Origin: Rhizophagus irregularis | Taxonomy: Eukaryota | NCBI RefSeq assembly: GCF_026210795.1 | Contig: NC_089435.1 | Span: forward strand, 434,001 to 498,000 | Length of the DNA: 64,000 nt | Direction: 5' to 3' | Shown: piece after piece, positions 1 to 64,000 of the stretch | Layout: every line of letters starts with the position of its first letter | Numbering within the stretch: position 1 is the first letter of the stretch | Made by a program: the position numbers and the translations under genes | The notes under the pieces: model-generated | Databases searched by the model: none | What the model was told of the DNA's origin: nothing | The model's input: only the letters and a program-made list of their open reading frames with translations

Positions 1-1294
1 CACCATGAGTTAAATTTGATTCATGAATTACTTTGAGTCCTAATCAATAAATGTAATCTGTCTTGCCACTTAAATTTAATTATATCAGATAAACATTTTC
101 TCAAACTTCCTTTTTTTGCATAACTCATTACTATTATATAATTTAAACTATTTGGATCTTTAGTAATTCCACAGAATTGAATAAATTTTGAAAATGATTT
201 TTTTTGACAGGTATAATGATATTTCCACTATATAAATAATAAAAAAATTATTAAATTTTTGCAAGAGAAAATAAATTAGCTATAAAATAATATAAATAAC
301 ATACCTCCTCCAGAAATTTATCATTTAAATTTGATGAATTATTAAGTGTTTTAAGAATAACCTCATAACCTGTTTGAAAATTACATCTATTCCATTGTTT
401 TTTGTCAAAATTCCAACTAAAAATAGGTCCATCTAACCAGATAGCTTTATGAATTTCACTAAATCTTCCTTTATCATAATAATTAATACTTGACAATTTA
501 TCATAAGGTATCCATTCTAAAATTTCATAACTATTCTTAGCTTTTAATTGTGCTTCTTGAATAAATTTATCAATAAATTCATTTTTACTAGTCCACTTTG
601 AAAAATCTTGTTGAAATTGTTTAGTATTACATTGTTGGCACCACTGGTAATAAGTATATGGTTGCTTGCATTCATTACATAATTCACCAGCTTCATTATT
701 ATAACTTACTTCATTACTTCTTGTTGCTCTTTGTTGCCAATAAAAGGCTTTTTCTAAATTCTTTTCTGTTCCTTCACCATTATAATACATACCAGCTAAA
801 TTATTCATTGTACTAGTATTACCATGTTCTGCTGCATTTTGATACCAAGAAAAGGCTTTTTCTAAATTCTTTTCCGTTCCTTCTCCACTATAACAACACA
901 TGGCTAAATTAAACATTGCTTCTTTAACACCGTTTTCTGCTGCTTTTTGATACCAATAAAAGGCTTTTTCTAAATTCTTTTCTATTCCTTCTCCATATTC
1001 ATAACATACGGCTAAATTATTCATTGCATCTGCATCACCATTTTCTGCTGCTTTTTTATACCAGTAAAAAGCTTTTTCTAAATTCTTTTCCGTTCCATTT
1101 CCACCTTCATAACGTATGGCTAAATTAAATATTGCTTCTCTATTACCATTTTCTGCTAATTTTTCTAAAGAATTAATGCATTCTTTACACCATAATTCAT
1201 TAGTAAAAGGTTTACTGCAATATAAACAATTTTCGTTATTTATTGTATTGATATCATTATTTGAAATATTTAAATTGCTAAATTTCGTTCCCAT
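1..1294 (-). pseudogene. Sel1-repeat (4x) + CxxC/WCxxC + tyrosine-kinase-like kinase gene, frameshifted; continues off the left edge
   Basis: Exon 1 is 1294-305: four 36-aa Sel1 repeats, CxxC..WCxxC, EWIPY, VILK. Phase-0 GT-AG intron at 304-228; exon 2 from 227 (WKYHY...MSYAKKGSLRKCL). Relative to the paralog at 62020-62050 an 11-bp segment (ataattgtttt) is missing near position 44, giving an in-frame TGA at 23-21 before the HGD catalytic loop. Confidence 0.85.
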
Positions 1295-1599
1295 TTTTTA
1301 TTTAGAAACTTATTTTATTGAAAGAATTTATTTTTTTTTGACAAATTTTTTTTTATATTTTATTGAGTTTACTAAAAAGGAATACTTGAACCAAAAGTAG
1401 AAGTCACAACAAAAAAAAAAAATTTTTTCGGGTCATATTTTTTCCGATAAACTAATCTGCGACGAGTTAAAATCATAGATAAATATCTATAATAAAATAT
1501 TGAATTTTTCAAAAATTAATCTTGTTATTTTTTTACATTAAGATTATTTGATCATATAATTTTAAAAAAAAATTAAGCGAATGTAAGCGAATTCATTAT

Positions 1600-1768
1600 T
1601 TATTTTATGTGAAGCCGGCAGAGAAACTAAGCAAAGGGATGGACTATAACTAGCACGACCTAAACGAATCCTACCATCGAATTCCAGACAAGCTGGAGCC
1701 CAACCCGAACTTCTTGAAAAATAAAAGACCTGCACTACTACCACTACCGATAATAATCCAGGAGTAAA
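1600..1768 (-). mobile_element. Short 5'-truncated non-LTR-type retro-insertion
   Basis: GC-richer 169-bp island flanked by the 12-bp direct repeat cgaattcattat (1588-1599, 1769-1780), with an ATAAAATAA tail on the minus strand. Confidence 0.6.
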
Positions 1769-4700
1769 CGAATTCATTATAATTCGATTAAATTTTTACG
1801 AATAGACATCATATGTGAATCACGTGATTAATTCAATATCCTCCGTATATTGAATTTGTTAATTCTCAATACAATATGAAAATTTGATTTTAAGCTCATT
1901 AATTATAACAACTAATTCCTTCAAAAAAAAGTAAGGAAACTTTCCAATAAGCACGTAAGTCGCAACCAGAAATTATCGCTTCTTATCTATAAAATATTAA
2001 TGGTATTTCATTTCTTTTGAAGCCTCATCATGTGAAATATTGAAATTTATTTCTTTTTATTTATCCCCGACCCAAAGCGGTTTATAGATAATAAAATTAT
2101 GATTTATTTTGAGTGTTATACTATTAATCATTAAAATATCTCTTTGTCTTTTTACTAAAAGATTTTAACTCTTAATATTTTGTATATAAACTATGAAACG
2201 TTGAAGTTTCTATATTAAATTGTCTTACACGCTTAATTTGATTCGTTTTACTGATTCTAATAAAATATTAATATTAATTTTGAATTTTAATTAATAATTC
2301 GTTAATTAAATAATTTATTTTTTTTTTATTTAATATAAATAAATGAATATATTAATTCATACTTTATATACTATTTTAGTATTCACGTTAATAAAATAAT
2401 TTTTGACATTTTGCATGAAAAATATCAAGTAAAAAGTTTTATCATTAAGCGTCAAATTGAAATTGACTTTGTTTTAAAAACTCATTTTTATTCATTCTGC
2501 ATAATTTAAATTATTTAAATAAAATTTAAAATTATCATATTAATGTTAATGTCAAATACTGTGAATAAATAAAAAAAAATTGAATAAAATACATTAAGAA
2601 CATATAAATTATAGTATTAAAGTTATATTAATTCAGTTATTCTTTAAAGAAATTTTACACATTAACTGGGATGGAATCGAAGCTATCAGTCTAAATCAGT
2701 TTAATTGATTTAATATATTCGACGGTTGCAACAATCCAGAAAAACTATAAGTGTATTGCATTAATAGTTAATAATTTTTGAAGGTTCACGGTTGTGAATC
2801 TTCTACCATTTTGTACAACATCTCCCTTAAATGGTGAACTTTAATGATTATAATGATTTATGAAATTTATCAATCTCAAAATTATTAAATCTTTTAAATA
2901 GTAAGGTTTAATTGGCTATTTGATAGTATTTGTTTTCCACTCTGAAGAAAAATACGTCAAGTTATAGTAAATTAAGTTCATCATTTGTAACATCAGTAAG
3001 ACTATTTACTTTCAATCAAAGATATTATATCTATTCATGCTGTATTAGACAGATAATAATTGGCAATATAATATATGTTGGCTTTATAAGAACTACAAAC
3101 ATCAAAGATGAAATATTAGATTTTTTAAAAGATAAAGCAAAGTTAAGGTTACTAAAATTTGAATACTTTATTATTACGTCCTTTGACAACTATGACTTTT
3201 ACATTATAATTAATAAGATCGTGGAGGAAATTCAAAAAATTACTGGATAAGGCACGATTTATAATTTATATAGTAAAATAAGAAAAAGGAAAAAGAAATT
3301 TAAGTAATTCAATACATGGTAAAAAAAATATTCTTAAGCCATCATTAACCCAAAAAAATAAATTAAAATAAAATAAAAATAAATTGAAATGAAACGAAAT
3401 AAATGAAAAATAAAAACAAAACAATGGATTAAATAAGTCACTACTTGAATAGCGAATTCTAATTCCAAATCCTAATATTATATATTTTAATGGCATCTAT
3501 TCCAATTTCCAAACAAGGAAAAATTGAAAAAAAGGACAACGTGGTAAAAGTCTCATAAGCCCTTGGTAACGTGATTGAATAACATGAAATATAAGTGTAT
3601 AACGGAAAAAAATGAATGTATGGATTAACAAATAAATTTTAAAGAAATTAAACCGTCTGTAGCATATCAACATTATCGATACGTTATATATTTTTGATTT
3701 AATTTTATTTTTAAATTAGAGTGGTTGGAGTCGAAGTTGTAAAATACAATATCGATCACTGCGTCACAAATTTAGATCTAATGTTACTATGAAGATGTCG
3801 TCTCCAACGATAAGGTAAGAAAGCTATTATTAACAAGGAATTATACGTTGTAAATACTAAAGTTTGCAGACAGAAGTTTTTTTTTTCTAATTATTTATAA
3901 TTTATTCATGTTATCCCAAGAATTTTCTGTATAGAAAATATGTCTATGAACAATTTCTTCATAGAATTGATAATGCTACATTGCAACATTGCAGCAGTAA
4001 ACAAACAAAATTTAATTTTAGACCTTCTTAATGGAAGACAAAAATAATTCATATAAATATATAAAAATATATTTTTACAGAATTCTATAGAATATTGATC
4101 TAATCCGATTAAGTTATTTTTCATGGAGTGTATAAATTCTGCTAAGCGTCGTTTCCTTTTTAGAATGATTTCCTGATGTGTCGGACTTTAACTTTCCCCT
4201 TTTCCTATTTATATGTAACACAAAGCGTATCTTACCCAAAATATGGAATAAATAAAATTAATTTGATCCAAATTAAAGCCTAGTCCCTACTTTCCGGAAA
4301 AATATATTCTACCGCAAATTATATCATTAAAAATATAGCGGATAACAATACAAGATATAATATTATTAAAAAAAGGGAAACAATGAATAAAATTATATAT
4401 AATTTAATCGATGTTAAATGACAAAGCTGGCCAGAATAAATGATCAGCATAAAAAATTATCTTTTTTGGAATAAAGGCGAGATTTTAACATCTTGTATTT
4501 GAATTTTGAACGAGTTAACAAGAAATGTAAATTTTCTTCCCGGAAATTTCATATTCTAAGAATTATTATGACCATGTTGATACTACGGTGCAATATATAT
4601 TTATAGAAAAGAATTACAATTATTTGGAAACCCAATTGATAATATTTCTTTGGATTTAGGACTTGTTCAAGATGTTTTCCTAATTTCTTCTGGATGGGTA

Positions 4701-4810
4701 ATATTATCCTTCAAAGATAAACTATTCCAATTCTTTTAGGGTTTGTAATATAACCTAAAATTTTTAATTTGTTAATCTGCCTGTAAAAAAAAAATCAAAC
4801 ATATTTATTA

Positions 4811-4960
4811 CAGCTATTTGTAAAAATAACAGACCATTTTTACTACGACGCAGTTATTATTTAATTAAAATTCTGGCTGGAATTATAATTTGGCCAAAAT
4901 TATGCCGATCAGTAATAATCTCTGCGTATGATTACTCATGAAGCCTCGGAACGAAAATGA
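4811..4960. mobile_element. MITE fragment (TA|CAGCTATTTG end, Tc1/mariner-like), same family as 6595-6908
   Basis: ta-cagctatttgtaaaaataa end; internal ttggccaaaattatgccgatca...tgcgtatga is shared with 6800-6880. Confidence 0.5.
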
Positions 4961-6397
4961 AATGAATTGGGTGGTCCTTTTCTTTTGCAATGATCGGCGG
5001 TGAATATTTCGCGCTTCTGAATCTCTCAAAGCCGCGTTTATAAAAATTTGCAAGTTAAATAATATGACGTTTCATTAATAAAAGTAGGAAAATTAGATGA
5101 AGGATTACATTTTGGAACATTTTGACGTTTTTGGTGGCAGTCATATGATAATACATTATATCCTATATCCTATGTGCTTAGAAATGAAAACCCTGGTCAT
5201 ACTTTAATAAAACTCATTTTATAATTATCAGTTATCGTAGTTAAAGGAACTTCAAATTTTTTCAATAATTTTATCAAATTATTTTTTTTTTTGTGTTACA
5301 AATTAGGTAAATCAATGATCACATAACGAATTTTAATCTCTAACCCATGGGATTCACTATAGTAATAAGGATGAATTGTATATGGTTTAAGTTCATTTAT
5401 CCCAGTGTGAAGCAATGGCTGTTACTAGTATATATTATTAAAATTTCATATTTCTTTTAAAAATCAACCATTCAAATTTTTGACAAGTATTAAACGTTTG
5501 AGAAACAATATTAATAAGTAATAATTTTAGAATTTGAAAGTCCAATAAAAATTTGAAAGTTCTGTAGTACAAGTGATATTGGTAATTTATCAAATTCATT
5601 AAAATTCGAATATTACAAATTTCGATTTCAAGGTACCAAGCAATGCCGATTATTGAAGAATTTTTCTTCGATTGTAACGTACTAATGTTCAAACTAAATC
5701 AATAAGGTCGCTTATTTTAGAAATTTTGATAAACTGATAACTAATTTTTAATATTGACTAAATTATTAATAATTGAAATATCATTATTAATGATATAATG
5801 ATATAGCAAAAAATAAAATACGTATTATAAGGATCTTTAAAATATAATTTTGATAAATTTATTTTGAGCCTCCTAAAAGTTAAACTTATAACATAAAACA
5901 TTAGTTCATCACTACTAAACAATAATAAAATACAATTCTAGACAGTACATAACTTAGATGTTAGAATCGATTAAGGTACCTAAAAAATCGGTTAATAGAT
6001 TAATTTAATCAATTAAAAATGAAAAAATGCAAGATCATTTCAAAATCGATAATTATTTTTTAATATATTTAGTTAGATTGACTTTGTAAAAAAAATACTG
6101 TAAAAAAATTTTGATTATTATTTTACATTTTTTTTTTTAGAAAAAATAAACCTTTGTTTTTAAAATATTACATCTTTATAAATTGAACTAAATGATGATT
6201 ATTCTAAATATAAGCATAGTTCCTATTCATATTAAATGAATCGGGGCCACAAAAGAATGTTGAAAATATTGAATATTTTTGAATATATCTTAATATTTGT
6301 GTGTTTTTTATTAAATACTATTCAGCCGGACTAACTTTAGTCAGTTGTCTAATAAATAAAAATTTTTTTTGATTACAAATAATTTATTTTTTATAGT

Positions 6398-7108
6398 TAC
6401 GGTGCGTTTCGCCGAAGTCTATTTCACCAAAACCCATTTCGCTGATGCCATTTCGCCGAAGGGATATTTCGTCAAATGGCGTTTCTTTGAATAAACATTT
6501 CACTGAATCCTTTTCCCAAATCGCTCATTTCGTCGAAGGACATTTGGCCAAAAATGTTAGTGATTAACATAATTTAAAGAAATATGAAATTGTTTATTTT
6601 TGCTCGGAAGTTTCATACGCAGTCATACGACAAGAGCATAATCGATCTGCATAATTCTGGCCAAATTATGAACTTGACCAGAATTATAATTTCCGTTTTA
6701 GGAAATTAAATGTTATACAAATTTGAAAAAGGAAATTTTCATTGTGGAATGGCCATCGCCAAAAAAGGATATGATTGGTATAGCCATTGTTATAAAATTA
6801 CAATTTGGCCAGAATTACTGCCGATCAATAATAATCTTTGCGTATGACTGCGTATGACTGTGTATGAATCTCCGGAGGAAAAATGTCCATTATTTTTGCA
6901 AATAGCTGTAATTAAATAAAAATGAACAAACGTGACTTGTAATGTGTAAGAGAATTAGATGTCCCTTCGCCGCCAAAATGCCTTCAGTAACATGGCCATT
7001 TGGGAAAATATTTCGGGAAATAGCACTTTAGTGAAACATCTCTTCAGAGAAATTGCTTCGGCGAAATGGGTTTTGATGGAATGGACTTTGGCGAAAAGTC
7101 CAGATACC
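6398..7108. mobile_element. Foldback/MULE-like MITE with long TIRs made of CATTTCGCCGAA-type repeats
   Basis: 6400-6550 and 6960-7108 are imperfect inverted repeats (tttcgccgaagtctatttcaccaaaacccatttcg vs cgaaatgggttttgatggaatggactttggcgaaa). Confidence 0.7.
6595..6908. mobile_element. MITE nested in the foldback element
   Basis: Internal inverted repeat ttcatacgcagtcatacg / cgtatgactgtgtatgaa; right end ttatttttgcaaatagctg-ta. Confidence 0.55.
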
Positions 7109-7803
7109 ATTTTATACCATTTTTTATTCGTATAGCAAGAAGAAATAACGATGCAAACTATCAATAATTTATGTAATAATAAATTATATAAATTGATAAT
7201 ATCCTTTATAATAGATTTATTCCATGTTTTTTTATTCCATGTTTTGTTTTCTGCATATTCACGTGATTTTTACAGAAATTACGGATCAAATTACAGGGTA
7301 AGTAACATGAAATTCAATTACAAATTTTCAAAAAAAAATAATTTATTTAATTCTAATACTTAATTTTCATTATGTACTCAGTAATACAGATATTCAGCTC
7401 AAAAGCCTCAAATAATTAAGAAGTTTATCAATTAGGTCTTTGCTATACATATCTGAATTGAGGGACCAATTAGATTTTAATAGTCGAAAGTTTCTTTTTT
7501 GCGAATATTTACATTAGATATTGAATAGTAATTTTATACCAGTATTATCTTTTTAATAGTGGAATATGACTTATTGATAAATAAATAACTGCTAGCATCA
7601 AAAAATAATTTTTCTTGTACAAAATATTTATAACATTTATATATCAATTTTGAATCATTCTTTAAAATAATACAAAGTAATTTAATCAATTACAAGCTAC
7701 TTTTATTTATGTAAAAAAAGTTTACATTTTAACTCTATAATCAATGAACAAAAATTATAATATCAAAAATTAATTTCTCATTATAATAAACCTAACAAAA
7801 TCT

Positions 7804-10800
7804 TTAATTAATCATAAAATTTACCTTAATTGCACAGTCTAAGCAATCAGTATTATCATCTGCGTATTTTGGAAGATTTTCCGTAAAAGGATTGAGTAAT
7901 CTAGATGTATAGAAAGCTTGAGAGTGAGTTGTTGAATGATTATTTTTACCTACTCCATTATTATTGTATCTATATTCTTCTGCTTCTTTGAATTGATCGT
8001 CATTATTTGAATAAAATTGCTTAATTAATTCTTCCACTTCAGCAACATTAGGCCTATTCATTGGATTTAAATCCAAACACTTTATCATTAGGTCAATATA
8101 ACAATTAGGTGCTTCTTGCTCATTTGTTTCTGGTCTAATTCCTTTACAAATATCTAATGCTAATAATCCATCATGAGCACGATTTGCAAATGGTTGTTTT
8201 TCAGTTGCCACAAAATACATCATCATTCCAAAGCTATATATATCTGCTGCTTTAGTATAAGGTCTTCCTCTTAATACTTCAGGAGCTACGTAGGGCATAA
8301 CTCCATAAGTTTTTGTTTCATCTATGTTATTAACTTCTCCACTTGATCCCATATCTGAAATATAGTTTGAAGTAGCCCAATAATAAGTATCCTTAAATAA
8401 TATATTTCCTGTATGAAAATCACGATGAACCATCTGTTTTTGATGCATTTCTTTAAGACCATTAATAATATTATTCAACACTTTTAATTTATTTGACCAA
8501 CTAAAGTTTTTATGATTATTATTTAACCAATTATTAAAATTTCCACCTCTTGCATGTTGAAGAACCATAATATAATCTTCTGTATCTGGGTTTTGAGATA
8601 TACCATATATTTTAAGAATTTCACCAGAATTGTCAAAATTATTAAACCTACTAATTGAATATGCTTTAACCTAAAAAAAGAAAAATAATTACTAATTATT
8701 ATATTTAAGAAAATGTACTCAAATTAAATATTTTCGTACCTCACTTAGAAATTTATTAGAAATATTTTGAGAATCATCTAAACATTTTAAAGCTACCGTT
8801 TTATTTAAATCTCTTGTATATTCCTTTTTATTCCAATATAATGGACCTTCCATCCATCTTGCTGAATATACTTTAGCAAAACCACCTTTACCTATTTCTT
8901 TAATATCATTAAATTGGTTGTATGGTATCCATTCAAATATTATATCATTATGATCATTAATTTTTAATTGCATTTCCTGAATTAATTTATCAATTTGTTC
9001 ATTATTACTGGTCCAGTTCATAAAATTCTCTTTTAAATAATTTATTTGACATGATTTACACCATTTATATTCTGCATTTATATATTTGTTGGCACATTTA
9101 TCACAAAAAATTTTAAAATATTGATTTAATTCAAGGACTATAATATAATTCATTGTATTAGAATTTTGTGATATTCCATACAACTGAAATTCTTTATACT
9201 GTACAATAATCTATTATCAAAAATATTAATATTATAGAAAATATTTAAATTAAATTTACAGAAAATTTACATACCTTGTTCAGAAATTCTTTAGTAATAT
9301 TTTGTGAAATAGTTAGATATATTAAAATAACTACTTTATTTATTGAATTTCTTGTATATTCCTTTTTATTCCAATATAATGGACCTTCTATCCATCTGGC
9401 TGAATATACTTTAGAAAAATTATCTTTGCCTATTTTTTTAATGTCATAAAACTGATTATATGGTATCCATTCAAATATTATATCTCCATGATTATGAATT
9501 TTTAGTTGCATTTCTTGAATTAATTTATCAATAAGTTCATTTTCACTAGACCAGCTTGTGAAATTTTCTTTTAACCAACTTATTTTGCATGATTTACACC
9601 ATTTATACTCCACATTTGTAAAGTACTTTTCACATTTTATACAGTAATTTTCCAAATATTGATCTACATTAAATATCATAACGTAGTCCTTTGTTTTAAG
9701 ATTTTGAGATATGCCATATATATCAACTTTATCATAATATGCTGTAATCTATTAAAAATAAATGTTATTATATCGTAATATACTTGAAATTAATTTCATA
9801 GAAATTTACATACCTCATTTAGAAATTCATAAGTAATATTTTGTGAGTCAACTAAATATTTTAATATAACTGCACTATTTTCTAAACTTCTTGCATATAC
9901 ATTTTTATAATGACTAAATGACAATGGACCATCCTTCCATCTTGCTAAATATGTTGTATGGCTTAATTCTTTGGTATCATTGAATTGATAATATGGTATC
10001 CATTCAAATATTATATCTTTATAATCATTAACTTTTAATTGCATTTTCTGAATTAATTTATCAATAAGTTCATTTTCACTCGTCCAGTTTGTGAAATTTT
10101 CTTTTAACCAACTTATTTCACATGATTTACACCATTTATATTCTGCATTTGTAAAATATTTTTCACATTTTACACAGCAATTTTTCAAATATTGATCTTC
10201 ATTAAATATGACGATGTAATCCATTGTATCAGGATTTTGAGATATACCATATATTTTAATTTTACTATAATACGTTATAATCTATTAAAATAAGTGTCAA
10301 TATATCATAATTTGCTTGAAATTAAATTTATAGAAAATTTACATACCTTATTTAAAAATTCATTAGTGATATTTTGTGAATTAATTAAACATTTTAAAAT
10401 AACTGCTTCATTTGCTGAATTTTTTTTATATCTTTGTTCATTCCAATACAATAAATCATTATTCCATCTTGTTACATATCTTTCTACATTCCAATACAAT
10501 AAACCATCTTTCCAGCTTGCTAAATATGTTGTATTGCTTAATTCTTTAATATCATTAATTTGATTGTATGGTATCCATTCAAATATTACATCTTTGTAAT
10601 CATTAATTTCTAATTGCTCCTTTTGAATTAGATTATCAATTTGTTTATTGCCGCTAGTCCAATTTGTAAAATTTTCTTTTAACCGATATATTTGGCATGC
10701 TTTACACCATTTATACTCTGAATTTGTGTAAAACTTTCCACATGTTACACAGCAATTCTTCAAATATTGATCTTCATTAAATATCATTATGTAATCCTTT

Positions 10801-13441
10801 GTATTAGGATTTTGAGATATTCCATATATTTCAACTTTATCATAATATGCTATAATCTATTAAACATGAATGTCATTATTTTATAATGTACTTGAAATCA
10901 AATTCATAGAAAATTTACATACCTCACTTAAAAATTCATTGGTAATATTTTGTGAATTAATTAAATATTGTAAAATAACTGCTTTATTTGCTGAATGTCT
11001 TATATATTGTTTTTCATTCCAATATAATAAACCATCCTTCCACCTTGCTAAATATGTTGTATTGCTTAATTCTTTAATATTATTGAACTGATAGTATGGT
11101 ATCCATTCAAATATTGTATCATTATAATAATTTATTCCTAATTACATTTCTTGAATTAATTTATCAATATGTTCATTTTCACTGGTCCAGTTTGTGAAAT
11201 ATTCCTTTAACTGACTTATTTCACATGTTTTACACCATTTATATTCCATATTTGTAAAGTACTTTTCACATTTTACACAACAACTCTCCAAATATTGATA
11301 TATATTAAATATCATAATATAATCTCTTGTGTTAGGATTTTGAGATATACCATATATTTTAACTTTATTGTAATATTCTGTAATCTATTAAAAATGAATG
11401 TCAATACATTACTTAAAATTAATACATAGAAAATTTACATACCTCACTTAGAAATTCATTAGTAATATTTTGTGAATCGATCGAATACTTTAAAATAACT
11501 GTCACATTTGCTGAACTTCTTATATATCCTCTTTCATTCCAATATAATAAACCATCCTTCCATCTTGCTAAATATGTTGTATTGCCTAATTCTTTAATAT
11601 CATTAAATTGATAATATGGTATCCATTCAAATATTATATCTTTATAATCACTTATTTCTAATTGCATTTTTTGAATTAAATTATCAACAAGTTCATTTTC
11701 ACTAGTCCAGCTCGTGAAATTTTCTTTTAACCGACTTATTTCACATATTTTACACCATTTATATTCCACATTTGTAAAGTACTTTTCACATTTTATACAG
11801 CAATTCTCCAAATATTGTTCTTTATTAAATACCAAAATGTAATCCGTCGTATTAGGATTTTTAGATATACCATATATTTTAACTTTATCATAATATTCTA
11901 TAATCTATTAAAATGAGTGTCAATATATTATAATGTACTGGAAAGAAATTAAATTCATAAAAATTTACATACCTCATTTAGGGATTCATTAGTAATATTT
12001 TGTGAATTAACTAAATATTTCAACATAACTGCAATGTTTGCTTTATTTCTTGTATATTTATTTTTATAATAACTATATGATAATGGACCATCCTTCCATT
12101 TTGCTAAATATGCTGTATTGCTTAATTCTTTAATATTATTAAACTGATAGCATGGTATCCATTCAAATATTATATCTTTATAATAATTAATTCCTAATTG
12201 CATTTTTTGAATTAGACTATCAATATGCTCATTTTCACTAGTCCAGTTTGTGAAATTTTCTTTTAGTTGACTTATTTCACATATTTTACACCATTTATAC
12301 CTCACATTTGTAAAATACTTTTCACATTTTATACAGCAATTCTCCAAATATTGATCTTTATTAAATACTATAACGTAATCCATTGTATTAGAATTTTGAG
12401 ATATACCATATATTTTGACTTTATCATAATATGCTATAAACTATTGAAAATAAGCGTCAATATATTATAATTTACTTGAAATTAAATTCATAGAAATTTT
12501 ACATACCTCATTTAGAAATTCATTAGTAATATTTTGTGAATCAACTAAATATTTTAATACAACTGCAATATTTGTTAAACTTCTTGTATATACATTCTTA
12601 TAATAACTATATGATAATGGACCATCCTTCCATTTTGCTGAATATGTTATACTGCTTAACTCTTCAATATTATTAAACTTATGATATGGTATCCATTCAA
12701 ATATTACATCTTTATAATTATTAATTTCTAATTGCATTGTTTGAACTAGATTATCAATTTGTTCATTTTCACTAGTCCAGCTTGTGAAATTTTCTTTTAA
12801 CCAACTTATCTGGCACTGCTCACACCATTTACACCAAACATTATGTGCATTTGTATGATACTTTTCACATTTTACACAGAAATTCTTCAAATATTGATCT
12901 TCATCAAATATTATAATATAATTCCTTGTGTTAGGATCTTGAGATATGCCATATATTTTAATTTTATCATAATATGTTATAATCTACGAAATAAGTGTCA
13001 ATATATTATAGTGTATTCGAGATTAAATTCATAAAATTTACATACCTCATTTAAAAATTCATTGGTAATATTTTGTGAATTAACTGAATATTTTAGTATA
13101 ACTTCAATTTTTGCTTTATTTCTTGTATATTCATTTTTATGATAGCTATATGATAATGGACCATCATTCCATTTTGCTGAATGTGTTGTATTGCTTAATT
13201 CTTTAATATTATTAAACTGATGATATGGTATCCATTCAAATATTACATCTTTATAATCATTAATTCCTAATTGCATTGTTTGAATTAATTTATCAATTTG
13301 TTCGTTTTCACTTGTCCAGTTCGCAAAATTTTCTTTTAACCAACTTATTACACATAGCTTACACCATTTATACCGTTCGTTTGTGTATATTTTAGAACAT
13401 TTTACACATGCTTTTCTTAACAAATCTTCCATCCTTGACAC
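7804..13441 (-). CDS. Multi-exon tyrosine-kinase-like kinase with 9 tandem Zn-knuckle/kinase N-lobe cassettes (about 1684 codons if all exons are joined; exon 5 has an in-frame TAA)
   Basis: Exons 13441-13046, 12983-12507, 12440-11973, 11904-11443, 11384-10923, 10856-10347, 10281-9814, 9748-9275, 9210-8740, 8670-7804. All exon lengths are multiples of 3; all introns are 58-69 bp GT-AG, phase 0. Exon 9 has IGKGGFAKVY and VALK; the last exon has HRDFHTGN, SDMG, YVAPE, DIYSFG. CAA>TAA at 11144-11142. Confidence 0.85.
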
Positions 13442-13959
13442 ATATATGGATTATATAAATTCTATGAAGGTTTTCAAAAAAAAAAAAAATAATGCTTTTA
13501 TTCGTAACCTATCACAACATATACGAAGCTTTGTATTACTTTTGTGTTACGTTTATTTTACATATGTACTAACATAATAAATGATCGACGTTCAAAATAA
13601 TGACGTAAAAAAAAAATATAATAAAAAAAACTTGGTCATATTTAGATTACTTTGTATGAATTAATCTGAATTGTGTAATCTCCATCAAATCTATTAGAAT
13701 TATGTCATTTTATAGTTAAAACTAAACGCCAATCATTTTCGTAGACTACCATGAAAATGACGTTAGTGATCAGGTGTAAATATCCTTGATAAGACGGAAC
13801 GATTTTTAAAAAATATTATAATTTAGATTTAAAAAGATAAAAATAACTTAATTTTTGATATTATTTATTAATTATTTTTATCTTAAAAAATTTTTATCAC
13901 GAATAAAATTATGGGAAATCAGAGAGCTGATCTGCATGGCAAACAATCACATGTATACT

Positions 13960-14661
13960 TAGGGTTGGATCGGTCCTAGCAAAGACCGGTCCTGCATCAG
14001 TCTTGGGACCAGTCTTCACGGTCTTCGGTCTGAAATCTGAGGACCGGTCCAGACCGAAGACCGATCCCATATTATTAATATCCAATAAAAATGAGCCAAT
14101 TTTTGTGCTCATCTACTTCTAGGGCACAGTTTTTGCCAAAACCAATTGTCAGTTCAGTTTTTAACGTTTTCGCAATGTTTTTTATTAAAAAAAACGTGCA
14201 AAACTTTTTTTTCGTGAAATTATTAATAAAAAACGTTTTTGCAACGTTTCCTATTAATAAAATAATTAAAAAAACGTATGAAAACGTTTTTTTTTATTAA
14301 ATTGCTTAATAAAAAACGTTGCAAAACGTAAATTACTTAATAAAAATGTTTTCGCAACGTTGTTTGTTAAAATAATTAAAAACGTTTGCGAAAAACGTTT
14401 TTTTTTATGAACTTATTAATAAAAAACATTTTCGCAACATTTTCTATTAAAATAATTAAAAAACGTTGCGAAATGTTTTTTATTTGTTAAATTACATATT
14501 AAAAAACGTTTCACAACGTTCTTTAATGTTTTAGCATAGTTTAGAGGTCTAAAAATCATTTCTTTAAATTTAATCAGTCCGGTCCCGGTCCGGTCCGGTC
14601 CAGGTTGAAAGACCGGTCTTTTTGGGACTGGACCGGACTGGACCAGACCGATCCAACCCTA
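13960..14661. mobile_element. hAT-family MITE
   Basis: TIR tagggttggatcggtc / gaccgatccaacccta; 8-bp TSD tgtatact/tgtataat (1 mismatch); GACCG subterminal repeats; AACGTT-rich core. Confidence 0.85.
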
Positions 14662-14708
14662 TGTATAATCCTCACGTGATTCTAGCTGACCAATCAGGAA
14701 TGGTCAAG

Positions 14709-17475
14709 CCCTATAAGAAATATGTATACGGAAAGGATACGTTTTGTATACATTTTATGTACGTTTCTATAGATTCCGTATACAAATTCCGTATATTTAA
14801 TAAGCAATTCATTTTTGAACATTTTTTAAAAAAACTAATGTATAAGAAATGTATACGGAAAAAATTAATCATGCGGAATGTATATGGAATTTTTAAACTT
14901 TTATTTTTATTTTATTTTTATTTTTAAAATACGGACACGACTGGGGTCGAACGCTAAATAGGAATAAACATGATCTAAAAGAACAATAAATTCTAAGCTA
15001 ATGTTAAACCCAACCTCTCAGGAGGAGCCCGAAGGGGTCGTCTTACCCACAGAGATTTAGGGACCCACGCATAGCGTGGACCCCCTAAATCTGCTCTCAT
15101 ACCAGTACCCACCTTATGCAATGGTAGTTCGTTTCTATACAAAGTCCCTAAGGACCCGCCGCCCATGTACACTACACTAGGTATGAGCCGACTGCAATGT
15201 ATCCAAGGCTCACGCAAATTGGTGGACCACCATAGGTGGTTAGTACTCCTGCCCGCACTATTATATCCCCATAGGGGCCTATATCGGGTACCAAGATGCT
15301 TTAACAGAGTCATAGGACCATCTGGCATATCGGATATGCTGGAACCGCAGTACGGGGCCACTATCCCTTGGTTATATCTGAAGTCAAATGACCATTTCTA
15401 GGACTCGCCATACCAGTCTACCAATGATCACATCTACCACCTTACCATTCGGTAGGCATCATTTCAGCTCCCCCTATAAACCCTTACTTTGATGAGTTTG
15501 ATCTTCCGATCTTCCTTTCTGTCTTGTTTTCTCTTGTCTTATTTTTGTTATTTTTTCTAAATTTTTCTTCTTTTTCGTCACCCCCCTTTTAAAAAAAAAT
15601 TTTTTTTTTCGTACCTCACTTTAAAAATTTTTCTTTTTCATCACTCTCCTTTAAAAAAAAATTTTTTTTCATCACTCCCTTAAAAAAAAAAATTTTTTTG
15701 ATTTTATTCTTTTATTCCCACTCTTCTAAAAATTTTCTTCTTTCTATTTCTATTTCCTCTTATAAAAAATTTTTTATTTTTCTAACTTTGACGTCCTCCC
15801 TTTAAAAAAAAAATTTTTTTTAACTCTCCTAACTTCGTTACCCTCTTTTTAAAAAAATATTTTTTTTTGATTTATTCTTTATTCCCTTTCTTTTTTATTT
15901 ATATTTATCCCTTTTTTTATTTCATAGGCCAGCAGATTTTTTTTTGTGAGAAGATTCAATTTTTTTGTATATCAGTTTGGGAGTCCTTTCCTTTTCCCTA
16001 TAAGAAATATGTATACGGAAAGGATACGTTTTGTATACATTTTATGCACGTTTCTATAGATTCCATATACAAATTCCGTATAATTAATAAGCAATTCATT
16101 TTTGAACATTTTTTTAAAAAACTAATGTATACGGAAAAAATTAATCATACGGAATGTATACGGAATTTTTAAACTTAATATTTTTAGAAAATAATTTTAC
16201 AAAAATCTCGTATCATAACACGAGATCACGTGATTGTTTATTGTTTTGTTATGATACGTTTTTTGTTTTTATATAAACCCTTACTTTGATGAGTTTGATC
16301 TTCCGATCTTCCTTTCTGCCTTTCCCTTCCTTCTCTTTTCTCTTGTCTTATTTTTGTTATTTTTTTTAAATTTTTCTTCTTTTTTCGTCATCCCCCTTTT
16401 AAAAAAAAATTTTTTTTTGATTTTATTCTTTTATTCCCACTCTTCTTTTTTTTAAAAAAAATTTCTTCTTTCTATTTCTATTTCCTCTTTATAAAAAATT
16501 TTTATTTTTCTAACTTTGACGTCCTCCCTTTAAAAAAAAAATTTTTTTTAACTTTCCTAATTTCGTTACTCTCTTTTTAAAAAAATTTTTTTTTTGATTT
16601 ATTCTTTATTCCCCTTTCTTTTTTATTTATATTTATCCTTTTTTTTATTTTATAGGCCAGCAGATTTTTTTTTGTGAGAAGATTCAGTTTCTTTTTTTCT
16701 TTTTTGTAGATCAGTTTGGGAGTCCTTTCCTTTTTGTAGGATTGTTCAGGATTTTTTTCTTTTTTTAGGTCAGTTCAAATTTTCTTTTTTTTTTTTTGTA
16801 AGTTGGGTTCAGATTCTTTTATTTTTGTAGGTTGTTTCAGTTTTGTTGCTTTAGAGTCTTCTTTTTTTGTAGGTCAGTTTTGGATTTATTTTGTTGTTTT
16901 GGTTTCTTTTTCATCAGATGCTTTCATTTATGTAGGTCAGACATTCTGGAGTTCTCTTTCTTTTTTTGTAGGAATGCTGACCTTTGGTGACTTGGACGAT
17001 TGCAGATACTATATGAAGGGGGGTTTTTTTTTTCCAATTAAGTTAGACATTCTTATGTTTCTTTTTTTTGTTTTTTTTAGGTTGTTTGACTCTAAATGAA
17101 CCTGAACTTATAGATAATTTTGGTTGCAATAGGTGGCCTTAATAAGGAGGGAATTTTCATAATGTATTTGTATTTTGTTTATTTTTTATTTTTTATTTAA
17201 TTTAATAAAGTAAAATTAGATTTATGTAAATATAATTATAGTAAACTGTAATACAAATAGTAAATTCAGTGACCAAATCGTATAAATTTCGTGGTAAAAT
17301 CAGTGATCAAATCATGTAAATTCCATATGAATTCCATGCAAATTCCGTATCCAAACCATATTTTTAGTGATACGGAATTGTGCATTTTTCCGTATCCTAT
17401 TATGATACGTTATTTCTAAGGAAAAAAAATCGTATAAAAACTTTATAAAAAACGTATCCCAATTTTTTTATAGGG
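14709..17475. mobile_element. Non-autonomous CMC/EnSpm-like DNA element with internal tandem duplication
   Basis: Ends ccctataa...ttataggg with 3-bp TSD aag (14706-14708, 17476-17478); ATACG subterminal repeats. The left end is repeated at 15996, and 15475-15995 duplicates ~16272-16735. Confidence 0.6.
14900..15475 (-). mobile_element. 5'-truncated copy of the structured RNA retro-module (SINE-like)
   Basis: Close reverse-complement match to 33630-34190, ending in a (TAAAAA)n tail at ~14927-14900; inserted inside the CMC-like element. Confidence 0.75.
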
Positions 17476-17904
17476 AAGCCAAATGATAAATTATTTAAAA
17501 AGATTTTACAAAAAAAAATATGTAAGATAATGGTAATGTTAAATAAGGTGTTAAAAATTTTTTTTCATTTCCTAGCCTTATAATAATATATTTGTATGAA
17601 TCAGAACCCAAATAAATTTTTTTTTCCATAATAGCAATTTCATAGATAACACGAGACCGACAGTATCAATTTTTAATTGATGGAAAAACAAATGATGTAT
17701 ATTCAAAAAAGTCCAGAATTATTAAACCAAAGCAGTTAAAAAATTGATAAAAAACTATAAATAATATTTATTACCAAAAAAAAGGATGATCCGAAAAAAT
17801 CGTCTACATTTACGCAGCGTAAAGGGAAAATCTATTTATATCAGCCTTTTTTATTATCAAATGTAACTTATTTAAAATTTTTAATTTGCCAGCCAACTCA
17901 TATA

Positions 17905-18379
17905 CACAGCCAAATTCGATAAACCAGATCTTTGATAAACCGGATTTGGGCCTAACCCAGACTTTTTTGCTGGAACCAAATCACGTATATTAAAATAGTT
18001 TCAATATACCGGAGTTTAGTAAAAGCTCGATATTTGCTATTACGGATCAATTTTCTAACCATAGTAAAAATGATAAACCGGATCCCGTGATCATGAACCA
18101 ATAAAATTTAAGTAACGTGATGCGGTAAATCAGAAATTTTGGCCAGAATTATAAAAATCTTATTCTGGCTGAAGTTATATATATTCTTATGTTCATTTTC
18201 ATGACCTCTATGGCTTAAAACTAAGATGAAAAAATCAAAATATAGTGTATTGATATTAGTTTTATTAGCATGAAAAATTCAGTATAATAGATTTCAATAC
18301 ATCGAAATTTTTTCGCTATACCAGATATCCGGATATTTTTAATGGAACCGATAGATCCGGTTTATCGAATTTCACTGTG
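17905..18379. mobile_element. MITE with TA flanks
   Basis: ta|cacagccaaattcgataaacc ... ggtttatcgaatttcactgtg|ta. Confidence 0.7.
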
Positions 18380-19662
18380 TAATAAGAATATTATTTATAT
18401 ATATATATATATATATAATTATAATTATTAATAGGTAATTATTTTTAGAAGGCCTTACATGCAAATCGTTCTTAAAAAAGATCAATAAAAATGGTAAATA
18501 ATTTATATTTAAATCCATTCCAGGCCTAAAAAAACGAATGTATTGTTAACAAAAATAAAGCAATTACTAACAGAATACTGTACATAAATGATCATTCGAT
18601 TTTTTTAAGTAAAAAAAATAAAATGAAATGAAACATTATTAGTAATATTAATTCCTATTGGTCACCGCAGTATTCCTAATGATTGAACTATAACTCAGTT
18701 ATTGCATTATTAGATGGGGATATCGGTCTTCGACCGGTATCTCTATCCTCTCATCCAATAACTATTTAATAATTAAGCAACTTTAAAAAATATTTAAGCT
18801 AATATTTTTTTTCCCGACATAGTAGGCCACTCATGTACTCTGGAAGTTTATCAAATTTTATATTGCGCACATTTATGAATAATGCGTTTTCTAAATAAAG
18901 AGATTTTTCTTAGTAAGATCGAAAAAGGGATTAAATTTTTTTTATATTAAAAGTAAAATAAATTTCATCTTAATACCTTTTTTGCTTTCTATGATAACAA
19001 ATATAAGTATTAGTGCTCTTTACTCATATTAAAATTTACCATTTATAATACATTATTTAAATTTACCACTTTTAAACTTACAAAGTCTGTCAGTGGCACG
19101 CGTAAGTATGATAATATACATATATATAATAAAACGCCACGTTTAAAGCGATTCCTATCAAAAATCTATATTACGCACTATTCTAAATTAATGTTTTGAA
19201 ATTTTTTCACGCTCTTGCCTGTCTCCCTCTTCGTTAACGCGTTTATTTTTGTCTTTCACAATTTCTTCAGGCGCTGCATTTTTTTGGAAGACGGGAGTTA
19301 AAGTCACTATCAAGCTTATTAAATTGTTAAAAACTTCCTCTTTTGTTTGTGTAAGAAAGGAATAATTAAACGTTGATCGGTTACAAGATTTATTACATAC
19401 AGTACATTTAAATGTAATTTTTTCTTTGCAAAATAAATATTTTATTTAATCCATTAAAGAAGTAACGTTAAATAAATAAATAAAATATCAAATAGTTGAT
19501 TTTCAAATTTATTTATAGGGCTTTATATACTAAGATATAAAATAGTGTTAAGAGGATAAATATAAACACAAAAAAAAAATTTGAAACAGTATATTTTACG
19601 ACAAATTCGAGAAAAAATAGAGATAATTGCATATATTAAATTGCGAAACTTAAGTAATGATA

Positions 19663-21774
19663 TCAATCTAATCTTCCAAAGTTATACTTAGTCGCAATAG
19701 ATGCAAATTTATTTGGAACTTGAGTATTTTTTCCGAGAAATGAATCAAAAGAATTAATAAACGTATAAGGAAATGGAATTTCACGTCCAGTTGGTTGAGA
19801 AACATCATCGAGTCTTTTCATTTGTTCAGGTGTCAATCTGAAAATAGTTTATAGTTAAAAAACAATTTTTTTTTTTTTAATAAAATAAAGAAAAAGGTTT
19901 GTTGGATAATAATCACTTACTTGAATTCAAGTGATTTAAGATTTTCTTCGAGTTGAGTAACTGTTTTAGCACCAATAATAGGAGAAGTAATACCAGGTTT
20001 TTGTTGAATCCAATTCGTGGCAACCTATTCATATAAAAAGAAAAAAAAATAAATTTATTAAAAATTATATATAATATTTAAAGATTGAATATAAATAATT
20101 ACCTGAACAGGAGATCTGTTAATTTCTTTTGAAATAGCAATAACTTTATCTAAAATCTCCCAATTTTTTTCATATCTTGAATGATTTTGAACTGATAGAC
20201 TGCGATATTCTTCCATCATTTTCGATTCGTCACCAAGGTTTGTACTTGATTGAGTTTTGGTTGATTCTCTCGTATATTTTCCGGTAAGAAAACTATTTAT
20301 ATAAAACCATTACCATATTATTTTTATATTTATGAAAGATAAGTAGCATCAATATATAAATGATTAATTACCCTTCTGCTAAGATAGCCCATGGAATAAT
20401 TCCAACCTAAAAAAAAATTTTTTATTAAATGTCATGTGGTTCAGGTGAATTATGAACGTGAATTAAATTTATAAAACATACTTCATGTTCAGCACAAGCT
20501 GGTTGTAAGTCAAATTCTAATGAACGATCCAACAAATTATAGCGCGATTGAAGTCCGATGAAAGGGCTAAATACGGTTATTAAATATATGTTAACCTAAA
20601 AATTCATCTTTATTATTTACAAGATATTGCAATTTCGTACCTCCATCCACGTAATTCGGCAAGAGTATTTGAACGAGAAAGTGCCCAAGCTGGAATATCG
20701 CTTACGGCAACGTACAAAGCCTATTGTTTTTTTAAAATATTTATTTATAAAAAAAACTTATTTAAATGAATGGTTTAAGACATTGTTACCTTTCCACTTC
20801 GAACGATGTCATCTAATGATCTCATATATTCTTCAATTGGAGTTCGATACTCATAAACATGAACATATAGAATATCAACGTAACTCATGTTCAATCGTTT
20901 CAAGCTACCATCTAAATTTTCTACAAGACTCTTTCGATGATTTCCTCCTATATTTTCAATAGTTGAATTTTCATTTATTATCAACTAATGTAAAAATATT
21001 TAATACTATGTATTAATTGTATTATGAATAGTTGACTAACTTACCGAGATTCGGATTGAATCTCTTATCCTTTTGCATAACAGTCATATTACCTAAGAAT
21101 TAAATCGAAATTATTATTTATTCAAAATTTGAATAATGTCACGTACTAGACGTCTCATGATTCATACACGAATATTTTGTTGCAATCACAACATCGGATC
21201 GTTTATCGGAAATATAATCTCCAAGGAAACGTTCACTCTAATTATTTATATTAATGAATATTAGTATTGAATTAATTAAAAAATATTGTTTTTTTTATAT
21301 AACTTACTTCACCATTATTATAAGTACAGGCGGTATCTAAAAGATATACTTGTTATTAGATTTTTTTAATTGATTTCGTGATAAAAAAAAATAATAAATA
21401 AAAATTACCAAAGAAATTTCCACCCTTCTCATAATAAAGGTCAAAAATTTTTTTCGATTCTTCTTTATTAGAACCTCCCTATTTTTATGGTAAATATACA
21501 AAATTATCTTTCTTTCCTTTTTTTTTATTAATTCAATTCGAATTAATATTGTAAGAAAACTTACCCATGTTTCTCCAAAAGTCTTTATGCGTTAAATAAA
21601 ACATAGTATTACAAATACTTAATTATAATTTGATCAAATTTACGAATAATTTATGAATAATCTTACCATAGTACCAAGACATAACGGAGAAACTCTCAAT
21701 CCACTACGACCTAATAGGACATAATCATCAAGAGCTTTAGTGGTTTTAACAGGAGAAGTAGAATCTTGAGCCAT
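19663..21774 (-). CDS. Aldo-keto reductase (aryl-alcohol-dehydrogenase/AKR9-like), copy 1, 13 exons
   Basis: MAQDSTSP...LGRSGLRVSPLCLGTM|TFGETW|...GGNFF|DTACTY|...VIATKY...GNHRKSL...DILYVH...RSGK|ALYVAVSD...GFLTGKY; catalytic D, Y, K, H present; stop TGA at 19665-19663. Confidence 0.9.
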
Positions 21775-22070
21775 TTCTTTCAAAAATGAATAAAAATTTC
21801 AACTTCGTTGACCCATAGTATTTATATCTTTTGGATTCTGATTGTATTAATGACTGACTTCTGAAACGGTCCAGGTTTCGAACTTTTTTTCACTGTAACT
21901 ACTTTTTTAGATAAAATAAATTTCGAACTTTCTATCATTAGATAAACTAACTCATTCGGGAAAATATCTGTTAAGAAACTATACACAATCATAAATCCTT
22001 GACTCCGAATAATTCCGACATCATTACTATATGCTAACTAGTTTTGGAAATGTCACATTATTCGTATCAC

Positions 22071-22195
22071 TTATATCCTGGCTAATTAGGAATAAGTAAA
22101 TTTTACTATAATCGGATAAATGATCGGCCGATCGGTTATATTCCGATTCTAAGTACTGAAGTAAAGTTTTTACTATTTCATTAGCCAGGATATAA
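22071..22195. mobile_element. Small MITE/hairpin element
   Basis: TIR ttatatcctggctaat / attagccaggatataa. Confidence 0.6.
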
Positions 22196-24031
22196 TTGAT
22201 TTATCCCCTGCCATTTACACAATAGTAAGTGTTTAGACAATAGTAAGTATTTACACAATATTAAGTGTTTTATAATATATCATGAGTATATCTTATTGTT
22301 GAATCAAATTTTCTTTCGTTTTCATTTAAAAAGATTTTTAAAAAATAATTAAACTTTAAAAGGCTTCGGAACTATTTCCATTACACTTGAAAAATAATAT
22401 TGAGATTACGAATAAGATAAAAGAAAGTTTTTCTCATTTGGAAAATACAAATTTTTCTGAATTACTCAAATTTTCAAATCCGTCTATTATTGTATAATCA
22501 ATAGTTAATTTTACTGCAAAATCTTTTAGAAACGGATAAATAAATATACCGATCGGGGATAATTAATAATAAAACCTGTTTGTTGTTCAATCCAATTACT
22601 TAAATGATTAAAGTTTAATTAACATAAGTCGTACGCACACGCAATCGTAATTTCCGTAATGCAATTTGGCTGATTTGCATAATTCTATAAATCGATGCAA
22701 CTATATATATTACGCAATCACAAGAAATAGATTTATCAGAGGGAGCTATATTAAAAGGCTTTATCATTATAGAACCACATGATTTTATTTTTTTTTTGTT
22801 AATAAATATCAGTTGTTACAATTAATCTTTAAAATAAGCATAAATTAAGTAAATTTAAATATCAATGAGATATTTTTGCAGCGTAGTTCATCAAAGTACG
22901 TGATACCCAGATTTTATCATGATGTTTCTCTGCTTATGGTATGGCCCCATCCTAAATACTGCATCTATATATTCTGCGACAGATCTTATTTTAGAATGAT
23001 CTTTTTTTTCATTTCTACTAAGTTAAAATGAGATAAAAAATTTTTTTTAGAATAATCATATTTTCAATTGATTCATCTAAATTGAGTATTATGGTTAAAA
23101 AAGTTAATCTATAAAAATACGCAGTTCTAGATGTGATTTAATGCATTTCAGGATATGATCGTCAATTCGGGTACAAAAATTTTTCTCGCATTTTACCGTA
23201 ACTCCGATGATCAACTAACGTAAAATCCCGAAAATGAGCATATGATAAATTTACAAATTCTAATTCATTAAGAAATGGTTTTATCAAATTTTTTATATTA
23301 CACAAATTACTACTTTTCTATTTATGGTTTCGCCATTCATTCACTTTACTTTTCACCCGTTTTTCCATATCGTGTTACAACTTATATTTTACATTTAACG
23401 TTCTGTATATACACGTACCTTTAACTCGTTTCTAAATATGACATTCCCCATTTTTTGGTCTCCAGTCTAATGTGTTACCAAATAAACCGACATAGTTTAA
23501 ATACGTTATTAATTTTATAAAAATTTATTCAGTATATTTAAAAATAACTAGCTCATAGTGTCTATATACCTTTTTCACTAATACAAAATAATTATATATA
23601 TTATCTAACGATTATCTAACATTTTATTTCTTTAATACAATTATATACGCTGGCCTGCAATAATATTTAAAATTTAAAATTTTTTGAAACGAAAAAATAA
23701 AATAAATTTGTTATAATTTTCCCGACAGAGATCTTTCGTTCTCCAGGTTAATAAATGGTCAAATTGGCAAGCGAGGCTTCATTAGGTCAAAAAATATTTT
23801 TGAATAAATTATCTTAATTTAATAGATGCAATAATTATATTTTTCATTGTACATTTTGATTTATTAAATAAAAAAATTACAATATATTTAAATCTTTAAT
23901 GTCAAAAGTATCGAGTAAAAAATATATTATTTAAACTTAGTTTATTCTTTAAACCTTACACTTATTTGAATTTGAAAAAAAATAATTGAAGACATAAATA
24001 TACAATATTCAAAAACATTCTCATTAATACT

Positions 24032-26184
24032 TTAATCTAATCTTCCAAAATTATATGTAGTCGAAATAGGTGCAAATTTATTTGGAACTTGTATATTTTT
24101 TCCAATAAATGTATCAAATTGGTCATGATATGAATAAGGAAATGGAATTTCACGTCCAGTTGGTTGAGAAACATCATCAAGTCTTTTCATTTGTTCAGGT
24201 GTCAATCTGAAAATAATTTATTCGCATTAAAAAAAAAACAATATTTTATAAAATAAAGAAAAATTTTTGCTGGATAATAATCACTTACTTGAATTCAAGT
24301 GATTTAAGATTATCTTCGAGTTGAGCAAATGTTCTAGCACCAATTATGGAAGAAGTAACCCCAGGTTTTTGTTGAATCCAATTCATGGCAACCTATTCAT
24401 ATATAAAAGAAAAAATTTATAAAAATTATATATGTATATAATATTAAAAAATTGAATATAAATTATTACCTGAGCGGGAGATCTGTTAATTTCTTTTGAA
24501 ATAGCAATAACTTCATCTAAAATTTCCCAATTTTTTTCAGATTTTGAATGACTTTGAATTGATAGACTGCGATATTCGTCTACCATTTTCGATTCGTTTT
24601 CAAACTTAGTAATTGAGTGAGATTTAGTTGATTCTCTCGTATATCTTCCGGTAAGAAAACTATTTATAAAAAAGAGTTATCAAATATTTACATTTTATAT
24701 TTATAAAAAAGGAATAGCATCAATGATTAATTACCCTTCTGCTACGATACCCCACGGGATGATTCCAACCTAAAAATTTTTTTAATTAAATACATAGTTC
24801 AAGTACGTGGATTAAATTTATAATACATACTTCGTGCTCGGCACAAGCTGTTTGTAAGTCAAATTCTAATGAACGATCCAACAAATTATAGCGTGTTTGA
24901 AGTCCAATGAAAGGGCTAATGATTATTATGACCGAAAAAAGAAGTTTGTTAACGCGTCGTAATATATGTTAACCTAAAAATTCATCTTTATTATTTACAA
25001 GATATTATTGTAATTTCGTACCTCCATCCACGTAATTCAGCAAGAGTATTTGAACGAGAAAGTGCCCAAGCTGGAATATCGCTTACGGCAACGTACAAAG
25101 CCTATTTTTTTAAAAAAATATTTATTTATAAAAAAAAACTTATTTTGAACGATTTAAGAAAATAATTTATTTACCTTTCCACTTCGAACGACGTCATCTA
25201 ATGCTCTCATATATTCTTCAATTGGAGTTCGATACTCGTAAACATGAACATATAAAATATCAACGTAACTCACGTTCAATCGTTTCAAGCTACCATCTAA
25301 ATTTTCTACAAGACTCTTTCGATGATTTCCTCCTATATTTTCAATAGTTGAATTTTCATTTATTATCAACTAATGTAAAAACATTTAATACTATGTATTA
25401 ATTATATTGTGAATAGTTGACTAACTTACCGAAATTCGGATTGAGTCTCTTATCCTTTTGCAAAGCAGTCGTATTACCTAAGAATTAAATTTCGAAAATT
25501 ATTAAAAAATTCAAAAAATTGGATGATGTTTTACATAAGACAGCTAATAATTTCATACACGAATATTTTGTTGCAATCACAACATCGGATCGTTTATCGG
25601 AAACATAATCTCCAAGAAAACGTTCACTCTAATCATTATATTAAATAAATATTAATATTGAATTAACTAGTAAAAAACATTTCTTTTTATATTTATTAAC
25701 TTACTTCAACAAACTGATAATTACAAGCGGTATCTATAAGATGTACTTGTTATTAAATTTTTTCTTAAAATAATGAATCGATTGATTGCGTAATAAAAAA
25801 AATATATAAATTACCAAAAAAATTTCCGCCTTTTTCATAATAAAGGTCAAAAAATTTTTTTGATTCTTCTTTATTTGAGCCTCCCTATTTTTACAGTGTT
25901 AATATTCATTTTCTTCTTTTTTTGTTAATCAATAAATTCGAATTAACATTACAAGTGACTTACCCATGTTTCTCCAAAAGTCTTATACGTTAAATAAAAC
26001 GTAACATATAATATAAATATTTATTATTTGGTCAAATTCACGAATAATTTAATATTTTTTTTATGAATAATCTTACCATAGCGCCAAGACATAACGGAGA
26101 AACTCTCAATCTGCTACGACCTAATAAGACGTAATCGTCAAGAGATTTAGTGGTTTTAACGGGAGAAGTAGAATCTTGAGCCAT
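24032..26184 (-). CDS. Aldo-keto reductase copy 2
   Basis: Same exon pattern as copy 1; some substitutions at conserved residues (SRLRVS, YQFVE, TSSII); no stop seen. Confidence 0.85.
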
Positions 26185-26982
26185 TTCTTTTAAAAATGAA
26201 TAAATATTTTGATAAAATTTCAACTTCGTAGACCCATAGTATTTATATTAATGATTGGTTTTACAATCAACGGTCCAAATTTTGAACTTATCTATTATTA
26301 GTTAGACTAACTCATTCAGAGAAATTATATTTTTTTCCAGATCTACTATTAATTAACTTAATTTGTATTAACTAATAAAACTTAACCTTTATAGGTTAAA
26401 CAATTTGCTCATTTACTCGTCCAAAATCAATTCCTTAAATTGTAAGCGAGTAAACATAAGTCGTTAGTCGTAAGCAACTATACGCAATCATAAATCCTTA
26501 ATTTTGTAATACAATTATGGATAATTTATTATTTGGCTTCCCGAAGACTATTTACGTATAAATAATGAATACGTAATCATTAATATACGTATTTTCGGAA
26601 TTTAAAAATGTCTCATTATTTGCATTTTTAATAATTAAAAATCTGTTTGTAGCATTTCACACATATTTCAATACTATAGTTAAAAATAGTTAAAATTTTT
26701 GAAGGGAAATAACTGATAGAACATTGGTTTAAACCTATCGATAAATTTAAGTTAAATAATAGAAGCCATTGATTAAATCCGTAATTCCGTAATACAATTA
26801 CGAATAATTGATAACGTATTCAATTCAAGCGAGTCGTAAGCAACTACACGCAATCATTAATTCTGTAATACAATTACGGATAAATTGGCTGATCTGTAAT
26901 TTCTAAATAAACACTTCTGATGCAACTATTACGCCAATCGTAATTCCGTAATACAATTACGAATAATTGGTGATCAACAATA

Positions 26983-27128
26983 CAGTAAATTTCCGAAAAT
27001 AAGCACCCTTTTATGTACGTAATTCCAGCCGAGCCCCATCATAATGTAGGCCAAAATTACTATAATTCTGGTAAGGAGTGCTTATTTTCGGGTGCTTATA
27101 TTCGGGTGCTTATATTCAGGACTTTACA
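26983..27128. mobile_element. Tc1/pogo-like MITE
   Basis: ta|cagtaaatttccgaaaataagcacc vs ggtgcttatattcaggactttaca; repeated ggtgcttatattc. Confidence 0.6.
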
Positions 27129-27344
27129 ATTAAATAAATTTTAATTCATTATAAACTGAATTTTTTAATATTACGCAAATTACTACTTTTCCATTTATGG
27201 TTTCGCCCTTTCGTTCATTCCATTTTTCCAATTTCGTCATATTGCATTACAACTTATACTGTATTTTGTCAAAGTCAAATTGAATCAGGATGATTTCCAT
27301 TGGTCCGATTTAACGAAGATTTTCAACTTTAATATCCATTTGCG

Positions 27345-27480
27345 CAGATCGTGTTAACTCATTTTGTTGAATACTCTTTGTGATTAGCTTGGAGTTAAGC
27401 ATCAGTTACTATTAAGCTGCCTATCACCCTCAAACTAACGGATTGGTTGAACGATTCAATCGAACGCTATGTGAAGCGCA
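27345..27480 (+). mobile_element. LTR-retrotransposon integrase (rve) relic
   Basis: Translates to ...LGVKH...AYHPQTNGLVERFNRTLCEA, the conserved integrase core motif, with stops/frameshifts. Confidence 0.8.
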
Positions 27481-28261
27481 TTACGAACATTCTTAAAATG
27501 ACTAGAACATAGGTTATTATCTCAGATTAAAGATTTATGCAGTTATATTTAAAAACAACTAACTCATTCAAATGATCTAAAGACAAGACGTAGAAAGTTA
27601 TGGAATATGAGACTGGCCAATACTGTATACATTTTTTCTCCAATACATATATACTATCTAACATTTTATTTCTTTAATATAAGTGTTCTGCTCTTTTTAA
27701 TAAAAAGAAACCAACGGTAACATTATTAGTTAACATCATTACTATTACTTTGGAACTGAAATGAATACTAGGAAAGCAGTAATAGCTAGAGTCTGTCACA
27801 TTTATTTACTCAGGATCTTTTATTATTACAACATTAAACAAAAAAAAAATCGATTACAAAAAATAGCAAATTATCAGTATTACAAAAAGGGATATGATTG
27901 AAAAAGGATTTTTGTTTAAATTTAAATGTCAAAAACGGTGCTAGTCCTAAGAATGTTATTATAAACGCTCTTCACGATTCGAATGCACTCCTTTTCTCAC
28001 ACAATATACTACCAAACCTAACTACAATATACCCTTCGCTGGAATAATGTCGATATCAATGGAAAAACTATGCACAATAATTTAAAATTATACCAAATTA
28101 TTTATTTAGTCGTGTTTACATGAAATCAATTCAATAAATTAATAAAATGAACAAATCGATTTATGACTTATGTAATATGTAATTACTATTTGTTGCTGAC
28201 TTAGCCAAGTCTTTTAAAAAACTTCTTGTCATCTGATCACCATGTTGAGATGCAGCGACAT

Positions 28262-28585
28262 TGGTCGGGGAAAGGGAAATGAAAGGGGAATACGAGAGGG
28301 AGAGAGATAGCAAGAGGAAATGGGAATACGAGAGGGAAAGGGTAAAACGAGAAACTGAAAGGACACAAACATACCACCATCCACACACTCACACACAAAC
28401 CACATACAAACATACACACAACAACCCACATACCTATCTAAAGGAAGACATAAAAGAAAAAGGAACCTAAGAATAAAGAGAAGACCAGAAGACCTAGTAG
28501 ACAGAGAGAAAACAGACCTAAAAAAAGAAGAAAAGAAAAAAAAAGACAAAGAAAAAGAAGACAGAGAAAAAAGAAGATCAAACAT
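28262..28585. repeat. Strand-asymmetric low-complexity tract (GA-rich, CA-rich, GA-rich)
   Basis: Very few T on the plus strand; repeated gggaatacgagaggga. Confidence 0.6.
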
Positions 28586-29042
28586 ATTTATATTATTTAA
28601 ATTATATACTCATGACAAACCACATCAAGATTATGTGTTACACGTCATAAGGAATTACGTAAATAACTTTTATTCATATAATATGATTCATATGACTGAT
28701 ATTTAAGTTATTCAGCTCGAAGTGCCGAATAAGTGATTTATCCGGTATCCCGTGATTTGAATATTGCCTGATACACGATTTTGACTAGACGTCTAGTGCA
28801 TAACAATAAGATGCAATAATTATAACATTTTAATTATAAATTTGATTGTTTAATCTTACCTATTTATAACATTAAAAATATGAAAATTTATAATGTAAAT
28901 TGTCAAAAGAATCGGGTAAATATATTATTTAAACTTAGTTTTTTTTCTTTAAATATTACTTTTTTATTTGAAATTTGTAAATTAGAAAAATTAACGGAAG
29001 ACGTAAATATAAAATATACAAAATATTCACATTGAGACTATA

Positions 29043-31084
29043 TTAATATAATCTTTCATAATTATATGTAGTCGCAATAGGTGCAAATTTATTTGGCACT
29101 TGTATGTTTTTTCCAAAATATGCATCGAATAAGTTAGTCATTGAATAAGGAAATGGAACTTCACGTCCAGTTGGTTGAGAAACATCATCAAGTCTTTTCA
29201 TTTGTTCAGGTGTCAATCTAAATGATATTTTTTTTTTTAGTTTGTGATTTATTTTTTTTTAAAAAAAAAAAAAAGATGGAAAAAGGTAATTATGATTCTT
29301 ACTTAAATTCAAGTGATTTAAGATTTTCTTCAAGCTGAGCAACAGTTCTAGCACCAATTAGAGGAGAAGTAATACCGGGTTTTTGTTGAATCCAATTCAA
29401 AGCAATCTATTTATTTTAAAAAAATGTTGTATTATAACTTTTATATAATATTTAGAGATTGAATATAAATTATTAATTACCTGAACGGGAGATCGATTAA
29501 TCTCTTTTGAAATAGCAATAACTTCATCTAAAATTTGCCAATTTTTTTCATCTTTTGAATAGCTTATAATTGATTGATTGCGATAATCGGATTTTAAATT
29601 AACATTTGATTCTCTCGTATATTTTCCGGTAAGAAAACTTTTGTATATATAAAAAAAAAAATATGAATAAATTTAAATATTGAAAATATTGAAGATAAAG
29701 AACTAATGATTTATTACCCATCTGCAACGATACTCCATGGAAGAATTCCAATCTAAAAACTCTTTTTTTAGATATATAGTTCAAGTGAATTATGAGCATG
29801 AATTTAGTTTATAATACATACACCAAGTTCAGCGCAGGCAGGTTGTAGGTCAAATTCTAACGAACGATCCAACAAATTATAACGCGTTTGAAGTCCAATG
29901 AAAGGACTAAACACAATTATTAAATATGCGTTAACTTAAAAAAAACTTATAATTATCTGCAAGTTATTTTATCATTTCGTACCTCCATCCACGTAATTCA
30001 GCCATAGTATTTGCACGAGAGAGTGCCCAAGATGGAATATCACTTACGGCAACGTACAAAACCTATTATTTTTTTGTCCATTTTTTTTTTAATAATATTT
30101 ATAAAAAAATTAAATAAGACAGCAATTCATTTACCTTTCCACTTCGAACTACGTCATCTAATGATCTCATAAATTCTTCAATCGGAGTTCGATACTCGTA
30201 AGCATGAACATATAAAATGTCAACGTAACTCATGTTCAATCGTTTCAAACTCTCGTCCAAATTTTCTACAAGACTCTTTCGATGATTTCCTCCTATATAT
30301 TTGGCAGTTAAGTTTCAACTAATATAAGATATTATATATACTAACTATAAACAACTTACCGAAATTCGGATTGAATCTCTTTTCCTTTTGCATAAAAGTA
30401 TTATTACCTAAAGAAATAAATTTTGAAAAATTATTGGAAATTCAAAAAATTAAATAGAAAAGTTACATAGAAAGCTCAAGATTCGTACATGAATATTTTG
30501 TTGCAATCACAAGTTCGGATTGTTTATCGGATACATAATCTCCAAGGAAGCGTTCACTCTAAATATTTCATTAACAAATATTAATATTGAATCAACAGAA
30601 CTAATATTTAGTATTTTTATTACTTACTTCACCAAAATTATAAATGCAAGCGGTATCTAAAAGATGTCATTAAAATATCCTCATAATAAAAGATTAAGAG
30701 CAACTGCGAAAATAAGAAAAACTTACCAATAAAATTTCCACCTTTTTCATAATAAAGGTCAAAAACTTTTTTCGAATCGTCTTTACTAGTACCTAATCCC
30801 TGTTTATATAATTTTAACATTCAGAAAATTTTTTCTTTTTTGAATCATCAATTAAATTAATTTATAGGTAGGTTACTTACCCATTGTTCTCCAAAAGTCT
30901 TCATACGAAACAATAAAGAATTATAAATATTAAAATTACATTTTCATAATTTAACCAAATTTATAAATAATTTTACCAAAGCACCAAGACATAATGGGGA
31001 AACTCTCAATCCACTACGACCTAATAGAACATAATCATCAAGAGCTTTAGTAGTTTTGACGGGAGAAGTAGAATCTTGAGCCAT
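29043..31084 (-). CDS. Aldo-keto reductase copy 3
   Basis: Same 13-exon structure; shorter loop after GFLTGKY than copies 1-2; catalytic residues present. Confidence 0.88.
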
Positions 31085-31589
31085 TTCTTCGAGGATGAAT
31101 AATTTGATAAAATTTTCAGCTTTGTAGACTGACTAGACTCTCATTATTTATATGTTCAAGATATTTATCATAATGACTGGCTTCTACAACGGTCCGAAGT
31201 TTCAACCTTTTCTATTTAATTTATTATATGACCTCGGAATCTGCATTATTTTGTTTTAACTATCCAAATTTTTTGACCTTTTCCATTATTAGTTTAAAAT
31301 TATGTCTTTTGTCAATCAATAATTTATTTTAACCAAAGATTTCATTGCTATAATAATCTAAATTTATTAATTTATCTGAATCTTTTGTCAATCAATATAA
31401 TTACAAATCAAAGTTTTCGATCTTCTCTATTATTGGTTTAAATTGACATCATATTTTTTTAATTTCCAGCTCTACCGTCAATCCGATTTTATTTAAATTT
31501 AATATTTAATGTTCTGTATATATACATTGCATATACGCAGTAAGATCGGCAAACACAACAAAAAGAAAAAGATTAAAAGATTTAAAACA

Positions 31590-32330
31590 TGAATAATATC
31601 GCAGAAAGATTAGGAGATTGCGGAATTACAATCAAAAAAGTTAAAAGAACGGAAGGTCGAGGATAAAAATGGCAATTCACCAACGAAAAATGGGATGAAA
31701 CAAAGAAAATCAAAAAGTGTCGGGAATGTAATCTAAAAAAGCAAAAGATCGTCAAATCATTAGAGAATGTTCCAGTACCTTCTACAGAGGGTATGCAGAG
31801 AAGTCACGTGATTTACTATTTTACGATATTCCTAAGAAGTGGAATGATAACCATATATACGAAGCACTCTCCAAGATTTGAATTATAGAAACGCCGAGTG
31901 TTAAACAAGTTCACAAATATAAATCAGTGAAATTAGGTTAACACGAGAAGCGGACAAAAATTTCATGCGGACAAAAATTTCATAAATGGAAGAGTTAACC
32001 CCGTGTTGAGTTCAAAGTTTTTGGTACGGTGGTTTAGCAGAAGAATGCCGGCTATTAAAATTATTTTCTTGGCAAAGCAACTCGTAAATTGAATGAACAT
32101 ATTAGTACGAAATACTAGGAAACCAATTGTATAATAAAGTGCGTCAAACTTTACAAAGCCATGTACGGGAAGATAATAAGACCACACGGTTCTTTGTATG
32201 TATTATTATATTTTAGTTAACAATGAAACAAGATGATGGAGACGATTTATAAATTAGCAATGAAAGAAGAATTAGGTTCATCTTTAAAGATAAAGGGCTT
32301 TTGGAACGAACGATAAATACATCTTTAAGG
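31590..32330 (+). pseudogene. Decayed ORF (probably a retroelement ORF1-like relic), duplicated at 44940-45860
   Basis: RDLLFYDIPKKWNDNHIYEALSKI*IIETPSVKQVHKYKSVK...GSLYVLL with stops/frameshifts; homologous copy upstream of AKR copy 5. The family assignment is inference. Confidence 0.45.
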
Positions 32331-32414
32331 GTAGAGGAAATTACGTAATCATTAATTAGTAGATCCATGTCAAAAAATTTTTTTTTAATTATTTCCTAAA
32401 AAAAATAAATAAAA

Positions 32415-33005
32415 AGAATATTAGTAACCCTCCCGAATCAAAAAAAAAAAAACAAACCCACCTTGCAATTCTGAAGCCCAAGTTGGCTTAAGCCTTTCCT
32501 AAAAAAAGAAAGAAAAAGGGAAAAAGGGACGTTAGTAATGTTTCCAAATCAAAAAACAACAAAAAAAATTAAAGAAATAAGGAACATCCACCCATCTTGC
32601 AATTTAAAGTCCAGGTCGAGTTCAAACTGTTCCTAAAAAAAGGTAAAAGGGAACATTAGTAATGTTTCCAAATCAAAAAAACAACAAAAAAAATTAAAGA
32701 AATAAGGAACATCCACCCATCTTGCAATTTAAAGTCCAGGTCGAGTTCAAACTGTTCCTAAAAAAGGTAAAAGGGAACATTAGTAATGTTTCCAAATCAA
32801 AAAAACAACAAAAAAAATTAAAGAAATAAGGAACATCCACCCATCTTGCAATTTAAAGTCCAGGTCGAGTTCAAACTGTTCCTAAAAAAAGGTAAAAGGG
32901 AATATTAGTAATGTTTCCAAATCAAAAAACAACAAAAAAAACCAAAAAGCAGAGTAATAAAATGAAATACCTACCTACTTTGCAATTTTGAAATTTGGGT
33001 TGAAG
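32415..33005. repeat. Tandem repeat, ~123-bp unit, 3 near-identical plus 2 degenerate copies
   Basis: aaaagggaacattagtaatgtttccaaatc...gtccaggtcgagttcaaactgttcct starts at ~32520, 32646, 32768 and 32894. Confidence 0.9.
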
Positions 33006-33249
33006 TTTCTATAAAAAAATGAAAATGGAATATTAGCTGTATTGGCTAACATTCTCAGTTTAAAAAAATAATGTTTCCCTAACCTTCTTAAATACCATTG
33101 TGAGTTATTCTATCAGTTATAAAGTTCCAAAGAGCTACTATTCAACCAAAAAAAGTTTTTTTTACAATAAAAAAAGATCGATGATCATAACAATTATTAA
33201 AATTGGTGCGTTGTCGGTTCATTTTCTCGAAAAAGGGTCAGATAATCTT

Positions 33250-33456
33250 CCCCAGCGTCGCCCCAAGATTTTTCACCCCACGTGACCTGCATAAAATGTC
33301 ACCCCGCGTCACACCTCACCGTTTTCATTTTTTCATAAGTAATTCTGGGGACAGAGAAAATTTTTAGTGGTGAAAAAATATTTTTTCACTCCCCCTTAAA
33401 CATCACCGGTCATGTGGGGTGGAATTTTACTTAGAAATCTTGGGGCGATGCTGGGG
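33250..33456. mobile_element. MITE
   Basis: TIR ccccagcgtcgccccaagattt / aaatcttggggcgatgctgggg; second inner pair ccccacgtgacc/ggtcatgtgggg; no TSD seen. Confidence 0.65.
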
Positions 33457-33469
33457 TAAATGGGTCAGA

Positions 33470-34190
33470 GGGGGATTGGCGTCCCTAGTGTAATGGCCTA
33501 AGGCGTCTACACTCCCTATTGATCTGACCAATCAATAGGACGCAGGTTCAGATCGTCCAGCCAATGATCCTTGCTACAAATATTACTGCGTGCACAGCCA
33601 CCAACTGTGTTGAAGATCCCGTACCTTTAGGGGGAGCTGAAATGATGCCTACCGAATGGTGAGGTGGTAGATGTGATCATTGGTAGACTGGTATGGCGAG
33701 TCCTAGAAATGGTCATTTGACTTCAGATAACCAAGGGATAGTGGCCCCGTACTGCGGTTCCAGCATATCTGATATGCCAGATGGTCCTATGACTCTGTTA
33801 AAGCATCTTGGTACCCGATATAGGCCCCTATGGGGATATAATAGTACGGGCGGGAGTACTAACCACCTATGGTGGTCCACCAATTTGCGTGAGCCTTGGA
33901 TACATTGCAATCGGCTCATACCTAGTGTAGTGTACATGGGCAGCGGGTCCATAAGGACTTTGAATAGAAACGAACTACCATTGCACTACGCCTGGGTACT
34001 GGTATGAGAGCAGATTTAGGGGGTCCACGCTATGCGTGGGTCCTCTAAATCTCTAGAGGCAAGATGACCCCTTCAGGCTTCTCCCGAGAGGTTGGGTTTA
34101 TCATTAGCTTAGAATTAATTGTTCTTTTAGATCATGTTTATTCTTATTTAGCGTTCGAGTCCAGTCGAGTCTATATTTTAAAAATAAAAA
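33470..34190 (+). ncRNA. Putative highly structured non-coding RNA module (SINE-like), unknown family
   Basis: GC-rich, many stems, three C-TAT-G hairpins, Pol III A/B-box-like motifs at 33486-33496 and 33545-33554, own TAAAAA tail; second copy at 14900-15475. Confidence 0.5.
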
Positions 34191-34766
34191 TTTTTTTTTT
34201 TTATTTTATTTTTAAAATATAGACTCGACTGCCGAACGCTAAATAAGAATAAACATGATTTAAAAAAACAATAAATTCTAAGCTAATGATAAACCCAACC
34301 TCTCAGGAGGAGCCTGAAGGGGTCGTCTTGCCTCTTATTCAATAGAACAATCAGGTATAACCGGGAGTCTAGAAAGTACTATCGAATGAAAAAGAAGAAC
34401 TAAAAAAATTAAATTTAAAACAGTCTTACCAAAATTCCAAGAAAAATGAACAAGAAAAATTAATAAAACCCGTATTTTGCTTTCAGCCCTAAGGCTGCCA
34501 CTTGTCAATACTGTCATAAGTGGAGTGGTTCATACTATTCTAAATTGTTTAATATATTTACATATATACATGATGACGTAGGGGTAAGTTAGACGCCAAA
34601 ATGTGTAATGTAAATTATAAAGTAGGAAAAAATGTTATAAGACTCATTACATGGAAAATATACATATATAAAGAAAACAAAAAAAACTAATTTAATTAGA
34701 ATTAAGACTAGTAAATAGGGAGTCAGGTAAATAACTATTCGCTGGTCTTGGTCTTTTATTGTCGTG

Positions 34767-36290
34767 TCATTGTGATGAAGCGGAAGAATTGGTCAACGTA
34801 TCCCTCTTGTTAGGTCGGTATTCCACTGTTTTAGTTTCATCTGATGTGTATGAAGGAGAACCAAAAAGGTCTGTATGGTAATCAGGCGGGTAGTAAGGCC
34901 GAGGAGCGTACGGTTTGCTCATAAAGTCTTCATAATCTTGATGCTTTTCCATCCATTTCTTCCACTTGTGATGCTGTTTCTTTTTGGAAGGTTTTGGAGG
35001 TGGTGGAGGTTGTTTCATATACTTATGGTAGTCTTTAGTCCAGACCGTAATTTGTCGAGTCAACATTGCTCGACGATAATAATGTTTGAGTGTAGTACCT
35101 ATAGCGTTAGCGGTGGATGAATCGTAATCTAAAGGATTAGATTGACGTATTTCGATACTGGGAGGTAAATCGGGTTGAATAGGGTTGTATTGTAAGTGAT
35201 AACTACTGTCCACTTTTGACGGGTCTACGGGGTTATAACCGTAATAAACAGGAGTACGTTTAAGTGGTTCTAAAGAGCCACCGAGCACCGCAATTTCTTC
35301 AGCATTCAAATAATGGGGGATTGTATTGGCACCAGAAGGCCTATATGATGTCGAAGGTTGTGAACCAACTATAGGCGTAATACTGGAATTCTTCAGCGAA
35401 TGGTAAGGTATGTTAAATGTATAGTCATCGGGATCAGGTAAAAATTTTCCTATTGAAAAACGTTTGAATTTCAGGTGGTGAAGAGGTGAGTAAATGTGTT
35501 GAGATTCATGGAATAGGAAGCGAAAACGTCTCCCTGCTGCGAGTTTATCTTCTTTCATAGTGCGGGATGTAGGGTTAATATTTTTAAACACCCGTGCACA
35601 ATGTCTCTTAAAGCGGGTTTCCTGTTTGCGTTTCGTTACAGGGTTACTGCTGAGGTCGAAGCTGAAATTCGAAAGGTGTTTCCTATAAATGTAGGCGCCT
35701 GGGTGCTTTCGCACGAAATTACTACTGTTGGCTGCATAACATACATTGTATCGAATACCAAGACGATTGGAAAAAATATCATTTTTCCATCGATGTTGCC
35801 AAAGATCATATACATGATTTGCGTGTGAAGATTTTGAATTTATAAATCCTGGGTCTGAATCAGGCACAGGTTTCAGATGGTGGTTGATTTCTGTTCTCGA
35901 GAATTCAGATTGATGAGTACCACAAGCACGTCTATTTAAAGACATGACGAAAGGGCTCGGGCTATGACACCAGGTGAAAGGGTTTAATGAACCAGGTGCG
36001 CAAGCATGTTCACAAGGAATGTAAATGCCAAAGTGGAAGCGATAGCGCTTATAAGAAAACGAGAAGAAAGTGCGGGTAATGGAGTTCTTCAAAGTTCTTT
36101 TAGAAGCACGTGACTTGATAAAGTTAATTTGTTCCAATAATTTCCGGCGAATCAAATCAAAATACTTTTGTTGAATACGTCGAGGTAAAACTTTTTGTAA
36201 AATAAAAAAGTGTGTGAGCATTTTACTAATTTGATATTTTGTGTTAGGCAAATAACTTGTGGATGTGTATCGAATAGGCGTAGAATCCAT
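34767..36290 (-). CDS. Intronless 507-aa basic protein of unknown function carried by the composite element
   Basis: Uninterrupted ORF, GC richer than host genes; Cys/His cluster (CEHAC...CH...CGTH), Arg/Lys-rich, Pro-rich C-terminus; no RT, endonuclease or transposase motif recognised. Confidence 0.75.
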   Translation of the reverse strand: MDSTPIRYTSTSYLPNTKYQISKMLTHFFILQKVLPRRIQQKYFDLIRRKLLEQINFIKSRASKRTLKNSITRTFFSFSYKRYRFHFGIYIPCEHACAPGSLNPFTWCHSPSPFVMSLNRRACGTHQSEFSRTEINHHLKPVPDSDPGFINSKSSHANHVYDLWQHRWKNDIFSNRLGIRYNVCYAANSSNFVRKHPGAYIYRKHLSNFSFDLSSNPVTKRKQETRFKRHCARVFKNINPTSRTMKEDKLAAGRRFRFLFHESQHIYSPLHHLKFKRFSIGKFLPDPDDYTFNIPYHSLKNSSITPIVGSQPSTSYRPSGANTIPHYLNAEEIAVLGGSLEPLKRTPVYYGYNPVDPSKVDSSYHLQYNPIQPDLPPSIEIRQSNPLDYDSSTANAIGTTLKHYYRRAMLTRQITVWTKDYHKYMKQPPPPPKPSKKKQHHKWKKWMEKHQDYEDFMSKPYAPRPYYPPDYHTDLFGSPSYTSDETKTVEYRPNKRDTLTNSSASSQ

Positions 36291-37441
36291 GTGATAATCA
36301 TTGGTGTGTAAAAATAAATGAAGATTATTGGTGTCCGAGAAAGGATCAGCAAGCTCAAAAAAGAAACTTTTTGAGCGCCTAAATTCATAAATCTTGTTAT
36401 AACCGGTTCAGCGTTTAGTCATCACGTGAAATTTTTTCACAGAGACAAGGAAAGTATTTTCATGAGTATTGGACGTATTATTAAACGTTTTTAAGGGAAA
36501 AGGTAAAGGTAAAATAGTCTGGTCGTTATGAACAGACTGAAGTGGAACAGGTATATCTTCTGTATCCATATCTCTCAGAGGTCAAGGGTAATAAAAGGAG
36601 ACCTTTCCGTAGAGGCCACCGAGTGGTCCTCGCTCCTTACAAAAAATATAAGTATTTGTGAAAAAAAAGGTATATTACTGCGGTTTTTTAACAAAAAAAA
36701 ACGGAAAGGGGAGAGAGTTTTTTTTCTTAAAAATAAAAATAAAAATAAAAATAAAAATAAATGGGTCAGATACGAACGGTCACGTGACTCCGGACGAAGT
36801 GCTTGACGTCATTAATGATTTCAGGAAAAAAGGAAAAACTGGAGAAGTACCAATTTCCGTGATTCTATATAATAAGGTGAATCAAGCTTGTTCATTGCAT
36901 CTGCCTGAAATTAAAAAAGAAGAAATTTCAGAAGAAAAAATTGGCCACAAGCGATGTAGCAAGGAATAATTGAGTAGGGTCAGTTAGTAGTGATGAAACT
37001 GATGGGGAGAGTGAATCAGAAAATATTGCTACAGTAGTGGCGAAAAAAGAAAAATCTGCTCAAGGAGGGAAAGGTAAAAAAGGTGGGAATCAAAGAAAAA
37101 GAATAAGAAAAAGTGATAAATTTGTTAGTAAAGTATCTATCGCTAGTGATAGTAGGTATTAGCGTAGATTTTAATTAAAAATTAAAATTATAAATAGCTA
37201 GTACGTTTTGGTAGTCTTAGTTTGTTTAGTTTTATTTTATTTTTATTTTTTTTAACAGGTTTTTAGATAGATACTTTATTAGGAGATGCATGTCGTCTAA
37301 ATTATGCAATAATTGTTATAATAATAATAAAGTTTTTAAAAAAAAAATTATTAAAATTGGATCGACCTCAGCAAAATTATTTTCCGTGATGATCACATGA
37401 TGACTTAGGGAATCAGAGTTGTTATCTATATAAATAAATAT

Positions 37442-38000
37442 CTTTACTGAGTCCGGTCCGACGATCTTTCTGCCAGTCATGTCAATTTTTAGCACAGTCA
37501 TATGAATTTTGATGCAGACCGAATTTAAACTTTGATCGGACTTCGCTACCATTGGACTGAGTTAACTGAGTCCTGTGATTTTGATCAATCAGACCGAATT
37601 AAATCTACATGACCGATCTACATTTTATTTTATTTTTTTTTGTATTAATTGTAGATTTAAATAAACATTTTTTATACAATAAAATGTTTAAAAACTTATA
37701 ACAAAAATCAATTGCATCTTAATTTATTGAAACAAGAGGTTCCTAGCAATTTATATATACTATATCATCTAAAACCATTATCTCATTAAATATTTAATAT
37801 AGTAGTAAAAAAAAAAATTTTTTAATAACTCATTATAAAGCAAAAAAAACCGTGTAGATCAAGCTTTATAATCAAGTAATTTTTAGCGAATCACTAGACC
37901 ACATGGTCCGATCTCCGATGATCTGGACCCAAATTCACATGACTGTGCTAAAAATTGACGTGACTGGACGCAGAAAGATCATTGGACCGACACCGTAAGG
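37442..38000. mobile_element. MITE with ~70-bp TIRs
   Basis: cggtccgacgatctttctg..cagtcatgtcaatttttagcacagtcat vs atgactgtgctaaaaattgacgtgactgg..cagaaagatcattggaccg. Confidence 0.75.
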
Positions 38001-38018
38001 CATAATCTTCTCTATATT

Positions 38019-38170
38019 GGTGTAGTTAGCCGAAAGATAATTACCGCAACGTGATCCGGACCTGGCTCGGGCTTAGATCGTCGTGGAATTCCAGGGGATT
38101 TTCTGCGATTAAACCGGGTCCGGATGATCAGCAATCAGGAATTCAGCTCCGTTTTTCGGCTAACTACACC
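38019..38170. mobile_element. PIF/Harbinger-like MITE
   Basis: TIR ggtgtagttagccgaaa / tttcggctaactacacc; 3-bp flanking repeat att. Confidence 0.7.
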
Positions 38171-39190
38171 ATTACATCACTAATCAATATTGCACAAATA
38201 CTTAAATTTCTCAAAATTTATGCAGTATAGTTAACAATATTATATATGTAATTTTTTGTACAAATTTTTTACAATATATCACAGAAAATTACTCAATATA
38301 CATATTATATATATTTAATATGCAAATAATGTGCATTTTCAGGGTGTGCAAATCAGTTTTTTCATGCACGAAATTTTGCATATTTTCTACACAAAAAATT
38401 TCCTGATGAATATATCATCATCACTGCAATAAAAATGTTCAAGCTAAATTGGAATGCCAGAATCGATAAATAAAAAAAAGAAAATTATTTTTCTCAATGC
38501 TGGCATACCAATATCTACGAATGAAAAAAGTATTATTTTTTTTTTCATTAAATCGGCCATAAATAATAAAAAAATTTTTTTTTTTATTACTAAATCGAAA
38601 TGCCAGAACGGCAGAACCTGACAACAAAAAGACGTTTTTGTTTATTAAAATCAAAAATGCTGATATCTAAAATAACAAATAAAAAAATTCTCAAAAGAAT
38701 TTTTTTCTTCAATATCAGAATCTACAAATAGAGAAAAAGTTTATGTCTAATAGAGAATTCTCAATACTGGAACTTGCAATAGAAAAAATAAACTTTTTTT
38801 AAAAGTTTTCTCTTTTTCATATATCCAGAAGAGGATTCTCAATACTGGGAATTTGCAATAGGGAAAAAAAAAAATTTTTAAATTTTTCTCAATACTGGAC
38901 TTAATGAAATTAAAAAGACAAGCAAAAATGCCTTGCATACAAATATAGATAATGTTTTTTCAATACCAGAATGCTAGAATTTATAAATACTAAAGTAATT
39001 TTTTAAAGAAGGAGCCGATTTGAACGTATAAACCAAAATTTATTAATAAATAATGTTATACTATACAAATATAGATGATCAATGGATAACTCCCCATGGA
39101 AACTTGCCTCTTGTTTTTACTTGTAAATTAGAAAAAAATTAACTTAAGACGTAAATATAAAATATACAAAATATTCACATTGATACTATA

Positions 39191-41144
39191 TTAATATAAT
39201 CTTCCATAATTATATGTAGTCGCAATAGGTGCAAATTTATTTGGCACTTGCATGTTTTTTCCAATAAAACCATCAAATGAGTCAGTCATTGAATGAGGAA
39301 ATGGAACTTCACGTCCAGTTGGTTGAGAAACATCATCAAGTCTTTTCATTTGTTCAGGTGTCAATCTGAAAATGATATTTTTTATTTTATTCTAGTTTGT
39401 GATTTTTTTTTTAAAAAAAAAAATGGAAAAAGGTAATTATGATTCTTACTTGAATTCAAGTGATTTAAGATTTTCTTCGAGCTGAACAACAGTTCTAGCA
39501 CCAATTAGAGGAAAAGTAATACCGGGTTTTTGTTGAATCCAATTCAAAGCAATCTATTTATTTTAAAAAAATGTTGTATTAAAACTTTTATATAATATTT
39601 AGAGATTGAATATAAAATTCTAAATTACCTGAACGGGAGATCGATTAATCTCTTTAGAAATAGCAATAACTTCATCTAAAATTTGCCAATTTTTTTCGTC
39701 CTTTGAATAATTTATAATTGATCGATTGCGATAATTGGATTTTAAATTAATATTTGTTTCTCTCTTATATTTTCCGGTAAGAAAACTTTTATATATATAA
39801 AAAAGAAATATGAATAAATTTAAATATTGAAGATAAAAAAAAAACTAATGATTAATTACCCATCTGCAACGATACTCCATGGAAGAATTCCAACCTAAAA
39901 ACTTTTTTTTTTTAGATATATAGTTCAAGTGAATTATGAACATGAATTTAGTTTATAATACATACACCAAGTTCAGCGCAGGCAGGTTGTAGGTCAAATT
40001 CTAACGAACGATCCAACAAATTATAACGCGTTTGAAGTCCAATAAAAGGACTAAACACAATTAATAAAAATGCGTTAACTTAAAAAAAACATAATTATCT
40101 GCAAGTTATTTTATAATTTCGTACCTCCATCCACGTAATTCAGCCATAGTGTTTGCACGAGAGAGTGCCCAAGATGGAATATCACTTACGGCAACGTACA
40201 AAACCTATTATTTTTTTTATTCATTTTTTTTTTAATAATATTTATAAAAAAAACTAAATAAGTCAGCAATTCATTTACCTTTCCACTTCAAACTACGTCA
40301 TCTAATGATCTCATAAATTCTTCAATTGGAGTTCGATACTCGTAAGCATGAACATATAAAATATCAACGTAACTCATGTTCAATCGTTTCAAACTCTCAT
40401 CCAAATTTTCTACAAGACTCTTTCGATGATTTCCTCCTATATATTTAACAGTTTTGTTAACTAACATAAGGTATTATATACTAACTATGAACAACTTACC
40501 TAAATTCGGATTGAATCTCCTATCCTTTTCTATAGCAGTATTATAAGCTGTATATTTTGTTGAAATCACAACATCGGATCGTTTATCGGATACGTAATCG
40601 CCAAGGAAGCGTTCACTCTAAATATTTCATTATTAATAAATATTAATATTGAATCAACAGAACTAATATTTAATATTTTTATTACTTACTTCACCAAAAT
40701 TATAATTGCAAGCGGTATCTAAATGACTTCATTAAAATATCCCCATAATAAAAGATTAAGAGCAACTGCGTAAATAAGAAAAACTTACCAATAAAATTTC
40801 CACCTTTTTCATAATAAAGGTCAAAAACTTTTTTCGATTCTTCTTTATTAGCACCTAATCCCTGTTTATATAATTTTAACATTCAGAAATTTTTTTCTTC
40901 TTTTGATTCATCAATTAAAATTAATTTATAGGTGACTTACCCGTTGTTCTCCAAAAGTCTTCATATGAAACAATGAAGAATTACAGATATTAAAAATACA
41001 TTTTCATAATTTAACCAAATTTATAAATAATTTTACCAAAGCACCAAGACATAATGGAGAAACTCTCAATCCACTACGACCTAATAGAACATAATCATCA
41101 AGAGCTTTAGTGGTTTTGACGGGAGAAGTAGAATCTTGAGCCAT
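39191..41144 (-). pseudogene. Aldo-keto reductase copy 4 (nonsense codon; lacks intron 5)
   Basis: DDVV*SGK: CGA>TGA at 40290-40288; exons 5 and 6 are fused in frame (VISTKYTAYNTAIEKDRRFNPNLG). Confidence 0.85.
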
Positions 41145-41307
41145 TTCTTCAAAGATGAATTATTTGATAAAATTTCAGCTTCATAGACTGACTAGACTCT
41201 CATTATTTATATGTTCAAGATATTTATCATAATGACCGGCTTCTACAACGGTCCGAATTTTCAACCTTTTCTATTTTAGTTTATTATATGATCTTAGAAT
41301 CTGCATT

Positions 41308-41421
41308 TAGGATTGGAACCGATTAAGGCTAACCGGTTAAGACTTCTCAAAAAACGGTTAACCGGTTAATTTAACCAGTTAAATTAACCGACTAATTAAC
41401 CGGCTAACTTAACCGGTTAAA
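41308..41421. mobile_element. Solo hAT-like end
   Basis: taggattggaaccg followed by many AACCGG/TTAACCG subterminal repeats; homology with the copy-3 promoter stops here. Confidence 0.5.
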
Positions 41422-41843
41422 ATACAGATCATCCTAAATTAGTAATTTCTAGCCAACTTCTAACTTTAACTTTACTAGCATTAACTTTAATTTTGCCCCA
41501 CCCTAATAGATTTTTTTTAAAGCACGAGTCGATGATTTCTCAATACTGGACTTAATGAAATTAAAAAGACAGGTAAAATGCCTTGCATAATGTTTTTCAA
41601 TACCAGAACGTTGGAAATTGGAATTTGCAATAAAGTAATTTTTTAAAAGAAGGAGCCGATTTGAACGTATAAACCAAAAATTTATTAATAAATAATGTTA
41701 TACTATACACAAATATATCATGACCAATGGATAGCTCCTCATTGAAACTTGCCTCTTGTTTTTATTTGAAATTTGTATAATTAGAAAAAAATCAATTGAA
41801 GATGTAAATATAAAATATACAAAGTATTCACATTGATACTATA

Positions 41844-43884
41844 TTAATATAATCTTCCATAATTATATGTAGTCGCAATAGGTGCAAATTTATTTGGCAC
41901 TTGTATGTTTTTTCCAATAAAAACATCAAATGAGTCAGTTATTGAATAAGGAAATGGAACTTCACGTCCAGTTGGTTGAGAAACATCATCAAGTCTTTTC
42001 ATTTGTTCAGGTGTCAATCTGAAAATGATATTTTTTATTTTATTCTTTCTAGTTTGTGATTTTTTTTTTAAAAAAAAAATGGAAAAAGTTAATTATGATT
42101 CTTACTTGAATTCAAGTGATTTAAGATTTTCTTCGAGTTGAGCAACAGTTCTAGCACCAATTAGAGGAGAAGTAATACCGGGTTTTTGTTGAATCCAATT
42201 CAAAGCAATCTATTTATTTTTAAAAAAATATTGTATTGAAACTTTTATATAATATTTAGAGATTGAATATAAAATTATAAATTACCTGAACGGGAGATCG
42301 ATTAATCTCTTTTGAAATAGCAATAACTTCATCTAAAATTTGCCAATTTTTTTCGTCCTTTGAATAATTTATAATTGATCGATTGCGATAATCGGATTTT
42401 AAATTAATATTTGTTTCTCTCTTATATTTTCCGGTAAGAAAACTTTTATATATATAAAAAAGAAATATGAATAAATTTAAATATTGAAGATAAAAAAAAA
42501 ACTAACGATTAATTACCCATCTGCAACGATACTCCATGGAAGAATTCCAACCTAAAAACTTTTTTTTTAGATATATAGTTCAAGTGAATTATGAACATGA
42601 ATTTAGTTTATAATACATACACCAAGTTCAGCGCAGGCAGGTTGTAGGTCGAATTCTAACGAACGATCCAACAAATTATAACGCGTTTGAAGTCCAATAA
42701 AAGGACTAAACACAATTAATAAAAATGCGTTAACTTAAAAAAAACATAATTATCTACAAGTTATTTTATAATTTCGTACCTCCATCCACGTAATTCAGCC
42801 ATAGTGTTTGCACGAGAGAGTGCCCAAGATGGAATATCACTCACGGCAACGTACAAAACCTATTATTTTTATATTCATTTTTTTTTAATAATATTTATAA
42901 AAAAAACTGAATAAGACAGCAATTCATTTACCTTTCCGCTTCGAACTACGTCATCTAATGATCTCATAAATTCTTCAATCGGAGTTCGATACTCGTAAAC
43001 ATGAACATATAAAATATCAACGTAACTCATGTTCAGTCGTTTTAAGCTACCATCTAAATTTTCTACAAGACTCTTTCGATGATTTCCTCCTATATATTTA
43101 GCAGTTGTTTCAATTTATTGTCAATTAATATAAGATATTATATATACTAACTACTGTGAACAACTTACCGAAATTCGGATTGAATCTCCTTTCCTTTTGC
43201 ACAGTAGTATTATTAACTAAAGAAATAAATTTTGAAATTATTAGAAATTTAAAAATTAAAAAGTTACATAAAAAGCTCAAGATTCGTACGCGTAAATTTT
43301 GTCGAAATCACAACATCGGATCATTTATCGGAAACATAATCTCCAAGGAAACGTTCACTCTAAATATTTCATTAATAAATATTAATATTGAATCAACAGA
43401 ACTAATATTTAATATTTTATTACTTACTTCACCAAGATTATAACTGCAAGCGGTATCTAAAAGACGCACGTCATTAAAATATCCTCATAATAAAAGATTA
43501 AGAGCAACTGCGTAAATAAGAAAAACTTACCAATAAAATTTCCACCTTTTTCATAATAAAGGTCAAAAACTTTTTTCGATTCTTCTTTATTAGCACCTAA
43601 TCCCTGTTTATATAATTTTAACATTCAGAAATTTTTTTCTTCTTTTGATTCATCGTTAAAATTAATTTATAGGTGACTTACCCGTTGTTCTCCAAAAGTC
43701 TTCATATGAAACAATGAAGAATTACAGATATTAAAAATACATTTTCATAATTGACCAAATTTATAAATAATCTTACCAAAGCACCAAGACATAATGGAGA
43801 AACTCTCAATCCACTATGACCTAATAGAACATAATCATCAAGAGCTTTAGTGGTTTTGACGGGAGAAGTAGAATCTTGAGCCAT
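41844..43884 (-). CDS. Aldo-keto reductase copy 5
   Basis: 13-exon structure; near-identical to copy 4 in the 3' half; DDVVRSGK intact. Confidence 0.88.
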
Positions 43885-44359
43885 TTCTTCGAAGATGAAT
43901 AATTTGATAAAAGTTCAGCTTCGTAGACTCTCATTATTTATATGTTCGAGAAATTTATCATAATGATTGGCTTCTACATTTTCAATCTTTTCTATATTAG
44001 TTTATTATATGAACCCGAAACTGAATCTGCATTATTTTGTTTTAACCATCCAAATTTTTGACCTTTTCCATTATTAGTCTAAATTATGTCTTTTGTCAAT
44101 CAATAATTTATTTTAGCCAAAGATTTTAATGCTACAATAATCTAAATTTTCCGACCTTTTCCATTATTAGTGAAATATTATTAATTATTTAAATCTTTTG
44201 TCAATCAATATAATTACAAATCAAAGTTTTCGATCTTCTCTATTATTAGTTCAAATTGACATCATATATTTATTAATTTCCAGCTCTACCGTCAATCCGG
44301 ATTTAATATTTACGTTCTGTATCTGATATACGCAGCAAGATCGGCAAAGAAAAGATTAA

Positions 44360-44935
44360 TTGCCGATCCGCCTAAAATCGGCACTGCGTTACTAATAAAA
44401 TTCGGGGTTAAATTTGCCGATTTTGTGTTAGAACACAAATTTCAAAAAAGGATATCTCATAGACGACAAATTGATTATAAATAAAAGTCATATGATATAC
44501 TGAATAAAAAAGAATTTACAAAAAAAATTATACATTCATACGCAAAATAATGAGTTTACTATGTACGCGCATCAGATTTACACCTTAAAATATATGAAAT
44601 TTCAATATTTCATTTTACTATATTGTGTTATTTACATTAAAAACATATAATTTTTAGCTTTTAAAGTTGTTTTTAAAGACATATTGAAATATTTTTATTA
44701 TTAAAAGCAAGTGAAAGTTGAAGAAAACCCGTTACAGAAATATAGTTATGGGGCAAGTCATACTTGCCAAAAAGTTTTATAAAATGAAGGAAAATATTGA
44801 ATTTATGTTATTTCTGTTTGTGAAATAGTGGAAACTTATTCCGCGCGCGAGATGTAAAAAATGCTTTTTTTTTATTATTGCTATTAACCCCGAATTTTAT
44901 TAGTAACGCAGTGCCCATCTTAGGCAGATCAGCAA
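44360..44935. mobile_element. MITE with ~50-bp TIRs and TTAA flanks
   Basis: ttgccgatccgcctaaaatcggcactgcgttactaataaaattcggggttaa and its inverse; TTAA on both sides; empty site visible in the paralogous region at ~31570. Confidence 0.8.
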
Positions 44936-44939
44936 TTAA

Positions 44940-46180
44940 AGATTTAATAATGGATGTAAAACACGAATAATATCGCAGAAAGATGAGATTGCGGAATCAT
45001 CAAAAAAGTTAAGAACGAAAGGTCGAGGATAAAAATAGTAATTCACCAACAAAAAAACAGGGTGTTGAAACAGAAAATCAAACGTTATCTAAAAAGCAAA
45101 AGATCGTCAGATCAATAGAGAATGCAGGATATCCGATCACAGTCACTTGCACGACTAACACAAGATCGACAACAAAATCTCGACAATCCAAAATCATGAC
45201 AAGTTATATCGACAATTTTGTGATGTGTGTTCTAATAAAATAATTTGTTGCAATATGTAATATTTAGTTTAAATGTGCTATAATTTTGTCAGGATTTTGA
45301 CTTGTCAAGATATTGGATTGTCGAGATTTTGTTGTCGGTCGCTCAAATGATTTTCGAGATTTCGTACCAAAACCGAATGCAGTACGGAATTTCGTACTGG
45401 AATTATAGAAACGCCGAGTGTTAAACAAGCTTACAAATATAAATCAGTGAAAGCTAAAATTACGTTAATAGGAGAAGCGGACAAAAATTTCATTGGAGGG
45501 TTAACACCGTGTTGATGAAAGGCAGTTCAAAGTTTTTGATACGGTGGTTTAGTGGAAAAATGCCGGCTATCAAATTAGACAACGTTTTTTTGGAAAGCAA
45601 CTCGTAAATTGAATGAACATATTATGAAAGACCAGGAAACCGATTGCATAATAAAGTACGTCAAACTTCGCAAAGCCATGTACGGCAAGATAATAAGACC
45701 ACACGGTTCTTTGTATGTATTATTATGTTTTAACAATGAAAACAAGATAATGGAGGCGATTTATAAATCAGCAATGGAAGAAGGATTAGGTTCATCTTAC
45801 AGATAAAGAGTCAAAATGAACTACTGTATTTGGGAAGAACGATAAATACATCTTTAACGGACCGAAGAAAAAAGATTGTGCAGTGTCGACAAATACCACG
45901 CCGTTAAAACAGTCAGATGACATTTTAGATGGCGTTAAGTTATATTTTGACACGATGGATCAAATGGATTGGAGAAACAGACGCCAACGCCCACGCCTAC
46001 AACATCATCTTCAATAAAACCGTAAGTCAGATTTGAATGAAGATTTTAGTAAAAGGTTGCCTTTAAGATCTTTAGTATCAACAAAACCAAAGAAAATAAT
46101 CTAGTTCGGTCTGTTCAGATGATTCGGATGAGGAGAAAGATAATAAGAAAAAACGAAAGCTCAATCACGTGGTGATGTGA
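44940..46180 (+). pseudogene. Second, longer copy of the decayed ORF1-like relic
   Basis: Homologous to 31590-32330 (...HGSLYVLLCFNNENKIMEAIYKSAMEEGLG); interrupted by an inverted-repeat insert. Confidence 0.45.
45167..45337. mobile_element. MITE remnant
   Basis: cgacaacaaaatctcgacaatccaa / ttggattgtcgagattttgttgtcg. Confidence 0.6.
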
Positions 46181-47173
46181 TTTAATCGGATTAAATTTTG
46201 CGTCATTTTTGGTAGATTATGAATAGTTTATTAAGGTTATTAATTGGTAGAATTAATATAAAATTAGTATTTTCATTTAAGACAAAAAATTTTATCAATT
46301 TTCTGTAGTAATTTTAGTATCTTATAGCAATTTTTTTATTTTTCTTATTATAGGTTGCTTCGTAGTAAATTAGTTAGGCATAAATTTCGAATTTTAGTCT
46401 AGATTGGGTTATTCAATTTTTGTATTATGTTAATATGACTTACTTAATAAAGAAATGCGTTACTAAATTAAAAAAAAATATTCATAACATATATTTCCTT
46501 CCACTTTTTTTTAAAGTAGCTTATTTTTTTCTTCTTTCTTTCTAAAATTAAAATAATTTTGTTTTTATTTTTAATATTTTTGATATTTCTGAAAAAAAAA
46601 CTAATGGAAAAGCTAATAGAAAAAATCAAAAAATCAAAAAATCGTGATCTCTATTGTGCTACCACGCCTATCAGATAAACTAATTATTAATACATGCAGC
46701 ATTACTTCACCGATTTTATTGATTAATAATTTAATATTTGTAATTTTTTTATTTTTGTCACTATCTGCAATTAAACCTGTTTCATCGACATAAACTTTTC
46801 CCGAAACTACAGTAAATTCCCTAACTGTTCTATTTGAAAAAAAAATAGAGAAAAGATTACAAAGAAACAATTAAATTGGTGCTATATAATCTTGCATTAT
46901 TAATGCATTCTATTAATCAGTTCTTTTACATTTTGGCACTAAGAAATAATTTGCGCAATAAGAAGTGAGGCGCAGTTAATAAATTTTCGGGTGAATACAT
47001 AGGCTGTCTGTAACAACGTATTGTAGATTTGGTTTTTTTTTTTTATAAAATATGGATTTCGACTCCAAGTGATTTATTTTCGCATGTTGAACCGTGGGAA
47101 AATAATTCACTTTGAACTTGAAAATTTCATAATCAATAAATATTAATTTTGCAAGAAATTTTTGATCATCGAA

Positions 47174-47297
47174 TTATCGCCGTTTTCAAAATGGTGTACC
47201 GTTTTTTTGTCCATATTTCGTCCCGTTTTCGTCCGGGTTTAGGTTTCTTTTTTTTATTCAAATTTAACTGCGTACATCATCTTGAAAACGGCGATAA
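47174..47297. mobile_element. Small MITE/hairpin element
   Basis: ttatcgccgttttcaaaatggtgtac / gtacatcatcttgaaaacggcgataa. Confidence 0.55.
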
Positions 47298-47534
47298 ATA
47301 AATATTGGACGTTACTTGATTTTTGATTCTAGATTAAAAGGTCAAATTGGTAAATATTTTTATGTAAATGATTGGTTTTTTATTACGACATTTTATTTTT
47401 TCACTGAAAATTCGGGAGTATATACTGTATTATTAGATTACGAACAGGAAAATTTATAATATCAAAAGAATCAGTTGAAAAAAAAAACGATTTATATTTT
47501 AAACTTCAATTTTTTATTTAAAATTTGAATTTAG

Positions 47535-47636
47535 GAAAGACAAAAATTGAAAGACAAAAATTGGAAGATATAAAATTGAAAGACAAAAATCGAGAGACAT
47601 AAAATTGAAAGACATAAAATTGAAAGACATAAAATA
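47535..47636. repeat. 14-15-bp minisatellite (gaaagacataaaatt)
   Basis: About 7 imperfect copies just 3' of AKR copy 6. Confidence 0.75.
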
Positions 47637-47697
47637 TACACAATATACAATTTTACAAAATACTTTAAAAATAAAAACCTATTTATAATTTTTTACA

Positions 47698-49738
47698 TTA
47701 AAATAATCTTCCATAATTATATGTATTCACAATAGGTGCAAATTTATTTGGAACTTGCATATTTTTTCCAATAAAAACATCAAATGAGTCAGTCATTGAA
47801 TAAGGAAATGGAACTTCACGTCCAGTTGGTTGAGAAACATCATCAAGTCTTTTCATTTGTTCAGGCGTCAATCTGAAAATGATTTTTTTTTTTTATATTA
47901 GAAATCATTTTTATTTAAAAGAAAAAATCTTTTTCAAATAATTTTATACTCACTTGAATTCAAGTGATTTAAGATTTTCTTCGAGCTGAGAAACGGTTCT
48001 AGCACCAATTAAAGGAGAAGTAACGCCAGGTTTTTGTTGAATCCAATTCAAAGAAACCTATTTGTTTAAAAAAATATAATTTATTAAAAACTTTTTTTTT
48101 TTATATAATATTTGAATATAATTAATTACCTGAACGGGAGATCTATTAATTTCTTTTGAAATAGCAACAACTTCATCTAAAATTTTCCAATTTTGTTCAT
48201 GTTTAAAATGACCCGCAATTGCTTGATTGCGATAACCAGATTTTATATCAATGGTTGATTCCTTCGTATATTTTCCGGTAAGAAAACTATTTTAAAAAAG
48301 GAAATGAACAAATTTTAATTTTTGAAGATAAAAAAAAATAATTAATGATTAATTACCCATCCGCAATGATGCCCCATGGAATAATTCCAGCCTAAAAAAA
48401 AAAGATTTTATTAGGTACATGGGTTCAAGTGAATTATGAACGTGAATTTTAGTTGATAATACATACACCAAGTTCAGCACAAGCAGGTTGTAAGTCAAAT
48501 TCTGACGTACGATCCAACAAATTATAACGCGCTTGAAGTCCAATGAAGGGGCTAAACATGATTAATAAATTATAGGTTAATTTAAAGCTTATCATTATCT
48601 ATAAGCTATTGTTATAATATCGTACCTCCATCCACGTAATTCAGCAATGGTATTACCACGAGTGAATGCCCAAGACGGAATATCGCTTGCAGCGACATAT
48701 AAAACCTAATTTTTTTTATTAATAAATATTCAACTTATTTTGAATGAATATTGTTAAATAATGATTATCTTACCTTTCCACTTCGAACTACGTCATCTAA
48801 TGATCTCATCATTTCTTCGATGGGAGTTCGATATTCAAAGATATGGACATATAAAATATCAACATAACTCATGTTCAATCGTTTCAAACTTTCGTCCAAA
48901 TTTTCTACAAGACTCTTTCGATGATTTCCTCCTATATATTTAGCAGTTAAGTTTCAATTTATTGTCAACTAATATAAGATATTATATATACTAACTATAA
49001 ACAACTTACCGAAATTCGGATTGAATCTCCTTTCCTTTTGCATAAAAGTATTATTACCTAAAGAAATAAATTTTGAAAAATTATTGGAAATTCAAAAAAT
49101 TAAATAGAAAAAGTTACATAGAAAGCTCAAGATTCGTACATGTATATTTTGTTGCGATCACAACATCGGATCGTTTACCGGAAACGTAATCTCCAAGGAA
49201 GCGTTCACTCTAAATATTTCATTAATAAATATTAATATTGAATCAACAGAACTAATATTTAATATTTTTATTACTTACGTCACCAAAATTATAATTGCAA
49301 GAGGTATCTAAAGAGTTGCATGTCATTAAAATATCTTCACGACAAAAGATTAAGAGCGACAGCGTAAATAAGAGAAACTTACCAAAAAAATTTCCACCTT
49401 TTTCATAATAAAGGTCAAAAACCTTTTTCGATTCTTCTTTAGTAGCACCTAATCCCTGTTTATATAATTTTAACGTTCAGAATTATTTTTCTTTTTTTTT
49501 GAATTATTAATTAATTAGAATTAATTTACAAGTAACTTACCCATGATTCTCCAAAAGTCTTCATACGTTAAACATACATTAATTATTATAAATTGACCAA
49601 ATTTACGAATAGTTTTACGAATAATCTTACCATAGCGCCAAGACATAATGGAGAAACTCTCAACCCACTACGACCTAATAGAACATAATCATCAAGAGCT
49701 TTAGTGGTTTTGACGGGAGAAGTAGAATCTTGAGCCAT
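47698..49738 (-). CDS. Aldo-keto reductase copy 6 (most divergent 3' half)
   Basis: Same exon pattern; DTSCNY, VIATKY, ILYVHIFE, GIIPWGIIADGFLTGKY. Confidence 0.88.
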
Positions 49739-50926
49739 TTCTTCAAAAATTAATATTTTTGATGAATTAATCTCGTATGATTCTCATTAATGCATTTTTA
49801 TATATTATCAATGATATGAACGATTATTAATTGATTTGATCATTTAAAGTTTCTGGAAAAGAAATCAGGAAAATCCGGATCAACGTTTGTGGCTAAGCGT
49901 TACATTGATTATTAACATTATAATTGTTATTACCACATGTCATTTGAATAATCTTTCTATATCCGGTTTAGTTGATTGATCTTAAAATAGATCGATGAAT
50001 GATTTTATAGTAAGATATTCCCTCGAGATTAACATTTTTTATCATTATCTTCCCACAGTTTCACTTAGTAATTTTTATTTGTAATAAAGTCAATATTACT
50101 ATGAACATAAATTTAGTTTTCCTATTTTGAAATCGTTTCGGGTTATAGTGAACCCGAAATTTTAAAAAATATGAGGCGCAGCAATTTTGGTCAAAAACTT
50201 TATTTAACAGAAATCTTTCATTTATGTGGGAAAATGAAAGATCCTTTGTCTTAAATGGCAAATTATCTCCAAAAAAGGAATATTCCGCTATTTAATCACT
50301 GAGCCTACGCCAAAAATTATAGTTGCGTTGCAAAATAATGCGTAAAATTTCATTATTGAATGGCGAAGAGAAATTTAAATATATTTTTTTTTTTTACGAG
50401 ATTTTTTTTTTAACGATAGATTATTGTAATAAATATTAAAAAATTGATAATTGGTTCTTTTTTTTAGAGAATTAAATTTTTTGCCTAAATATAAAATTGT
50501 TGAGCGACTGAGCGAGACGCAAGAAATGATTGTAAAAAAAAAATAATATATATTCAATAAAATTATTAAAATTTTTAGTTTTAGTAGAAAATTAATTTAT
50601 TTTCATATTTTAAGCTCAGACCGAGTCTGACCGAGTTTCAAAATACGGATATTTACAAACTTTTTCTACTCTCTCAAATTAAACTCTGATCAGCATAAAA
50701 ATTTTTCGATAATCATATTTTATTAATTATTTGACATTTATTTTAAAATTTATTTATTTTAATAATAAATAAAAGGTTGTTCAGAGATTTTTGAAACAGT
50801 TTATACTTTATAATTATTATTTGTAATTAAATTTGTTTTCGCGCGAATAAGAATTAATTCTACTTGTAATGCCAGGAATATCGTATACGTTTTAGTCATT
50901 TTTTTTTCGTTTTATGTTCGTTATTC

Positions 50927-51284
50927 GTGTAACAATCGGGGAAATCCCTAGGGGTAAATTAAAAAAATCGGGTTTGCGATTATCCCACGATCTATTGAAC
51001 CAATTTCGACGATCTTTTTTATATTGTAGGGGGTGTAGAGAGTTGCACAACAACAAAAGGTTAATCGAAATTGATCCACTGGATCACGAAATAATCGCAA
51101 AGCCGATTTCTTTCGGATGAATCCGATATGTTCTGAAAAAAATCGATCTATTGGTCCAATTTCGGCGATCTTTTTTTTTATTCTGTAGAGGGCGCGGAAA
51201 GCTATATGACAAAAAAAAGTTAATCGAATTGAATCACAGGATCACGAGATAATCGCAAAGCTAAGTTTTCATCGATTGTTACAC
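50927..51284. mobile_element. MITE with internal ~155-bp direct duplication
   Basis: gtgtaacaatcg / cgattgttacac ends; cgatctattg..ccaatttcg..gatcacga..ataatcgcaaagc occurs twice. Confidence 0.55.
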
Positions 51285-52103
51285 TGATCACGAATTATTC
51301 CATTTAATAATGTTTCCCACTTAATAATGCTATATTACGATGATGAACGTGATAAAGGAACGCTTTAAATATTTTTTTTTTAGAATAAAATTTATTATCG
51401 AAGTATAAATTTAATAGAATTTGCAAAGCATATTCGTTAAAAATTAAAGGTTTTGTTTGAGCCTTCAACACTTGCTCATATACTCAATAACTATTAGCAT
51501 CGCATTGTAAAAAATTCAGTCTGTAACATGGTAAATTAGAACTTTAAAATGGGATGAAAATATACTGTACTTTACGTGTTTATACAAATATAAAGTACTT
51601 AAGAAGTAGGTTGAATATTCAGCTTCCAAAAATGTCACCATATCCTGCACAATACGCATCAATACATGTTTGCGAGATATTTGCGAAGAAAAAGAAGTAC
51701 GACTTGAATTTTTGCCACTGATTATAACCCGGTAAGGAATTATCTAAGCATTCTTTCAGTTTATATCAAAAATTGTTTACGCCAACAACGTAATTGTGTG
51801 GGAATCTATAGAAAGTCGGTAGATGCATTAAATTTTAGTTGTATGACAATTGGCTAAATCATATTTTGAACACGCTGGATATTGTTAACTAATTTGTTCT
51901 TAATTATTAATTATCCTCTACAAGTTTTATAAGTATTGTATAAAAATTACTTTGATTTATAAAAATGATAGAAGAAAGAAATTGTCATAAGATGTCTCTA
52001 CTATTATTTTTTATTTAACTATAATTTTTTTTTTAACACTTCATTGGCGTTGATCAGTTGATAACGTTAGACTTTATTGTGTGATACAGATGAAGTGCGT
52101 CAG

Positions 52104-54453
52104 TTACCAATTGATGCGCAACCGACACATATTATTGAATTCACTGTTATGATAGAGACGTCCAATACCTTCAGTATTATCATCAAAGTCATAATTTTTA
52201 ATTATACCTTCTACCTTATACATTTGTAGTTGATCCTTTAATACCTGTAGCTCCAATTTATCTAATTCATATTCTAATGTAATTGTTTGTAATATTATAG
52301 GATGTCTGTCCTTCCAACTATCAAGAAATAATTTTAATATTTCTAATTTGTTTTCTATATTCCGAGAAAAAAATTTAAACTTAAACAAATTAATTGGTGA
52401 GGATCTCAATAATATTTCAAATAGTGCTCCGAATGATACGAGTCGACCCGGGTTAATTTGACCCGACTCGACTTTTAAATCGGGTCGGTACTAACGATTT
52501 TTAATGACCCGTGACCCGCATGACCCGCATGACCCGACCCGCCGGGTCGGGTTATAAATTTCCTTGACCCGGGTTTGACCCGGGTTTGACCCGGATCGAC
52601 CCGGATGTTTTTAATTCTGGCAAAATTATAATTTTGGCCAAAATTAAGCCAAGAATTAGTTTTAACAAATATTAACATAGCTTAATCAGAAAAATAAAAA
52701 AATTAACATTTGGCTTTTGAGAATAATATTTTTCTGATAGCTTTAGAATTCCAATTTATCTTTGATTTGAATATCTGCTAATTATTTTGCCTAACTCTTT
52801 GATTTTTATTATATTAAACCAGGTTCAAAATTCGTATTTTTAATTTTATTTTAGATAATTTAGTCTAGGAGAAAAATAAGAGCTAGTGTTACATGTTTTG
52901 TATAACCATTCATGATACAAATTTCAGGATGCTACTAGTGGTTAATCACTAAGTTGCCTTTTTTTCAAATAAAAGGAAATTAATTTTGTTATTATTAGAA
53001 GAAAATCTCACATAATATAAGTTAGTACCCATTTTACTTAAATGTTCGGGTCTAACCCGGGTTACACGAGTTAAATTATACTCGGTCGAGTCAAGGGTCG
53101 GGTTACAAAAATATGAGACCCGAATAAATACGAGTCTTATATTTTTTTATTCAGATCGGGTCGAATATTTCCTCAAAACCCGACCCGACTTGACCCGGTA
53201 GGAGCACTAATTTCAAATAATTTATTCCAATCGTCTTTTTCAAAGGGAGAAAATTCATTCAATTCCATAATTTCTAATTCAATTAAAAATTGACAATGAA
53301 TTAATATATTTTCAACTTCTGGAATATCACTATCAACCAATGATAATTGAAGATAACTAAGATTTGGACAATTTTTATAAATTACTTGTATAAGCTTTTC
53401 ATTATCAGTGGTATTTTGAAAAAGAATACTAATTTTATTAAGTTGACCTTTTGTATTTTCAATTAAACTTGCTAAAATTTTAGATGAGATATATCGAGTT
53501 TTTAGACATTTTAAATGAGGTAAAAATAGATTTTCTAAATGTTTAAAATGTGCTTTGTGAGTAGGTTGTATTTTTAAACTTACTAAATTTATAAGGTATG
53601 AAAGATAATTTGTAATAGGTATCCACCTTATTTTTAAATACTGGATAGTATCTGCACATTTAATTAGCGATTCTTCAAGTGTTTTAAAATATGTATCATA
53701 AATAATAAATCCATTTCTGTCTAAAACAGCAAGATCCTTTAGTTCTTCTTGAGCTCTAATTATTGAAAAATATGTTTCATGCCTATTTTCAACAAATATA
53801 TTACCGAAATTGACTTTTTTTAGGCTTTTTTGTGCCTCAATTAATCTAATGATTCCGGGATTATTCTTTAAGTGATTAATTTCAAATATCAACTTTTTAA
53901 TTGATGTGTTTGTTATAGCCAAACTCTCTAAAACATTACTATTGATTTTAACATCACAAGAACAGTATTTAAGTTCTGAAAAACAAGATTCAGTCCCTGT
54001 AATATGAATACGGTCTAGATTTTGAATAGAAAGAGAAATAAATTTTGTATTCATATTAAATAGATTCAATATTTCATTTCCAACTTTATATATAATATCT
54101 GAATGATTATATTTAATATTTGGATGATTAGTTATGATACATTCTAAAAAATTTAAATCCAAATGTCTCCAAAAACTAATATAATTATATAATAAAGGTC
54201 TCTGATCTTCAAAAAATTCAAATCCTTGTTTCTTTAAATTATTTCTTGATTTTTCTGATAAATGTGAAAGTATTACTTGTAAAAAACTTTTTTCGTTATT
54301 AATATGATCTTTTCTAGTAGGATTTTTCCATAAAATTGGAATGGTTGTTTCACACAAATCCTTATTAACTAAAAGGCATGAACGAATAGTTTTGTAATCA
54401 TCTTGTAATTCTTCTAATATTAGGAGAATTATGTCTTTGTTAAGCTTTTCCAT
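52104..54453 (-). pseudogene. F-box/LRR-like protein gene interrupted by a hAT MITE
   Basis: N-terminal F-box-like LNKDIILLILEEL...SCLLVNK..CE..IPILW; removing the MITE plus one TSD restores WNKLFEI-LLRSSP and a 517-aa ORF. Confidence 0.88.
52422..53209. mobile_element. hAT-family MITE
   Basis: TIR tagtgctcc/ggagcacta; perfect 8-bp TSD atttcaaa (52414-52421, 53210-53217); GACCCG subterminal repeats. Confidence 0.92.
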
Positions 54454-56223
54454 TTTTTAAAACGAAGAAAATTGGTTTTTTTCTTATTTTTTTTTATAGG
54501 AAAGAAATTAAAATCATGATTCATAAAATTGACATCATGATTCATTAATTACTTTTCGTGATTCACGATAACTTTCATGATGACATGCCGCTTTCTCACC
54601 ATGTGACATTGTAACATGCCGATTTTCATCATGTGATGAATAATCTTCTACGAATTTAGATTTACCGATTTTTCGCATATTATCGCATTCGTAACATTTT
54701 TATCAAATCGATTATTTGATTTATTTTGACATGTAGATAATGAACAGATAATTTATCAAAAAAAAAATTCCCCAGTTTATTAGAAAGAAATTAAAGAAAC
54801 CCTAAATGACCATTTTTTATTAAAAAGAAAATTTTAAAAAACCTAATCCTTAAAAAATTGGGTTCCTTAATTTTTTTTGTATGGAAATTAAAGAATCCGA
54901 TTTTTTTTTTATTAATATTTAAACGTATATAATTATTTAAATCAGTTTTATAAAAGTTGCAATTGTGTTAAGTAAATTTAATAAAATACAGTACGTGTGT
55001 TACTGTGTACAAGACTTTTTTTTTTTGCGATAAATTAATAAATCCACATATAAATTTAATACGAAAATTATTAATATTGAGAGTAAAAATTAATTTATGA
55101 AATTGAAAAAAAAAACGAGTTTACGAGTTTCGAGTTTCGAACTTGGATCATTTGGTGAATATTCGTATTATAAAACAGAAAAAAATTAAAGACATTTTTT
55201 TTTATAATTTTTAAAATTTTTTTTTCTTTTTTTTTATTTTTATAATTTGTCGGCAAAAAGTTTTTTTTTTTTTGTATAAATTTTCATATAAAACTGAATT
55301 TTAATAATACAAATTTAGAGATTATAGTTTTTTTTTTATTTACAAATTTAGAAATTTACGATTTTCTTATGCATTTATAAAATAATAAGAAAAACATCTC
55401 TTAATTTTAAAATGTGAAATACGTGGTAAGACATTTTCGTCAAACGATCATTCATAACGATATGAAACATGAAGATTATTCGTCACATGATGAAAAAGTT
55501 CATGTGAAAAATCGTAACATGATCATGAAAAATGATGGGCTTACGGCGGGCCATATCAAACTTTAATGTACGACCAATGTACGACTAATATACGACATCT
55601 CAAAAAATGTCTCAATTTTTCTAAAAAAATTCAAACAATAGTTAACATTCTGTCAAATAGAAATACGGATAATGAATACAGTGTAAAATCATTTTTTATT
55701 ACTAACTATCTCAATATTAATTTTGTAATTTGAACGTAATGTTAACCCAAATTTATCGTTATGATAAATAGTATTTCTGATACGAGACGCACGGCCTAAA
55801 AATTAAAACTTTTTTAATAATTTGGGCAATATACAGTCAAAGTAAATGATGAGAAATTCGCCGACGGAGACATGACACGAAAATGATGGCCGATAAATAA
55901 CTGTAATAAGCAATTTAATAGTTATTACACGCACACATATATATTTATACTTGAGTGTCACATAATCACAATCCTTTTTAATACGTGATGATGATTGTCA
56001 ACACTTAAAATATTATATCCTAAATCAAACTTATTAAAACGTATGTGAGTTATGAATTATGATATACAGCAATGTTAAAATAATTCTTTCTTTACGAAGA
56101 TAATCGAACTGATAATTTGAATAGCTTTATTTACAATAAAATTTGACGTAACCCACCCATACATAATACTGCGTATAAAGTAAAAGATAAGGGAAATAAG
56201 AGTGTGAAAAAAAATAATGATAT

Positions 56224-56679
56224 TTAGATATTATTTACATTATCACCGGAAATGGATGACGCATTGTAAGTATTGTCATTCGAATCATTCGAATATAATT
56301 GAATCATATTTTGTGGATGGTCAGCGGATTGTTGAACAATCTGTTGTCGAATTGAAGTTTGTACATTATAGTGGTGTTGAAAATGATGGTAAGGAACATG
56401 AGATAAATTAATTCTGTTATTTAAATGTCGAGCAATTTCTGTTGTAGTATTTAATTCTGTATAAGTAACATGATAAATGCGTGTATCGTTCGGTATGGGA
56501 AGGTAAAATTCAAAAGTAGGTGCAGAAGCAGTTGCACTAGTTTGTGAGGTATTTATGTTCGTATTAGTGGACATTCCCAGGGTTGAAGTATGTTGAAAGT
56601 TGAGTTCACCATTATTTTCAACAATTTGTAAAGGTGTTTGTATATTAGAATAATTTTGCGTTGAGTTCATGTTTTCCAT
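56224..56679 (-). CDS. Hypothetical 151-aa N/Q/T-rich protein
   Basis: Single ATG-TAA ORF with non-random composition and an ordered core PTFEFYLPIPNDTRIYHVTYTEL. Confidence 0.55.
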   Translation of the reverse strand: MENMNSTQNYSNIQTPLQIVENNGELNFQHTSTLGMSTNTNINTSQTSATASAPTFEFYLPIPNDTRIYHVTYTELNTTTEIARHLNNRINLSHVPYHHFQHHYNVQTSIRQQIVQQSADHPQNMIQLYSNDSNDNTYNASSISGDNVNNI

Positions 56680-56912
56680 AATTTCTTTTTTATTTTCGAG
56701 TGCGAAAAGTATAAATAGTATACTGTATATATATGCTATTTTTCAAGATTATATCGTTTAATACGATAACGCAGCACAAAATTTAAAAGGAAAATTAATA
56801 ATCAACGATCGATATCTAACGCCTTTGCCTCACTTTAATTTTTCCCCATTTGGCATTGTACACACCTTATTTTGGTTTAATTCACTTTTGTTTCGACTTG
56901 CTTGGTCTCAAT

Positions 56913-57289
56913 TAGGGATGGCAACGGTCACGGTCATTAACCGGTTATGACCGGTCATGACCGTGACCGATATCGGTCGGTCAAAGACCTCTGACCGACC
57001 GTTTGACCGACCGTTTGACCGATCCTGAAAACGTTTGCGAAACGTAATTTAATAAAAAAAATGTTTCACAAACGTTTTTTTAATTATTTTATTGTAATAG
57101 AAAACGTTGCGAAAACGTTTTTTATTAAGTATTTCAATTAAATTACGTTTCGCAAACGTTTTCAGGATCGGTTAACCGGTCGGTTAGACCGGTCGGTCAA
57201 CGGTCGGTCGGTCGGTCAAAGGTTCTTGACCGGTTATGACCGACCGATGACCGACCATGACCGACCATGACCGACCGTTGCCATCCCTA
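56913..57289. mobile_element. hAT-family MITE
   Basis: TIR tagggatggcaacggtc / gaccgttgccatcccta; perfect 8-bp TSD gtctcaat; GACCG repeats; AACGTT core. Confidence 0.93.
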
Positions 57290-59839
57290 GTCTCAATTTT
57301 GGTCTGGTTTATGTTGCCTATATCTAAATTTTATCCCGTTCACATTGTCTATACTTCAATTTTGGTACAATTCACCTAATATATATTTCTTATTTTACTT
57401 TGAACCATCCTTGTACTTGCTCTATTTAGTCTGTTGCGTCTTGTATTTGCATCACTTTGGTTTTGACCCACCTTGCTTTTGCCTCGCTTCGGTAGTTTGA
57501 CATAATATTATTATCTATGATTGGGCAAGAATTCAACACCAACTTATGGGGGTACTCGGTACGACGGAAGATTAACTTTAATTGGTTTTTCTCGTAGGAA
57601 TTTTTTGAAAATACTTTTAGACGAAAGTAGAAGATAAAATGACGATTAATATATAAATTAAATCTAGAAAAAAAAAATTAATTGTATAAATATAATGAAT
57701 TTATGGTATACATAAAAAGAAAATTAAGAGTATCAATTAAAAAAAAAGGTAAAATAAAATAATATAATATATTTTTTTCTTACATTTTTTATCGACGAAA
57801 CAATTTTGGATGGATAAATTCTTTTTCGAAACATCGAACATAATCGAACATGAATCAAGAAGGAAATTATTTCAGAAATAGATTTATAAAAAAAGTATAT
57901 TTATAAATAGAAACAAAGAATCAAAATTCTGGTGTAACGTTCGAAATGCAAGATATTGTAATCCATGATAAACAAAACTGCGGTATGTCAAACCATTAAA
58001 ATTGGCGTAATGCAAATCATGATGTTTGATATACATCGTTTATTTTGAAGAATAAAATCGTTGGTATGAAATAACTAAATATTGTCGGTACCAATGTTCG
58101 TTATAAATTTACAAATACTTTTGTTGAATAATTTGTTTTACCCAATTGTGATTTATATCATTATTGAAGTTACATAAAAAAGACTTAAAAACGATAATGA
58201 AGTTATTTAATGATTTACAATTCTAGGGGGTCAAGATCATCCAAAATTGATGTGATATGCAAGTCACAGATATGAAAGAATGATGAAAGTACAGTATATA
58301 AACTTTAATTATTATGTAATCCTTATATAATTCATTCTAACGCAGTAACGCTATGTTTAAGGAAATCAATATGTAATAATAAAAAAAAAATTGTATAAAT
58401 TTATTATATGTTTGATATCTATTGTAAATATACATATACTGCATTTGTCTAATGACGAAGATTAAATTGTAATCTAATCTATCGCAGCATATCGCAGCCG
58501 ACACAGCGTAAATAAATTACGTAAGCTAATATTCTAATAAAAAAGTTTTAATAATAGTTAATTACATTCTTAAAAGAATGGATAATCTAGACATCAATTT
58601 GATACATTTTTACAATGTTAATTATTTTTTGGTAAAAAATTTTGAAAATTTAATCTGAAATTTGCGTTAAGGTATAGCAATAGTTAAATTGGTACGAACT
58701 TATTTCATCTTTCTATTTCTTTAGCAATAATGATAGGTTGTCTATTTAGCCATATAAAGAAAAGTCAAATTTTCTTTATATCTGAACTAAAGACCAGGTC
58801 AAAATGGTATTTCGAACTTTTGAGTTTTTCTAGATAAATCGATCGACAGGCTGATCGCTGGTTTTTATTCACTCACGGACCATTTCCCGACAGGACATTT
58901 CCCGATAGCCTAACATCCGTCTGGAAATCGTGCCGTAACCGTTTTTATTATGTTAAGTATTACAGGTCAAAATTGTAGTTTACTCGTACTTTGTTTGTTT
59001 TTTTGTTTTTCAATTTTATTATCACATATCAGAATTGTTCATACAAAACGTAAAGAAAATATTTTTTTAATGAAATTATTGAAAATAGAATTTTCTTCCA
59101 CCTTTTGTTCTTTTCTTTATAACCGTTCTGGCACTGTTTTTGAAACTTTTAGACGCAGGAATAATTGCAAGTTTCAAAGATAATTTAAGAGAAAATATTG
59201 CAATTATTTGTAACTTTTGAAGATAGCAAAGATATTAATGAAGCAATCTTCAATTGCTGGAAAGAAACTATTTTGCCTTCTTCAACAATGAAGATATGGC
59301 CGATTCAAGATAGAGACAAAGAAGAAATAATGAATGATAAAAAATAGAAAATATCAATGAAATAATCAGAGAACTACAGTAGACATAATGTCCGATCTCC
59401 ACGCTGCTTTATTGGCAGATGCATTAAATAAATACTTTTGTGGATTGGTAGAAGAAAATTCCAACTAAAGAATTTTTAGATGATGACGATATCATAAAAT
59501 TGAGATACGTGAAGATGGAATTGATGAAAATGGTTTTGAAGAAGTGCAAATTCAAGTGTCTCTGGGCGATGCATTTAAATCTATGTGAATTTTTTTGAAC
59601 AACAAAAAAACAGATGGATTTAATATAGAAGGTACGAAAAGTATTTTGATTACTACGTGATGACTTGAATCGCAAGCTAAAAAACAAGTTCCAATAACTA
59701 AATATTTATAATTTTTTGAAATTATATCTTGGTAATTTACTAGGGAAAGAAGTTGTTAAATTGCTTTTTTTTTTAAGTTTCAAAGTGTTATAATTTATTT
59801 GATCAGCAGTGGATACATTTAAAGTGATTTATTGATGTT

Positions 59840-60450
59840 TATATCATGATTTTATTATTATTCCAGTTTTTTAATCTCTTCAATGGTTAGCATATTTTCT
59901 CTTTCAGCATCCCAACATTTCATTATCAAATTTACAATAATTTTGGTATATCTTTAAAAATTTTGGTTTAATTCCTTTACATATTTTAAAATTCATCTTT
60001 CGAATTATTTCATCTTTGTTGTATTCAAACTTTTAATGCAACCGTGAAATACGAATTTTTTATCAATTCTGATTCTCAATACCCGACAGGCCGACACCTA
60101 ATGTATCATTCAGATCACTAAATCTACAACTTGTAATACAGTAATATCTTGTAATATCTTTAGGAATTTTATAAGGTATCTATTCAAAACATTTTGTTAA
60201 GTATAAAATTTTATAATTTTGAATTAATTCATCAATTTCTTTATTTTAATTAGTCCAATTTTTAAAATTCTTTAAAATCATTTAACATTACAAAGTTGAC
60301 ATCAAAAGCTCCCTGTCCAGGTTTATTTCATTCTCCATATATTCACATACTTATTTTCATTTTTCTAAATTATCCATATAAATTATTTTTTAATCCATTT
60401 CTTCTAATTCAGTAGTTTAACCAATGGTTACATGGAGCTTTTAATTTTTT
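59840..60450 (-). pseudogene. Highly decayed kinase relic
   Basis: Fragments GQGAF, E*IPYK and NLIMKCWDAERENMLTIEEI (subdomain XI). Confidence 0.55.
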
Positions 60451-60984
60451 TAAAAAACATTAGGCCTTACCATACCAATTTGAAAGTATATTTAACATCA
60501 TGTATTTAAGAGGGGAAAGAATGGGAGAATAAATGAACAATAGAAAAATCAAACATTTATAATGAATTTTTCGGAAAAAAAGCATAAAAAAAAAATATTA
60601 TGTCACATATTAATCATGTGGCACTATGTTTACCATTGATTATTTTATGATCTTTTGTTAAATATATATAAACCATTAATTATGTAACATTATTATAAAA
60701 ATAAATTTTTACGTAATATTTTTTTTCTATCATCATGTTTCATAAATTCCTTGGTTGTTCGGGTTTCTTTTTTTTTTAATAATTCCATACTAGATTAATT
60801 TGAATTAATATTTTTTTTTATTTCTATTTAGTTAAATATTATTGATCTTGGATTTAAAAAAGATAGTGATATCATCATTCTCCCAATTTTCTGAAACAAG
60901 TAAAAAAGAGAATTTGTTCTTTGAACATTTATTATTTTCTTTGTATCAAATTGTTTTTAATTAAAGAAATATGTCAATCACTAA

Positions 60985-61105
60985 AATTTCAGCGAAATGC
61001 CCTTGATGAATTGTCTTTCTGCAAACTTCCAAAACTTCCCTTCAGCGAAATGACTTTGGAAAAATGAGTTTCTGTGAAACAGATTTAGGTGAAATGTACC
61101 ATAAT
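60985..61105. mobile_element. Solo degenerate end of the 6398-7108 foldback family
   Basis: Reverse complement ttatggtacatttcacctaaatctgtttcacagaaactcattt resembles 6397-6440. Confidence 0.5.
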
Positions 61106-61276
61106 CATTATAATTATAAGAAATAATGAAATAAAAATATTAAATAAACGAACATTATTCAATAATTATTATACTTGTATTTAATAATATTTATTTTATT
61201 TTAAAATTGTAATCACATAAAATGTAAATATTTTCTATATAATAACTGATAAATAATTCAATAAATAACAAGATTA

Positions 61277-64000
61277 TTAATCTACAACCATACATTCAAA
61301 ACACTCAGACTTTTCTTGAACGATTTCCTGAACTATGAATTTGGACTTTTCTTGAGCTAAAATTTCAGTAAATTTAGTAAATTTGCGACTTGTATAATAT
61401 GCTTGTGGATGAGATTGCATAATAGAAGTATTTGCTTGTTCTTGTGCTAAAGTTTTGTTTGCTTCTACAAATTCAAGCATATCATCTTTTAATTGATTAT
61501 CAATATTATGTACTACAAAGTTATAATCTCCATCCCTGTTTATTGCATAATATTCATTATTACATCTAATCCATCCAGATACAATATTTTCAAGCATTCC
61601 TATGGTTGGTCTATTTGAGGGATTTGAATCCCAACATTTTTTCATTAAATCTATATAACATTTTGGAGTATTTTTTATAATTTCAGGACGTTCCCCTTTA
61701 CAAATATTCAAGGTAAGGTCATAATCATGTGCTTCATATTTAAATGGGGGAATACCTGATGTAAATTCCCACATTATCATTGAAAGACTATAAATATCAC
61801 TTGCTGAAGTATAGGGTTTGTTTCTTAATATTTCAGGAGCCATATAAGGTAAAACTCCATAAATTTCATCATCATCATTACCAGAATCTTGTGAATTGTT
61901 TATAGGTTTACATAATCCTAAATCAATAATAAATAATTCATTGTAATTATCTGACATTAATATATTACCATCATGAAAATCGCCATGAGTTAAATTTGAT
62001 TCATGAATTACTTTAAGTCCTAATATAATTGTTTTCAATAATTGTAGCTTATCTTGCCACTTAAATTTAATTATATCAGGTAAACATTTTCTCAAACTTC
62101 CTTTTTTCGCATAACTCATTACAATTATATAATTTAAATTATTTGGATCTTGAGTAATTCCAAAGAATTGAATAAATTTTGAAAATGATTTCTTTTGACA
62201 ATTATAATGATATTTCCACTATATAGACGATAAAAAAATTATTAAATTTTTTGCAAAAGAAAATAAAATTTGCTATTAAAATAAATACTATACCTCATCC
62301 AGAAATTTACTATTTAAACTTGATGAATTATTAAGTATTTTAAGAACAACCTCATAATCTATTTGTCTATTCCATTGTTGTTGTTTAAAATTCCAACTAT
62401 AAATAGGTCCATCTAACCAGATAGCTTTATGGATTTCTCCAAATCCTCCTTTATCATAATAATAAATACTTGACAATTTATTATAAGGTATCCATTCTAA
62501 AATTTCATAACTATTTTTAGTATTCTGTTGTGCTTCTTGAATAAATTTATCAATAAATTCATTTTTACTAGTCCATTTTGAAAAATCTTGTTGAAATCGT
62601 CTAGTATTACATTGTTGACACCACTGATAATCAGTATATGGTTGCATGCATTCATTACATGATTCAACTTCATTTTTAGAATTTACGTTATTTTCTGCTA
62701 CTTTTTGATACCAATAAAAAGCTTTTTCTAAATTCTTCTTTGTCCCTTCTCCATCATAATACCAATTGGCTAAATTAAGCATTGCTTTAATATGATCTTT
62801 TTCTGCTGCTTTTTGGCACCAACGAAAGGCTTTTTCTAAATTCTTTTCTGTTCCTTCTCCATTATAATAGCTATTGGATAAATTAAACATTGCTACTTCA
62901 TCACCATTTTCTGCTGATTTTTGAAACCAATGAAAGGCTTTTTCTAAATTCTTTTCTGTTCCTTTTCCATTATAATAATTACTGGCTAAACTAAGCATTG
63001 CATTAATACACCCATTTTCTGCTGCATTTTGATTCCAATAAAAGGCTTTTCCTAAATTCTTTTCTGTTCCTTCTCCATTTTTATAACATATGGCTAAATC
63101 TTTCATTGCATACTTCTCGCCATTTTCTGCTGCTCTTTGAAACAAATAAAAGGCTTTTTCTAAATTCTTTTCTGTTCCTTCTCCATTTTTATAACTAGTT
63201 GCTAAATTAAACATCGCTACTTCATCACCATTTTCTACTGCTTTTTGATACCAATAAAAGGCTTTTTCTAAATTCTTTTCTGTTCCTTTTCCATAATAAT
63301 AACTATCAGCTAAATTATTCATTGCTTTAATATAATCTTTTTCTGCTGCTTTTTGATACCAATGAAAGGCTTTTTCATAATTCTTTTCTATTCCTTTTCC
63401 ATCATAATAACTATTGGCTAAATTATTCATTGCTTTAATATAATCTTTTTCTGCTGCTTTTTGATACCAATAAAAAGCTTTTTCATAATTCTTTTCTGTT
63501 CCTTCTCCATTTTCATAGCATATAGCTAAATTAAGCATTGCTTTTTCATAACCATTTTCTGCTGCTTTTTGATACCAATGAAAGGCTTTTTCATAACTAT
63601 TTTCTGTTCCTTCTCCATAATAATAACTATCAGCTAAATTAAACATTGCTACTTCATTACCATTTTCCGTTGCTTTTTGATACCAATGAAAGGCTTTTTT
63701 ATAATTATTTTCTGTTCCTTCTCCATGATAATAACTATTGGCTAAATTATTCATTGCTACTTCATCACCATTTTCTGCTGCTTTTTAATACCAATAAAAG
63801 GCTTTTTCTAAATTCTTTTCTGTTCCTTCTCCATTATAATAGCTATTGGATAAATTAAACATTGCTACTTCATTACCATTTTCTGCTGCTTTTTGATACC
63901 AATGAAAGGCTTTTTCATAATTCTTTCCTGTTCCTTTTCCATTATAATAACTATTAGCTAAATTAAACATTGCTACTTCATCACCATTTTCTGCTGCTTT
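61277..64000 (-). CDS. Sel1-repeat (>=12x) non-RD tyrosine-kinase-like kinase; 5' end outside the window; nonsense codon in the repeat array
   Basis: 108-bp Sel1 repeats at ~62700-64000; CxxC..WCxxC; KGGFG, VVLK; phase-0 intron 62293-62219; exon 62218-61277 with HGDFHDGN, DLG, YMAPE. CAA>TAA at 63787-63785. Confidence 0.85.

What the first reader, a model, noticed from the sequence alone, without database searches (positions are those of the whole stretch)
8740..13441. Kinase gene built from nine tandem symmetric exon cassettes, each a Zn-knuckle plus a split kinase N-lobe: candidate combinatorially spliced sensor/decoy array
Seen: eight internal exons (462-510 bp) each encode [end of alphaC-beta4-beta5: I.AYY.KV.IYGISQNPNT.DY] + [CxxC-x9-12-WCxxC] + [EWIPY-beta1-3-start of alphaC: ..ILKY..SQNIT.EFLNE]. 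All are phase 0/0, so any upstream donor can join any downstream acceptor in frame, and each join rebuilds a chimeric N-lobe. Only exon 9 keeps a Gly loop (IGKGGF) and VALK; exon 8 is degenerate (IGKDNF) and exons 1-7 have lost it (LSNTTY-type). Established: AM fungi have strongly expanded TKL kinases; symmetric exon arrays permit alternative splicing (e.g. Dscam); plant tandem kinase proteins use pseudokinase domains as effector decoys. Inference: the N-lobe-only repeats may be a variable recognition/decoy array diversified by exon skipping and unequal crossover. I do not know a description of this architecture.
Basis: partly seen in the sequence, partly recalled or inferred. Interest (0 to 1): 0.85.

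Follow-up and report, generated by a model that had tools for sequence, protein, structure and literature searches.

The report
Fungal kinase with repeated half-kinase domains
This root-symbiont fungus gene strings nine copies of a protein kinase's front half before a single back half; the eight spare halves are predicted to fold and have lost their ATP-gripping loop, so they likely act as a non-catalytic binding arm, an apparently undescribed design found across many related genes, although this copy carries an early stop.

Summary
The exon anatomy is confirmed: nine cassettes, all introns phase 0, only cassette 9 with a Gly loop, a TAA in exon 5; an overlooked 11th exon ends the gene at 7729. 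It is a Rhizophagus irregularis TKL kinase of a large family (213 of 341 unit-bearing proteins held have three or more units; also R. clarus, R. diaphanus, Glomus cerebriforme, Acaulospora). Each repeat is predicted to fold as a complete N-lobe plus Zn-knuckle and helix. Across 1,246 internal versus 158 kinase-completing lobes, fold residues are kept and ATP-site residues lost (GxGxF 14/1,246 vs 133/158); internal lobes are not one clade, so this happened repeatedly. Combinatorial splicing is not supported: phase symmetry follows from duplicating a unit holding one ancestral intron, also present in single-unit kinases of this window; no clean skip junction was seen (thin data); cassettes show purifying selection (omega 0.34-0.49) and recombination, no positive selection. 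Best reading: a constitutively spliced repeat protein with a non-catalytic N-lobe arm, diversified in DNA; this allele is broken. I found no description in print. New variant of a known kind; interest 0.58.

The parts
13046..13432 (-). Exon 1 (from first ATG): Zn-knuckle 1, helix, N-lobe 1 beta1 to start of alphaC; Gly loop lost
   Evidence: start codon inferred from sequence only
12507..12983 (-). Exon 2 cassette, 477 nt, phase 0/0
   Evidence: 100% identical to gene model P0124
11973..12440 (-). Exon 3 cassette, 468 nt, phase 0/0
11443..11904 (-). Exon 4 cassette, 462 nt, phase 0/0
10923..11384 (-). Exon 5 cassette, 462 nt, phase 0/0, with an in-frame stop
11142..11144 (-). Premature TAA (codon 679 of about 1,676); Gln in the allele P0005; a public model of the same sequence (P0124) bypasses it with an unsupported intron
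10347..10856 (-). Exon 6 cassette, 510 nt, with an internal 48-nt tandem duplication in the beta2-beta3 hairpin
9814..10281 (-). Exon 7 cassette, 468 nt
9275..9748 (-). Exon 8 cassette, 474 nt; full-length but degenerate loop (IGKDNF), beta3 Lys lost
8740..9210 (-). Exon 9 cassette, 471 nt; last Zn-knuckle and the catalytic N-lobe (IGKGGF, VALK, alphaC Glu)
   Evidence: (PF07714 positions 4-50, below cut-off on its own)
8671..8739 (-). Intron 9 (69 nt), seen spliced out in contigs of three runs
   Evidence: unspliced in DNA-like contigs
7825..8670 (-). Exon 10: end of alphaC, beta4-5, hinge and complete C-lobe (HRDFHTGN, DMG, APE)
   Evidence: PF00069 E 5e-31, PF07714 E 2e-28
7735..7824 (-).
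   Evidence: (join in X11, X12); C-terminus DCAIKS in P0126/P0127
7729..7734 (-). Coding part of exon 11 (Ser, stop)

Best explanation
The gene is a tyrosine-kinase-like kinase whose 5' unit (Zn-knuckle, helix, N-lobe) is present nine times in tandem before one C-lobe, and it is likely spliced in fixed order into one long protein in which only the last N-lobe would complete an active site while the eight spare lobes, predicted to fold but lacking the ATP-gripping loop, likely form a non-catalytic binding or regulatory arm. Shown: the exon anatomy, the family-wide selective loss of ATP-site residues with retention of fold residues, purifying selection and recombination among cassettes, splicing of the last two introns in an allele or near-identical copy, and the stop in exon 5. 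Inferred: origin by unequal crossover of a roughly 530-bp segment that carried one ancestral phase-0 intron (hence the symmetric exons); repeated origin in separate lineages; constitutive splicing; zinc binding; and the function, namely that the arm multiplies the surface by which the ancestral N-terminal module meets partners (avidity, scaffolding or autoregulation of the one kinase domain). Variation between genes is made in the DNA (repeat number, mosaic cassettes), not mainly by splicing. This particular allele would give a kinase-less 678-residue fragment or a degraded message, so it is likely a young pseudogene of a functional family.
For: Anatomy. Same alphaC intron in the two single-unit Sel1-kinase genes of the window and in metagenome loci. 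Family: 486 and 667 longer homologues (120 listed each, all Rhizophagus or Glomus cerebriforme); 213 of 341 unit-bearing proteins have 3 or more units, up to 14; 5 of 10 divergent representatives looked up are Acaulospora morrowiae. Fold: AlphaFold2 mean pLDDT 84.6 (P0005, allele of exons 1-5) and 81.9 (P0017, 5 units plus kinase), the same 5-strand plus alphaC pattern in every repeat, no low-confidence linkers between repeats; repeat matches N-lobes of MLKL (Z 9.1, rmsd 2.5, 75 aligned), RIPK2 (8.8, 2.2, 76), JAK2 JH2, RIPK3 (Foldseek agrees). Selective decay: terminal vs internal consensus kept at Gly-loop G 0.99 vs 0.05, F 0.99 vs 0.26, beta3 Ala 0.97 vs 0.33, but W 0.98 vs 0.97, A 0.99 vs 0.95, W 0.99 vs 0.96, G 0.98 vs 0.97 at fold positions. 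Selection: omega 0.34-0.49, omega = 1 rejected with 2dL = 36. Recombination: PHI p = 0.001; nearest non-allelic unit lies in the same protein for 378 of 1,136 units, 0.4% expected. Repeated origin: one clade of internal lobes rejected, AU p = 0.0002. RNA: introns 9 and 10 spliced; one paralogue junction between units 4 and 5 of P0046 in annotated order; poly(A) reads from the first internal lobe of the six-unit P0086.
Against: No partner, activity or phenotype was tested; 'binding arm' is inferred from conservation only. About half of the codons fit omega = 1, as expected also for a tolerated spacer. Full-length transcripts through all cassettes were not observed for this locus or any paralogue; fixed-order splicing rests on one paralogue junction plus general fungal practice. 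Both alleles examined look damaged (stop here; split models with gaps in P0123), and many family models lack a recognisable catalytic loop (41 of the first 120), so part of the family may be decaying. pTM of 0.50-0.56 leaves the arrangement of repeats uncertain.
Confidence: 0.55

Rival explanations
1. Tolerated by-product: the 5' unit slips into tandem arrays by unequal crossover in a repeat-rich, methylated genome compartment; the copies stay folded only because misfolding would damage the attached kinase, and they do nothing themselves.
Against: Near-complete, position-specific loss of the Gly loop (14 of 1,246 keep it) with full retention of fold positions, in at least three separate lineages, and arrays of up to 14 units kept in frame in several species and two orders are more order than drift needs, though selection for folding alone could give much of it.
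Confidence: 0.22
2. Integrated decoy or sensor: the spare N-lobes mimic the N-lobes of the fungus's other kinases, catch inhibitors or effectors from endobacteria, viruses, competitors or the plant, and switch on the attached kinase, as pseudokinase domains do in plant tandem kinase proteins (recalled, not read here).
For: Repeats keep the kinase N-lobe fold, best matches being MLKL and RIPK lobes; lineage-specific expansion, mosaic cassettes and repeat-number variation between paralogues.
Against: No positively selected site class among the 9 cassettes (p = 0.93; low power, recombination present); same nine cassettes in the same order in a second isolate; the MLKL/RIPK match is a generic TKL N-lobe match with Z only about 1 above other kinases.
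Confidence: 0.15
3. Combinatorially spliced array: exon skipping joins any donor to any downstream acceptor and builds chimeric N-lobes, giving many isoforms from one gene; skipping exon 5 would also bypass the stop.
For: All joins would be in frame; data on junctions 1-8 are too thin to exclude it.
Against: Symmetry is explained without it; introns are 58-69 nt with uniform GTATGTAA donors (8 of 9), a layout that favours intron-by-intron splicing (established knowledge); exon skipping is the rarest type of alternative splicing in fungi (10.64898/2026.05.18.725946, passage); no clean skip among the joints listed; the one internal junction seen follows annotated order; the near-universal loss of the Gly loop in internal units means they are not interchangeable with the last one.
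Confidence: 0.08

Closest known systems
Expanded tyrosine-kinase-like (PF07714) kinase family of Rhizophagus/Glomeromycotina (2,533 kinase genes, PMC10234402; PF07714 the commonest expanded motif, PMC6123716; passages read)
   Same: Kinase domain and the N-terminal knuckle-helix module are those of this family; single-unit Sel1-kinase genes in the same window share module and intron.
   Different: The module plus N-lobe is tandemly repeated without C-lobes. The passages read do not mention this; databases label these proteins only 'kinase-like', 'uncharacterized' or with yeast names such as Cdc5/Rad53; no Pfam family covers the repeat.
Plant tandem kinase proteins (e.g. WTK/Rpg1-type kinase-pseudokinase; recalled)
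   Same: One active kinase fused to kinase-derived non-catalytic copies arising repeatedly by duplication.
   Different: There the extra domains are whole bilobal kinases or pseudokinases, usually one; here they are N-lobes only, up to 13, each with a knuckle and helix. No effector binding shown here.
JAK JH2-JH1 and MLKL pseudokinase domains
   Same: Non-catalytic kinase-fold module next to or regulating signalling; best structural matches of the repeat and of the whole model.
   Different: Those are complete pseudokinase domains, often still binding nucleotide (recalled); the repeat has no C-lobe, so no nucleotide cleft can form within a unit.
Dscam1-type mutually exclusive exon arrays (recalled)
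   Same: Tandem duplicated exons of equal phase.
   Different: No clusters of alternatives between constitutive exons; introns are very short; each exon continues the reading of the previous one, as in any repeat protein with one intron per repeat.

Membership tests
Glomeromycotina TKL kinases (PF07714/PF00069) | Kinase domain above Pfam cut-off | tested here: met
   Exon 10: PF00069 108.5 bits (cut-off 31.7), PF07714 99.9 (23.1)
Glomeromycotina TKL kinases (PF07714/PF00069) | Catalytic motifs: Gly loop, beta3 Lys, alphaC Glu, HRD..N, DFG-type Asp, APE | tested here: met
   IGKGGF, VALK, FLSE, HRDFHTGN, DMG, APE in exons 9-10; activity itself not tested
Glomeromycotina TKL kinases (PF07714/PF00069) | Nearest relatives are Rhizophagus/Glomus kinases | tested here: met
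   identical public model P0124
Intact protein-coding allele | Open frame from first cassette to kinase | tested here: not met
   TAA at 11144-11142; Gln in allele P0005
Plant tandem kinase proteins | Two or more complete (bilobal) kinase or pseudokinase domains (definition recalled) | tested here: not met
   One C-lobe only; repeats end after beta5 and run into the next knuckle
Plant tandem kinase proteins | Non-catalytic copy binds a pathogen effector and triggers defence | not testable with these tools
   No ligand known
Pseudokinase domains (MLKL, JAK JH2) | Kinase N-lobe fold | tested here: met
   Predicted models; Z 8.4-9.1, rmsd 2.1-3.5 over 72-86 residues
Pseudokinase domains (MLKL, JAK JH2) | Paired C-lobe giving a bilobal domain | tested here: not met
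   No C-lobe sequence in any of the 8 spare units
Dscam-type / combinatorially spliced exon arrays | Frame-compatible duplicated exons | tested here: met
   but expected from duplication of a one-intron unit
Dscam-type / combinatorially spliced exon arrays | Observed alternative junctions among the duplicated exons | tested here: inconclusive
   None clean, but introns 1-8 of this locus were not covered by spliced RNA at all
Dscam-type / combinatorially spliced exon arrays | Docking/selector RNA pairing elements | not tested
   Introns of 58-69 nt leave little room; no search run
Diversifying immune-receptor repeats (LRR/TPR/WD40 of NLRs) | Recombination among repeats | tested here: met
   PHI p = 0.001; within-protein homogenisation
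Diversifying immune-receptor repeats (LRR/TPR/WD40 of NLRs) | Positively selected hypervariable sites | tested here: inconclusive
   M2a vs M1a p = 0.93, no site above posterior 0.35, but only 9 recombining sequences
C4 zinc ribbon/knuckle | Two CxxC pairs on a hairpin binding Zn | tested here: inconclusive
   Both pairs in 9 of 9 cassettes; Pfam zinc-ribbon hits all below cut-off; metal binding not testable; one subfamily (e.g. P0024) has repeats without the knuckle

The most novel reading that the evidence does not exclude
Arbuscular mycorrhizal fungi have repeatedly turned half of the protein-kinase fold, the N-lobe, into a free-standing repeat domain, and use arrays of up to 13 such ATP-blind lobes, reshuffled by unequal crossover, as a variable sensor arm that gates a single kinase: a new class of intracellular receptor kinases, the fungal counterpart of plant tandem-kinase and NLR repeat sensors.
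Probability: 0.25. Interest if true: 0.85.

Novelty: new variant of a known kind. Interest (0 to 1): 0.58.

Why it matters
Kinase N-lobes are normally known only as half of a bilobal catalytic domain (own knowledge). Here sequence, predicted structure and selection all point to N-lobes used alone, in series, with the ATP-site features stripped in parallel in several lineages. That defines an unannotated repeat domain in scores of gene models of the most expanded gene family of AM fungi, whose purpose is an open question, and gives concrete constructs to test it. It also shows that many 'kinase' models in these genomes are mostly or wholly non-catalytic repeats. The more dramatic Dscam-like splicing idea is not needed, and this locus in this strain is a poor experimental target because of its stop.

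Tried and rejected
No whole genome is held, so no genome-wide census or synteny. The look-up of sequencing runs: no RNA holder listed; not used as evidence. Raw poly(A) runs X23/X24 (about a quarter of each read): 520 and 587 reads laid, 93-94% run on unlike the window, no joint listed; these are paralogue reads, and I had no control that the strain carries this locus, so this is not evidence of silence. Contig runs X10-X12, X6 gave no cover of most of exons 1-8 at 97% likeness; a part without cover proves nothing. Four apparent long skips (8822-12614, 10828-13045, 10830-12505, 10949-12533) were rejected as exon skipping: sides of 19-23 letters, no GT-AG ends, foreign letters between; one was traced to paralogue P0046. 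Search for the DNA of the expressed paralogue P0086 in metagenomes: 0 matches; the profile scan gave 15 loci of only 1.0-1.5 kb, too short for a skipping test. Viral contigs: 0 of 118 candidates. Pfam hits on cassettes (Med28, Spt4, NOB1, BCS1_N and others) are below cut-off or sums of weak repeat hits with no single passing stretch; rejected. ESM Atlas: only Mucoromycota kinase clusters, no model. LAGLIDADG hits (prob 0.3-0.5, rmsd over 20) rejected. The 132-row unit tree finished only as a quick tree; the AU test used 24 rows that I picked from 12 proteins, without the mixture model. No complex prediction was run: an N-lobe with a C-lobe would pass by likeness to solved kinases. Earlier-findings look-ups: 3 of 4 empty.
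Full report
1. Observation. The feature is on the minus strand. Splitting at the conserved donors gives exon 1 (13432-13046, from the first ATG), eight internal exons of 477, 468, 462, 462, 510, 468, 474 and 471 nt, and exon 10 from 8670; the nine introns are 58-69 nt, GT-AG, phase 0. Each of the 9 cassettes has CxxC...WCxxC, W[IM]P and an EFLxE/K end; only exon 9 has IGKGGF and VALK, exon 8 has IGKDNF, exons 1-7 have a loop four residues shorter. Six of the 8 spare lobes keep the beta3 Lys and 6 of 8 the alphaC Glu. Exon 5 has an in-frame TAA at 11144-11142, codon 679 of about 1,676. Exon 10 scores far above the Pfam cut-offs for PF00069 and PF07714; of 8 cassettes scanned none reaches a cut-off.

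2. Identity. A public R. irregularis gene model, P0124 (EXX68085.1, auto-named 'polo kinase CDC5'), is 100% identical over the matched parts of exons 1-4 and 6-10 and jumps the stop with an intron inside exon 5 for which I saw no support; so the stop is also in the assembly behind that model (inference). Models P0005 and P0123, neighbouring accessions on one contig of another isolate, give the same cassettes in the same order at 96.6-100% identity where aligned in full, with Gln at the stop; but P0123 lacks part of cassette 7 and the catalytic loop, so that allele is damaged too or mis-assembled (DNA not seen).

3. It is a family. One cassette finds 486 longer proteins and cassette 9 finds 667; the 120 listed in each are all from R. 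irregularis, R. clarus, R. diaphanus or Glomus cerebriforme. A profile finds 2,637 clusters at 50% identity (150 listed). Of the 10 divergent multi-unit representatives I looked up, 5 are Acaulospora morrowiae and 5 Rhizophagus, so the design spans two orders (taxonomy from own knowledge). A profile of the structural unit finds 1,587 units in 341 of the roughly 415 proteins held; 213 have 3 or more units, up to 14. These sets favour many repeats and include alleles, so they are not a census. Among 51 short close kinases of at least 400 aa, 21 have one unit, 26 two, 1 three, 3 none: there is a continuum from the single-unit form. One subfamily repeats helix plus N-lobe without the knuckle (P0024 and others).

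4. Structure. AlphaFold2 on P0005 (allele of exons 1-5, no kinase) gave mean pLDDT 84.6, pTM 0.56; on P0017 (R. clarus, five units plus kinase, 76-82% identical to exons 9-10) 81.9 and 0.50. Every repeat shows the same strands, alphaC and two further strands, then a short helix, the knuckle and two helices, with no low-confidence linker between repeats. A search that does not lean on Foldseek matches one repeat (residues 481-580) to kinase N-lobes: MLKL Z 9.1 (rmsd 2.5, 75 aligned), RIPK2 8.8 (2.2, 76), JAK2 JH2 8.7, RIPK3 8.4; all 50 rows shown are kinase-fold chains. Foldseek agrees. The knuckle-helix part was barely tested by that search. So the structural unit is knuckle - helix - complete N-lobe, continuing into the next knuckle where the hinge would lead to a C-lobe. 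These are predictions.

5. The spare lobes are shaped by selection. Comparing 1,246 internal with 158 kinase-completing lobes (183 unassigned units left out): fold positions are equally kept (W 0.97 vs 0.98, A 0.95 vs 0.99, W 0.96 vs 0.99, G 0.97 vs 0.98), ATP-site positions are not (Gly-loop G 0.05 vs 0.99, F 0.26 vs 0.99, beta3 Ala 0.33 vs 0.97, alphaC Glu 0.65 vs 0.97, beta3 Lys 0.83 vs 0.99). By motif: GxGxF/Y 14 of 1,246 vs 133 of 158; [VI]ALK 353 vs 152; AxWxxG 1,081 vs 143. Units are related, so these are not independent events. Among the 9 window cassettes omega is 0.44 (pairwise mean), 0.34-0.49 by likelihood, and omega = 1 is rejected (2dL = 36); about half of the codons sit at 0.14 and half near 1, with no positively selected class (2dL = 0.15, p = 0.93), while recombination is clear (PHI p = 0.001 at three window sizes) (own script, 9 sequences, low power). 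The nearest non-allelic unit is in the same protein for 378 of 1,136 units against 0.4% by chance. In trees, Acaulospora internal lobes group with an Acaulospora terminal lobe (100/99), a divergent Rhizophagus group with its own (91/95), and the window's with its own relatives (80/92); one clade of all internal lobes is rejected (AU p = 0.0002, 24 rows picked by me). Either arrays arose several times or they are re-seeded from their own kinase; in both cases the Gly loop was lost repeatedly.

6. Splicing. The phase 0/0 symmetry needs no special explanation. Copying a segment that holds one intron gives exons bounded by two copies of that intron. The two single-unit Sel1-kinase genes in this window have the same GAG|GT intron in alphaC, and the metagenome loci show cassettes ending at EFLxE followed by an intron-like AT-rich break (15 loci read by eye). 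The introns are short with uniform strong donors; in fungi intron retention is the commonest and exon skipping the rarest form of alternative splicing (10.64898/2026.05.18.725946, passage read). RNA evidence is thin. For: contigs of X10, X11, X12 (two samples, one study; RNA status is the tool's guess) join exon 9 to exon 10 exactly at intron 9 (sides 204, 32, 149; depth 3-6), and X11 and X12 also remove intron 10; they differ from the window at about 1-2 letters in 100 (6 of 457 in X10), so they come from an allele or near-identical copy; DNA-like contigs cross intron 9 unspliced with no difference. One contig junction in X11 and X6 reads as unit 4 to unit 5 of the six-unit paralogue P0046, in annotated order and without an intron. 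Poly(A) reads in X23 (26 loose ends) encode the first, degenerate lobe of the six-unit paralogue P0086. Against or open: no spliced junction for introns 1-8 of this locus and no clean skip junction was listed in either lay; the two raw RNA runs gave almost only paralogue reads. Skipping is therefore unsupported, not excluded.

7. Mechanism. Best reading (0.55): a fixed-order repeat protein with one catalytic domain and an arm of folded, ATP-blind N-lobe modules that multiply the interaction surface of the ancestral N-terminal module; diversity is made by unequal crossover and conversion. Shown: anatomy, decay pattern, selection, recombination, 3' splicing. Inferred: origin, constitutive splicing, zinc binding, binding function. 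Rivals: tolerated spacer (0.22), decoy sensor (0.15), combinatorial splicing (0.08). This allele would stop at codon 679, before the kinase, and is likely a young pseudogene; the current reference-type model for the locus (P0127) covers only the kinase end.

8. Literature. Nine full-text searches (listings and starts of abstracts only) showed no paper on N-lobe repeats in these fungi; 'N-lobe, repeats, kinase, Glomeromycot' gave 0 papers and 'tandem kinase, Rhizophagus' 1 unrelated review. Passages read: PMC8647823 (kinases high-copy, methylated, near MULEs), PMC6123716 (PF07714 the commonest expanded motif), PMC10234402 (2,533 kinases), PMC8778642 (MLKL-like homologues in Glomeromycotina). 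No supplements were opened, and the library lacks most subscription papers, including early genome papers whose supplements on kinase architectures could bear on novelty. Statements on plant tandem kinases, Dscam and JAK/MLKL biology are recalled. An earlier unchecked note (e1-9917726) describes about 19 decayed kinase front ends in a spliced RNA in another genome; it is a lead only.

9. Verdict. Real feature; a new architectural variant of a known, hugely expanded kinase family. The surprising part is the N-lobe used alone as a repeat domain, with parallel loss of the ATP site, across many genes. The splicing-diversity idea is unsupported and this allele is broken. Interest 0.58.

Noticed in passing
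window 251-1297 (-) and 62288-64000 plus 61277-62218 (-): Two Sel1-repeat kinase genes (4 and at least 10 Sel1 repeats by Pfam; 108-bp tandem unit) with the same knuckle-helix-N-lobe module in one copy and the same alphaC intron; the Sel1 block sits upstream of the knuckle and varies in number, a second repeat-expansion route on the same kinase scaffold.
   Followed up: partly
window 10428-10527: 48-bp tandem duplication inside exon 6 that lengthens the beta2-beta3 hairpin by 16 residues in frame; also present in the allele P0123.
   Followed up: partly
window 34767-36407 (-): 546-codon open frame, less AT-rich than its surroundings, with no Pfam hit at E 0.01; orphan or mobile-element derived.
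   Followed up: partly
window 53173-54456 (-): 427-codon frame with an F-box-like start and leucine-rich-repeat-like body by eye; no Pfam hit at E 0.1.
   Followed up: partly
window 13960-17500: Nested repeats upstream of the gene: a 141-bp pair at 96% (14709, 15996), a 275-bp pair at 85% (15692, 16420), an AAACGTT-rich satellite at 14200-14520 between CCGGT-rich ends (about 13970-14070 and 14580-14660); probably non-autonomous transposon remains.
   Followed up: partly
L010:348-1047: Soil-metagenome contig whose downstream cassette reads like gene model P0036 but whose upstream cassette differs from that model, switching near the conserved NSQNISDEFLNE motif: a recombinant between paralogues or an assembly chimera (compared by eye).
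   Followed up: no
proteins P0024, P0025, P0037, P0042, P0062, P0075, P0098, P0133: A subfamily repeats helix plus N-lobe 10-13 times without the Zn-knuckle; several models lie on one 4.92-Mb contig, and similar loop sequence is in poly(A) reads of X24.
   Followed up: partly

Follow-up and report, generated by a model that had tools for sequence, protein, structure and literature searches.

Fungi carry tRNA-derived SINEs (SINE2), and in U6-L1 chimeras both parts lie in the sense orientation within one pair of target site duplications (TSDs). The closest described systems that encode a protein are the ORF1-present bipartite non-autonomous LINEs, namely HAL1 (from L1), HeT-A (from Jockey), and Ag-Sponge (from CR1); the accessible portions of two accounts of such elements name no fungal example of an ORF1-only non-autonomous LINE (PMC5786205; PMC5753468). 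For Rhizophagus irregularis, the report on a curated transposable element library describes new SINE and LINE families and, among the elements upregulated in arbuscule cells, counts more SINEs (158; Table S4) than members of any other class (PMC11075540).

The window analyzed here (64,000 nucleotides of R. irregularis contig NC_089435.1) contains a locus that is probably the product of three nested insertions, which likely followed one another: first a MITE, then in its right end a SINE-like retroposon, and last a 2.5-kb unit that lacks reverse transcriptase (RT), encodes a DUF8211 protein, and lies antisense in the SINE tail (Table 1). DUF8211 units likely constitute a family of non-autonomous, protein-coding non-LTR retroposons of the HAL1/HeT-A type, with a 3′ end common to the SINE and a LINE RT likely borrowed. 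A preliminary description had presented the locus as a single composite insertion; its two-tailed architecture is accounted for by ordinary nesting, and the second duplication (TTAAAAATAAAAAT), the free copy of the SINE-like module, and the MITE had been overlooked.

Table 1. Features of the nested locus and of the second SINE copy (window coordinates)
Feature	Position	Strand	Remarks
MITE TSD, left copy, 10 bp (GGGTCAGATA)	33235..33244	+	right copy whole only in empty-site view (33462-33469 plus 36771-36772)
MITE, 217 bp, probable oldest layer	33245..33461	.	~27-bp terminal inverted repeats (inverted-repeat search: 27 nt, 89%)
Outer TSD (SINE insertion), left copy, TAAATGGGTCAGA	33457..33469	+	12-13 bp, first T ambiguous
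SINE-like head and body, up to split point in tail	33470..34191	+	94.3% to second copy in window; fold z -3.44
Pol III type-2-like promoter (putative)	33486..33555	+	A box 33486-33496 exact; B-box-like 33545-33555, 2 mismatches; starts 59 nt apart
SINE 3′ end common with DUF8211 unit, left palindrome arm	34055..34191	+	repeat and alignment comparison
Inner duplication, left copy, TTAAAAATAAAAAT	34178..34191	+	14-bp repeat
DUF8211 unit, 2,535 bp	34192..36726	-	157-nt leader, 625-codon frame, 500-nt 3′ UTR with tail
DUF8211 unit 3′ end and tail, right palindrome arm	34192..34335	-	TAAAAA-type repeats, then A run
Conserved 3′-UTR hairpin	34498..34523	-	6-bp stem kept in related locus L002, one compensatory pair change
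DUF8211 (PF26638) frame	34692..36569	-	ATG at 36569, end 34692; stops at 36410-36408 and 34769-34767
5′ leader of DUF8211 unit	36570..36726	-	A-run-CTCT start, CCGCAGTAA motif; contains both stems named earlier
Inner duplication, right copy, TTAAAAATAAAAAT	36727..36740	+	14-bp repeat
Rest of SINE (TAAAAA)n tail	36741..36757	+	tandem-repeat array, inner duplication
Outer TSD, right copy, TAAATGGGTCAGA	36758..36770	+	direct repeat with 33457..33469
SINE copy 2	14899..15476	-	5′-truncated, with the initial 158 nt missing and neither box present; has a tail of its own; DUF8211 unit absent

The MITE, which we take to be Mutator-like from the length of its TSD, has ends that recur elsewhere, as public contigs with loose ends at 33245 and 33461 show. 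The SINE-like element in its right end is 739 bp, long for a SINE, with a 13-bp TSD, Pol III A/B-like boxes, and a (TAAAAA)5 tail. The outer repeat had been described as a perfect 13-bp TSD, and so it is: it cannot be lengthened, and its two matches in 64 kb compare with 0.01 expected (0 of 100 shuffles reach two). The 3′ tail described at the right end is likewise present, as an array at 36728-36761 (period 6, 5.7 copies, 100%). The A box starts at +17 of the element, and the box pair, which we take to be a Pol III promoter, is the sole such pair in 64 kb with both strands scanned; shuffles produced a pair within the first 30 nt in 0 of 5000 trials and at any place in 6 of 5000. The head may resemble class II tRNA-Ser/Leu; ARAGORN returned no tRNA, Rfam nothing at E≤10, and blastn against phages no match. 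A 104-aa ORF in the element has no Pfam hit and is frameshifted in copy 2, so the element is counted as non-coding.

The module folds more stably than shuffles, and its second copy aligns with it over 566 columns and ends in its own tail. The TSD, the simple-repeat tail, and dispersed copies with 5′ truncation are features of SINEs, and several variant alleles are present in public contigs. No TSD was found around copy 2; a paralogous segment (15996-16418) lacks this copy and has about 85 different bases at that place.

The DUF8211 unit is bracketed exactly by the 14-bp repeat TTAAAAATAAAAAT, which matches nowhere else on the plus strand of the 64 kb. A single further match, on the minus strand, is the tail of SINE copy 2; the total of three compares with 0.24 expected and is reached by 1 of 100 shuffles. 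The TSD of the unit consists of low-complexity tail sequence, and TSD and tail together are known from the window copy only. The second, opposite-strand tail of the preliminary description is accounted for as the remainder of the SINE tail, which a later insertion would have split while duplicating 14 bp; with 34192-36740 removed, the remaining tail resembles that of copy 2. The roughly 135-nt 3′ terminus said to be common to the module and the coding strand of the unit was recovered in an alignment of the palindrome arms spanning 135 columns (114 of 123 positions identical in a second alignment), and the palindrome would follow from two elements with the same 3′ end facing one another tail to tail. 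The SINE body has no similarity to any DUF8211 leader. Rfam matches to the palindrome were hairpin-driven miRNA/sRNA families only, all below gathering scores.

An antisense ORF of 507 codons exists as described (36290-34767, minus strand), but it is not whole: it is the middle of the 625-codon DUF8211 frame, between two in-frame TGA codons, and the window copy is dead as a gene. The frame aligns end to end with an intact 623-aa relative (78.8%, six gap positions). What had been read as a structured 3′ end of the plus strand is the minus-strand 5′ leader plus 54 codons, since 36408-36569 codes on the minus strand; both reported stems (cctttccgt/acggaaagg and gaggccac/gtggtcctc) are present, within the leader, and 36400-36757 folds more stably than shuffles (z -2.90). 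The Rfam hits to the leader and SINE body had E-values of 1.2-9.2 and were set aside as chance, among them GIR1, which scored 10.5 bits where the cut-off is 100. The reported lack of RT holds in domain searches of the locus; the unit has a single ORF and neither RT nor endonuclease, and the same is true of the related locus L002.

Seven distant DUF8211 loci (35-61% protein identity, on contigs of 1.1-3.1 kb) preserve terminal motifs: CCGCAG(T/C)AA stands upstream of the ORF in five of the seven and an A-run-CTCT start in three, with a TTTTTA array in none. L002, whose protein is about 37% identical to that of the window, is the only one with its 3′ side; it has no further ORF ahead of the conserved hairpin and carries the word GACCCCTTC in the same order relative to the hairpin as in the window. 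For the hairpin region these two sequences, the only two compared, gave a local score of 91 (shuffle mean 49, maximum 75 of 200). The L002 contig stops 54 nt past GACCCCTTC. In one run (X4), a contig follows the unit as far as 36701 and then continues in unrelated sequence, the pattern expected of a 5′-truncated copy. Scans for related loci gave 0 of 68 in metagenomes (with a single protein), 0 of 85 in viral sequences, and 0 of 173 in prokaryote genomes, and DNA patterns that included the common 3′ end gave none in viral contigs. Bacterial pattern hits at two loci (L008 and L009) are chance, their likeness being confined to the pattern itself.

DUF8211 is a multicopy family in which every named hit belongs to Glomeraceae. 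The precomputed PF26638 label was carried by 34 of 34 homology matches of the ORF; a separate Pfam scan found no family in ORF507. Among proteins of 74-1449 aa there are 111 homologues, the longest stored being 828 aa, with neither RT nor any Pfam family besides PF26638 listed for them; 860 candidates of 1011-2885 aa included no longer fused form, itself a weak indication. The family comprises 591 clusters at 50% identity, and short fragments are common among its members. It is under purifying selection, with dN/dS of 0.15-0.55 across 21 of 21 pairs (0.20 at a dS of 0.19 for L004/L005). The proteins are basic (pI 9.7-10.2 in 10 of 10), have an NLS-like motif at the C terminus, and are likely zinc-binding, to judge from near-invariant C, C, C, and H residues (69/72, 66/67, 75/75, and 76/76). 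One structural model (P0003: pLDDT 72, pTM 0.41) was matched by nothing in PDB or viral libraries in Foldseek searches at E≤0.001, and its best VIA Z was 5.4, on C-terminal helices. Another with a confident fold (P0058: pLDDT 84.6, pTM 0.71) had no Foldseek hit and a best VIA Z of 3.3 (rmsd 5.5, 68 aligned) among 48,161 chains. Both were searched as whole models, and such a structural null does not amount to a new fold. A PDB sequence-profile search gave one hit (E 0.55), and an Atlas look-up no feature hit for either protein, its structure rows resting on a model of pLDDT 0.28. DUF8211 is not named in the literature searched, which covered few subscription papers and did not extend to Repbase, Dfam, or the R. 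irregularis library; within the same scope, and judged mainly from search listings, no description of the DUF8211/SINE element was found.

In the mechanism that we propose, a LINE endonuclease would nick a T/A step within the SINE tail, and the LINE RT, recognizing the 3′ end of about 130 nt common to SINE and DUF8211 unit, would prime on the tailed RNA of the unit and copy it at full length, with duplication of 14 bp of tail. The unit may be transcribed by Pol II from an internal promoter in its own leader. Its protein, to judge from charge, motifs, and analogy, could bind the RNA of its own unit and help that RNA to enter the nucleus or to reach the partner RT; a comparable role is proposed for the proteins of ORF1-only elements. 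Non-autonomous LINEs of this ORF1-only kind are described in PMC5786205.

The order of insertions is supported by the 10-bp TSD of the MITE, which is split by the SINE insert and restored only in the empty-site view, making the MITE older, and separate insertion of SINE and unit by the SINE copy that stands free of the unit. Against nesting, the duplicated 14 bp belong to the tail, so a tail on both sides could be reached by other routes; landing in the short tail of the one SINE with a matching 3′ end is improbable without some targeting; pattern scans of viral and bacterial sequence brought up no partner LINE; and the primer end offers a single T for pairing with an A tail, where an L1-type TTTT/A nick pairs more strongly. 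The SINE and unit might instead have been joined elsewhere, or at once by template switching, and have arrived as a single 3.3-kb RNA, either a chimera or a read-through of a nested donor. One outer TSD does bracket the whole locus, there is a 4-nt microhomology of the 3′ tail to the target, and among the joints listed for six distinct public runs (three joints being dropped at repeats for X6, and tail repeats skipped) there is neither a SINE-only nor an empty allele. The T12 run at 34191 would, however, stop Pol III before it had transcribed the whole composite, T runs being Pol III termination signals. No identical sister copy is evident from the depth of pieces identical to the window unit against unique flank (50.5 vs 44 in X4 and 252.8 vs 222.5 in X5, with X1 left out at only 6.5 Mb), although depth is not copy number. 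Template switching, one of the origins suggested in the preliminary description, would further require a tailed full-length antisense RNA, of which the relatives give no hint, and the one-TSD, all-sense chimera pattern is absent, the second part being antisense with a duplication of its own; with the inner duplication made of tail and no SINE-only allele seen, it keeps some probability. We regard arrival as one RNA as improbable. That the unit is retro-competent on both strands, each with a tailed 3′ end recognized by RT, or is Penelope-like with inverted termini, as also suggested earlier, seems very improbable. The leader is structured, and where it ends on the plus strand it aligns with the sense 3′ end for about 26 columns, but this likeness is mostly duplicated tail, a (TTTTTA)n tract precedes the conserved 5′ motif in none of the five relatives carrying that motif, and the SINE tail explains the right end. 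Rfam and motif scans gave neither a hammerhead, whose core words occur unpaired and only in the ORF region, nor an HDV-like ribozyme, and there is no RT or GIY-YIG domain; the HDV-like descriptor had one poor candidate, which was discarded.

For the nested unit itself, the part of the preliminary description that has gained support is that of a non-autonomous, protein-coding element with hallmarks of target-primed reverse transcription, whose 3′ end also occurs in a small structured module and which was likely mobilized in trans. The origin of its protein may be viewed in another way: an autonomous LINE of Glomeraceae could have the DUF8211 frame as its ORF1, the unit being an internal-deletion derivative of that LINE, of the HAL1 type, with the nesting unchanged. 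Leader, single ORF, 3′ end, and tail are the layout of HAL1, HeT-A, and Ag-Sponge in one account (PMC5786205), many LINE clades are reported for R. irregularis in the library paper (PMC11075540), and missing fusions do not exclude this origin, ORF1 and ORF2 being separate proteins. Yet the window unit and L002 both lack ORF2 and have the same 3′-UTR hairpin, which implies that the form without RT either is old or has two separate origins, and Pfam scans of nine members found no RRM, CCHC-knuckle, or other ORF1 family; a deletion origin is possible but on the whole unlikely. This account overlaps our preferred one and differs on the origin of the protein. DUF8211 might also be a host gene family and the unit a processed retrocopy whose mRNA ended by chance in a retroposon 3′ end. 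Purifying selection and the NLS-like motif would suit a host nuclear protein, and public assemblies annotate DUF8211 as genes; the colinearity with the 623-aa relative, loci whose frames are either uninterrupted or broken by stops, introns being nowhere evident, the many short fragments, and the terminal motifs kept in distant copies make this quite improbable. A stronger form of the preferred reading is offered tentatively and with some doubt: in arbuscular mycorrhizal fungi, DUF8211 units may form a retroposon lineage that is old and lacks RT, and their protein of about 620-800 aa may be not a LINE ORF1 but a new zinc-containing RNA-binding fold that would bind its own 3′-UTR hairpin and capture a LINE RT, the SINE having the same 3′ end and the landing in its tail being guided by homology over the common 130 nt.

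DUF8211 units are likely a little-noticed family of parasitic retroposons. If so, a Glomeraceae "orphan gene" family of 591 clusters would be mobile-element cargo and not host genes, with consequences for the number of genes counted in these symbionts and for arguments drawn from their orphan genes, and the few protein-coding non-autonomous non-LTR elements would gain a fungal member with a protein kept by selection and so far structurally unmatched. Two-thirds of R. irregularis repeats are reported as unclassified (PMC11075540), and the common 130-nt end could serve as a probe for the partner LINE among them. Hypothetically, the tail-to-tail pair could yield a long hairpin RNA feeding small-RNA silencing of both families.

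Like Penelope-like elements, the locus contains an inverted repeat of an element end, but it has no hammerhead, RT, or GIY-YIG. As in U6-L1 chimeras, one TSD encloses a longer part and, on its 5′ side, a part that resembles a small RNA; the locus differs in that the longer part is antisense with its own duplication. The SINE-like element resembles tRNA-derived SINEs in its 5′ A/B-box-like head, unrelated structured body, simple-repeat tail, TSD, and 5′-truncated copy, and in a 3′ end common with a longer element; its head is not recognized as tRNA by ARAGORN or Rfam, and the known sharer of its 3′ end is itself RT-less. The SINE and LINE families of the R. irregularis library come from the same genus. 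In HAL1, HeT-A, and Ag-Sponge the protein is the ORF1p of the partner, whereas DUF8211 matches no ORF1 family or solved fold; with these elements the DUF8211 unit shares a single protein, the lack of RT, an internal leader, and a tailed 3′ end, and probably also the dependence on a partner RT.

Three layers are nested at this locus: a MITE, a SINE-like element and, on the minus strand, a unit encoding a DUF8211 protein (Pfam PF26638). The MITE has 27-bp terminal inverted repeats, and its ends are found again at other loci in public contigs; GGGTCAGATA adjoins it on the left, and the same 10 bases adjoin its right side only once the 3.3-kb insert is left out together with one outer repeat. Restoration of this repeat provides internal evidence both for the pre-insertion site and that the 13-bp repeat bounding the insert, which is exact and not extendable (two occurrences in the window versus 0.01 expected), is a true TSD, as the preliminary description had claimed. 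The (TAAAAA)n array, the 507-aa ORF and the inverted, tail-to-tail arms (114/123 identical) that it reported are likewise present, and no RT was found in the scanned frames of at least 60 codons (5 of 13 stop-to-stop frames were put to Pfam; the longest of the remaining frames has 103 codons).

Features of the locus and its surroundings (window coordinates unless a metagenome locus is named)
Feature	Position	Strand	Remarks
Kinase and Sel1-repeat ORF arrays	251-1294; 8658-13428; 61277-64000	-	Typical of arbuscular mycorrhizal fungi
Segmental duplication	14709-16734		Local; provides SINE copy 2 with a natural "empty" paralogue; insertion of that copy replaced ~85 bp and made no TSD
SINE copy 2	15476-14899
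Related segments	19660-49766		About seven, 1.4-2.6 kb, 75-93% identity, one orientation; probably a tandem gene family
Tandem repeat	32513-32941		3.5 copies of a 124-bp unit, 97% alike; the MITE lies 300 bp to the right
MITE	33245-33461
Outer 13-bp repeat	33457-33469; 36758-36770
SINE-like element	33470-34191
Hairpin in SINE body	34003-34056		Near-perfect, strong, 21 bp; immediately precedes the shared 3' end; local z -6.15; kept in copy 2
TTAAAAATAAAAAT	34178-34191; 36727-36740
DUF8211 unit	34192-36726	-
DUF8211 frame	36569-34692	-	Stops at 36410-36408 and 34769-34767
DUF8211 leader stems	36585-36712	-	Two crossing stems possible, CCTTTCCGT/ACGGAAAGG and AAGGAG/CTCCTT, surrounding a GC hairpin (pseudoknot-like layout); not seen in distant DUF8211 leaders; Rfam names nothing for the leader
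Right flank	36771-37160		Itself a dispersed repeat; variant copies in public contigs
Metagenome leader stem	L002:122-290		19-nt arms (89%): the conserved A-run-CTCT start pairs with a GAGTTTTTTT word lying 131 nt downstream, closing a long stem
Metagenome direct repeat	L003:1-391		57 nt, 334 nt apart, upstream of DUF8211 ORF; resembles tandem 5'-UTR monomers; CCGCAG motif missing from that leader

Sel1-repeat and kinase genes lie in the window, which is AT-rich. Within it, the TTAAAAATAAAAAT duplication flanking the DUF8211 unit has one further match, in the tail of SINE copy 2; without the unit, the SINE measures 739 bp and ends in a (TAAAAA)5 tail resembling that of copy 2. Copy 2 (94.3% identity over 566 columns) lacks the first 158 nt and the DUF8211 unit and has its own tail; no TSD was found there, and a paralogous segment without the copy has about 85 other bases at that place. 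The full copy starts with an exact A box, with a B-box-like word 59 nt on; no other such pair occurs in the window, and none of 5000 shuffles matches it in the first 30 nt. A tRNA origin is a likely candidate assignment for the SINE head, not a proven one, since ARAGORN, Rfam and blastn name nothing for it. In each of three public runs (X4, X5 and X15), one contig passes from 34057 directly to position 34372 on the opposite strand; these joints read as further copies of the SINE that carry about 37 more bases of the DUF8211 unit's 3' UTR.

A 623-aa relative aligns over its entire length with the broken DUF8211 frame at 78.8%. Because the frame starts at 36569 and this alignment is full-length, what had been described as a plus-strand 3' end consists, on the minus strand, of 54 codons and a 157-nt leader. 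The unit has its own tail at its sense 3' end. The two-tailed, bidirectional reading is not favoured; nor is a chimera, as the inner duplication flanks the DUF8211 unit and a T12 run at 34191 would halt Pol III read-through. The preliminary description is partly confirmed.

Named relatives of the window ORF come from Rhizophagus irregularis, R. diaphanus, R. clarus and Glomus cerebriforme, which indicates an arbuscular mycorrhizal fungus as host, most likely a Rhizophagus. A single-protein search gave 34 hits and a profile search 111, with 591 clusters at E<=0.001 (best 150 of 591 inspected). The proteins are basic (pI 9.7-10.2 in 10/10), with three cysteines and one histidine almost invariant and a C-terminal D(D/E)T...RPxKR word in 14 of the 35 with at least 600 aa. 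The fold of the conserved N-terminal region is predicted with confidence (pLDDT 84.6, pTM 0.71); fold searches with DUF8211 models named no family, and "DUF8211" was not found by name in the literature searched. All 21 pairs have dN/dS of 0.15-0.55; many are near saturation, but the metagenome pairs L004/L005 (0.20 at dS 0.19) and L002/L006 (0.30 at dS 0.54) are not.

Seven short metagenome loci were confirmed out of 183 pattern matches. CCGCAG(T/C)AA upstream of the ORF is kept in five and the A-run-CTCT start in three, and none has a TTTTTA array; L003 lacks both 5' motifs within 530 nt, and L005 starts downstream of their positions. L002, the sole locus with a 3' side (its contig stops before any tail), keeps a 3'-UTR stretch (score 91 versus at most 75 in 200 shuffles) containing a hairpin with one compensatory change, then GACCCCTTC. 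These elements likely form a Glomeraceae family of retroposons that encode a protein, lack an RT and have a SINE as partner. Earlier work describes new SINE and LINE families in R. irregularis, whose sequences could bear on novelty here (PMC11075540), and PMC8647823 gives LINEs as a main small-RNA source and uncharacterised repeats as 24% of the genome.

APE-type endonucleases prefer nicks at T/A steps, and both junctions may be read as such nicks. We propose that a partner LINE recognising the 3' end common to the SINE and the DUF8211 unit would have inserted them by target-primed reverse transcription, that the palindrome would have arisen incidentally, from two elements that share one 3' end lying face to face, and that the DUF8211 protein, judging from charge, motifs and analogy, is most likely a cis-acting escort that binds RNA. 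This nested account is, on balance, probably correct. Counted against it are the low complexity of the inner duplication and the pairing of the primer with the unit's tail by one T only; the DUF8211 TSD and tail are seen in the window copy only. No empty or SINE-only allele is listed in six distinct runs, where joint mapping passes over tail repeats; X4, X5, X6 and X11 may share the insertion, because they hold pieces identical to the window DUF8211 copy. It is improbable that the unit landed by chance in its cognate SINE's tail, even given a density of 7.3 TAAAAA words per kb in the window, and there may be some targeting of that tail.

DUF8211 may be ORF1 of an autonomous LINE. The longest of 261 proteins collected has 828 aa, no Pfam family besides PF26638 is among the matches listed, a search of longer proteins, itself weak evidence, gave no fused form, and the 3' side of L002 has no further ORF. 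For an escort protein dependent on a partner LINE, the closest systems proposed are the ORF1-only non-autonomous LINEs HAL1, HeT-A and Ag-Sponge (PMC5786205, PMC5753468), whose proteins, according to PMC5786205, probably form multimers with those of the partner and promote transposition.
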